From: Sarea resinae
Lineage: Eukaryota
DNA length: 64,000 nucleotides
Assembly: GCA_026026165.1 (NCBI GenBank)
Contig: JAPEUD010000009.1
Coordinates: 124,001 to 188,000, forward strand
Direction of reading: 5' to 3'
Part shown: one piece after another, positions 1-64,000 of the stretch
Layout: every line of letters begins with the position of its first letter
How positions within the stretch are numbered: position 1 is the first letter of the stretch
Translations under genes and position numbers: made by a program
The notes under the pieces: model-generated
The model's database searches: none
Told to the model about the DNA's origin: nothing
Seen by the model: the letters and a program-made list of their open reading frames with translations, nothing else

Positions 1-1313
1 ATCGAGCCCGAGGAGTAGATTGCTAGGGTTAGCTCGTGGGGTGCTTGGGTCCACCGGTGTAGTGCGGGTGCGACGTCCGCGTAAAAGGGCGTCGTGACGG
101 CGCCTGAAGCATAGAGCGTTTGGAAGAGGAAGCCTGGAAAGGGGGCGTTAGTCGCTCTCCGTGCAGCGTTCGGGTGGGTGGAGCCAAGGGAGAGAGGAGA
201 AGCGGCTAGGGAAAAGGAAGCGATGATGAGGGAAAATTAAGTAGAATTGATATCCCGTTCAAAGGAAACAAACGAACGGCAGGACGTGAGATTTGGAGAG
301 ATAGGAAACGTAAAGGGAGAGAGCTAAACTTACCCTGCAACCCCTTCAGATAGGCAACCTTTACATCCCGCGCCGTGAGATCCTGGACGTGCTGCTCGAA
401 CGCCTCGCGCGACTGGCGGGCTTCTTCTGGAAAGGCATTTTTGTAGGGTGTAAAGTCGGCGTCATCCCATTTCTCGGCCAGGACTGTAGGCAGGGTTTGG
501 AGGGAGTAAGGGAACTGGTGGGTTGGTCGCTGTTAGTGGGAGGGAGATGTGAAATAGATGGATTGAAGGGGGCTATGGGGACGAGGGGATATTGTGCGAA
601 AGGCATAGTGGTTGAGATGGGATCCGAGGACAGTCGACACCAGGTGGTCAGACGGGTTCAAGGGGCGTGAGGAAGAATGAAAGAGGCTGTGATCTCGAGA
701 GACAATCCAGCAAACTATAATGCCAACAAAAGCTCAACGCAGATGCGGAGATAGGATCGGATCGCACAACCAAAATCGAAGAGGACTATTCTACAGAATG
801 ATATTGTCTCTTACCAGCACGTCCTTGACAAACGAGATTGGACACACAGTGCCCTCTAGAGTATCAAATCATTCTAATCAGCAAACTTGGCCCTAAAACA
901 ATCTCAAAATGGACAGCGAGAAACGGATCAGAGCCAGAAGAGAAAATGCTGTAAGAATATAATGCAGGGTCATATCCATTTCCACATCCACATCCACGAA
1001 AGTTCAACACCTAGCAAAATAAAACAGAAACCGCTACAGCCACATATACGCAATATCCACTTGAATGCCCTGGGGCCTCGCCTTCGAGACAGTCGACCGA
1101 GTCTAGACCAGCAAGAAGACCAGCCCAAAGCAGACACATCTGCAGGCATACACATAGACACGAAAGGAAAAACATGCATGGCCAGCCCCTCTAATCAGAA
1201 GACAAGCCACGGGAGAGGCGCAAAGCTTGCTCGCTCGCTACAGGCGCGTTGCTGTATGCACTAGACGTACCAATATCCAAGACCACCGCTTTGACTCCCG
1301 AAAACGAAGGCAT
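1..1313 (-). CDS. UTR4: Enolase-phosphatase E1 (methionine salvage, HAD family); 3' part runs off the window
   Basis: Manual splicing of exons 1313-1271, 855-815, 514-334 and 133-<1 gives MPSFSGVKAVVLDIEGTVCPISFVKDVLFPYSL...DVKVAYLKGLQGFLF...AIYSSGSI. LDIEGT and IYSSGS are E1 motifs; all introns are GT-AG. Not seen in the ORF track. Confidence 0.93.
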
Positions 1314-4300
1314 CTTGACGGATACCCGCCTGCTTACAGTCTGTACGAAGCACGTCGGGTTGGATGAGACGGCGGTGTGGGGAATCGGGGAAAATTAATT
1401 CCCTGCTGCAGGAGCGGTACTGGGATGAAATCAATGGTCTGGACATCGTGGAAGAAAAATGAAGGCGGTGGAGGCCCCGGCAGGAAGACAAGAGACTAGG
1501 CCGAGGTGGTCCGCGGAGGACTGACCTGACAAAAGTACGGATTGATATTGACTGTTTTGTACGCTTAGTATATGTTGGATTTCCCGGTGGGGTCTGAGGT
1601 CTGAGAAGGCTACGAATAAGAAAATAGAGATAACAGTGGCAATATCATCATCTACCACTGTTATTGTCGTCGTTGCTGTCGTTTTCCCCTAAAGGTAGCT
1701 CGAATACTGCGTGAATACTCCATAGTACACGAATCCAATTCGATGATTTTTCACACATAGCGAGATCCAATTTGATCGATGATCGACCGTAGTGGTACGG
1801 AGTAGTACGGAGTACAGGAGACTCCGCTCCACTGGTCTATCGTACGGCTGGCTACAGTAGTAGTACCTCAGGTACAGATCATCATCCTCTCGGTATCCGC
1901 CATCCGTTTCAAGCCTAAGGTAGATACTACTCCACTCTCCACGCAATCCAACTCCCTCGCTCGTGAGAACTTTTCCAGTAGAACCGCCATTGCAAAAATT
2001 CTCCATATCAACAACAGAAAACCCCATCGAGACAGCTCACCGCCACATGGAAGTGGAGGCGGAGGTGGAGGTGGAGCCAAACCAATGCAGACAGAGCGAG
2101 ACCTCGTGTGCAGGGCGTCAAGGTAGGGCCGCGGAGCGAGCCGGCTAGGACATGCACTTACATAAGTCCTTGTTGACTATGTACGCAGCAGGTATGCTCT
2201 GCTCTGGCGCTGCCGGACAAGGGCAAAGCAGGCGAGACGCGAGACGACGCGAGAGGAGAGGCATTCAGGACAGGACGAGATGCGCGAAGCTGAGCTGCAT
2301 GAGCTGCATGCCCAGCATGCACGCACCCTGCAAGCCTGCAACTGCCGACTGTCTCATCTGGCTCTGTGATCAGGGATGGATTTCGAGCGAGGGTCCGAGA
2401 GTCTGAGGGCCTTTCCAGGGCACTGGTGCAGTCGCGTGAGCAGACGCTCTGTTTACATCCGATATTGTAGCACCCTACTATGTACGTTTGTAGAGTCCGA
2501 GTAGTGCTCCGGAAGGGATCGTCGATGGACGGAGCTGGACCTGGACCTTTGCCGGCGGGGGATACTACGCAGGACTGTCGCTGTGTTTGTTTACTGTCGT
2601 ACGGCGTATGGAGAAGACTACCGTGCGTTTGTACTCCACCATGACTCCCCCTCTTGCACGGACTGCCATCTCAAACGCTCTTCTCGATCAACGATATGAT
2701 TTAGACGACGATGGAATCAGAGACGGCTGACTCATCCGCCAAGAAAAACGATCGAGATCTGCAACCTGCTCGCCGAGCATTCTTCGACAAGATCAAGTCG
2801 AAGTTTCACCTCATGCCAGTCCAGAGTGACGATATTGCAATGACCTCAGACGTTTCCCATCGAAACCTCGATGCCAATCTAATCGGTTCGATGAGCATTC
2901 GTCGGGGCAATGGAGAATCCGACTGATGATGAAAATCCCCCAAATCCGCCAGAAAGCATCCCATGTTTGCATAAACATGGCCAGATTCCACTTGGCTGCA
3001 CAAGATGCACGCAAGGGGATCGGCAGAGTCATACGTATGAAGCTTTTGAATAATGCATCATCTTGTTGTCGGCCCTCAGTGCTGAGATGATGGTACTCGA
3101 ATAGATTGGAGTCTCTAGTCGTAACCCTCCGTGCACCGTGGGAGAGGGAGAGGGTGTAGGAAGCTGGGCTCTGATAGGGCTGGCGGGTCTGATAAGCGGT
3201 CGCCCGTTTGGCCATCACCGTCGAGAGGGCTGGCTTTGACCCTGCTTGCTTCTGGCAGCTGTTTGGTGCCCGCCACTTTCCCGTTTGAGCTCATAACAGC
3301 TCAGGGCTCCGACGAGTTCAGATCTCCGATCTCCCAAGGTAAGGAGGAAAATAGGGATCTGTGGTCTAGAGCCAGACGAATGCTCGAGTGTTGAATGACG
3401 ATGCTCTAGCTACTCTATCGAAGGAGACATTCGGAAACGAAGCTCTCAGGAGCTTCCCAGCTCTAAGCAACTGGCCGAGACGGGCATCCAAGCCAGATGA
3501 TACTGCAATCCGGCACGAAGTGGGGTACAACATAGGTACGGCAGTCCGTAGTCCGCTTCATTACGACGATCATTGGGGTACTCCGTACTCCGTAGTTGTT
3601 GGGGCCCCTCCATATCATCGTCCTATGCAGATGGTCATTGGCTGGTATTACCTTGGAGTCATGCTCGTAATCAAGCAGAGGAAATCCGAATTCGAAAACC
3701 AATGGCAGCAGAGAAAAATGCGAGGATTATGACGAAAGCAGAGTACTCTCCTCTGGTATGCTGTTGATGGGGTGACGGCAGTACTGCCGCAGTGGTACCT
3801 TGGCCGACTTTTAATTTCCGCTGGGCAAGCGGATCCGTCACGAAAGGGCGAAGGTGCGTATGCAGGCGATGCATTCAGCGCAGACACTGCAGTCGCCCGG
3901 GTCGACTACTCCGTATGAAGTAGACAGGTCAACGTGTACTGAAGTACTTTGTACCTCTGTAAACGTGTTCAGATCAAACTCGAAGAGACTCGTGATGCAC
4001 CAGAAGGGAGAGAGAGACGATCCGTCATGCCCTGGCTCGAATAAGGCACACGGACGGACAACGCTTGACTTGATCCAAGCCAGAGGGAAGGGAAGCTCGA
4101 GTCGTCAACGAGGCAGTACTTCATCCGATGTACGTATTCCCTGTGCTGTTCTCGGCCCCCCGGGCGGCTGCACAAACATAGGGGTGATTGGCTTGAGGGA
4201 TGGATCAGATGGACCAAATGCCCAGGTGGTTCGGTTCCATGGCTGCCCTGCCCTCCAGCAGGTCTTACTTTCGTGCTTGGTCTACGGCGCGGGTATCAAA

Positions 4301-4888
4301 GATACGCCGGGAGCGTCACTGTAGGCACGCTGTAGGAGTACGGAGTATTCGTACTCGAGTACCTCAGGTACTCCATAGTAGCCACGCTTCCTGCTCGCCA
4401 TGCTCCTCCCTCCTCTACGCAGCCCAGGCCATTCGCTAGAGTGGGGGTACGTACCCCTCCTGCCTGTATCCAGTGCGTCTGAGGTGGAATGCCATCGAAA
4501 CAAGAGAAAGCGGCGAATGGTTCAGACCTGATGACCGAATCTGACTGGACCGAACCATCTCGAATCTACCATGGGCCCTGATCGGGGCCGACTCCGGACA
4601 GTGCTGCTATTACGGTGGTCCTCTCTCGTCCCTGCTGCAGTACCTGGGCACCTCGGTACACTATACTTCATCTCTGACTGCGGTCAACCCGCCTCAGCCA
4701 GGTACCGGTACCTGTAAAGCCAGTCTGACTACCACCACCACCACTCGCGATGGATCACTCTCGTCACCCTCGTTACTATTTGCAGCAGCTAGACGGTTAG
4801 TGCTCAACTCTACTCTGATGGGGTAAGGAGGGAACAAGGTGTGGCAACACTACCACCGCTGCCCATGCCATCCGGCCCTCCATGGATG

Positions 4889-6412
4889 TATCCCATCCCG
4901 ACCGAGCTCGCAATCGGCGTTCTGCTTCCTCTCCCTCTCTGTCTCTCCCCTCCCCCCCCTTCCCATCCCATACACCCCCCCCAGCTTCTTTCGTCTCGTC
5001 TAGCCTGTCGAAGCCTGGAAGTGAGTCGAACGGCCGTCGAAGCGGTGTATCGAGCACCAAGCACCAAGCACCAAGCACCAAGCTCTCTTCGCCTGTCTCG
5101 TTCCCTACTTACTCACCCTCCTCTCTTCTCCTTCATCTTCTTCTGTCCTTCCTCCGTTCCCATCATCACCATCGATCCAGCTCAGCTATCCAGATGTTAT
5201 AGGTTGCAAATACAAGACGTTCATCTCCCTCCCCTCCTACCTACTTACTTCCCGACTCACCTACCCCCATCTATTATTACGACTCTCAATCTTCTCCCGC
5301 ATACATTCTCCTTCTCGCTGCGTCTCATTCCTCGTCACCTACGGCAACAACGTCTCTCAACCTAGAACCTCTGGAACGCTTGGGCGATATTAGCTGGCAT
5401 CTCCTGCATCCTCACCAAGGCTGTTCGTGCTCATCAACGATAACTGCTTCTACCCGCCATCATCCATCAGACCAAGCATCCAACGTACCTTCTGCCAGGG
5501 CTCGCTCCACGTCAACATCGGCTCAAGCAGCAATAGCACCCCCAACAGCATTACATCTGGATCGAACGCTCGATAGCTTCTCCTCTACGATCCTATACAG
5601 CCAATTGCAGAATCGTTCAATCGACTCATCTGCTGTTGGTAGCCTGACGAATTGACTCAATACTGCTCGAGAACAGACTTCGTCATTCTGTTCTCGGCTG
5701 AGTCACTGCTTTCCCCATCTGTTGGGCTATCATACCGACCGTTTACGACTCTCCACCTTTGCTCTGCGTCTTCACATTGCCTCTCTTCTTGACGGCAAAG
5801 CATCAGTCCTCTTATATTCTCGCCCCCTAATACCGATATTCTTTCTTCGAACTTTACAAAATTCCGTCATCGGATATATCGACTTCAGCAACAATCCATG
5901 ACGTCCTAAACACTCTTTTCGATTTCCTTGTTTTCCAGCGATACGCAACTGTCTTCCCTACGATCAAATTTCTTTTGTCAACAACCAACAATCTTCACAT
6001 GAGCCTCTGAACCATCGACACACGGAGTTTTTCGGTTTTCGCAAGCACGGCGGACAGCAGATTCATCTAGCGTTTTGAATCTTTCTCTCGATTCGGAGTA
6101 TTCATTGACCTTCAGCACCTCCACTTGTTCAGTACATAACGACATTCTTATCCGTCACCACCTTTGACATTCTTCTTGCAAAAGCGCCTCTCGACCATCC
6201 GCTTTGAGTATATTTTCGACCATTCCACTTCTGTTTTATAGTTCTCTGAGATTGAGGCATTCCCGGAGACAGCCTCGCCAATCCTCTCTTGGCTGTATAT
6301 CTGTCTCACCATCCATCTGCGTTCTCGAATCGGGTTTGACCTGCGAAGTGTGTTCGTGGGGCTTTCGAACTTCGGAACCGACCCTGAACTTCTGTTCATC
6401 ACCATAGAAGAC
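4889..6412 (+). promoter_or_regulatory. Putative long KSP1 5' leader with three minimal uORFs and two Gcn4/CpcA-type sites
   Basis: The only ATGs I found are at 5194 (ATG TTA TAG), 5898 (ATG ACG TCC TAA) and 5999 (ATG AGC CTC TGA). TGACTCA at 5653-5659 and TGAGTCA at 5699-5705. Confidence 0.55.
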
Positions 6413-8317
6413 ATGGAATGTATGCGAAGTCATTTCAAGGAAGGAGCGGTCTTGAACGGAAGATTCGAGACACTATCACCTCTCAATCATGGCTCGTTTG
6501 GCATGGTCTTCCTGGCGAAGGACCTGACGAACGATGAGCTCGTTGCCATCAAATGCTTGACGAAGCCATCGTCATCAGCCGACTGCCCGTCAGAACTTGC
6601 CGTCGACGAACGATCCGAGGAACTGGCTTTCCATGCTCGCCTTGGCTCTCACCCCAACATCGTCAGCATGATCGACTCGTTTGAGACGGGTGCACACATT
6701 TTCCTCGTTCTCGAATACTGCTCTATGGGTGATCTATACGAAGCCATCCGTCTCGAGCGTGGCCCTCTTGAGACCGAACATGTCCGAAGTTTCATGCTCG
6801 AGCTCGTTAATGCTGTTGAGTTCATGCACAGCAAGGGACTTTATCATCGAGACATCAAACCCGAGAACATCTTCTTGTCTCAAGATGGCTCTATGAAGCT
6901 TGGGGACTTTGGTCTCGCCACTTCCGAGACTTGGTCATACGAGTCAACGGTTGGGAGCGACCGCTATATGGCACCGGAGCAATACGACAATTCTGGCAAC
7001 GGTTACTCTCCGGCAAAGGCAGACATCTGGGCAATCGGCATCTGCCTGCTCAATATCTTGTTTTCGCGGAACCCATTCGTCACGCCGACCGAGTCAGACC
7101 CTCTCTTTTCCGACTATATCCGAGACAAACAGTCGCTCTTCGATGTCTTTCCCAATCTATCCCAGGATGCATTCGAAGTGCTATCCCAGTCTATGGCCAT
7201 TGATCCCGAGAAGCGGTCCCTTAGTGCGGTGAGAGACGCGCTGGAGCGTGTCATCACCTTCACTACCGATGATGAGATACTAGACGATTTCTGCACCGAA
7301 GATCGCGACGTTGTACCGGCAAGCGCTAATCGCGAGCCGATCCGTACTCCCTCGATTCAAAGCCCGCAGATCGACCAAGGGGGTTCTTTCCCTTGGGCCA
7401 AGGCACTGCATATGAGTCCCCAGCACCCTGTCCGACAACTGTCCGCAATCCCAGACACCGAAAGCTATCAAGAAGACCTGTTCCCCGGCTCCGAAGAAGT
7501 CGGCAACGATTGGTACCTGGTCCCTGCGGCTTCGTCCTCGATTGCTTCAGCGTTGGACTCAGGTCTTGGAGAATCTCTGAAGTCGTTGGCGATCCGCAAA
7601 CCGGAATCTCTCATCCCGTCTTGCTCCGAAGCGAAGCTTACCTCTGGCTCGATGCCCATCAACATGACAAACAAAAGAATCCCAGCAATGGCGTCGGTCT
7701 TTGGTAAGAAGGAGGCCGTCTCCAAGAGCTGGAGCGACCTGTGGGATGAGGACGAGGAGGAGCAAGCTCAGCATCAACAGGAGCGAATTTTGCAGGAGAG
7801 GCGAGCGCAGAATGCTCGGAGCTGGAGTCAAGAAAGCAAGGAGCAAATTGATGAAGATCGTACTCTTCGTCGCGAAGGTCTTGCCGAGCTTACGAATTCA
7901 TCTTCTGTAAATATTAGGAGCGGCAGTCCTCGTGGCGGTCGCGTGGGAACACCTGGCGTTAGTTATGACGGTATCAGCGAGAATGATGGCTTTTTCTTCG
8001 AGGATCATCATCCTCCGAAGCCCCGGTACTCTCCCCCATCGAAGCGCTCCATAATGGACAAATGGGAGGCTTTGGGGGTGCGGCGGCGAGCTTACACGAA
8101 CGAGAAGGATAGCTCCTCAGAACCCAAGAAGCGTCTTCCGGCTGGAAGCTGGCGGCGTGATCTGGGGCTAGGACTGTCGGGGCGTCATGGTGATGTTTGG
8201 GATAGGAAGGATTGGAGTTCTACCAAGGATTGGCGCCGTGATCATCATATGCACCGGGATTCGAACGGCGAAAGCGACGCGGAGTGGGTTGGGGGTTGGC
8301 ACGACCTCCACTTGTAG
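6413..8317 (+). CDS. KSP1: Ser/Thr protein kinase, Ksp1-like
   Basis: Intronless ORF, first ATG at 6413 (MECMRSHF). Kinase motifs LNHGSFGMVF, VAIK, HRDIKPEN, DFG, GSDRYMAPE; C-terminal SKSWSDLWDE. Confidence 0.85.
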   Translation: MECMRSHFKEGAVLNGRFETLSPLNHGSFGMVFLAKDLTNDELVAIKCLTKPSSSADCPSELAVDERSEELAFHARLGSHPNIVSMIDSFETGAHIFLVLEYCSMGDLYEAIRLERGPLETEHVRSFMLELVNAVEFMHSKGLYHRDIKPENIFLSQDGSMKLGDFGLATSETWSYESTVGSDRYMAPEQYDNSGNGYSPAKADIWAIGICLLNILFSRNPFVTPTESDPLFSDYIRDKQSLFDVFPNLSQDAFEVLSQSMAIDPEKRSLSAVRDALERVITFTTDDEILDDFCTEDRDVVPASANREPIRTPSIQSPQIDQGGSFPWAKALHMSPQHPVRQLSAIPDTESYQEDLFPGSEEVGNDWYLVPAASSSIASALDSGLGESLKSLAIRKPESLIPSCSEAKLTSGSMPINMTNKRIPAMASVFGKKEAVSKSWSDLWDEDEEEQAQHQQERILQERRAQNARSWSQESKEQIDEDRTLRREGLAELTNSSSVNIRSGSPRGGRVGTPGVSYDGISENDGFFFEDHHPPKPRYSPPSKRSIMDKWEALGVRRRAYTNEKDSSSEPKKRLPAGSWRRDLGLGLSGRHGDVWDRKDWSSTKDWRRDHHMHRDSNGESDAEWVGGWHDLHL

Positions 8318-8855
8318 TCTAACTTGCATACCGATGAGGGCTTAACTCTCAGACAAGGGATGGACTCGGCTTCTGAGATTCGATTCTAGCTATTAGGTTT
8401 CAATCACAGATTCACCCACTCAAGAGATCCGATTGCCAGCGATTTTGATGTCATTTGATGTCATTTGATGAGTCTCCTAGCCGTATTCTCTCCTGACGTA
8501 GCGTAGCCCTGCAACCCCGGACGAGAGCGATATAGATAGTAACTGGGCCTCCGGCACGTCCGGCGGCTTCAATTCGATCACTGCTAACAGAACGTTGACC
8601 GACGACGATTTCTGGCATACTGGAGACCTACTCCGGAGTATCTCATCGAATTGCATTTACATTTCAGTCCCGATGGCATCCTGATATCCGAACATGTTCA
8701 AGCCTGCAAAGCAACTTGTCACTTCCACTCGGGGCTGGATCCGAGCAAAACCGCAAACGCTACACACTCGTCCATCCTACCCGTCGCCCACACCCCGCCA
8801 GCACCCCGCCAAAATTGCGACACTCACCTTTCAACGCCCATACAGCTCAACAAAA

Positions 8856-10780
8856 ATGCCTGCCACTCAACTTTTCTGCTTGGAGAATCCTCTCCTGGGT
8901 GAGCCTCCCACGCAATTGTCCATGGTGGGCAGAGTCAAGGAAAGAAAGAGACTGACGTTCCATGCCCCGCAGATATCCAAGGCCAAGGGTAAGACGCTGC
9001 GCTCAGCCATGTCCCCCGACGTCTTTTACTAAAGAGCCGCTACAGAGATGCCAAACTCCTCGAGAAATACGGCCTCAAGGCCAACGATGCCATCCTCGCC
9101 GAGGAGAAGCACATGGGTCTCTATGAGGACCTGATCCAGAACCACAATGCCAAGCTGATTGCTGGTGGTGCCGCTCAAAATACCGCTCGCGGGGCTCAAG
9201 TACGTTTGATCCGCTCTATCTTGCAGCCTCCACAAAGACCCAAATGGCTTCAAAGATCTGATCATTCTGCCTTGCCGGTGATAGTATATCCTTCCAGCAG
9301 ACACGGTCGTTTTCGTTGGCTGCGTCGGCAAAGACAAATACGCCGACATCCTACGCGAAGCGGTCAAGGAGGTTGGCCTGAGGGTCGAATACCGCATTGA
9401 CGAGACGGCGCCAACAGGGCGTTGCGGTGTAATCATCACTGGTCATGACCGGAGTTTGTGCACCGACTTGGCCGCCGCCAATCTTTACAAGCTCGACCAC
9501 TTGAAGCAACCGCATGTGTGGAAGCTGGCGGAGGAGGCCAAGGTATACTATGTCGGCGGCTTTCACTTAACCGTGTGCGTGCCGGCCATCATGGCATTGG
9601 CCGAGGAGGCTGCATCGAAGAACAAGGTACGCAACATTCTTTCAGCTTGAATTTCAACGTAATACAGTATTCTTCATTGTGAAGACTGAGGTACTAACCA
9701 CATGGCTGCTTTTTAGACCTTCATCTTCAATCTTTCAGCACCTTTCATCCCGCAATTCTTCAAGGATCAGCTCGACCAGACCGCTCCTTATTGGGACGTC
9801 TTGATCGGAAACGAGACCGAAGCCTTGGCCTATGCTGAGTCGCACAACCTTGATGTATGTCCAAAATGAATCCCTTGCAAGAATATTTCCTTGCTCCCTC
9901 TCCCATCATTCCACCTCGCTTTTGCATCTAAACCTGTCTGATATCTCACGCCTCGAATGACTAACGAGCATCCCCGAACCCTACAGACGAAAGACATCCC
10001 CACCATCGCCAAGCACCTTGCCCAGCTCCCCAAGAAGAACACCTCGCGGCCCCGCACCATCTTCATCACGCAAGGTCTCGACCCCACCATTGTGGCCACC
10101 GGCAACGCATCCGGCGAGGCGACCGTCAAGAGCTTCTCCGTGATCCCCATCCCCAAGGAGGAGATCAACGACACCAACGGCGCCGGGTAAGAGCCAACCT
10201 TTTTTTTTTTTTGGTCTGCCAACGTTTTCCGATTCTGACTATTTCGGTCCTACAGTGACGCCTTTGCTGGCGGTCTCGTCGCGGGCATCGTGCAGGGCAA
10301 GACGCTCGAGCAATCCATCGACATGGGACAATGGCTCGCCAAGCTCAGCATTCATGAATTGGGTCCTTCGTAAGTGCTTCTGTTTGTTTGCATTGCTTGT
10401 GATGACAATTTCACTGCCCCCCTCGAGCGACGACTCTTCTGCACGCACTCTTCCAGCATCTTCTCTCCATCCGTTCTCCTCCCTCCCATACATACCCCCA
10501 AGAGCAAACCAGAAGCCACGAGAAAATCACACGGAGAAAGAAATTTCGTTCAAGACACCTGTCACCCACCCACATGGCACAATTTGATTCATTCCCAACC
10601 CCCATCTCTCCTGTCCCTCCTCCGTCTCACCCGCACATTCTCGTCCCGGCTCTCTCATTCATGATAACAAGACCGAATCCTCCAGCTCCCTACAGGCAAA
10701 AACGCTAACTCCACCTCTCTTTCCCCCCTTTCCCATCTAGGTTCCCCTTCCCCAAGCAAACCTACACCGCCAGCTCCTAG
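8856..10780 (+). CDS. ADO1: Adenosine kinase (pfkB family), multi-exon, including a 16-nt micro-exon at 8973-8988
   Basis: Spliced MPATQLFCLENPLLDIQGQGDAKLLEKY...AGGAAQNTARGAQ...DTNGAGDAFAGG...GPSFPFPKQTYTASS*. Last intron 10370-10740. Confidence 0.95.
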
Positions 10781-12210
10781 AGAGTCTAGCTAGCTAGCCA
10801 GCCCTCTGTGGTCGCATTTCCATTTCGTTTTCCATTTCGTTTCTCCACCCACCCACTTTCAACGTACGCATCGGAAAAGAAAGGAGAGAAAGAACGAAAG
10901 AAGCGAGTTTCAACAACACACTCTGGGAATCGGTGTTTTTTCAACAAGCTTGTCTTGCGGAGCTTCTTTCTTTCTCTCTTTCTTTTCGTGTTTCGTTTTC
11001 CTGATTTGGTTTTCTCTTTTTCTCTCTTGCATGGATGGATGGATGTATGCATGGGGACTATGGGTCGTTGGTGTGCCATGGTGTGGTGTGGTGTGGTGTG
11101 ACGGGGGGCCGACATGACCCAGATTCGGACGAAGAAATGAAAACGTGTAAAGGAAGAAAGGTGGGAGCGAAAGAGGGAGCGAAAGAGGGACAGACGAAAG
11201 CAAGAAAGAAAGAAAGATCCTCCACGATCTCAGTTGATCCTTGCAATCGTATCTTACTTAGATAGATGACGAAAGCAAGGAAGGAAGAATAGGTAGATAG
11301 ATAGGTGGCCATGGGATATGTCAACCATCCCCGATGATGCCTGACTGGAACTCTCGCTTGCCCTTCTTCATCAATCGGCGCGAACCCACTCCTTCACTCA
11401 CTCACTCACTCACTCGTAAAATCAATGTGAGCCAGCCCGTAGTCGTGAACGGTATGAGTAATTAAGCAAGCAAGCAAGCAAGCAAGCGAATCAATGAACG
11501 AACAAACGCTTGAACGATTGAATGATTGGATGAATGAACGTATGATTGATTGATGGAATCAGACACAGAGAGTACGTAGATCATCCATCCCCCTTTTCCA
11601 TCGTCCCCCTCCCCCCCCAATTTCCCTTTTTTCGGCTATGGGATTCTGCCCGCAGCCATTGTTCCCGGTCTGGTTGTCCATTTCATTGCTATCCGTTTCT
11701 TTTCTTCTCGTTCGTTCGTTCGTTCGTTCGTGGTTCGTTGCGACTCTTCTTTCTTCTCTTTTCTTTTCGGTTAGGTCCATGTATCCTTATTGTTGATGGA
11801 TGTTGATGGGCGGGTTTGTTTGGTGCGTGCATGGTTGATGGTGGTGGTGGTGGTTTGCAGCGTTGCGTTGCGTTGTGGTGCGTTGCGTTACATCATGCCA
11901 GCCTTTCGAGTCCAGCCTTTAGACTCCAGTCCAGTCGAAGCGGTCAGACGAGAAAAGGGGACGAGAAAAGGCGATGGGACGAGCGAGAGCAGGAGCGAGA
12001 GCCAGAGCAAGCTAGCGCTGAAGAAAGCATCCGGGGAAAAAAAGAGGGGGATGGGCGAGATAGATAGATAGATAGCAAGGGGACGACGACGACGACGGTG
12101 ACGACGGTGACGGTCGGATCAGCGCCGCAGGAAGGAGAAACAACGGGGAAGTCATTTTTTCATCATTGATCGAATCGATGGAGACGGGCTTGGTGATTAT
12201 CTAGCATGGC
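10781..12210. repeat. Microsatellite-rich convergent intergenic/3'UTR region
   Basis: (GTGTG)n near 11080, (CACT)n near 11395, (AAGC)n near 11464, (TTCG)n near 11711, (GATA)n near 12059, (GAC)n near 12082. Confidence 0.8.
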
Positions 12211-12212
12211 CA

Positions 12213-15200
12213 TTAGCCCCGACCCTGACCTTGACCCTGACCCTGACCGTTCAGCGGCGGCGTCTGGGCAAACGAGTAACTACCGCTCAGGCGGCCGTGG
12301 CCTCTCTTGCTCGCGAAGGCGTTGCCGTACCCGTTCAGATTCCCATTCAGCTCCGTGTTTCCATCGGCGGCGTTCATGCTTAGGGTCAAACCGCCTCCGT
12401 TGCTACCGCCGCTGCCACCACCCACGCTCCACGGGTTGGGCGAGCCGAACAGGAACGGGCTCAGCATGCCGTCGTGATCGACGCTGTTGGGAGCATTCGA
12501 CAAGGTGCTGTATTCGGTACCCGGGCCTGCAAGGTTGTTGCCGTAGGACTGCATCGAAGTGTTGGAGCGATCGGCGCCGAGGCCGTAGAGTGAGGCGTGG
12601 CGGGAGTGGTAAGCGCCGGCCGGGTGGCTGTAGACTGGGTTTTCTGCGCCAATGGGACCGGGTCGCGTGGGCGTCGACCAGAGACTGCTGGGGGGAGAGA
12701 TGCTGCTCAGGGGCTGCGGAAAAGACTGTGTGGGCTGGTTCACTTGGTTCTGATTCTGGCTTTGGTTGTAGTGGTGGTGACTGCCGAACTGCGGCTGTTC
12801 GGACGAGGAAAGGTGGCGCGGAGAGGATGATGTGAGGGTCTTGGCGGTGCTGGGTCTTGGGAGCGATTGTGGCTGTTGTGGGTGGGAGGGCGAGTTCCAG
12901 ATACTGGATAAGGCGGGGCGGGGCGTGGTTTGTGCGGCTGACCGCGGCGAATACATGTGCACCATGTTGACGAGTTCCCTGGCCGTTAGTGTACCCATCG
13001 GGCCATAGGTGGTTTCGTTGGCAGCTGAATCAGGCGCCTGAGGAGCTTGACGGGGTAAATCTGGCGTGGCCTTCTGGTCTTGGTAGTCGTTGCTATCGGC
13101 TTGGTCCATGGTGTCCGGCCCGACGAGCGAATCGACCATCTGATTCATTTTCATCGAGATGGAAGCTGAGGCTGATTCCGAACCTTGGGGATCTAGCGAG
13201 ACTTCTTCATCTGCCGTACAGGCATCGCCGTTGATATGAGCAATTTCCTGGGGGGTGTCATCTGGGACCTCTTCCGGGGAGTCTTTCGGGAAGTCTTCCG
13301 GAGTTTTCAGCTGCTCAAACGTCGCTTCTGGTGAAACTGTGCGGGGGCCGTTGGTGCTCGCTGGCGTTTCATAAGAAAGACCTTCCTCCTGATAGATAAA
13401 CCTGCCACCATCCGCCAGCGCAATGGGAACGTTCTGCGATTCTGTTAGCCATATCCGGGACGGTTTGAGTTGGGAAGCTCACATCATCCCTCTGCAAGTT
13501 GAGTCCATCGATAAGAAGGTCACGGATTCTAGCGAGCATCTCCACATTAGGGTGATATCTCTCAACGCCTTCGTCGTGCCACTTGGGTTTTATCTTCCCC
13601 CCGCTAAAGTATCTTCCCTTGACCTCTTCCGAGTCAAACGGCCTAAAGCCAATAGTATCTTCGTCTTCTTCCAGGAGGTATTCTAGCTTTGGCAGCTCGT
13701 CGACAGAAAAGGTTGCCCAAAGCAGCGTCAAGCTGTTTGCGTATATTTTCCACAGTTCTTTGATTTGCACGCCGAGTTGAGAGGCATCACCGCCCTGGGC
13801 GACCAAAATGCGTGCGCTGGATACGATCCAAGAGCTATAGTGACGGAGGCCGGGTAAGACGCGTCGTGCTACTGCCGTAACCCGCTCCGAGCCAGTTATA
13901 GCTGGGTGTCCATCTGAAGTGACCGCATCATCGCCCGCGAAACGCTCGAGCTCGGGCTCCAATACTTGAAGTAGGGTGAAAAAGGTCTTCACGTTTAGAC
14001 GAAGAAAGAAGAAGAAAGATTGAAGCTTTTCGTCTGAATCACGATCCTCTGACGAAACCATCAGTATGAGAACAGTCGGGACAATGATAGGTCCACTTAC
14101 GTTGGAGTCGAATCCCTGCAAAGTACTCTGCTGCGATATTTGTCAAGATTATCTTCTGAAGCGTGCCTTCTAACGACCTCTCTTTCAAATCAATGGCCAA
14201 CTGGCTCAAGACTTCGTTCTCGAGCTCATCGTGCTCCGCGAAATCTTTCCCCTGATAGCATTTGGCGTGGAGGCGCACAAACCACGAGAGGAGGGATTTT
14301 CGAGCCGCGCTGTCATCTTGATTTGGAGGTGCAGACACAGGTTGTCCGCTGGCCCAATTCTTGAGTATCTTCTTGAAATGCAACTCTAGGTTCCCCCTGG
14401 CTGTCGGATAGGGCTCTTCCACTGCCAAAGCTCGGTAAAGATAGTAAGAAGCCCGAAGATCGCTACCGTCGGCGAGCGCAATGACGGCCAACTGGTTGTG
14501 CGAAGCTCCGGAAGCAGGATATATTGCATTAGCTAAGTCGTAATAGCCAATTGCTGGACCCCAATTGCGGTTCTTGGTTGTAAACTCCGTCTCACGATAC
14601 CGCGACAAGTCGCCGAGGCGGACCAGGGTCTGATGACAGGAGAGGAGGATAAAATATTTCAGTTTGGGTGAAGCTTGACTTTCCGGGTCGGCCGAGTTTC
14701 CTGTGATAGGTTAGAATAGTTTGCGATCGCTGCAGTCTCTCCCTGCGTACTGTTACTGCTGAATTTTCGCGCAACTTGCTCAATCTCCGGTATGCCCCCA
14801 TATCGCACCGAGAGCTTCTGGATGAAGCTGCGGTAGAATCGCTGACTGCTCTTGATAAACTCGAGGTAGTGCTTTGCCAACTTGCGCTTCTCCACCGGTT
14901 TCTTCTTATCCCCACCCCCACGAAACTGCAGGCATTAACAGGTCAGCAGGAGTCTTACGATATGAATGTCCGGAAACATACGCGACTCTGAAGCTTCCGG
15001 AACCGAGAATTGATCTTGCCGTGCGCATCCCATAGTCGGCCCTCGATATTTTTGCTCTGGGCAAATGCGAAATCCGTCAGGATGCAGTTCTCGCAAAGGG
15101 CGCGGTATCTACACCAAAAGTCAGGGCGATGATGATTGGACTGCTAATGCGGGCGCGCGGCTCACTGCTCGATGAGATAGTCGATATCCCGGAAGGTGGG

Positions 15201-15346
15201 GTCTTTCTCCGCCAGCTTCGCGTGAAGTTCCTTCTCAACACGCTGCGCAGACCTGGGGCGACTGTCAGAACGAGAAAGGAGAGAAGATAAGAAAAAGAAG
15301 AAGCCTCGATTACTCACTTCCATGCTTCCTCAACAGGGATGTCCAT
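12213..15346 (-). CDS. Est1/Ebs1/SMG7-family protein (NMD/telomerase-associated) with low-complexity C-terminus
   Basis: Start MDIPVEEAWK at 15346. Spliced frame contains CHQTLVRLGDLSRYRE and YYDLANAIYPASGASHNQLAVIA (Est1 DNA/RNA-binding domain motifs); S/P/Q/G-rich tail to 12213. Confidence 0.85.
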
Positions 15347-16067
15347 TACTTCCCGTCTTCGATAGGCGAAGTGGCTCACAGGTGACCCCACGGTCGACCT
15401 CACCGTCAGAAGCGCGAGCTCGACTCGATGGAGCAGGCGGCGCTGTTGCAATCCATGGGCGATACCACAATTGCCTTGAGACCAAGACAAGACGATTGGA
15501 TTCTGCAAGAGGCCGCACACACCGAGAGTGAGGGGCCGTCAATATGGTCGAATGACGGACTCGGGCAGGGCCAGCAAAGACGGCGGTTGATATCGAGGAG
15601 GACGAGAGAGGAAGAGGGAGAGCAGGCGGGTACAAAAGAAAGTGGGTGAAGGATGGAAGATGCGTATAATTGATGAATTGACGATCGATGATGGTGGAGT
15701 CTACCAATTCGCCCGTACCGAGAAGTTCAAACGGCCAGAGACACAGAGACGAGACACGTGTGACGATTGGCCCGATGGTGGTGGAGAGAAGACGTCGACC
15801 TCCACCACGAGGAAGATGGAAGAGCAAGGCAATTAGATGATCATGATCATGAGCATGATCATGAGCACTCGTGCCAATGCAAATGCTGATGTAGAATCAA
15901 GATCGACCATGATCCCCTCGATGTGAACAAGACCTGGAGAGGAAACATCGATGGAAGCGACCTCTCCTCCGTAGATGACACGGCTGATCGATCAATCGGA
16001 ACCAAGTCATGTACAGAGACGGAACGACCGTACTCCCCTCTCTCTCTCACCGCCATGATCCGTCAAG

Positions 16068-17226
16068 ATGGTCAAACGCTCACGAGAAGACGCCGACTCC
16101 CTGTCCTGTGCCCCGGACATCGCTCCCTCTCCCGCTCCCGCAGCATCCACCATCCCCCTCTCTGACCTCTCTGACACTGACACCTCTGACACCTCCAACA
16201 ACACCATCTCCCCTCCTCCCTCCAAATACACCATCACCGCAGACGCTCCCCCGTCCTGCCCCCCAGGCCCAATAATGCAATGCCACCTGCCCCCGCACCG
16301 GACACCTCTCTCCTTCCCCTCCTACACAGCCTACGAGACCCACTACGCCCAAGCCCATCTGAACCGCTGTTCCGAATGCCATCGCAACTTCCCCAGCGAG
16401 CATTTCCTGAGCCTGCACATCGCCGAGAACCACGATCCCCTGAACGAAGTGCGGAGGGCTAGGGGCGAGAAGACCGTAAGCCCCTCTTGACCCCCCTTCC
16501 CACAGGACACAGAATGGGTGGTTGGTTGGGTGACGGGGAACTTCCAGTAACTGTATTGGAATATAGTACTCATGCTTCCTGCCCACGTGCGACCGGGTCT
16601 GCTCTTCGCCGGCGAAACGCCGTCTGCATCTCATCGACAAGCACCTCTTCCCGCGAAACTACGAGTTCCGCGTCGTCAACGACGGCATCGACAAACGGAA
16701 CTCGCTGCTGCGGTGCGCCAAGATCCACAACCAGCGACGAAGGAGTTCCGCCGCCACCAGGTCTTATTACCAGCGTGAACACGCCGCGAAGCTTGCCGGG
16801 CAGGAGCTGGCACAGTCCGCTGATGGGATAGACGCTGCGAATGGGCGTAGGAGAGATGCCTTGGCCGCTACTGCTGGTGTTACTACGAAGGCTCCGCCAA
16901 TGCCGGATGAGGTTGCCAGAACATCTGAGACCGAAGAGGACGAAGACGAAGGTTCGGCTTCCGACTCCGACTCCGACTCAGAAGCCACCTCCCCACCGCA
17001 AACACCGCAGAGAACTTCCCAGCCTCGTAAAATCAGTGCCAGTCCGAAGAGCCCCTTGTCATTATCATCATCGAAAAAGCAGAACTACGTCTCAAGACAC
17101 GAGGGCAACGGCGATGCAACCATGCAAGATATAACTACGTCGATGTCAGCACTGAACTTCGTGCCGCCGAGTGTGCGGTTCGGCCGACGAGGAGGGGGAA
17201 GGAATGCAGGGTTTGGGCGCAGATGA
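16068..17226 (+). CDS. C2H2 zinc-finger protein, ZNF511-like
   Basis: Exon 16068-16475, intron 16476-16566, exon 16567-17226. Motifs CSECHRNFPSEHFLSLHIAENHD and YSCFLPTCDRVCSSPAKRRLHLIDKH; C-terminal VPPSVRFGR. Confidence 0.85.
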
Positions 17227-17601
17227 TCGGGATGGATGATACTGGGCGATGATGATCTTGTCGGAGACCAGGATGACGGCATTCATGAAAATTACGACTA
17301 CAATGATGATGAAGCTATAGACATACTCAGAAGACTTTCACCCAGCGTAAACGTCTTGTCAGGTTGCCTGTTTGACTGTAGTATATCGGTGAGTGGGACA
17401 ATGATGTAGGTGTATTATACAACAGGACACGCTCTACATATCTAAAAGGTGCACAGACCTCCTTGCCAAGCGCTGCCTGAGTACTGCCCTCAAGGGCCTC
17501 TCGCAAGCTCAGACTATGTACAGTTCGAAAAGGGGCAGCAAAGGTGAAATGGTACAATGAGAGGTATATATCGACGTAGAAAAAAGACGTTGCTTCCACG
17601 A

Positions 17602-20600
17602 CTACAAGGCCCATTCGTTCTTGTCCTCGCCAGGTATCACAAACGGCTCATCGATGAGTTTGATGGCAAACTCGCTGCATAGGATACTAGCAACCGAGAC
17701 ACTTTAGCATCCACCCGGAGGAAAGGGGAAGAGGAGAGCAAACACAGGAACTTACCAGGAGGAAGCAATCAACGCGTCCAACTCTCTCATCGCCCTCTCC
17801 CTCTTTGCCCCCGTGCTGACACCCCTCCCCACTTCCGTCTGCAGCTCGCGTACTCTTCGACTCTTCGCCACGCCGCCCCGCTCCACCACCTTCTTAGCAA
17901 GGCAATCGCTGTGAAAGGCGTGCTGGCATGGGAACACGAAGAATTGGCGCGACAGTAGTGGATATCGACAGACGTAACAGCACTCGCCCGGCTCGACTAT
18001 GGCATACCTTTGATTCAAGGCCTGGATGTCTTGCCGAATGTTGGCGGCCGTCAAGGCAGAATCGTCCATCTCTTTCTTCAGCGTATCGATATGACGGGAA
18101 TATGTCTCAAGGGCGTCGCAGATTTCCTCCTTGAAATCATCAATGACGACAAAGTCTGGGAAGAAGGGGATCAAGTCCTCGATGCGGAGTAGCTCGCAGC
18201 GCTTGAGGAATTCGATTGCGGTCTTGATGCCATCGCTCTGGGAGATGACTTTCTTCGCCACAGCCAGCCAGAGCTTTTTGCGTAGAGCCGGGTTAGATTC
18301 CGGGCGATCCGCGACGATAGAGGCGAGGTCGATCTCGTCGTATTTGAGGGCCAGGTCGACCGCTTGAACATATTGCGACATGGAGCTGTAGATGTGGACG
18401 CATGACTGGACGCGCTTATGTTGGATGCAGAGGCGGAGGGCGAAGTCGGCGTCGTAACTTTGTTCTTGGAGGTGGGATTGTGATTCGAGGTAGGAGAGGA
18501 GGGCGGATTCATCAGCGGAGGGGTGAGAGGCGTAGATGGAGATGAGGGTGTTGTGGACGGCGGCATCAGTGGAATGATGTTGGTTGATGACGAAAAGGAG
18601 GTATCGCACAGCTTGATTCTGTAGACAGTTTAATGGCAAATCTAGCTGATAAATTAACCACGCGAACATACCTGGCTCAATGGACCCCGCGTTTCCTTAG
18701 TATAGTTCAACAATGCAGGAATTAACTTTCGAGGGTCGAGATTGGATTGACGCATCAAAATGTCTACTAGCCCGACAGCAGCATGGGCTATAAGGACAGT
18801 GCTGTATTTGTAGAAGATCTCGGGATCTGTCTGCCTTTTGAGAACATCCAGTGCCTCTGCCCACCTTTCCCGTTGCACCCAGTAGGCAAGCACATAGTTG
18901 TAGTCATCGACCGTGCTGGCAAAGAACAAAAGCTCTTCTTCCCGGCCATGGCTGCTTATAATATCGTAAGTGGTCTTTCGGTCCAGATCACTTTTATACT
19001 TCACGACGAACTCTTGAAAGTCGGAACGTATGGAATAGAGCTGATCCTTGGATTCTGCAGTATTGGTACTTTCCGAAAGTTCGGCTTTTGTTGTGATAGT
19101 ATCGTCCAAGGAGTTGAGTTTCGACATATAGAGCTCGACAAGCCAGGAGGCAAGCATTACTCGTTGCATGATAGATGATTTCTTGAACGTCGACAGCTTC
19201 ACCAAGAGGTATTTCCTCAAAGCGTCATTTTCTCCATGTTCAATGAATGTCAACGACACCTCCTCAAAAGGTTTGCTACTTTTGCCATAGACGCCGGCAG
19301 CTTCAACAAACTGGCCTTTGCTGACTAGATAGTCTCCAGAAGCTGTGGCTACCGCATCTTTTTGTGCTGGCGTCTTTGCATATTGCAAGGCAGAGTCAAA
19401 CTGATCCTCTTTCAGCATAATCTTCCATACCTCTCGATCTTCGTCATGAACAACAATTTCAAAAATCTCCTGGGACGTGAAGAGCCAGAACGTGTTCTTC
19501 TTCTGATCAGCCACCAGTCCAAGAGCAGTCTGACCAGGCTCAAGGACGACTTGATCATAAACGACTGTGTCATCGAGTCTATTCACTCCCACAATCCTTC
19601 CTTCGACGAGATGCAAAATGTGCCACTGAGTCAGAGCAATGGATGTTATAGGATCCTCCGTCGCTCTTCGACGGCCGCCGATAGATTCGGAGGCGGGCAA
19701 CTGCGATCGAGGAAGTGTCTTCGCCTCGGAGAAGACTTTACTCCCAAGATTGTGTAATGAGGCTGGTGTGAGAAGCCTTCCGTGAAAGATTCCTTGCGAC
19801 GAGAGCCAGGCGAAGATCCGATCTGACCCTATTCCTTCGACGGAAGCAAGGTTTGGAGGCTCCGGAGAAACAGTCAAGGAGGAAGGGGCAGATGCCGAGA
19901 CTCTGGCAACGTCATGTATGCTGGGAGATTCGGTCTCAAACAACTTGGTAAAAATAGATCCACTTCCTTCGTGTCCATGACGGCCGATCCTTCCAACGAA
20001 GTGCAGCAGTCTCGAATGTGAGGCAATCAACACTCTACGTGTATCTGGCTTCCCGTCGAAGAGATCGACCCACAGTCCCGTAATGGATCCATCTTGTATC
20101 TTGTATACCGATTTCAGATACTTTTCTTCCCGCCTATAGAACTCGGTGGATGGCTCGATGTAGACCTCATATATGTTGCCGTCTGATGCCCCAACTAATA
20201 TTTCTCTTGTTGATGCGGTAGGCTGCGAAGGATTCCAAGCTATTGCCTCAATGGCCACACCTTTTAATCGCGACAACGGCTTCGGCGTCCTCGACTGTGT
20301 GTGAAGATAGAAATTCTCGCCAAGTGCGGTGGTGATGATCAGGTGCGAAGCGGTGGGATCGAGGAACATTCGACGAATGACGCCAATCTCCGAAGATCTC
20401 TTCGGAAGGTCGATATCTGTTCTCAACAGAGGCACAATCAGTGACCCGTTCATTTGTGTGATTCAGAATGATATGACGGTGCTGCATGCGCCAATGGAGT
20501 GGGCACGTTACCATCGATATCCGCAGGGCTGTCCAGATCGATCCTGAGGATGCGCCCGGTGGATAGAGCGAGCACCAGGACATTGTTCGCTACTTCGGCA

Positions 20601-20728
20601 GCTACAAAGTCGGCGGCAATGGAGAACTGAAGCTGAACCCTCTCGACGTTGAAGATGGGCAAGGTGGGTGCTGTGAGCTCCTGAAGGTTGCTTGCGGCGA
20701 CATAGCCGCCTGAGGGGTCGAGCGCCAT
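17602..20728 (-). CDS. PEP3: HOPS/CORVET class C subunit Pep3/Vps18
   Basis: MALDPSGG start at 20728; N-terminal MFLDPTASHLII; clathrin-repeat region; C-terminal RING-H2 CYVCRYPLLSRQFFVFPCQHAFHSDC...CILCSE; last exon ends NEWAL* at 17602. Confidence 0.95.
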
Positions 20729-22935
20729 GCTCCGTTCGAGTGTCGCGATCACCTCATGACCTTGATGCCGAACAAATGTGTCAAGCAATCGGTTTTAGGA
20801 CATACAGGAGTCACTCTAGTTGCCGTGTTGATTCCGATATAACTCAGGACGGATGCTTCTCGTTGATTCATCCATAGCTTGAATCACTGGAGCTCCAAGC
20901 TCGAGCACATTTGGTTGATGCCCTCAAGTTGCTACATAACTATTCGCGGGCACCCGTAGCTACTACAGATGGTACAACGGACAGCCGTAATCGCCGTCGT
21001 ACCAAGTGTGCTAATGGTGACCGTAATCACATTGTCTTTCTCTTGGGCCTCGGGCTGTACATCAAATCTGGTATGGACGGATCCGGGCTGCCGTGTGACT
21101 ACCATAGTATTATTTGAATCCCAATCAATAACAAGAATCAGCCGTATCAGCCGTATCAGCCGTATCAGCCGGATCTGTCGTATCAGCAGTGTCTCTGGTC
21201 CGAAAACATCTCGATCACCACCTGGGCAGTCATTATCGCGGACTCTTCATTTGTGTTACGTCAGGTTGTCTCGTCACAGGGCTACTGCGGTATGAGGTAG
21301 GTCAACAGTCGTAGCTGGGTCTCAGTCTGGCAACCCCAGCAGTGCCAGGAGTCTCGGCGGTCTCAGCGGTCTCAAGAGTCTCAGCAGTCTGACAGGACGG
21401 AGGTAGGTCCGTCAGGGTCTGACCGCTGTTCTCACAGGATCAGGGGGAAGCTTCTCCTTCTATCAAACTTTCCATTCTAAACTTGGAGGTGGAGGGGGCG
21501 TGGACGTGGACGTGGAGGAGAGAGACGTGAAGCTCTCATGGGATCCGTGGAGGTGAGACGGGGACCGAGAGACGTACGGGCCTGCAGTGTTGCGTACCTT
21601 GGCCACCTGTAACACGCCAATGTCGCCAACCGCTCCGTCCCGTTTCAGCCAAGCGGGAATGGAAAGGTCCCGACCAGGTCACGACCAGGTCACGACCAGG
21701 TCACGACAAGGCCCACGACGAGGCCACGACCATCTACTCGAGTATGGTGGGCGACAGAGGTCGGCCTGTCGTTGCCATTGGACTGCTCTTCGCTTCCTCT
21801 CCGTCTCCTTTGAGTCTGTGATATTGAATGACAACTACTCTTCGGGGTGTACTATGTACTCCGTAGTTGGTACTCGTGGCCGAAGTACAGGCGGGTTTGG
21901 GTTGTAAGGACTGTAAGCGGACACGGGATTCAGCTCCACCCTTAATCTCCGCTGCAGCGCGCCGGCCTGGGCAGAGAAGGCTGACGTTCGCACGTTTGCG
22001 AGGCACTACTGAGGACTACTCCGGACTACTCTCGTCGAACAGTATTGATCGTGGATCTTGGTGATCAAATACAAGGAAGCCGATCGGATTCACTTCTAGC
22101 ACCACGATGGCGGACAATAGGCAGCTCCAGACATGCCTTCTCTGGAGTAGAGTCGCTGCAGAGTAGTCCTGAGGCGTCCTCTGGATGATACTTGAGTAGA
22201 TGGTCCATGATTGCTGACGTACCGTATATAGTATGTCGTGGACCTCATTGTCCATGCCCAGTAGGTCCCATTCTCCCAGGATTCACCGCTTCCTCTCCTA
22301 TCCATCGTTACTCGAGGGCAAGTCCTCCGTACTGGTACTCCCCCCGTGTCTTCGTAGCCCGCCCCGAGCTCTCCCATGGCCCATTGACATCAAACGTCAA
22401 TTGGCCGTTTCACCTTCCAGCCGCCGGGGGTGTCGCCCTTGCGTGCTTTTTTAGTGATCTCGCAGCCGCCCAACTCAGAGAGAAAGCACCCATGCAACTG
22501 AGATTGGCGTGTGAAGGCTAAGACCAGAGTGCGTCAACATCGCTCTGCACCGCTCTGCACCGCTCTGAACCCTCCACCTCCACCTTCACCTCCACGCTCC
22601 ACGCTCCACGTTCATCATCAGAGGCGAGCTTGGCTTTCGCTACCTCTACCTCGACCGCGCCTACCTGCCTCTTTCGACCTCTCAACCTTCTTCTCTCTCC
22701 GGTCGGCTTTTCATTCTTCTCTTCGACAATCCTATTCGGACGGCGCTGGCTCCTGGCTGAATCGGCGCTGCTGTCAACTACTCGCATCGCTCTCGACCGT
22801 CGAAGCATCAAGATCAGCTCATTCCCATCCATCCTTCCGCTCGTCGACCATCGAACCCCGCCGCGACGTTGAACGAAGCTCGGGGGCGCTCGAAGCGGAA
22901 GCATAGACACTCGGCTCGGAAATCGCGGAGGGGGT

Positions 22936-25900
22936 ATGGCGATGTTGGCCTCAAGGTCCCCACATCATCCTCCGCAGCTGGGTGGAGGGCCGTCGCAGCC
23001 ATCGTCTGGTCAACATACTGCAGGTCTCTCGAACTACATGGCTCCCCCAACGACAACCTCGAATCATGGTCAGTTTGCAAGCCCAACGGACTCTGAATTT
23101 TCGGAGATCTACGATGGCCCAGACTCAGTCAGGTATGTTGCCGATCACCAGCAGACTAGCATTGTTGTCTTGGATATCCTCATTTCGTTGCTGTAAATCT
23201 GTTGTGCGGCATGCGTTTTCTCGCTGTACACTGAGGACTGACAATGGTCACAACTGTTAGGAACTGGGACGAAAAACAAGTAATTGACTGGCTCCGGAGT
23301 ATCAATTGTTCACAATATGAACATCTCTTCAGAGGTAAGCTCACGGACGATCAACCTATATTACCTTCCATACTGTTGCGTCTGATCTTGTCTTTTCTTG
23401 TCTGATCATGTTTCTTCGATTTCCTGGTTGCCTATGTCAAAGCGAGATTGTATTTTTTCTGCTTTCTTGAGTGCCCGATAGCCCTCAGAGGTCCGTCCTT
23501 GAACTCAGTCGAAGTAGAAGCTATAACATTGATCTCATATGCGCTCCCTTGTCTCGTTTCGGTTCCGTCTACAGACACTGACATCGTACAGCGAACCACA
23601 TCAACGGGGAAGCGCTTCTAGAATGTGATCAAGCAGTCTTGAGGGATATTGGTGTAAAGAAAATCGGAGATAGGGTTCGAATGAATGTCTCTATCAAGTC
23701 TTTCAGGAAGAAGACCTCAAATCTACGAAAGCGAAACAGGGTAGGCTGATCATCATTCTTTGACGTTCTTCGCTGACCGCTTTAGGAATCGTTTGCCGCT
23801 CTCGAAAATCCAAACTACACGCCTTCCTCCAGCTCGCCTCGCCAGCCATACTCGGCCAAAGATCGGCACCCTGTCCTGCAAGCTAATAGGCTTTATTCTC
23901 GGCAGGTCGAGTCTTCTACGGGCTTCAGCAATGGAGGAAAGGTCCCGTCACGACCGGCTTCTCCTCTTGTAGATGCCGAAAATCGGGGCCTTCGTAACCA
24001 GAGATACGGTGGAGGAAGCCCAAAGGATGGCAATCGCAAAGAGCCAACGCCTGGTTACGGCCCTCACCCGCTGAGTGCTAATTCGAGTTCTGGTCGACGA
24101 CCTGAGACACCAGGAAGCTCTCTAGCACATACCCGACAAAATCCCAGCGGAGACGGTTTGACTCTCAGCAAGCTTCCACGAGACAAATACCTTATAAGGG
24201 TCATATCATCAGGAGGACAGACTCGTGCAGTGAGAGTTCAGGGCTGCAAGACTGCTGACGAAATAATACACAACACGTTGAAGAAGTTTGGACTACCAGA
24301 ACACCAGACCCGGAACTACTGTTTCTACGTCTTGGACGGGACAGAACCTGATCCCAACCATTGCCGCCGCATCTCCGAATCCGAGTTGGTACGCATCTGC
24401 GGGGACCTGTCGAGAGTCGAAAGGGATCGTTTGATACTTAGAAAGATTCACGCCGGTGAACCAGGGGACGATGAACTACAGCGTGCCGCCGACCTGGCGA
24501 TGGAAGAAGCAAGTAGAAATCACGCCGCAGCTGTTGCAAACAACAGTACTCGCAGCCAGCAAAAGCTCCAGAAACTGACTGGCGAATCCTGGGACTCCGT
24601 CAGATATCCGCTCTCTCCAGCTACTTATCAAATGTCACCTGGAGGCTACTCAGCGGCTGAGCGGGAACGAAATGTCAAATCAGCAGCACAGGATCTGGAA
24701 CGACCTGACACAGCAGTTCCATTGAGGGCCAATGGGGGCAAGATTCGCCAATTCTTTGGACAGAGACCACCAAGCGAGCTCATCAGCCTTGACCTTGGGA
24801 CTTACTTCCCAGATCATCCAAAGGAAGAGATTGACAAGACCGTTCGCATGTCTGTCAGGAGGTCAGCTCGACTTAGCCGGGCGACAAGTCGACTCAGTGT
24901 CGCGAGCAATCTAAGCTTCGCATCGAGCTTGAGAGATGCCCCCCCTCTTCCAAGTATCGCCGATGCTTGGCTGACCGGAAGCAATCAAGCCGCCCGACCA
25001 CGTCCCCTATCAGTGTCGAGGATGGGCCTGCCACAGACGTCTTATCGAGACTCTGTCGCTTCGTCTATGCTTGAACCTCTGCAGGAAGAATCGCCTGTAG
25101 AGCCAAACCGCAAGTCTTATGTCTCGTTCACCAGTGGGGGATCCGATCCAGCGAACGTTCTTGTCACAGATTCTGAAGGTAACACCCTTCAAAGCTACTT
25201 TGACGAAGCAGGCAGTAGCACCCCTGCAACCGAGGCTGGCAGTTCTCTGAACGATCATCTTAGTCAGGCAATCGCTGAAGACGGGGAAGAGCAAGATGAA
25301 GAGCTCACCCAATTCCTGGCTGGCGATTCATGGGACAACATCAAATGGATGAAAGGCACAATGATCGGCCAGGGATCTTTTGGCAGTGTATATTTGGCAC
25401 TACACTCTGTCACTGGCGAGCTCATGGCTGTAAAGCAAGTCGAAATGCCTTCAAATGATGGTCGACAGATTGATCATAAGAAACAGCAGATGGTAACGGC
25501 TCTCAAGCATGAAATTGGGCTCCTGAGAGAACTCCAGCACCCCAACATCGTCCAGTATCTTGGGTCGAGTTCCGACGACGCGCATCTAAACATTTTCCTC
25601 GAATATGTCGCGGGTGGCTCGGTGGCGGCTATGCTCAACTCATATGGTGCTCTTCAGGAAACTCTCATTCGTAATTTCGTCCGCCAGATCCTCGCCGGTC
25701 TAGCTTACCTCCACGGCCGAGACATCATCCACCGTGACATCAAGGGTGCCAATGTCCTCGTCGACAACAAAGGCGGCATCAAGATTTCCGACTTTGGCAT
25801 CAGCAAACGCGTCGAAGCTTCCTCGCTTCTCAGCTCCGGCGCTGGCGGCAACGCAAATCGTGTCTCTCTTCAGGGCTCTGTCTTCTGGATGGCACCTGAG

Positions 25901-26176
25901 GTTGTCAAGCAGACCTCGTATACCCGCAAGGCTGACATCTGGAGTTTGGGCTGTCTCGTTGTCGAGATGTTCACCGGCACTCATCCGTTCCCAGATTGTT
26001 CCCAACTGCAGGCCATCTTCCGGATTGGTGGCGGTACAGCGACGCCTACGTTGCCGGATGAGGCAAGCGAGGAGGGCAGGGAGTTCCTTGGGCGAACGTT
26101 CGAGCTTGATTACGAGAAACGGCCCACGGCCGAAGAGCTGCTGAGTAGCCCATTCATGAATGCGCCTACTGCTTAG
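22936..26176 (+). CDS. STE11: MAP kinase kinase kinase Ste11/SteC (SAM, Ras-association and kinase domains)
   Basis: SAM exon WDEKQVIDWLRSINCSQY; RA domain; FFGQRPPSELI; kinase motifs IGQGSFGSV, HRDIKGAN, GSVFWMAPE. Introns 23133-23260, 23335-23591 and 23741-23785. Confidence 0.96.
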
Positions 26177-27038
26177 CTATAGCTTTCCATGGTCGTTCTC
26201 CGATGTCCAAATGTCCTGGTTCTTCTCCTTACGATGTCTCTACGACTTAATGCCGCTATTCACGGATCATCTGCGTTACGAATCTCTCGCCTTATCTTCA
26301 CCTCATTCCCCTTGGCTTTTCAGTCGCCACTGTCCTCCCATGAATTACTCCGCTGGCTTACGCCACGAGACTGGACGCGGAGGCTTCGAGGCATGATGTT
26401 CTATGCACAGACCAACCTCCTCAGATTGCTCGATTTGCTCACATATCGTCATTGCTCACGTGGCTATATTCGCTTCTCCGTCGGGTGCTCATCTCTCTAC
26501 AAATGCGTTCTATTTCTGTTCCCTCACAGTGCGCTTGTTCTGGCTTCGAATGATAATGTACAATTAAAGAATACCCCCTCCCCTACCCTACACACCCACC
26601 CACCAACCAAACTGTCGGCTTGCGCGTTCAAGCGAGCGCGCATTTATGTTTCAATCTGTTTTTTTTTTCACTGCATCCCATCTAGCTAGCTAGCCGTCCA
26701 CTGCACGATCACTTTGAAAATAAACAAAGATATTCATATAGATTCTCGGCCTCTCTCTCTCTCTCTCTCCCTCGCGCGCGCGCGCTAGATCGGTATTGTG
26801 GTTTCGATATCTGTACATTTGCGCCCTCCCACGTGCTCTTTGCTCGTACAGTTGGACACAGACCCAAGTGGTTCCTTGATCGGTTCGATCGACTGATTGA
26901 TTGATTAATGTCATAGATCAATCCTAAAATACAACTCTCCATGCCATACATATGAATAGATAAGATACAGACCAAACCACGAGAGGTTCTGCTAGTTTGA
27001 GGGAATATGAACGGGGTAGATTTGCGAGGGTCGGCTCT

Positions 27039-28327
27039 CTAGTTGATCTGTTTGCCGTAGAACGGGATGCCGATTGAGGTGAGCAGGAGGCGGGCATCGC
27101 GGTCGTTGGTCGCGGAGGTGTGGATGGTGACGTGGCAGCCGGGAATCATTTTAGGAGGGTACCTGGAACGAGGGAAGGGGGGTTAGTAAAGGGGATTCCC
27201 CAGAGTTGACGAGCAGCGGGTTAAGGCTTCGAAAAGAGAGGGTGCCTGATTGGGGCAAATCGAACTCACATGTCGTAGTTGACCTCGATCTCCGGGAAGA
27301 GAGACATGGCGTCGGCGGTAAGACCGAACGACAGATTGCCGCTGCTATCGCCGCTGCTGCCCTTGACGCCCCGCCAGTCCTTGATGCGCGGCAAGACGAC
27401 GTCGACCACCTTGGCCACGAAATGGTACATGTCCTCGCCCTTCAACTCGGCCGTCACGGCTACGTGCTTGCCCTCGCGCAGACCCCACTGGTTGACGTTG
27501 CCCTTGGACTTGTGCGTCTGCACCCGCGCGTTCGTGATCGCCTGCACCACCATGCCCGCGACGTGCAGGTACGCGCTGTCTTCCAGCGCGCCCGCCACCA
27601 TCGTGTGCACCGTCACGCCCGTCAGTTTCGGCACGTTGCGGAAGGTCGCCGGGCGTGTGAGGAGGCGCAGGACGTCGCCGCCGCGGGGCCCACGGGCTGG
27701 TCGGTTCTTGTGGTAGGGAGAGGAGCCATCCCAGGAACGTAGACGCTCGCCCTTGGGCGGGGGGGAGAACCCTGGGGGGCGGTGGGCGTAGGTGAGGGTT
27801 AGGATGTCGGGGGCGAAGGTTGAGGTGTAGGTCTGTTGGAGGCGGGGAAGGGTGAAGGGGCCGGGGGTGAAGAGACGCGAGTCGGGAGAGGATGCAGGAG
27901 GAGGTTGATGTGGGTGCAGGGGGCCGCGGTAGTATTTGGGGGAGCGGTAGTTGTAGCTATGACACGGTGGGATGGTTAGTTGGGGATCTTGCAGAGATTC
28001 AAGCGGAATGGTAGGAGATCATTGATCAGGGCGATGAACGTACCGACTGGCGGGCAATTGGCGCTTTCGTTGTCTGCTGACGGCCACGGGGTCGAAGGAC
28101 TTGATGATTTCTTCGGATGCGGCGGGGGTGGTCAATGAGGATGATGGCTCGAGGTCTTCGATGTCCGCCGCCGCCGAAGCTGCGGGTGCGCTGTTGGAGG
28201 AGGTTGAGGAGGCATTGCGGCGCTTCTGGAGGAGGGCGGAGGAAGAGGCACACGAGGGTCGGATCAATGGCCTGGCATCGTTGAACACGAGAGTGCTGAG
28301 CCGCGAGGAGAAGTCGCGGAGTGCCAT
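27039..28327 (-). CDS. MRPL7: Mitochondrial large-subunit ribosomal protein uL5m (54S L7)
   Basis: Presequence-like MALRDFSSRLS; L5 motifs VVLPRIKDWRGV...GDSSGNLSFG, FPEIEVNYDMYPPKMIPG, DARLLLTSIGIPF. Confidence 0.92.
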
Positions 28328-29090
28328 GGTCTGGCTGGTTGCAATCTCGGTCGATGCGTGGATGCAAGTCAAGTGGTTATCCGGATGGAAAAGTTGAGGT
28401 TGAAGTTTAGTGCCAAGCTGGCTCCCTTGCGCGGCCGTAGCAAAGGATCGCCGACGACGGTTGCCCGTACGGGCAAGTCGCTCAGTCAGGTACTCGTACT
28501 CTACTGAAACATCATATGGCAGTCGTGGCCTCTCTGTCCATGGCCTTGACTGGCCTTGAATGGCCAGGACGCAGTCGTTGCAGTCCGTGACCGATTCCGG
28601 CCCTATTCGTGAGCTTTCTTCGCATATATAGGTAGAGCCTCCTGTCGTTCCCCGAGGTGTGCACACGTCAAATCTCCTCCATCTGCTGCTGCCTCACTTG
28701 CCTGAATTACTTCAGTCGTCTCTCGGCCACCAAGCACTCCTGTTTGGTTACACAGCTGGTTGAGGGTCGGTACATGAGAGTACCCCATCTGCCACGTAGT
28801 TTGAGCCGATCATCGAAGTACTTCGAGGTAGACTCATTGGGACTTTGCCTGGCCAACCCGCCCACCATTGCTATTCCTACCATCCTACCACCACCACTAC
28901 CACTACCACCACTGCCCTCACCACCCCGCAATCCAGCCGTCGTTCCCCAGGAACCCTCATTGCCCCGACTGATGATCCGGACCCTATCAAGTGTTGATCA
29001 GACTCGTCTCACACTATTCCTATCCTCAAAGGTCCACCGCTTTCATCCTCGAGCATTCATGGTGGGGGCGCAATCGTCCAACGGCTTGCC

Positions 29091-31753
29091 ATGAGCGGCA
29101 TCAACAGATTCCTGAGCCGGCGCGAGAAGCGTTCGAGCAAGACCAAGGACAAGGTACGCTTTCTGAGTACTCTCGGTGCACCGACCCACCTTTGGTATCA
29201 TCATTTTTGCTCTTCATAACGTTTCCGTGCTTTATGTGACCATGGCACGAAGAAAGGGCGCTCGGCTTTCACGATGCATACGCGCGGCGCTTACAGCCCG
29301 ACGAAGCTTTGGCGCAACTGAAACAATACTGACAACCACATCTCACAGCCTCGATTCAACTCGGACGATCTTCAAGTTATCTTCTCCGTAGACGAAGACA
29401 AAAAGCTGGGGAAAGAGGACGAGAAGAAAGTAAGCCCCCCCGTGGGTCTGTTGCAGCGGTTCCTCGCTCACCCATCCAGATCCAGGTCATCACCCAACAA
29501 CTAGCCCGTCTCGGTATCACCTCATTCAAGCAGCCGCAAGTCGAATATGCCCTTCGGAGTCCGTACTCGGATGGGGACGTCGAGAAAGCATTTGAGATGC
29601 TCGTCCTCTTCGAGGATTCGCAGGAAGGCATCGTCAAAGATTACGATCCAAGGATAAACCTATTGGGTGCGGTCAATAGAGAAGGGGTCACATGTTATCT
29701 GGACGCCTTGCTCTTCGCCATGTTCGCCAGATTAGACAGCTTTGAGGCCATGTTGTACAATTCCTTCGATGACGAGCCACGGCGGAAGTTGGCCGCGCTG
29801 TTGAGGTTGTGGGCTAATATGCTCCGATTGGGAAAGCTAATCACTACGGATATTGTGAGTTCCTCCATTTTGCCCTTTTGTTTTCTCGTTCTTGGCCTGA
29901 TCCCCTTGTCCAGACCCAGCAATTACAAGAAACGCTTGCAAAATGCGGCTGGGAAGAAGCGGCCGAGCTCCGCCAGCAAGATGCATCCGAAGCCTTCACA
30001 TTCATCACCGAGAAGTTGGAGCTGCCGCTCCTAACCCTCAAGATGGACATCTATCACACCGGCAAGGAAGACGCCGATGACGATCACAAATTTGTCAATG
30101 AACGATTGCTGGAAGTCGCCATCCCTCCTCCTGACGAATCTGGCAACATTACTCTAGAGGATTGCTTGGAGGAATACTTCAATAACAGAATCGAAGTGAG
30201 GCGCTATCTGGAGCGACGGGGTACCGTTAGCTCCAATCGTTCGACTGAGAAAGGAGGTGGGCATGCTGTACACATTGAGACGGTGGACTTGGGCTCGGGC
30301 TCGGGCTCGCGGCCGTCTACTCCCAGCTCCCCAGCGACTCCGATATCCGCGAACTTGCCCCACCCACCACATAGCTTATCACACCGATCTCCAAGTATCA
30401 TTCGCGATCTACCGCTGGAAGAAGGCGAGCCCTCAATACCCGTCATAAATGGAGAGCCATTGCGCGCCATCGGTCGGAAACGAACCAATTCCGTCAGAAA
30501 GGAAATAATGATGCCCGCGTGGCAATTCTTCAGTCTCATTCGTAAGTGCTTCGCCCGTGATTCCCGAGTGTTCTGCTCACAAATGTCAAGCATTCTACAC
30601 GGAAAATGTTTCAAGAAATGCCGCGCAGGTAGCAGCGCACTTTTCGACTAAACGGCCCGTATTAGGGCTTTGCCTCAAGAGGTATTCCATGTTGCCTAAC
30701 GGCAAGGCGGTGCGACTCAACACACATGTCGATATACCAAGAGAGATTGGGCTACCTCATTTCATCAAAGATGACCAGATGGACGATGACGCTCCGCTCT
30801 TTGGCAACTTCAAACTTTCCCTTCAGTCGGTTGTCTGTCATCGAGGTGTCTCAGTTGATTCGGGGCATTATATATCGCTTGTGAGGGGTCAAGCACCTAA
30901 TGCAGGGGCGCAAGCAGCGGAGCAAAGGCCTCAGTCAAACTCATCGGGCGAAGAGCCAGAGGATACGTGGATGCGATTCGATGACATGGCCAAGGAGCGC
31001 GTCTCGTATGTGGATATCAAACAGGCATTAAAGGATGAGTCACCGTATCTGCTCTTCTACCAGGTCCAGCCCATCGACGACTCTCCCCCTTACGACCCCC
31101 ACGCAGAGAGACCTCCATCTTACGAGGAAACACACGATCGTGACTCTGGCGTTGCCGGGCTCTCTCTCAAAACAGGGGCCAGTTTTGGCTCTGTTGAGGA
31201 GGATGAGACGTCCAGGAAACCCAGCTTCGAAGTCACCGCTCCGGATGGTGATCGCAGAGGCCGCACGAGCATGTCCAGCGAGCGAAGAATGAGCATTGCC
31301 TTTACCGATGGCAGCGGGAGTTTGCGACTCGACAACGCCACCACGCCCGGCTCCGTAACGCCGAGTGAAGAGAACGGAGGCAACTCGGCCGTAGGATCGC
31401 GGCGCGGGTCTAAAATCAGCAAAGATGAGTCCAAAAGCCGACCGTCGAGCCAATCGGGAGAGAAGATGATGAACACGCTCTCAAGACTGTCGGGCCGATT
31501 AAGCCGTGACAAACTCACCGTCCCTGATGTCGTGGGCGGCGACGCGGGGCCTCCTTCTACAGGGGAACCATCAACGACCACGAAAGACGAGGCGGGCGAA
31601 AAGGGAGGGATTACAGAAGAGAAGGGCAAGTCGACGGCGGCGAAGAAGGAGAGGAAGAAGCTGAGAAGTCGAAGTCGGCAGCGGCTAAAGGACATGCACG
31701 AGTATGGCAAACGAAAGGCTATGCCGCCGGATCGTGAGTGTAGCATCATGTGA
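29091..31753 (+). CDS. Ubiquitin-specific protease (USP/C19) with CYLD-like Cys box
   Basis: Cys box GAVNREGVTCYLDALLFAMF; QQDASEAF; His box VVCHRGVSVDSGHYISLVR; WMRFDD; PYLLFY. Multi-exon; 5' exons less certain. Confidence 0.85.
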
Positions 31754-31814
31754 CAGGGAAATGAAACAGCGCGCAACGGATGAAATTTTTTGATCAGATA
31801 GGTAGATACCCCCT

Positions 31815-32625
31815 TTGGCGTGGCGTGGCGTGGCGTGGCGTTGGTTGTTGGTTGGTTGGCTACCTTATTGGCATCCGCAGGGTGACGGAGCGGAGCAACT
31901 CAGAAGGGATCACGGAAGTCTTTTCATCTCTGGGGTGTCAGGACATGGACGGGAAATCTGGCATTGATGGAACATGGAACATGGTTGGCTGTCTGGCTCT
32001 GAAAAGCAAACCCCTCGATGCGAGCGCTTGTGCACATTTCCCCTTCCCCCATATGGATCCGTATGTTTTTTTCTCTTCTCTTCATTTGCAGGCGTTTCGT
32101 TCATCTGGAGCGGCATTTGCAGGGCTCGGAACGACTCCGGCTCGCCTGCAGGGTTAGATATATCATATCGTATCATATCATATCAGATGACATCTCACCA
32201 GTCGATGACGCCCCATCCATAAACATCATGAGATTTTTGACTGTGGATTTTTCCCTCCTTCCTTCCTTTCTTTCTCTCGGGTGGATGGATGGATGGATGG
32301 GAAAGGCGGGGAGGGGTGTCGCAGCGTAGACGAACGAACGAACGAACGAAAGCTGGAAAAGTAGGTAAGGTGAGGTGAGGTGAGGTGCATCTCGTAGCAT
32401 GACCGAAGACATTCGATGAGAAACGTTTGAGTCTGGGACTATGGGAGAGTCCTTGTAGTTCTTGTTGGGCAAATGTGAAGTTTTGGTTTTTGGTTTCTGG
32501 TTTTTGGAGGCCGGGAGGTAGGTAGGTAGGTAGGTAGGTAGGGCTGGCTGGCTGGCTGGCACGGAAGGGGGTGGGTGGCCGGGGTCGTTCGTGGGAACGG
32601 ACACGGACACGGACACGGACACGGA
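31815..32625. repeat. Microsatellite-rich region downstream of the USP gene
   Basis: (GGCGT)n, (ATATC)n, (GGAT)n, (CGAA)n, (GGTA)n, (GGCT)n and (ACACGG)n tracts. Confidence 0.8.
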
Positions 32626-33395
32626 CGCTCTGGGGAAAGCGATGGTTGGAGCTCCTCCCCTCGGACGCTTCGATCGACGCCGCTGTCATGTTCCGGCTGT
32701 CATGCTCGAGGTTGTTTGAGTAACAGAGGTAGAGAACATAGCAGCTCCGATAGCCTATAAGGATCGTACGAATGAATGTCTGGGGGATCGATGGCGCCCC
32801 TATACGAAGACGATCAACGAGAAGAGGCATCGAAGCTCTTCTTGTTTGGGTAAGGATTATATATGTACAAAAGTCTGAGCCGGTGGACTAAGATAGAGAC
32901 TGTATATATGCCTTCGCCCCGAATTTTCTGATTCTTTGATTCCAAGGTCAAAGGGCTCTCTCGGATACAGGGAGACACCTTAGGGAGGTAGGATTCATGT
33001 CGTGCCGGATCGCTCTAGAACGTCCGTTTCTGTCTCATGTACGAGATCAACTTTTGCGATCTCTTCAATGGTTTGACGTTCGTCGATAAAAGTCCGAAAT
33101 TCCCAAGACGCCCAATATCTTCATCATGCCCAGCGTCGGAGGTGTTGGCGCTTGGTCTCAGTTATGAACCGTCGTGAGTCGGTGCAGGCTCGTTTGCTAA
33201 TGATATCTAGAATTTGTGGATTCCCAAGTGGCGCTCGCTCAGACTTGAGGGGTTCGGCCACAGGAGGCCGGCGGACGTTGAATATACCACGCCCCTTTAG
33301 TAAATTTGTGATATTGAACTGGCGCCGCCCGTCCAGATAGCAGAACGCTAGGCCAAGATTAAAAAAGTATTCCATTTCTGTCATTGACTCTGATC

Positions 33396-35006
33396 TTAGT
33401 AAGGTCTCTCCATGACAACAGAGTTGACAGATTGCAATGTTGATCGTGAGGGATTGGCTTCGGGAAACGACGCCATAATCCAGGAGAGCTTTTTACGGAT
33501 GCTCTGTTTGTCAATCATTGAATCACGATCAGGGATCGGAGGAGTAAATAAACCTGACAAACGCCGTCAGTTCTGATGCCTATCATCAAATCAGTGATAG
33601 GTATGGCCCACCGTCGTCACCGTAAAAGATACACAAAGTCATCAGAGCAGCTCCAACGGCAAGATCTTTGCCAGTAGGACAGGCAAATAAGATCCTTTGT
33701 CTCGACGGCGCTGAGGCCAGATGAGCCTTCACCTTCGGGAGCTGAACTCGAAGATCCCGGCTCCCTAGCTTCCCTTGCGTGCATTGGAGATGTAAGACTC
33801 TCTTTCGAGTAGCGTCGTCTATTGCCTCCATGGGCTTTTCTGAGCATACAACGAAGAGATTAAAGTCGTCCGGACTGGCAGCTTGTACGGTAGCCAAGGT
33901 TCCCAGGAAAATGTCAGACGTAGGATAGATCTGCACAGCCCCAGTTCCGCTCCCAGCCGTGCCTTTTGTATCAGCAATCAAGGAAGCAGTAATGTCTGGT
34001 AGATCTTCTTCGACAGTCCTCAGCAGCATGTCTTTGTTTTCCCAAAACAATTGAGGAGTCAGTCCCTTAGCCCATCCCTCGCTGTCGTCCCCAGCACCTT
34101 GAATGTATCCGCCTTCAGAGGCTTCCGCTCCTCGAACACGCCGTGAGGCCGTGCAGAGGATGATGGGGTGGAAATCATCGTAGAAAGGGGCCTCGGTGGG
34201 AAGTGTAGAACCTTGTACAATCCAGAGCGGTCGTAGCGGCTTCGAGATTCTGAGTCTCAGCTCTTGTAGGTCAAGACCGAGTTCCTGAGGGCCTCAGCAT
34301 AGCAAAACAACGGGTGCGATATACTACCGGCGTAGCTAACTCACCTTCAGCTGCTTGACGAAGCTCTCCAACCGTGCTTCGATCTGAGAATGCTCCGAGG
34401 CAGACACTGCGTGCTGTGGAGTATGCAGTTTATGGGCCGAAGGAAGTTCTGGGAATAAAGCCAGGTTCATGACAGCACACCATATCGGCACCGTTTTCGA
34501 AAGAGCATCAGGCATGCCTTTTCGCGATCCCATTAGCTCCACAATCCAGCAATTCTCAGCGCTCGCACAAGACATACGTACTCTTCCCTCTCCGTGTTGA
34601 GTCGACGATGATACAACTATGAGCATATCAGCCGTCGTTTTGCTTGAAAGAGGCTCATATAATTGAGGTCCGCATACCCATCTCCCTTCCCAACCACGTC
34701 CAAGACTTGAAGATTCAGTCTCCGTAGACTGAAAGACCACTCCCCAGAGTGTCCATCCGTACTCTTGAAATAGGCGCTTCCTTGCTTCCGAGTCGGCGGT
34801 ATGTACCAGCTTCCGCAGCGTTCATTGGCAATTAAAGGCCTTTGAAAGATGTCTGCCACCGCGCACACGAACTCTGAATCTTCATTGATCGAGCGCAAAC
34901 GATGTGTGATGGAGAGATTCGAGCGCTTCAACTCGCCAAGGGTCTTGGAAAAATTGGTCGAAGCAGAAGGGAAGATGAGGTCGGAGGTACTGAGGGCTGG
35001 AGCCAT
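33396..35006 (-). CDS. RIT1: Initiator tRNA A64 2'-O-ribosylphosphate transferase
   Basis: ANERCGSWY, YFKSTDGH.GEWSFSLRRLN, MPDALSKTVPIWCAVMN, IQGAGDDSEGWAKGL; DSP-like C-terminus CPTGKDLAVG...ANPSRSTL. Confidence 0.93.
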
Positions 35007-35574
35007 CACTCGACATATTCCAACGGGTCAACGTCGCGATGCGCTTTCCTTGCTTCAAATTCGGTTTCCCAGTAGCATCTTGAATCGAAATACTGCGTAG
35101 TAGGTTAGCGGGGGTCGCGTTGGCTAAAACCCTTATCGATAACTAAGGTAGCCCTGTTTTCCAAGCGATGTTTCTTCGCAGTGATGAGACATGTGAAAAT
35201 TCATTGCATCACGAGGCATTGAGGTCCCCTTACGATTAATGATGTCGAAATGAACCTGGAAGAGCGAATGTCTCTGGACATTTTGCCTCGATGGCTGTCT
35301 TTTTTCTATAATCGCTCGATGAAGATTACATGGAAGCAAGCATGCAATAGACGGAGTTTGAACAGCCCTGTCCGCCGTGCGAGAGAACACCCGCAGCCCA
35401 ACATATCGCTACACTCCGAGTCCAATCACAGTTGTAGCTTTCCTCCCAAACAGCCCCTCTGATTTGCCTTTGGACAATAAGAGAATAAACCAGCGCCCTG
35501 CCCATCTAGTCTTACAGAAAGGATTCAAGTCGTATCATCACTCGGAGCCAGGTCATACACACAATTCTCATCTA

Positions 35575-38500
35575 TCACCTTGGCCCGAGATCCATTTCTC
35601 CATCTGCGATTCTCAGTCGATCTTTCGTGGACTTCGCCTTCTTCGATACCCCACCCTTCTTCAGCGCGCTTTTGCGACCCTTGACCGGTGCTTCGATAAC
35701 AGAGACAGGCGTTGCCGTTCCAGAGGGCTTATTACTGCCATCATCAAAGTGCCCTTCGCCTGTGAGTAGAACACCGTTAGTTGCCTGCAAAATCGATTTG
35801 AAGAGAACTAGGGGGAGAGAGAGCAGTGCGGATAGCCTACCTTCATGATACATCTCATCGAGGCTGACGTCTGCCCTCCGTTTCTTTGGCGCTTTCTTCC
35901 TGCCGGGGGGTTCCTTAGCTTCGGCTGCAGCCATCTCAGCCTCTTTCCGCTCAATCTCAGCCGCTTGATCATCGTCCGCTAGCCACATTGCAATATCCTT
36001 CGTGCGGTTTTCGCGAGAGCGAGTGTTGAAGTCAACTCCGGCTCCTGAGCCTCCTGAGATGACAACACGTTGGACTTCCTCTTTCTGCAAGGCACGCTTA
36101 CGGATGCGCTCTTCAATCGTTCCGCGTGTGATCATGCGGTAGACAGTGACCTGCTTTGTCTGGCCCAGACGATGAGCGCGATCCATAGCCTGACTGTCAA
36201 TAGTTGGATTCCAATCTGAGTCGTAGAAGATGACAGTATCCGCAGAGGTAAGATTGATCCCTAGGCCTCCAGCGCGAGTCGAGAGAAGGAAGATGAAGAT
36301 CTCAGGGCGAGTCTGGAAGTCGGCAACAGTATCTCGTCGATCCTCTAATTTGGTAGACCCGTCCAAGCGCAAGTATTTGTAGTTGCGGTAAGTGAGGTAT
36401 TCTTCCATAAGATCGATCATTCGAGTCATCTGGAAATAGAGCAAGACACGGTGACCGCCTTCCTTCAGCTGCTGGAGCAGCTCGTCGAGTTTGGCCAGCT
36501 TTCCCGAGTCTGTCACGAATCTTCTCATAGAGGGAACCTGAATGTTCGTGAATCGAGTCTTCTCCGAAACAGGGGCCGGTAGCATCGCTGGGGTCGGGAA
36601 TGATGCTGGCTCGACTTTGGCATCCAATAGTGCTTTCTCGTCTCGCTCGGATGGCCCATATAAGGCTCTTCTCATTGATACATTGAAAAAGGCATTCTCC
36701 TTCTCACTAATTGAGCCGCGGCTAGAACAGACCACTTCAACTGGAGGAGCTGAAGCCGCCGGTCTAGCACACTGTTCGGCTCGACTAAGCCCAGTATTCG
36801 CAAATGCAGCTTCCGAAACGGTGAGTAAATGACGCATGCGACCTTCGTTTGTCATTTCGGCTAGCGGCCGTCGATCAGAGCGGGCCACAATATTGAATAG
36901 AGCATGTGCTGGTGTGAAATTCGCGTTCTCTGCGTCTCCATAAACCGCATTGAGCCTCCCTAGATGACGAGGTTTCCGCTGAAGGTCGACGGACCTCTTG
37001 AATATGTCATCGTGAGAGGCACTGTACGCTTCGCCGGCCGATGTGTCTGCGAATCGGAGGAAAGAGAAAGAAGAGTCTTTCGCACAACTCTCCTGAATGT
37101 TCTCGGGGGTCCATATATTCAACAAATGGCTCAAGTACTTGCCCCTGAAACCTGCTCGGTCATTATCAGGACCGGGAAGATCGAGCCGCCCGTTCTGCCG
37201 GTAAACAAGCCGAGGAAGGCTGTATTCAATGAGACTACGAGTCGAGTAACGGACGTCGACATTCGGGCCTTCGCGCAGGAACGAAGCGGTCTCGGCGAAG
37301 TGGGCCATGGAAAATGGTGACGTCGTGTCAGCCCTCTCGAAAAGATCTGGATGATTGCACACCTTCCGGAATTGCATGACCAGGTTCATCAGAGTTGTTG
37401 CGTCCTGGTCATCACCAACAGCTGCCTTTTCAATCAGATCCATGATGCTGATCCGATTACGAAGGTTACTGTAATACGCGCGTTGCCGATAAGTCAGATC
37501 GCAGAAGACATCCTCCTCGATCTTATCCCCGAGTTCCTTTTGAACATGCTTCTTGATCCGACGTAGCATGAAAGGCTTCAGGATCATATGCAGTCGTTTG
37601 AGTTGATCTTCATTGAGCTTTGTGTTGCTCTGCGCGTGGCTTTCTATGTCTTTCGAAAACCAATCACTGAACTCATCGTGGGAGTCGAAAAGACTCGGCA
37701 TGATGAAATGTAGCAAAGCCCACAATTCTTGCATGTTATTCTGAATTGGGGTTCCCGTCAGTAGGAGACGGTTGCGACAGTGAAATCCCAGCAAGCTCTT
37801 CCACCGTGAGCTTTGAGAGGATTTGATTGCCTGAGCCTCGTCAAGGATCATGTACTGCCATCGAATTTTCTGAAAGTATGGGGCATCCTGGACGACAAGT
37901 TGATATGATGTAACAAGCACGTGAAATGGCGACTCTTTAGTGTACGTGATATGCTTCCTATCCCAGAATTTCCGTAAAACTTTTCGATCTTTGGCACTGC
38001 CCCAGTATGGAATAACCTTGAGAGTCGGGACAAATCTCGAGATTTCTTGTTGCCAATTGTGAAGTGTTGAAGCCGGTGCGATGACCAAAAACGGACCCCA
38101 GATATTGTGATTTTCAGCAAGGTATGCCATGACCGAAATCGATTGAACGGTCTTCCCGAGACCCATTTCATCGGCAAGAATGCCATTGATTCCTTGCTCG
38201 TACAGATTAACGAGCCAATTCAGCCCCTTCAATTGATACTCTTTGAGCTGGGCGGTCAGCATCGCCGGCTGAGCCACATCCATATCGACAAGACTGGTAG
38301 GATTTTGGAAGTTCATTTCACCTTCATCGAAATCGGCTTCATTGCGCTCGTCCTCTTGTCGTTGGTTGAAAGCTCGAGCTCTATCTTGCGCTTCCTGAAC
38401 GGCATTTTGAGCATTGGCCATAGCGGCTTGGCGTAGAGCGCTCTCGTCTTCAGCGTCGAAGTCGAGATCCTCAAAATTAGTGACTTTTGTGCCGGGCTTG

Positions 38501-40975
38501 GCAACGCTATCAGGTAGATTGACGGTGTGAGCATGAGGATTTCCGGGCTGAACAGTCTGTTTAGATACGGCGACATCGGGGCTATCTGTTGATCGCTCAA
38601 CTTCATCAGTCTTGATCTTCCGGCCGATAAAGTGCGAGTAGAGTTCGGTCTGAGAGATTAAAAAGTTCAGCTTCCGTTTTTGACGATTGGCCTCGCGATC
38701 TGCTTCAGCCTTTTTGGCATTCTCTAATTCCTGCCTCTCGGCCATTCGTCGAAGATCTCGTTCTTCCCGCTCGTTTCTCTTCCAGAAGGACATCATCTCC
38801 TTTGACGTCCTCTTGGCCCGGGCTTGAACATCCTTCATGCTCTTGTTCGTGCGTAGCTGCCAACGGCGAGCTTCCTTTGATGCAAGTTGCGCGGTCTTCC
38901 GTAGATTTGATTGCTTCGTCGACAGTGAAGCCTCCTTGACTTTGAAGACACGTGGTATGTCTTTACGCGCAATGTCTCTCCATATCTGGTCGTAGATCTG
39001 GTTGTAACCCTTCGATGCAAATGGCACGAACGGAGCAGGTGAAGCGTCCTTGACCTCCTTTGGCTCTTTCTCTTTCTTTACCGCCTCCTTACGATTATCT
39101 TCCTTCGGCAAGATCGTGACCAGTTCGTTGTTCTCCATCGCGGCGTGAGCGGCTTCGGCGGCATCTTTCTCCGCTTGCTTCTGTTCTTTGGATTTCCGGG
39201 GTCGAGCGCCACCTCTTCCTTTCTTCTTGGGCGGCTCTGGTGCGTTTTCCTCACCCATGTGGAAAGAACTCATGGTACCACCTTCCATATTGGGCGCCAA
39301 AGGAGTAACTTCTCTGATCTCCTTGGGGTCTTCAACTCCTTGAAGGATCCTCTTTGTCTGTCTAGCTTTCTTTTCCGCACGCTCTGCTTCCTTCTTGTAT
39401 TTTTGCCGCTCAGCCTCGTCGGCAGCTTGTTGGGCCTTCTCGATAGCTTCGTTGCGTTTCTGATACTCATTCTGGACGGTCTTTTCCCGCCGACGTTTGC
39501 GTTGCATGTCTTTCTTCCGTTCCTTTTCGTCGTGTATTTCCTTCTGTTGCACTTCAGCTAATGCTTCGGTTTCATGCAACGCTCGGAAGCGGTTCTTGGA
39601 AATCTCGGTGTGATAGCCCAGCTGATCGGCCATCTTCGATGCAAGTACCGTGCGTCGACGCTGTGGATGATCAGTGATGTGAGCGTCTATCGTGCATATT
39701 TGTAAGCATACCTTTCTCTTCCTAAACTCGGCTTCTTCAACGTCACGTAGACGCTTCGCTGATTTCTTTCTGTACTCCGCCTTTTCCTGCTCGAATTCGG
39801 GGGATTCGACGTCGCTAAGCTCCATTACGTCTATCTCCGCCAAAGCCGTGCCGACATCGTTCTCTTTGTCCGTTGTCGGTTGAGGTTTTGTGGTGCTTGG
39901 CTGCGTCGATTGGCAGCTGTCATGATCTCCATTCGATGTCGTCTTCGCCGCTCGAAGAATCGTCGCTGTCGGCGTTCTATTAGATGGACGAGCAACCTCA
40001 ATCACAGAGGCTGGCTCTTCGACCGGAGCTGGCGGCGGCCCAGAGGATCGAGATGACTTCCGCAGTTCTTTGACCGGAGGGGGTGGAACTGCAGAGACAG
40101 AAGGGGTGGCATTTGAGCTTGACAGTATGCTTGAGAACGACATTGGATCAGTAGCTCGATTCGGTCTCTGTAAATAAATTTCAGCAGCGTCCGGCGACTG
40201 TGATGGAGCGAAACTCACGTCCTGAGAAGCTGGCCGCTCGTGTGATGCTGTTGCTACCTGCTTAGAACTTCCTTTAAAGTCGTGGTAAGACACCGGAGAG
40301 CTAGCGGATGGCTGAGGAGGCGATTTCGCTACTGGATCGATCCGAAGTGAAGGATGTGAGTGAGTAGGGATATTGGGGGGTGAGTGTTGTGGATAGGTAG
40401 TCGCCACGGGTGAATGATGGGCGCTCTTCAAAGGATTCGACTCTGGGGAAGCTTCAGGAAAGCCGTAGGAATCTCGGTTCTGCGCAGCAGACGTGTAAGC
40501 AGGTCATCCTAAGTCGCCAACCTAGATTTTGGCGAGAAGGGTTTGGATGATGAAGACTTACCTGGATTGGCGAGTGCGCAGAGTAGTGCGAGCGACTCCA
40601 GCCTCGATTCCTGTCAACCTGATCCGTCGTCGGATCGTAGTAAGTTGACGGTCCCTTCTCTCGTGAATGAAATCCACTCCCATTTAATGCAGGAGGTAGA
40701 CCGTTTGTCGTAGGCGACGTGGGGGCTCCGACCCCCGGACTTCGGCTTATCGAAGGGGGAAGTGGAAGTGCTGCAGGCGTTGGTGGATGGTATTGGCTAT
40801 TGTAGCTCGGGCGCGGATGCGATCTGTTCGTGGGTGAATAGCTATTGAAGTGCGGGCGAGTGGGTGAGTGCGCAGTGTACGGGGAGTGTTGCTGGTTTGA
40901 CCCCGTTATTTTATCTCGTCTCAACCGCTCGTCTTCCCCGTCCTGAGGACGAGGCATGCCCGGATTGTGATACAT
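35575..40975 (-). CDS. INO80: Chromatin-remodelling ATPase Ino80
   Basis: DBINO region ([15 protein letters not shown]); SNF2 motifs [29 protein letters not shown]; split ATPase insertion; [11 protein letters not shown]. First exon begins MYHNPGM at 40975. Confidence 0.97.
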
Positions 40976-42846
40976 TCGGAGAGCAGAGGGGCCCGACTAA
41001 GGCGAAGGTTGGCCGACTTGTCTCCTGGCCATGGACTGTTGAAGCTGTCCGACGAGATTTCTACAGTTCCGTCATCTAGACAGTCGCTCCGGGATAGCAC
41101 ACGATGGTATTTTCGATCGTCTTGAGACCAATCGAGAGGCGGCAGGTCGCAAACCGCGCGGGCGTGGCGAAGCAGGTAGACGTTGGTCGGACGGTCGGCG
41201 TTCGTGGCTAATTACCGCATCCAGGCAGGAATTCTCGTCACGCGCGACGCACCGTGTGAACTGCGACGTCAGGGCGTTGATGCTGGCCCGGCTCACGAGG
41301 TTGACTTGATGGTCTGATGAGAGGCAGTCGGGAAGAGAAGGAGGATGAAGGGACGGTGATGATGGCGGATGGAGATGGAGATGGATGATGGGGGATGGGG
41401 CGGTTGGGAAGGAGAGTTAGTTGAAAATGTGGTGTGGTGGAGGTCGCTCACTGGCCGGATGTCTGGATGGGCATTTTGGGTCGAGTGAGGGAGTCGTGGT
41501 AATAATAGTGGATGTTCGGATTATGGATGTACCCTTTTACCTTTCACCATGTTCTACGGATTTCATCGACAATCACCACGGCAAGGTAATGGAAGGTAGA
41601 GGCACCGTGTCTCCCAACCGAGAGCTGGAGCTCTTCGGAGTACTCTGCCCAGCCCGTCACCCATCTCGTTCACTGCCCGGGCGACCCTCTCCTAATTCCA
41701 GATGGGGGAAATGAGATGGACGAACGATGGATGGCCTTCGTGAGACTGCCCGTTGGCGGACACTGCAGCTCACACGACGAGAAGAAACCGCGTCATCCCA
41801 GTCCTACTAGGTACCTTGCCTACAGTAGCTTTCCCTGCAAGTGAGGAGGTACCTTTTTGGTGGGAGGTGATGAAAGCTGGAGCGCTTATTGTTGTATTTG
41901 ATCAGTAGCTATCGTCTACCCTATTGCCGCGTGCTGACTGTGGCTCCAGCTTGCCCTTGATTCGGTCTCCGTGGAGAGAATCATGACTCTCGTGAGCACT
42001 GCGCATTGCGGATTGCAGATTGTGTATTGCGCCTTCTTCCATTCCAGTGGGTGCCCGGTGGGTGCCGGGCTGGTCTTCGTCTCGTCTCATCTCGTTTCTT
42101 GGTCCTCGTCTCGTCGGACCTTCAGCTTCTCGCCAGGCCCGTCTGCTTTCGTTCTTTGTCAAGTCCCCGGTCTCCTCCTGCTCCGCCGCGCTTCTTACCT
42201 CAATCCACCTCGATCGGGCAAGTCTCCTCGCTTCGAATCGAGCTCGCGTCTTAGCGTGCTGTCTTTACCTCTTGCGGTTAACGTGGATGACTTCGGTCCA
42301 GATAAACGAACCTTCGGCTTCCGTGTATTAGTAAGATCTTAGCTAAGACCGCTGACGTCCGAGAAGGCATTTCCTTGGCAAAGGGGCCAGAACGCCCAGT
42401 GCTCATCCATGGGTCACTGAAGCAAAGAGCGCAAGCATTCATCAGAGATATTGCTGTTACGTGCCGGATAGCATCTTCTAGATACAAGTCTCCATAGAGG
42501 ATCGTAGGAAATTCCAAAGCACGAACAATTGTGTGCTACATAGGCGACATCCCAGCAACGTTGCACTCCGGCCTCTGTCCTGCGACACGTCTCCTCACCG
42601 TTAAGCAAGGAACAAAATGCCTGCAGGCGCGGCACTGAGTCACCGGCAGGGCCCACAACATTGTAGGTGGCCACAGACGGGTCTTTGCTACGTCGATTCA
42701 AGTGGTATATTTTTCTAGCACGACAAAGCGATAATATCGCATCATTACTCCGACGACGCCGCCCCACCCTTTGCAAGTATGCGACAAGAAAAGATGATAC
42801 TCCAGATGCCCCTTCTTGGACACCTCCGGTCAATTTGATGGACGGC

Positions 42847-45198
42847 TCACGATGGACCGCCCTTATGGCCACCTCCTCTGCCGGAATCCAGCAGGAGTTT
42901 GGGCTTGATGTAGCCTTCGTCCAGTTGCCGAAACCATGCAGCATGGTCATCTGAGGAGCTTGATAAGAACTGACTTATCGCACCACTGGCAGTAAGATGG
43001 CTTTCGGAGCCTTCAGGCTGATCTACCGTCGCAGCAGGGCCGTATGGTGTTGTCGCCGCAATGAGCGAAGGATCCCTGGGGGCTACTGGCGGCTTCCTCT
43101 TCGCTGCTAAAGGAGGTAGATCGGAGGTGTCTGACCCTAAATCATCTTCATCGCTCACGCTTTCTGCGTGACTGAGCAGGTTCTGTGCGGCCGCGTCTGC
43201 TCCATTCATACTTCGGGCGGAGTTCTTTCGAGCTGCCATTGCCGACCCCGGTCGCACAGGAGGGCTCTGGCCCGAATTACCACTGCTGTAGCTGCCCACT
43301 CCGTCCTTTTGTCCATTTGGTCGCATATCAACGGTAGAAAGTGGTACAGCCTGTTCGCTGCGCTGAGGCATGTGACCAACTCCAGTTCCAGAATGTTTGT
43401 AGTATGTACCGCCGGCGGCAATTTCAATGTCAAATTCATCGTCTGAGTCGATTTCTTCGACCACGCCTGTACGGATGCCTAGAATTTCGAGCATTCGCGC
43501 AGTGGTACCTCCAAATATTATGACCGTAAGCACGACTACCACCAGGACCGTAGCGCGCAAAGCCGGTCCATCATCGCCAGTCAAGCCTGCTGCAAGTGCT
43601 ACTCCGACGGCTCCCCTAAGACCTGCCCAGAAAAGCATCGCTTGATATGAATATGGTAACTCATCTGCAACCTCTTTACCTCGCCGTTTGGCGCGGTATC
43701 GGATAACGGAGTTGATGGCAAGTGACAGGGGGAACACTGCCGCCCAGCGCGCCAAGCATATGCCTGCCACTGTAACGAAAATGAAAAGAGGTTTGAACGA
43801 CAGCTCGGGTTCCGTGAAGAGGGAAAGTCCAAGATATATGAAGATAAAGTTCTCAGAAAGTTGGGCGAGGACCTGGAATAGGTATTTTGTCGTGAGCTGA
43901 GTGCGCCGCGACATATTGTAGTACGCATAATGTTTGAGAGTAATTCCGCAGAACAGCAACGATACAATTCCTATAGCAAGACTGTTAGTGGGAAACTCTG
44001 ATGGCTGATGCAGAGCAGTGTAAGCGTCCAGCCGAGTGGGTCAAATGCTTACCAGACATGTGCAACCCATTTGAGAAGAAATAGCTAGCGTATGCGATCA
44101 GAACAATAATACAGCTCTCGATCTTAGGGTACCGTCGCAACAGGGTGTATTTCAACCCTAATGCTGTGAGTATGCCCACAGCAACTCCAATCAGGAGGCT
44201 TCCGAAGAAGACCAGAAAGAAGATTCCAACACCTTCGAAGAAACTGAATATGCCTAGTGAACTCCCTTCTTTGCCTCCGGTCTTGTACCTCTGTGCGGTT
44301 TCGAAGAGAACGATGGCGATAGCGTCATTGAGAATAGACTCTCCGAAGATGACCGTGTAAAGCTTGGGGTCAACTTTGTATGTGTTGAAGATAGCAAGAA
44401 TGGTGACGGGATCAGTGGCAGAGAGCGTAGCGCCCACAGAAATGGCGTCAACGAACGAAATGTCCAGCCCTTCAAGCGGAATACGAGTCCATAGGTAGAG
44501 GACCAAGCCAAGGACGACGGCAGAGATGAAAGTGCCCGCAAAAGCAAATGTTAGGATCGCTCCAATATTTCGGAAGAAATTTGCCTGTCGAATAGCGTCA
44601 GAATCTATCAATACCGCGGCATATTCCCCACATACCTGATGCAACTCGTAGCCAGATGCGAGGATGATGGGCGGAAGAAGAAGGTTGAAGAAAATTTGAT
44701 AGTCGAAGCTGACAGCGTCCAACAGAGATTGAATGGCGAGGACACGCAGTGTCAGGCCAACAGTCATGCCTGCATAAGTCCTCTCGTCAGTCTCCAGATT
44801 GCACTCAAGAGGCGAACAGACATACCTGCGAATATAGATAAGACGGTCTCATGGACTGCTTGTATCTTTCTTTGTTGGAGCATATAACTCGTGAAAAGAG
44901 CTACGATCAGCAAGCCGATCAAGATAAAAAGAGCCCATGATGACAGGATCTCTTTCTGTCCAGCTTCCGGTTCTACGAGCGGAGTAATCAGCCACTGCGG
45001 AGAAGATCAAGCACCAGAAGTCGACGACTGCCTACCATCAGGATCCTCGTTGTCCGATTGCCGTTCTATGTTCGCGTTAAGAAGTCAGCTCAATGCTCCC
45101 TGCACAGTCGATGCGCATCGTATCTCCCTTGAAGGTTGCTTGAGAAGGGGACTCGTACTTGATAGCTCGAAGGCGGCAGCTCCAACGATTGATGCCAT
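42847..45198 (-). CDS. NHX1: Endosomal/prevacuolar Na+(K+)/H+ exchanger
   Basis: FFNLLLPPII, SATDPV, FGESILNDA and WAGLRGAV CPA1 motifs; multiple short 5' exons from MASIVGAAAF. Confidence 0.93.
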
Positions 45199-46236
45199 GA
45201 CGGCGGTGTCGAAGATTCGAACGGTCGCACAACTGCTACTGCCAAGGGCTCTCCAGAGACAAAGTCAGAAGTCGGCAGGTTGGAGGCATGCGCTGAATAT
45301 GTCTCTACTCCTTCCTAGGCATTCAGCTATCCCGTCATGCAAGGTGTTGCTAATGGAACGGTTCGAATGAACGGCGATCTCCGGGCACGGCCCGTATTGA
45401 TACGAGCGAAGGCAAAGTAAGCTAGAGGTACCTTGGAGGGTGTCCTCTTCTCCCTCCTCTGATATCAAATGAACATTACAGACGGGACACGAAGTTGAAA
45501 GATGAGAGTCACAGTTGAAAGTGAGGCCCTGGGGTTTCGATGCATCTATGCTGAGATCCCGTGTATGTTCAAAGAAAGCACAGTATCAACGGATTTCGTG
45601 TTCCTGCGTCGAATTACACTAGCAGTCCTCCGTAGGTCTCTCTGTATTCCTCGCTACTTGTCCTTTCCGTACCTTTCCTGCCTCTGCATGCCCAGATACC
45701 CTCACGTATAAAGTACTTCTAGCTCTCTGTGTACCTTTGAAGCTACCCCGGAGAATGATGCCATTCATGACCACTCAAACCGTGAAACTTGAAGAACGTT
45801 ATTCCTAGAGAGACGACATCCCACGAATGGATTGATCGACAGACTATCAGTCAGTCTCCTCTAAAGCTTCATCTTCCAAGTTCTCGCCCTAGAATCCACT
45901 ATTCTTACAATACTCTACCCAAAGGCCTGCGATATAGCGTTCACGAGCAAGCATCAGCTACCCTCTTGCTACATCTTGCGAGTCACAAGGGTCGTTCTCG
46001 CTGTGCATGCGGCACACCAAAACTGCTGAGCACGCTGGCTGCCCGTCAAGACACGATGCCACACTGTGAAGCGTCACAATCGAAATTGCAATAGAGCTGT
46101 TGGGTAGTTTTGTACATATCTTATGGATACCCAGGCTTGAGGAGAACGAGCACTTTCTTAACGTTCATCATCGAGCAAATCTACCTGGCTTTCAGTTTCA
46201 GCGTAGTAGATAGATCAACTTAACCCAGCGTCCCAG

Positions 46237-48429
46237 ATGGCGGATCGTGGGCCTTCCTCTTCGCCGCATCCGCATCCAAAGAACGGGTCCCTTTCTCAGG
46301 ATGCAACTGCTCTCGGATCAGAAAGCGCGCATTCGTTGCCTCGGCACTCTTCGCAAGCACGTAAATCGCTCGAGTCGCTCCACGAGGCGTCGCCACTTCT
46401 TTCTCCGCGGCTTTCTGGCGAGCAGAGCCCTGTGAAAACCCCATCGTCACCGTCGGAAGAAATAGACGATGGCGATGGGCAAGCAACGAAGAGCGTCTGG
46501 TATTTGATATTGCTGACTATGAGTATAGGCGGGTAAGTGATATCAAGTCTCGAGTATTTAACGTGGTACTAAATCTGACTGCATCAGATTGCAAATAGCT
46601 TGGTCTGTCGAGTTGTCTAATGGCTCAGTATGTCCTATTTCATGTGGAGATCTACAGGATCGTGTTAACATCTGCTAGCCGTATCTTCTATCCCTCGGTC
46701 TTAGCAAATCGTTGATGGCCTTCGTCTGGATCGCGGGGCCTCTTTCGGGGTCTCTCGTGCAGCCATATGTCGGTATTCGCAGCGATAATTGCCGCATTGC
46801 TTGGGGTAAGAGGAAGCCATTCATGATCGGAGGAGGACTTGCAACTATAATTTCTCTTCTAGCCCTTTCTTGGACGAAAGAGATTGTTTCGGGATTCTTG
46901 CAACTATTTGGGGCAGAACCACTTTCTCGGGGGGTAAAGAATTCTACTATTGTCTTTGCTGTCTTTTTCGTATATATCCTCGATTTTGCAATCAATGTGG
47001 GTAGGTCACATCCAGCCATCGTCACGAACCAGCACCGTTACTGATGGCATTGGCTGCAGTCCAAGCAGGCATTCGAGCATTCATCGTCGACAATGCGCCG
47101 ACTCATCAGCAAGAGGACGCCAATGCTTGGGCAGGACGTATGACTGGGGTAGGCAACGTCCTAGGGTATCTCTCTGGCTATATCGATTTACCCAGCATAT
47201 TGCCCTTCTTGGGTCATACCCAGTTTCAAGTGCTATGCGTCATTGCTTGCGTGGCTCTCTCGAGCACGATTACCATCAGTAGTCTCTTCATCCGAGAACG
47301 AGACCCCCTGCTCGAGGGCCCAGCACCAAAGGGCCAAGCTGGAGTCCTTGCCTTTTTCAAGCAAACCTTCAAATCTATCGGACGATTGCCACCACAAGTT
47401 CGCAAAGTCTGCGAGGTACAATTCTTTGCCTGGATCGGCTGGTTCCCATTTCTCTTTTACATCACCACCTACATCGGCGAGATCTATGTCGAGCCTATCT
47501 TTGCGGCGCATCCAGACATGTCTGACAGAGATGTCGACCGAGTTTGGGAAAGTGCCACGCGCGTTGGCACGTTTGCCCTCCTTATCTTCGCATTCACCTC
47601 TTTCGGCTCGAATATTCTCCTCCCGTTCATCGTAGCCCGTTCCTATACTGTCGACGCGGCCATCTCACCCTCGCAACCCTCCATCAACCTCACGGCCTCC
47701 ATGAACTCCACCTCAGGACAGCGCAAGCGCTGGTTCTCCCTGACACGTATAAATGCAGCTCTAACAAATGCTTTATCGCATCTTCAAATCCGTTCTCTCA
47801 CCCTCCGACGCGCTTGGCTGATCTCTCACCTCATCTTTGTCATCTGCATGTGGTCGACGCTGCTTGTTCGCACTACCACCGCCGCCACGGTCCTCGTCGG
47901 ATTTGTCGGCCTGCCCTGGGCACTAACGCTCTGGGCCCCTTTCGCCCTCATCAGCGCTGAGATCTCAAAGCGTGATGCTATCCGACGAGGCCAGTTGCGC
48001 GCTCCAGCACTGGATTCCAGCACTGCAACATTCAACAACTCCATCAATTCTGGACCATCTTCTCACACACCAACAACGACTGCTGATATCGAAGCCGCTC
48101 TTCCCTCTCCCAACGACATCGACTCTAACGCAGAAGACCAAGCGGGCATTATTCTAGGCCTCCATAACGTCGCCATTGCCGCTCCTCAAATCATTGCCAC
48201 GCTCCTTAGCAGCATCATCTTCCGCCTGCTGCAAAAGCCTCGGGGTGCGACAGGGGATCAGAGCGTGGGATGGGTGCTTCGGTTGAGTGCCATAGCTACG
48301 CTGGTTGCGGCGTACATGACTTCGAGGGTTGGGGAGGAGAGGGACACACTTAAGGGGGATTACGGGAAGTTGACAAATCCAATTGGGAATTATGATGAAG
48401 TAGATAACGGCCGTGATGGAAGTATATGA
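46237..48429 (+). CDS. Sucrose/alpha-glucoside:H+ symporter (GPH; SUC/SLC45/S. pombe Sut1-like MFS)
   Basis: GGLQIAWSVELSNGS (short exon 46588-46627), WIAGPLSGSLVQPYVGIRSD, WGKRKPF, QFFAWIGWFPFLFY, GIILGLHNVAIAAPQ. Confidence 0.9.
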
Positions 48430-48955
48430 AATGAGCCTCTGTGTATGTTGGGCAAGCGAGGGATATTAGAGGGCCGATCATTTGGTCAGAGACACCTCTC
48501 TCTTTACATACCCTAGCCTCTGTTCCTCTTTCGACATGACCTATATAGTAATATGAACCCATCGTCTACGCTCATTCTATTCTTCTCTTTATAAGATAGT
48601 GATCCATGATTGAGCTCTATTCAGCTCCGCTCTTGTTTTGATATCTCCCGCAAGTGTAGTCGATATTGCTTAAATTTATATCTTTAGTCAAAAGTGATTG
48701 AGACCTCTCAAATTTGCAAGGCTTCTTAATACGTATTGAAAGAAGCTTGCCTGTTGATCAATTGGTCATCCCTCGGGAATCTCATGAATGCTCCGGAAAG
48801 CCTAAGAAAAGGGTTGTGCTGTGAAGTTTCGCCAAGTATGAGAGTCCATGCATTCAATAAGCCTGTCAATTTTTCGTTTTGGCCTTGACGGGATTCGATC
48901 CGGGTGAAGAGATCAAGCTATATATATCTAATTAACACCAGATATTCTAACGAAA

Positions 48956-49176
48956 GGTTGTATGGTCTAATGGTATAAACGGACAGCTGTTACAATGCAA
49001 CTGTCCTGTATAACACGCGGCGTTCTGCCTTTGTATGACCTCACCCGCGTATACACCTTACCATTACGAAATCCGACATAATGATATGCGATCCCCTTTC
49101 AGGCTGGCTTGACGCCAATGAGATAACCCCAACGGGGGTTTCGTAGGACTACTCGAAAGGGTAGTCTGAGCCTTTT
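48956..49176 (+). ncRNA. Candidate structured, Pol III-like non-coding RNA of unassigned family (tRNA-like 5' domain)
   Basis: TATATATAT 48919-48927; A-box-like TGGTCTAATGG 48963-48973; five nested or adjacent helices; GAAA-capped hairpin 49147-49166; TTTT 49173-49176 and T7 49200-49206. Confidence 0.55.
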
Positions 49177-49369
49177 GCTTCCCTGATGGCCTGAGATGAT
49201 TTTTTTGATAGGTCATATACTAGAGTCTAGCAACAACCACCACCATAAGGTAAGGTAGACAAGGCCCGTATTCAGCATTAGAGAGTAACTTACTATCTAC
49301 CATTTTTGTACATGTAGATAGCCAACTACCCTCAAATAGGCAAATCATATACTAGACTTTCATTGCATA

Positions 49370-50324
49370 TCAACGCTTCAGTCTCTTATTCCACTCAACA
49401 CAGTCCGTGAACTTTGCACCTGTACCACCAAAAACGTCCAATGCGCTCCCAATGGTCAAGTCAACTTTTCCATGGCTCAGAGCCTGTACCTTGTCTAGAT
49501 CCTCGACGCTCTTCCCCCCTCCAGCGTACGTGACTGGTATCGAGCACCACTGAGCTAGCTTGCGCACCAGCTCTTCGTCTATGCCTCGTTGCAGCCCTTC
49601 ATTGTCCGCTGCGTGGATGAGAAACTCGGAACAATATGGTTCGAGCATTTTGATAGTGTCTTCAGGGGCCGTTAGATGCGCCATGCTCTCAATTGGATGT
49701 CCTCGAAGCTCACCTTCGTTCACCTCTGTATCGGTCAACTTCTGCCATTTGTTCATGGCTACGAACCAGGAGCTGCCTACTCTCCGGCAGCTTAGGTCGA
49801 TGACCAACTTATTCTTGTCGCCCTGAAGAGCTGAGAGCACGCCTTGTAATCGGTCCATGGAGAATTTGCCATCCGGGAACAGATAGGATGTGATGATGAC
49901 CTACTATTCGCTATCAGCTCTGCCAAAGGGAAATAATAGCAAAGTATTTCGTAATTCGTTCAAGAGCAAATGCAGAAGGAGAAAGAAGCTCAATGCGACT
50001 AAACTCCAGAAAGGATGACCTCACCTTCTCCGCCCCGAAGTTGATCCAATCCATAGCATTCTCCTCCGTGACACCACCACCAACCTGGAAGCCGCCTTTC
50101 CACTCCGAGAGCGCCTCCTGTGCTGCATCCATATTTCCCGGGCCGAGCATGATCACATGCGCGCCCGTCAATCCATTCTCCTTGTAGAGCTTCGCGAAGT
50201 GACCCGCGGGCAGAGTCGACACATGGTTGGTCTTGAGCTCCGCAGAAACATCCGTAAGCGTGCCACCCACGATCTGCTTCACTTGCCCGGAGTGCAAGTC
50301 TATGCAAGGACGAAAGCGTGTCAT
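49370..50324 (-). CDS. HIS6: ProFAR isomerase (histidine biosynthesis)
   Basis: [66 protein letters not shown]; two introns. Confidence 0.96.
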
Positions 50325-50504
50325 TGCATTGGTATTTTGACTTCGCAGAGGGAGAGCATCTGTGTCGAGGTGGATTTCTACTTAATGCCCCACCACCGAC
50401 TTGATCGGCAATCTGTAGAAGCGGCAATCGCCGCTTCACCGCCTTCGCGCCAGAAATATTTTGGGTCTCGCGGCGCACTTCGACTCCGAAATAACAACGG
50501 CGTG

Positions 50505-51463
50505 ATGACGGCATTACTAGGGAAAAGAAAACGCCAAAAGGTCCGCACGGATGAGCGGGACGATGCAGATGGTGATCATGGAGAGGAAAATGGCGACCTA
50601 CAAGCCATCTTTCAGCGGCATTTCGAGGCGCAGTTCAAGCCGCTGCAGCAGGTGAAGAAGGGCCCCCAAAAGGAGACTGCAGTAGTAGAACGGGAAGAGG
50701 ATGAAGAAGAAGAAGAGGAGGAGGAGGAGGAGGAATCAGACTGGGGTGGTTTCTCAGATCATAGTAAGTTTTCCAGGGGATCGATTCTGATGATCCCCTA
50801 CTGAACACCTTAGGCGCCCAGGAAGTGGAAGTCATCGAGCATACAACGCAAGCCAGCAGAGATAGAGCTTCCAAAGACGAGATGAAAGCCTTCATGGTAC
50901 GTCCCCAGCGTCGCATATGGCTTTATCTCGGCTTAATTATCATGCAGTCATCTAAGCCCCCCTCAGCGGTCTTGAAAACCAAATCTACAGCCTCCAAGAG
51001 GCCACCAGACACGGCAGACGAGGACAACACGGATGCTGCCAACCTCAAAAATGACCTAGCACTGCAGCGTCTTCTCAACGAGTCCCATCTCCTCGATAAC
51101 AATACCGCGTTTTCTCCTTCAGGCAGGAACCGACATAAGGCTACAGACCTACGATTACGAACACTGGGCGCCAAGACGTCCATCTTGACGCAGGAGAAAA
51201 TGCCCCTCTCGCATCGCAAAGGAATCGTCGCGAAGGCGAGCCAGCGAGAGGAGAAGAGGAGGCTGGAGGCGAAGGAGAATGGAATCATTTTGGAAAGAGC
51301 GACGAAGGTGAAGAAGGGGACTGAGGGCAAGAGAGAGAGGGGGGTCGGCGCGCCGAGCGTGGGGAGATTTAGTGGGGGGATGCTGAAGTTGAGCAAAAAG
51401 GATGTGATGGATATTGAGGGACCGAGAAGGAACGGAAAGGGAAAGAAGGGCTCTAGGCGATAA
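50505..51463 (+). CDS. FAF1: 40S biogenesis factor Faf1/C1orf131-like
   Basis: MTALLGKRKR, FQRHFEAQFKPL, acidic tract, NLKNDLALQRLLNESHLL, EAKENGIIL, RERGVGAPSVGRFSGGMLKLSK. Two short introns (about 50765-50814 and 50897-50947). Confidence 0.78.
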
Positions 51464-52333
51464 GGCTATTCAGAAATTCAATTGTTTTCGGGGAGCATTT
51501 CCCTCGATTCCGGGCTCTCTGTTCAAGGCGAATCCGTCGTCTTCTCCCTTGGGGGCCATCCTGGACTACACAATACTATTACCAAAATAAATGCCGAAGA
51601 CTTCCTCTCCAAACATCACAAGAATGACCACTTTCTAGCCTCCGGCCCGGCACCCTTCCAGATTACTCCATTTCAGACCACAATACCTTCGATGCAGCCT
51701 ATCAATACGTCCAACGGGCTAATCAAGAGCAGCATGAAAAATCTCATCAATGGGCTCGGGGCTCTCTCGATAGATAGATCGACAACACTCGGCCATGCAA
51801 AAACATCCGCCTTTCGACATTCGCTTGGCCATCGCATTGGGCGTTTCTGGGATGGGGGTTTTACTCATTAGAGCTATTCAAATACACATGCACTCCTTAT
51901 CGCAGATTCAAAATGGAGACGGGGCGAATGGCGATTGATATGATCGATATGTAGGTTTATCTATCTTGATGAAGCATAAAGCTATTGGATGATGACTTCA
52001 AATAAGTCATCGCCTATAGTGCTATCAGTTGCCTTGTTTGCAAAAAAAATTTACTATTCATCCATGAGTCTCTAGGGTCTACTATGTACTATATCCAGGC
52101 CTGGTCTTACGTTGATGATATAGTCACGCCTCCCACGGAGCCCCCTCGCGCATTTCCAATTGTTTGTCTGCCTACGCATGATGATGTATTCGATCCACGC
52201 ATCCGGCAGCACAGCCTCAACGATCGAATCGTACTTCAAGTAGACCCATAAAATCTCCTTTCAACGGGCCAAGCAGATCGCACCTCGTAACGATCAAAAC
52301 CACGGTGAGGAGTGAATGGGTAAGCCAAAAATC

Positions 52334-52335
<2 letters not shown>

Positions 52336-52367
<32 letters not shown>
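52336..52367. repeat. (CT)16 microsatellite
   Basis: Direct reading of the sequence. Confidence 0.9.
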
Positions 52368-52370
<3 letters not shown>

Positions 52371-55300
52371 TGACCAGAGCAGAACAAAGTAGCTAACGTT
52401 CTCTCGAATGTTCTCTCGAGCTCTTCACGTCCGTCTAGTCTGGTTTGCGAGTTGAACGTCTACAACAAACAAACAAACAAACAAACGGGGAAGAGTCAAG
52501 GGCTCGGGCAATTGACCGAGAGAGGCATCTGTGCGCTCATCTGTTCATGGCGTGCTGCTGCTCTGCATCACGAGCAACGTGGCAGGACGAAGTTTCCAAT
52601 GCCGTCCTATCATTGCGTCTGAGCGAGCAAGCGGACCATGATAATAGGCATGTTGGAGTGCGGGGCGGGGCGATGAATGGAATAATGGATCTCGTGTTGT
52701 TTCCTCTCAGTAAGGTACCTCGTAAAGAAGACGAGCGCTGATACTCTGGGAAGGGTGGTATTCGAACAATTCAGTATGTCATGCTTATCACTATGCGGAT
52801 TACCTCCAGCTACCTTTTTCTTTCGGAGTTGACGGATTAGGAAGGCCATTTGATCCCAGATCTGGGCCCGCCGACCAAGAGAGTAAAGGGATCCCGATGC
52901 CGTTCTAGCGATATTTATAGACTGTAGTGCTTTCTAGTGGTGTCGGAGAAAGTCGTTCTCTCGATAAATACACTGCAGATGTGTAGGTGAACAACATATC
53001 TGATCCGGTGCCTGGGGTGGCTTACTTCGTAGGTAGTTTTCATAGTGGTGGACGGAATATCAATGGGAGAAGGGGTCTACGCAGGCTTGCCAAACAGTGG
53101 CTACAGTAAAACCTAGAGTGATATCTAATTTCGGAGCCACATATTCTTCATCTCCATCTACAGGACGAAAGCCACCATCTCCCATCCACCTGCAGCTCCT
53201 GACCTTAATCTGGGTACCGATGTGGCCTTGCCGCCGGTCCAAAAAGCCCCCCTTCGACCCCTCCAGCGGCTCCATTGGCTCTTCACCGCTTCTGGGAATT
53301 GTCTGTCCTTGCTACTTCTAATTTTAAGCAACCGGCCTCGCAACGGCGATATGGAACAGCTCATAGATGACCCTGACGTTGGCCTTCAGTGACTGGAGAT
53401 AGCAGCAGCGGGTACTTGAAATTCGAATCGAATGAAGCCTGCGAAGATGGTTCTGTGCTACCATAGCACGGCGAGTGGGGATCCAATGGCGGCGATGATT
53501 CAGCAAGCTCAGAGCGGGCTTAGGGTGCTGATTGGGTGTGGGCGATAGATCACCAGGGTCTCTGGGGTTTTTAAGTGTCCGAAGCGCCGCCGCCCTGACT
53601 AAAGTAGCCTCCAACTGTATCCCGTCCTTTAAGGAGACCTGGGCGTGACGCCGAGGCTAGTTAATCCACCAGAGGTACTTCGTACAGAGGTACAGGGCAG
53701 GGTGGGACTTTTTGTACTTCGTACGCTCTATGGCTACTGATTGAGATGCAAGCTATAAATATTCCTGAATTCGATATTTACTATTCATAGCTTCATGCTT
53801 CGAAAGGGGCCTTGGATTTGGGTACCTGACGGAATGGAGATTGAGCAGATGGCTGCCTCGGCGGTTGTTTCAGGGCGTGGATCATACGGCCGGGACGTTG
53901 CGGGGACTTGAGTCCAAAAGGGCCGGGCGAGGGTGGCATAGCGAGCGCGCGATACGGTAGTTACTGACGATCGTTCAATGATCGGAAGCCCGTGATGATG
54001 CTTGGTTGTGATATCGTTGTACTTTACTATCGCGATTGATTGAATTGTGAAGAGGCATACATGCAACAGACGCCAAGAAGATTACATTGTGCACCTGGAG
54101 ATCGCCATTGCAGGAAGAGAAGGTCAGTCAGACATCTTCAGTCCAGCGCAGTCTTGAGGCCTTTCCTTGCGAGCTACAATGCCGTCTTTCGACTGAGACT
54201 GTGGCTGGCCTTCTCTTCCTGTTCACTTTGTTGTAACCTCGTATCCATTGTCTCGGCAAGCCGCCGATACTGAAGTGAAGGGGAAAGAGAGAGATCACTC
54301 GGCCTTCAAATAACGGATAGGATATGATCCATAATGCGCCGTCCGCCCTCCCTCCCCGAAGATGCTGGAGTCAAAGCTCGACCGTGCGACAATGTAGAGT
54401 CTCGAAGAATTGACGGTCTAACTGGCTACGGCCTCGTGCGCAGTATCATGGACAGAGCTCTTGTAATCTATATCAACGGTATCTTACAGGCTCAATGGTT
54501 GTGATCTCGGCTCTTCATGTCTTGCTCAGTCCCCTTACTGGCCGATGCTTAGCGCACTGTCATTGCTGCATCCCATGTCGACCTGGGTGGGTAGGTACGA
54601 GAACGAAAAGGCGTCGATGGCGTTGTCAAATGGATGATCACTTGCAGGCCGGCCCAAGCCGTGAAGAAGAGTAGGAAGAAAGCCGGACACCACTGAAGTA
54701 GAGGATTTACAAGGTACGAAAGTGTTATGGGACCCCCAGTCGAAGCCTTGGAACCTGAGGTGATCAAGCAGAAGCGAGAGGAGTTGCAAGCTGTAACGAG
54801 CCTCTGGCGACTTCTCTCGTCGTTTCATCCGTGGACGCATCCCACCCGCTCTTCCCGCTGCCCCTGACTTGACCCAAAAGACTCGGCCCCGGCGCCAGCA
54901 AGAACACTCCGTAGTAAGCGGACATGGAATGGAGCAAAGTACTTCCCCGGCTTGGACCTCATTCCGTGCACACAGCGGATACGAGTTCGGATACATGAAC
55001 ATGATCTGAGGTGGCTCAATACTTCGCAGTAGTCATTGCCCGTGAGCTTCGAGCAGAACTCGAAGGTAATAATGACAGCAGCTGCTCGCGTAGTCGTGGC
55101 CAATTATCTCCGTGTCTGGTTCCGCAACCAGTGCGGCTCTCGTTCTCGCCCAGTACGATAGCAATGTAGCAGAGAAGAGCGCCGATGCTGGCGCTGCTTA
55201 GAATCTTCTCTGCCAGCACCCGTTTGCTCGCTGAATCAAAATCACGGTCTCGCAAGCTGTACTTCAGTAGAGCACGAATATCATCGTCCCCGCCGTCAGC

Positions 55301-56987
55301 TCGGATTTGTCGAGAAGCATTATTCGTCCCACTGTGGAAGTGGATGGCGGGTGTACTTTAGTATATTTACGGTAGCATTGCCAATTGATTTAGTGCCCAT
55401 GAGCGATGCTCATCATCGATCGCCGCTTGAGTGCTTGATTGAATAAATTTAGAAAGATCCAACCGAAGCTTGCCTTACCTTATGGATGGTGGTTTGGCGG
55501 CTTCTCGATCAAGGCTCCGGCCATTTTCATCTCCACCCACGGCAAACCCTGTCCACTTCTTCTGTCGGCTGCCAAGTTGTCAAGAGGCCTTGGCCGTGGA
55601 TCGTTTACGACGCTGAGGTGCCTTACTTGACTACGTTGACGGCCCTTGCACCGTGCATATGCCTTACCTAATCGGCGGTAATGGATTTCGGCAGTGATGT
55701 TGCCGGCTCTCTGTGTCGCCCGTCAGGTTACGTCTTCGATATTTGGGACATCGACGCAGACCCTCGAGATGGCATCTTCAGGTCCTGGCCCGCGGTCCAC
55801 TGCTTCTCTGCTTCCATTGCAGCGAGTTTTGGTACCTCGTACCCCGTACTTCGTACATCGCATTGAGCTTATTGTTCAACGTGTGGAGCGAGAGAAGGGT
55901 CTCGGGCCTCTCTGCCGCTGTCAGCGAGGTACGAATTGTAGTAGTATGAGTATTCGTACTTCGTACCTTGCTTCGCACTTTGGGTGGATGACTCGGTACT
56001 CGTACCTTACTTGGGAAGTAGCCACGATTGAAGTCGCGGCAAGGTACCCTGAATTGCGTGTCTTCCGCAGTAGGTACCTACCTAGGTAGGTAGAGTACTT
56101 AGCTCCGGTCACCCTGAAAACGTGGAAGAGAGTCAACAAGCGACATGCTGTCCTTATGTTGTCGGGCCCGCCAGGGCTGTCTTTCTCCTGTGCTGTCTCT
56201 CTGTCACGTCACGACCACTATCGGTTGTTTCTATTCTCATCGTCGTTCTTCTTCTCGTAGATTACTACGTAGTACTGGCTTTCGGTCGTGGTGACTGGTA
56301 GCGGTACTGGCCAGTCTCTTCCTGTCTCTTCCAAAGTCGGCGGATAGAACAGCTTCGCGCCCGCATGTGCACATCCTGGCGCGCACGGGGGTGACCCACT
56401 TTAGCCCGCAGGTCGTACCTACCGATACGCTGCACCTCTTACGACCCTCAAGTCAGAGACCCTCATCGGTCTGGCCATCTCGAGACCCGCGAGATAGTCA
56501 GATACTTCAGTAGTCTTACTCGAGTAGTTCGACGAGTGCTCAGAGTGCGCAGTGTGCTCAGACTGCGAAGACGTCGCTGGCCCATCCCAGATGATCCCAG
56601 ATGATCCCAGATGATCCAGGACACGCCCGTCCATTGCAATCTCTCTTACTGACGGCCCCCCCGGGCGCCTGTTTCAAGTCGCCCAAAGCCCCCTACAGGC
56701 AGGCTACCGAAACTTCCCACTTCCAAAACTCTACTCCGTACGCACCACCCGGCACCGCTGCGCTCCACTACTGTCTACGAAGCACGAAGTACCACTGTCC
56801 GCTACTGCTGCCGCCGACTCGATTTGATTCGGCTCGATTCGAGTTGACTGGACTGTGAGGCCTTGGCTCAGCTTGCAGGTGGCTAGAGTCGACCAAGGCT
56901 TCTCGGTCAGTGTACGGAAGTAGAGTACCCCCATCTCAGGACTCGTCAAGTGCGAAGTGACCTCCCTGCCGCTGCTTGTATGCACCA

Positions 56988-57009
56988 AAGTGCGAGGTAC
57001 CTCGCACTT
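56988..57009. repeat. Perfect 22-bp palindrome AAGTGCGAGGTACCTCGCACTT upstream of STE12
   Basis: Checked base by base: 11 consecutive complementary pairs, no spacer. Confidence 0.9.
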
Positions 57010-57650
57010 CGCATGGTACCTTGCCTGCTCGCGCCTTGCACCACCACCACCACCACCACCACCACCGCCCACCACCGCCAACAACCGTCGAACCGTCGAA
57101 AGCGTCTCTGGCTTTCTTGGTTCGACTCTCGTTCCTCTCGTTCCGCCCCCAGGACTGCCCTCCCCCCCCCCCGTCTTCCCTGCCCACGTCCTCGTCCTCT
57201 AAACATAACTCTCACACCTCCCCCCTCCCCTCCTCCCCCAAAACGTGCAACTCCATTGTCGCAGGTTCGTCATCGTTGCCTTTTCGAGTGTCTGTTTCGT
57301 TCCATCGGAGCCTCTGGGTTGGCCTCTATTTCGTTTCTTACAACAGTTTATTCCCTCCTACGCTGGATGAGTGTTTGAAAGGCTGAGATTACGTCGGACC
57401 GGCTCTGCATCTCATCTTCAATCCACCCGACCTTGTCGATCTTCCGAGGCAGGCTCCTCGTCGAAAACCTTCGTTTGACCTCTGTATCTTCTCACGAACG
57501 CTTTGCGCCTCGACCTGTCCGCTTCCAATCTTTCACCCCGTCTTGGGATCGCTTCACATCCGCCTCGGACCCCCTACCTTTCGCGGAATTCTTTCGACTA
57601 CACACGCATAGAGAAGGTGGCCTCGATTGGACATCGGAGCGGCAATTGCA

Positions 57651-59982
57651 ATGTATCCCCAACACCATGCGGCAATGGCACCGCCGCCGCAGAAACCCGA
57701 AACCTTCATGCTCTCTAATGAAGCCCAGCAAAGCTTGCCTCAAGACGCTCAAGTAGCTCTGCAGCAAGTCGACAATCGTACGTACTTGATCCGAGGCCAC
57801 TCGTGCCCCCTCATGCGACAGTCCAAAGCAATACACCTATTTGCATGATGAACAGCGAATAAGTCCGACTAACCAGCTCTCATAGTCAAATACTTTCTTA
57901 TATCTGCACCCGTGGACTGGACTCCCGATCAGTATATCCGCCGATTTTTACTTCCGACAGGAGAATACATATCTTGCGTTTTATGGTATGCACTCCCATA
58001 TACATTCCAATCGGACTCGCGGTTGACCGCGCATTTGCCCTGAAGTGACACTGACCGGGATTCAGGAACAACCTCTTCCATATCTCCGGCACCGACATCG
58101 TAAGATGCTTGTCTTTCCGTTTCCAGGCATTTGGACGTCCTGTGAAGAATACGAAAAAATTCGAAGAAGGCATTTTTTCCGACTTGCGGAATCTTAAGTC
58201 TGGTACGGATGCGTCACTCGAGGAACCGAAAAGTGCTTTTCTTGATTTTCTGTACAAGAACAACTGCATCAGAACCCAGAAAAAGCAAAAGGTTTTCTAC
58301 TGGTATAGCGTTCCTCATGACCGTCTTTTCCTCGACGCCCTGGAGCGGGATTTGAAGCGGGAGAAGATGGGCCAGGAAGCGACTACCATGGCTGTCAATG
58401 AACCTGCTCTTTCTTTTGAGTTCGATTGTTCGCAATCTCTCTTTGAGCAGCTTACCAAGGCCCAGCAAGCAAACTCGTCTTCTTTCGCGCCAAATCCTAG
58501 TGCGGCTTATTCCCAGTCAACCTCGCCAGTCATGCGGGCAATGGACTCCATGCCTCCCCCTCAGATGGTCCCCCAAACTATGGCACCCGTACAAGAGGAT
58601 CTGAGCCAACTGGCCCCATACCAGCAGAATATGAGTGGCAGCAGTCTGAAGCGGGAGCAAGACTTCGGCCAACTCCAGTATGATCGAAATGGTGTTCCAA
58701 TGTCACGAGCGCAGCCACGGCATACCTCAATGCCCACGTACATGGAATACTCCCCAGCTCCTTCCTTTGTCTCTTCGCAGTATGAAGACTATAGCAATCG
58801 TGGTATTTCATTCGAGCCTATCACCCCGCCGCAGCATGCTATGCCTCTAGGCACTGAGCCTGCGTACATTGCTAACGAGGATACTGGCCTTTACACCGCG
58901 ATCCCAGAGATGGCTTCCGTGAATAACTACAGTGGGATGATTCAATTGCCACCTTCCAACTTGGCTGGGACACAGTATCCTGGCACCCGCAGTTTCCCTT
59001 CCAGTAACCCTTTCCCCGTTATCGAAGGATCACCCACGTACAAGCAACGGAGAAGACGCTCGTCAATCCCGCCCGTGATGAACGCAATTGCGGCCGGTGG
59101 AGTAGCGGTCCGGTCGCACACCCCGCAACGGCCTAGCGACCTATCTCGTTCAATATCTATGCCCCTCGCCGAAGGCAGTGATTCTATCCACGACTCCCCT
59201 CAGGTGCTGCCGAATGGATATCCTATGATGTCCCAGCACAAGGACCTCCTAGACCTATCCCGGACGGGCAGCCCGATGCCAACGCTCGAAGACAGCCCAT
59301 CTCAACATACGCTTCCGATCATGCGTCACCAGGAGGATATGGCAAACATGGCCAGCAGAGAGGGTTCTGACCCTGCCGTCCGAACCAACAGCCCCGCTGC
59401 CCGCCCAATTGGAGCAATGCGACGGGCGCGCAGTGCGACCATGATGGAGCTAGGTCCCTATCCCCAGAAATCTCACTCCTGTCCAATCCCATCATGCGGC
59501 CGTGTGTTCAAAAGATTAGAGCATCTGAAACGGTACGTGCGACCCATCATCTTTGGTATGCAGTTGCTAACAAGGAGCAGGCATGTGCGTACCCACACAC
59601 AAGAGCGACCGTACATATGCCCGCATTGCAACAAAGCTTTTTCGCGCTCAGATAACTTGGCCCAGTAAGAGAGTCCAATGATCCGTGAGGATGTGTGCAA
59701 GAATGGGATTAACGTAGCTCTAGACATCGTCGTACACATGAACAAGCCAACGAACAGCGTACCGACAGTGATCAGTTCCCCAATTACGAGGAAGAAGATC
59801 ATGATGACGATCAACTAGGCATACTCGAAGAGGAGGATTCACCACCAACGAGTAACTCCTTCATGCCTAGCAATCTATCCAACATGACGTCGATGCCTGG
59901 ATCCCTCAACATCGGTGGTGCCGTCTTGCAGGCGCCGAGTCAAATCATAGCGGCTCAGAACATGTTGCATCAGACCATCTAG
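57651..59982 (+). CDS. STE12: Ste12/SteA transcription factor (STE domain plus two C2H2 fingers)
   Basis: Exons 57651-57777, 57886-57985, 58066-59532, 59581-59664 and 59724-59982. STE motifs KKFEEGIFSDLRNLK and CIRTQKKQKVFYW; fingers CPIPSC and CPHC. Confidence 0.97.
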
Positions 59983-61396
59983 ATCTCATTTATCCTTTGT
60001 CTCTGTCCTTGATTGGCATTTCCATTGCTTTCATTTTACTGCTTATATCATTTCCACAACCTTGCATTTACTCACACCGATCTAGCGGCTGATCTCATTA
60101 TCGTTCTCAGACAGCCTGCACCATCATCTCTTTTATCAAAGATTCTTTCGTACTTGCCATTGGTAGCCAGCGATCTTATTTCTTATATTTTCCGGCGTCA
60201 GCATTCTGGTCGTGGCTGGGCTTGGCCACGGGCCCTTTCTCTTCGTTGCAGAAGGAAGGGAGCCGATCAAACAAGACCTCATCTCATTGCTTCATTTTTG
60301 CCTCGTTTATTATCGTTTTGTTCTTGTCCTCCACTTTCAAAAATTTGACCATTACTGTGTTGCGAGGCTAAGGGGAGGAAGGATGCTAGAGGGTGGTTAC
60401 AAGGTTTCTGCTAGGCTGGCAATGCCTCGCCTTGCTCGCTTGGAATATGCGTTTGCACTGTCTGGATGTCCCGGAGGACACTGGATAGGCTGATTAATCC
60501 AGAAAGGGTTATCACTTTATGGCCACAGACCCGACCGCAAGCGTTAGCTCATATGACGGCATGATACATTTTCCTTTGTTCGACTTAAAGAGGGCTGGAG
60601 GGGAAGGGAGACGGCAAAGAAGGGAGAACATAACATTCGTGAAGAGCGACAGGGTCCCGCTAGAGCCGGCAATTCCGACTTCTTTTCGCCTGTTATTGAC
60701 TTCATCTGATTTGCGCGTTATACTTTTTTTCTTGCGTGCGTGTCGGATTTCGTGTTGGCATTTTCTCGTTCAGCATTTCCCCTTAATCATATCCAATACG
60801 TTCTGGGAACCCGGGGAAATAGGTAGGGTAGGCTAAGTAGGGACGGTTGAGAAGAGGTTCTATATATCAATATCAGTATCCGTGGCAACTTTTGATGTCT
60901 TGATGTGGCTCGTTCTGCATGTTCCGAGAGGTGTTTTGCTGATATTGCTCCCTGAAGGACTACAGCAGATGGCAGATGGAGGGGTGTAGCCTGTGCTTCG
61001 ACAGCTCCAATAACGACTCTGAGGCTCTCGGTACGTTGCGGCGTCGTACCAAATGGCCCGTCAAGTGACAAATCGTGAGGCGAGCTACTTCGTACGAAGT
61101 ATATAGATCCCCAATCCGTCTGGACGTTTGGACTCCACACTCACTACTACCGCAGCCAACGACAACGATAAGCCGGCGCCATCGACATTGTTCAACATTT
61201 CCGGCACCTCGAAGATCCACTCAAGTTCAGTCGCCGTGCCCTTTTCCCTTCCCAGCAAGTCCTTCTCCCTTTTCTCTCGAGGAGATTCTTGCACCGTCTA
61301 CTGCGTCGATCGCCTTCCTTCCGCCGCGCCAACGTCATCTGCTCGCTGCCACCTCCACCTGGATACAGCCTCCATCTCTCACCTCACGCCGCAAAC

Positions 61397-62043
61397 ATGA
61401 AGCCTCTCGTCTCCGCGCTGAATGCATGGAGCTGGTAAGTGTGCTTTGATATAGCAGGCATCCGACGTCCCAGCCACGGATTGTGGGGCCCAGTGGACCA
61501 GCTGACTCTCCTTCTAGCATCGTCATCTCCGTCTTCGCTATCGTCATCCTGTCTTTCATCGGCGGTCTGTTCCAGGTGCGTTTGAACTGCGTCCTCACAT
61601 TTGTCGTGCCTGTCCCTTCTTCCTCTCCAACCTCATATATCTATGCAATGCCTATACCCTCCCTCCCTCCCTCCCTCCCTCCCTCTGAGTCTGGAGCTGC
61701 TGGTGCAGACAACGCCCATTGTAGAAGGCCACCGCAGCCGAGAAGATTACGACAAGAAGCCCGATTGACTGACACGTTTACTTCTCACCGGATAGAAAAA
61801 CCACCATTCGATGGTCGGCTCGGTGGGCGACCCACCGGACGGCAAGGCCGTCGCCGGATCCATCTTCGGCGCCGTCATCATCTACGCGGTTCGTGTTTCG
61901 TGCTCGTCTTGTCTTGTCTCCTCCCGTCCGAAGCAATTATACTGACGTTACGCTCACTTCGGCAGGGCTTCCTCGTCTTCTGCGGCCTGCAAGCGTACCT
62001 CAACATCCGCCAGAGCCGGCGCGGCGCCATCACGCTGTCATAG
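61397..62043 (+). CDS. V-ATPase V0 subunit f (RNASEK-like), 88 aa, two TM helices
   Basis: Exons 61397-61434, 61518-61575, 61796-61888 and 61966-62043 (267 nt) give MKPLVSALNAWSCIVISVFAIVILSFIGGLFQKNHHSMVGSVGDPPDGKAVAGSIFGAVIIYAGFLVFCGLQAYLNIRQSRRGAITLS*. Confidence 0.85.
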
Positions 62044-62584
62044 CAACGAAGGGCGCCTTTTGAAGAAGAAGATGAAGGAGAAGGGGTCCCATTGGCGACT
62101 CTGTAAGCACGGGAGAGGAGAGGAGAGTTTGGCGAGAGTCGTCTTGTGTTCGCCCCGCCCCCGCCCCCGTCGTTTCTTCCAAGGGCGTCTGTTTTGCTCG
62201 GTGGACAATTCTATATAGGCGTTTTTTTGATTTCTGGCCAGAAGATTTCCCTTCCGGGGTGTTTGTTTCCCGTGACGGGGTACCATATTGAAGTGGATAT
62301 GTGCGAGGAGTGCCCTCTCTGCTGTCTCGACTTTGCATGAATGCCACGAATAGGTGATGGTACTTGAACGTACATAGTATGGTGTAATTATCTGACGTGC
62401 ATGCACGCAGTACTGTAGCTGCATGTGCTGTCTTGTCTTTTTGTGCTCCTATATATCCTCATCTATAGATTTTTTATACATCCGATATCCTTTTACCCCC
62501 CCGACCAGAAGCGCCACCAAACCTAGCCAGCCCCCACCAACACCAGCAATGCATAGATAAAACCAACATTTCCCCTCAAAACCT

Positions 62585-64000
62585 TCATTCCTCGTCACTG
62601 CCATCAACATCCAGCTCCGGCTCCAACATCTTGCTGACGTAGGGTCCATCAAGCCGGTAGCCCAACTTCTGATAATACGAGCGCACGCCCACGCCCGAGA
62701 TGACAGCAATCTTCCGACTCCCATGCTCGTCGCGCGCAATCCGCTCGGCCTCCTCCATCAACAGGGTGCCGAAGCCCTGATGCTGAAACTTGCGCGGGTC
62801 GCGCGCGTGCACGGGGACCGCGGACCCGTAGACGTGCAGCTCGCGCACCAGACTGGTGGGCTGGCGCGTGAGCTCGGGCCGGAAGGTATGGGTGGCGCTG
62901 CACTGGCGCAGGCGCAGCAGCGCGATGAGGATGTCCTGCTTGGGGTCCTCGTAGGCGAGGAAGGTCTCCCAGCCGCCGTTGGCGGCGTAGTCGCGCCGCA
63001 CCAGCTCCACCTGCGACGGGCGGATCTGGTGCTTGACCTCGTTGATGCCGACCTCGCGCGTGCGCACGTCGCGGCACGTCGTGCCGAAGTCTTTCATCCG
63101 GCTCAGGGCCAGCTCGCGCAGGTTGCCATTCTCGACGCCCGAGGTCACGAGCGGCATCGGGATGTCGCGCTGCACGCGGTAGATGCGGGTCCAGGGGGGC
63201 ACGAGGGCGAGGATCCGGGCGACGAGGTCGATGAGCGCGTTGGGCGTGTAGTTTTTGTACCGGCCCGTTCGCCAGAGTTCGTAGAGCCCCGTGCCGCGGA
63301 TGACGAGCGTGGGGTATACTTTCAGGCCGTCGGTGCGGAAGGCGGGGTTTTCAAAGTATTCGCGGAACTGGTCGAGGTCTCGTTCCATGCCTACGTTGGG
63401 GAGGTCGGGCATCATGTGGCTCACGACTTTGAAGCCGGCGTCCTTGGCGAGTTTGAAGGTCTCGGCGACGGCGGCGACGGTGTGGCCTCTGTTTGTGTCG
63501 CGGGCAACATCTTCGTAGAGCGATTGGACACCGATTTCCAGCCGCGTGCAGCCGTACCGGAGCATATCACTCAGGTGGGTGTCGAGACAGTAGTCGGGGC
63601 GAGTTTCGATGGTTATCCCGACGCATTTGATATTGCTCATCTCTCCTGCCGCCACGGCTTCGTCCACGTTATCGGTCTGGTACCCGCTGAGGGCATTGTG
63701 TAGTTGCGAGATGAACTCTTCCCGGTAGCTGACCGGTAGCGACATGAACGTGCCTCCCATGACGATGTATTCTACCTTGTCGACGCTGTGGCCGAGAGAC
63801 TTGATCTGGTCGACTCGACCTCGGGCCTGCTCGTAGGGGTCGTAGTGGGCGCGGATCGCACGCATCGACGTCGGCTCGTAACCGGTATATGACTGCGTCG
63901 AGTATTCAAAGTCCGAGTCGGGGCCACCAGGGCAATAGACGCAGATGTTGCCGGTGTAAGAGATGTGGGGGCAGCGGTGGGGTTTGCACATGACTGCGAC
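62585..64000 (-). CDS. ELP3: Elongator subunit Elp3 (radical SAM plus KAT domain); 5' part runs off the window
   Basis: [56 protein letters not shown]. Confidence 0.97.

Follow-up and report, generated by a model that had tools for sequence, protein, structure and literature searches.

Located in the 940-nt gap between the convergent permease and HIS6 genes of the resin-dwelling fungus Sarea resinae is an element of ~250 nt (48956-49206) in which a TATA-like run, a tRNA-type A box and oligo-T runs, set out in the geometry of a Pol III gene and rare in that combination, accompany a localised fold signal, and for which Rfam provides no family. All positions refer to the window, namely the entire stretch of 64,000 nt that was analysed. 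The element is put forward, tentatively, as a candidate for a lineage-restricted, stand-alone structured RNA gene of the orphan Pol III kind, lying on the + strand, a reading that is hardly ahead of one in which there is no gene at all. The region had been singled out in a first-pass annotation, made without database searches, as an unassigned and highly structured Pol III-like RNA. Everything that it quoted, namely the helices, the A-box-like motif, the TATA element and the T run, is indeed present at the stated positions. Its description holds for the motifs and, in part, for the fold signal, but not for the strand or for a second structural domain. Of its interpretation, the lack of a known family, a partial fold and a rare layout are retained, whereas the strand argument from G-U pairs, the second helix and a complete type-2 promoter are not.

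The permease is of the sucrose-transporter or GPH type, is encoded on the + strand and ends at 48429. HIS6, which is encoded on the - strand, ends at 49370 and consists of two exons, both of which match PF00977. The permease ORF at 47044-48426 is 99% identical to a 675-residue Sarea resinae protein that carries PF13347, and the identities originally proposed for the two flanking genes, a sugar permease and HIS6, are thus correct. The second-closest relative of the permease shows just 64% identity. Taken alone, the C-terminal ORF of the window's permease (47044-48429, 461 aa) matches no Pfam family at E<=0.001; the full-length relatives carry either PF13347 or PF07690. One permease relative, P0026, bears the name of a histidine-pathway enzyme, which hinted that the adjacency of permease and HIS6 might be conserved. 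P0026 displays no similarity to HIS6, and its name is therefore regarded as an annotation slip, probably carried over in error.

The element is separated from the permease stop by 527 nt and from the HIS6 stop by 164 nt. The statement that the gap contains no ORF is loose: there is a 50-aa ATG ORF on the - strand at 49064-49216, which has no Pfam match. A coding alternative was rejected, none of four ORFs (42-50 aa) in the 940-nt gap having a Pfam match at E<=1. The GC content is 48-53% across 49001-49200 as compared to 36-44% elsewhere in the gap, which was counted in favor of an orphan Pol III gene. No second copy of the element was found within the 64-kb window. Between the element and the HIS6 stop, the 12-nt sequence TCATATACTAGA occurs twice without mismatch and in direct orientation (49213-24 and 49345-56), and its two copies flank an inverted repeat that is imperfect and has arms of 24 nt (49277-49300 and 49314-49337). 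The segment as a whole, 49213-49356, folds with a z of just -1.92 and gives weak miRNA-precursor-like Rfam matches on the - strand (E 0.7-8.6). A small insertion or duplication may have left this arrangement of repeats behind.

The coordinates of the promoter-like, terminator-like and structural features are provided in Table 1.

Table 1. Sequence and structural features of the candidate element (positions in the window)
Feature	Position	Strand	Remarks
TATA-like run TATATATA	48921-48928	+	-35 to -28 from G48956
A-box-like or tRNA-type D-arm motif	48963-48976	+	begins at +8 of G48956; includes TGGTCTAATGG (48963-73)
Three-way junction	48966-49068	not decided by the fold	robust structural core
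Junction closing helix, 8 bp, TAATGGTA / TACCATTA	48968-75 / 49059-66		encloses two hairpin arms
Junction arm GGACAG / CTGTCC	48981-86 / 49001-06		
Second domain of the first-pass annotation	49063-49147	+	10-bp helix TACGAAATCC (49065-74) / GGGTTTCGTA (49136-45), two small hairpins within
Alternative 3' multibranch domain	49097-49196	+	closed by 49097-49105 / 49188-49196
GAAA-tetraloop hairpin	49146-49167	favors +	continuous 9-bp stem
T4 run	49174-49177	+	terminator in the first-pass annotation; RNA would be ~222 nt
T7 run	49200-49206	+	candidate Pol III terminator; RNA would be ~245-251 nt

The location of TATATATA agrees with that of the TATA-like elements found upstream of tRNA genes, which are reported to lie usually at -34 to -29 (PMC3082873). 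The run could be a TATA box or, equally, one of the AT-rich signals that mark the 3' ends of converging genes. Counting both strands, there are 38 TATAWA sites in the window. The A-box-like motif agrees with the tRNA D arm at all of the semi-invariant positions (U8 R9 G10 Y11 NN A14 R15 N G18 G19 N A21). There are nine matches to this strict motif in 128 kb, and the one at 48963 is positioned where an intragenic A box is looked for, near +8 to +20. A composite was then defined as TATAWA located 30-75 nt upstream of the strict D-arm motif, with a run of at least five T within 400 nt downstream. The sole site of this type in 128 kb is the element itself. In block-shuffled windows the composite occurs 0.02 times per window, with at least one occurrence in 4 of 200. 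A looser scan also picked this locus by way of an overlapping 12-nt match at 48971. By extrapolation, ~10 chance composites would be expected per fungal genome of this size before structure is required, and a chance composite coinciding with a structured island would be expected well under once per genome.

A run of four T is a weak fungal Pol III terminator. Runs of at least seven T number six on the + strand of the window. Read on the - strand, the T7 run of the element is an A7 located 164 nt past the HIS6 stop, just after a TATATG at +151, and for this reason the "terminator" could belong to HIS6 3'-end formation. In yeast, 3' ends are laid out with the efficiency element first and the positioning element behind it, and the TATATG and A7 behind HIS6 resemble this order. 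Efficiency motifs of the yeast poly(A) type follow just two of nine other long ORFs, some of which are perhaps internal exons, and the 3'-end-signal reading, which draws little support from this count, is accordingly weak.

No B box (GGTTCGANNCC) within one mismatch is present on the + strand of the element. The best + strand match there, at 49106-16, has two mismatches, and two-mismatch matches occur at the level of chance (180 found versus 206 expected). The type-2 Pol III layout is thus incomplete. Of the promoter architecture originally proposed, the TATA, A box and oligo-T are present and rare, but they do not amount to a full type-2 promoter; the more general Pol III layout, a TATA ~30 nt before the start together with oligo-T, is there as a matter of sequence presence alone. 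Note that on the - strand at 48891-48901, 55 nt upstream of the putative start and in the opposite orientation, lies GGATCGAATCC, one of around a dozen sites in 128 kb that differ from the B-box consensus by a single mismatch.

The folding of the element was compared with that of dinucleotide shuffles. For 48956-49206 the + strand has a z of -3.20, with 1 of 200 shuffles equally good, and the - strand a z of -4.42, with 0 of 200 equally good. An independent re-scoring with 40 shuffles gave -2.59 and -3.85, respectively. The positional entropy is below that of 60 of 60 shuffles on the + strand and of 59 of 60 on the - strand. In a sliding scan with 120-nt segments, the fold signal is bounded to 48911-49240, and the rest of the gap has a z of ~0.

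The core of the structure is the three-way junction, for which z is -4.04 (+) and -4.95 (-), with none of 200 shuffles equally good on either strand. The GAAA hairpin has a folding energy of -12.6 kcal/mol and a z of -4.50 on the + strand, where it beats 200 of 200 shuffles, and values of -6.7 kcal/mol and -2.34 on the - strand. The second long-range helix of the first-pass annotation does exist as an inverted repeat, but its domain has a z of only -1.24 on the + strand, with 30 of 200 shuffles equally good. When the element is folded as a whole, the helix formed by TACGAAATCC and GGGTTTCGTA gives way to other pairings. The alternative 3' multibranch domain shows -40.5 kcal/mol with a z of -3.27 on the + strand versus -33.1 kcal/mol with a z of -2.65 on the - strand, and its closing helix disappears when the sequence is folded in a 401-nt context. 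In that context the + strand z weakens to -1.67, and, apart from a few small local hairpins, the centroid keeps just the three-way junction and the GAAA hairpin. The terminal helices of the 251-nt fold are lost, and these consequently depend on the cut points. When judged against shuffles, as had been suggested at the outset, the whole element, the junction and the GAAA hairpin all stand apart, whereas the domain at 49063-49147 does not. The well-folding core is genuine, but the structure signal is partial.

Two backgrounds are quiet by comparison. The lowest z among 88 random window-strands is -2.83, with none reaching -2.9. For the 3' flanks of HIS6 in related fungi, a matching 250-nt segment was scored on both strands in 57 of 69 usable loci, and among these 114 strands the lowest z is -2.2, with none reaching -3. 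Ranked by composition regression among 1022 window-strands, the element comes only 37th (+) and 12th (-). Two other regions of the same 64 kb, 3251-3500 and 55876-56125, are equally or more structured. Such islands are thus not rare, occurring at ~1 per 20 kb in this window, and good folding is not by itself enough to indicate a gene. The first of these regions has, on the - strand, a z of -5.5 with 40 shuffles and -3.36 with 200. The second is strong on both strands (-4.7 and -4.5 with 40 shuffles, -4.35 by a second scoring) and is built from repeated palindromes of the GGTACC and TTCGTAC type together with short direct repeats. Neither region has an Rfam match.

The first-pass annotation had favored a + strand RNA on the grounds that the G-U wobbles work on that strand alone. 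This claim fails, for it is on the - strand that the junction and the 5' domain have the better folds. The 5' domain is more stable there by 10.6 kcal/mol (-48.1 versus -37.5 kcal/mol), with a z of -3.90 versus -2.34 on the + strand. One junction arm contains a C.A mismatch when read on the + strand and, in its place, a G.U pair when read on the - strand; for the GAAA hairpin the reverse is true, its G.U lying on the + strand. The greater stability of the GAAA hairpin and of the 3' domain on the + strand was counted in favor of an orphan Pol III gene. The segment 48876-49125 has a z of -5.0 on the - strand. This split between the strands fits an RNA on either of them, and it also fits DNA palindromes that are decaying by transitions.

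A comparison with Rfam 15 at gathering thresholds gave no match anywhere in the window, and at E<=10, searched with 751 and 271 bases, only unrelated models appeared (E 0.7-8.6). These were miRNA precursors, a bacterial sRNA, an lncRNA fragment and a C/D snoRNA, with scores of 10-20 bits as compared to gathering thresholds of 43-93. None of the models for SRP RNA, tRNA, U1/U2/U4/U5/U6, U3, RNase P/MRP, snoRNAs, telomerase RNA or the Afu_ families matched at E<=10. The original contention that the element belongs to no known family is thereby upheld. ARAGORN identified no tRNA gene in the 64-kb window, and a tRNA gene was rejected for want of a cloverleaf and of any Rfam tRNA match at E<=10. 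Also rejected on inspection by eye, with signature motifs or geometry absent and no Rfam match, were SRP RNA, RNase P/MRP, the snRNAs and U3, box C/D and H/ACA snoRNAs, the hammerhead, and a telomerase RNA with spliceosomal 3' cleavage. A weak match to snoZ43 at 49188-49266 has no D box. In the case of an Sm-class snRNA, the U7 has GA on either side and might be taken for an Sm site, yet no snRNA model matches.

Relatives were sought by a metagenome scan with the C-terminal exon of HIS6, which yielded 80 fungal loci having best-segment identities of 51-81%. Within these 80 loci, blastn with the element gave two matches, both with an E of 6.7, nhmmer gave none, and tblastn revealed no permease neighbor. 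Single-sequence covariance models built for the 5' domain (R1) and the 3' domain (R2) were run against 377,617 bases and matched the window itself and nothing else. Given that the neighborhood is not shared and that the nearest HIS6 reaches only 81% identity over its best segment, the missing homologues are weak evidence against conservation. At 130-380 nt past the HIS6 stop, the sequences of 57 of 57 related fungi are unstructured, with a sense-strand mean z of 0.30 and a minimum of -1.34, and the structure is thus not a conserved or general feature of HIS6. In 60 of the 80 HIS6 loci, tRNA genes were sought as references for promoter layout, and none was found. Searches of a limited body of literature revealed no ncRNA study in Sareomycetes and nothing relevant on Sarea resinae genomes or on Pol III ncRNAs of filamentous fungi. 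One paper places Sarea in Xylonomycetes.

The most serious competitor, only slightly less credible than an orphan Pol III gene, is that there is no gene and that imperfect local palindromes have clustered neutrally in a terminator-to-terminator gap, the promoter- and terminator-like signals being due to chance or to coincidence with AT-rich 3'-end sequences. Both strands fold well, and the informative mismatches are divided between them, just as random transitions in DNA palindromes would give. To this may be added the two other islands with equal or stronger z values, the modest ranks in the composition regression, the part of the proposed structure that is not significant or not robust, the absence of a B box, the lack of homologues in the 80 HIS6 loci, and the TATATG and A7 behind HIS6. 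The rare composite, however, falls on one of ~3 structured islands in 64 kb, a coincidence that by our estimate would arise well under once per genome. The fold signal is, moreover, sharply bounded, two adjacent hairpins within an 8-bp closing helix are an unusual shape for a foldback or MITE relic, and the window contains the element just once. If instead it is the - strand that functions, either as a long HIS6 3' UTR or read-through tail or as an independent RNA, the stronger z values of the whole element, the 5' domain, the junction and 48876-49125 on that strand would be explained, and the element would simply start 164 nt downstream of the HIS6 stop. This is considered unlikely: the matching segment downstream of HIS6 is unstructured in all 57 related fungi, a UTR extending to 48956 would exceed 400 nt, no T run follows the element on the - strand, and both the 3' domain and the GAAA hairpin fold less well there.

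Less probable still is that a tRNA gene, or a SINE-like mobile element with a tRNA head, has left a relic here which kept the upstream TATA and the A-box head and lost everything else. Such a relic might, in the manner of ZOD1, show weak Pol III transcription yet serve no function itself. The complete set of D-arm semi-invariant positions at the 5' end points in this direction, as do the one-mismatch B-box-like GGATCGAATCC on the opposite strand and the TATA at the distance reported for tRNA genes (PMC3082873). Against a relic, ARAGORN and the Rfam tRNA model (E<=10) find no tRNA, no cloverleaf can be drawn by eye beyond the D arm, no B box is correctly oriented, the + strand carries neither an A-rich or simple-repeat tail nor an obvious target-site duplication, and there is no second copy in 64 kb. 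It is very improbable that the element is a divergent member of a known family, such as SRP RNA, RNase P/MRP RNA, an snRNA or an snoRNA, that the Rfam models missed. Its first ~14 nt may loosely resemble the start of yeast SRP RNA, and the seven U between GA and GA can be read as an Sm site. None of the SRP, RNase P/MRP, snRNA, snoRNA, telomerase or tRNA models reached E<=10 with either 271 or 751 bases, however, and the best-scoring models are unrelated ones far under their gathering thresholds. In addition, the ends of the element form no long helix of the SRP helix 5 type, and the 9-bp stem of the GAAA hairpin is continuous, without the internal loops of SRP helix 8.

The tentatively preferred reading remains that of an orphan Pol III gene on the + strand. 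Counted in its favor, along with the GC content and the + strand preferences already mentioned, were the discrete island, the shuffle z values, the entropy, the quiet backgrounds, the unique composite, the position of the TATA run and the lack of Pfam matches among the small ORFs of the gap. Counted against it were the missing B box, the better folding of the - strand, the cut-dependent helices, the weak second domain, the two rival islands, the possible 3'-end signals and the lack of a homologue. As to its transcription, the polymerase, the strand, the ends and the function, we infer the following. The TATATATA run would position TFIIIB/TBP, with the tRNA-type A-box head at +8 assisting in its placement, and transcription would start at G48956 or just upstream. 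The weak T4 would be read through and the polymerase would stop at T7, thereby giving an RNA of ~245-250 nt with an oligo-U tail. The stable parts of such an RNA would be the ~100-nt three-way junction and the GNRA-capped hairpin. The tRNA-like head suggests that the element may have descended from the head of a tRNA gene, and a role as a protein-binding scaffold is a guess. The more ambitious proposal, namely that the element is the founding member of an undescribed Sareomycetes family of Pol III RNAs of ~250 nt, with an origin in a tRNA head, a TATA and A box without a B box, and a scaffold function, appears unlikely as a whole.

Should both transcription and conservation be borne out, the element would be a new structured small RNA among the very few that Pol III is known to make in fungi beyond tRNA, 5S, U6, SRP and RNase P, and it would provide an example, in Sareomycetes, of the reuse of a tRNA-gene head. 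If it is not transcribed, it shows how a well-folding island beside AT-rich 3'-end signals can mimic a small-RNA gene.

With respect to known systems, the element is of a size class similar to that of fungal SRP RNA (Fungi_SRP / Metazoa_SRP) and shares with it a possible Pol III layout and perhaps a loose 5'-end resemblance. It differs in having no covariance-model match, no end-to-end helix 5 and no internal loops like those of helix 8. In common with tRNA-derived SINEs and with MITE or foldback relics, it has a tRNA-like head and folds strongly on both strands; unlike them, it is single copy in 64 kb, and no spanning terminal inverted repeats, tail or target-site duplication were seen. The resemblance to tRNA genes with an upstream TATA (PMC3082873) extends to the TATA at -35 to -28, the full set of D-arm/A-box positions and the downstream oligo-T, whereas the element is ~250 nt long and has neither a cloverleaf nor a B box. 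The kind to which the element may belong is exemplified by two orphan Pol III loci of budding yeast, RNA170, which has no known function, and ZOD1, a weakly transcribed relic of a tRNA-Ile gene (PMC5356446). Neither has an Rfam model that matches the element, and the likeness is one of description. RNA170 and ZOD1 were recognized through their transcripts and their occupancy by Pol III/TFIIIC, whereas the element is known from its sequence. What the three would have in common is that each is a small, lineage-restricted non-coding unit outside of the classical set that carries remnants of a tRNA-type promoter, which in the present case take the form of a tRNA-like head.
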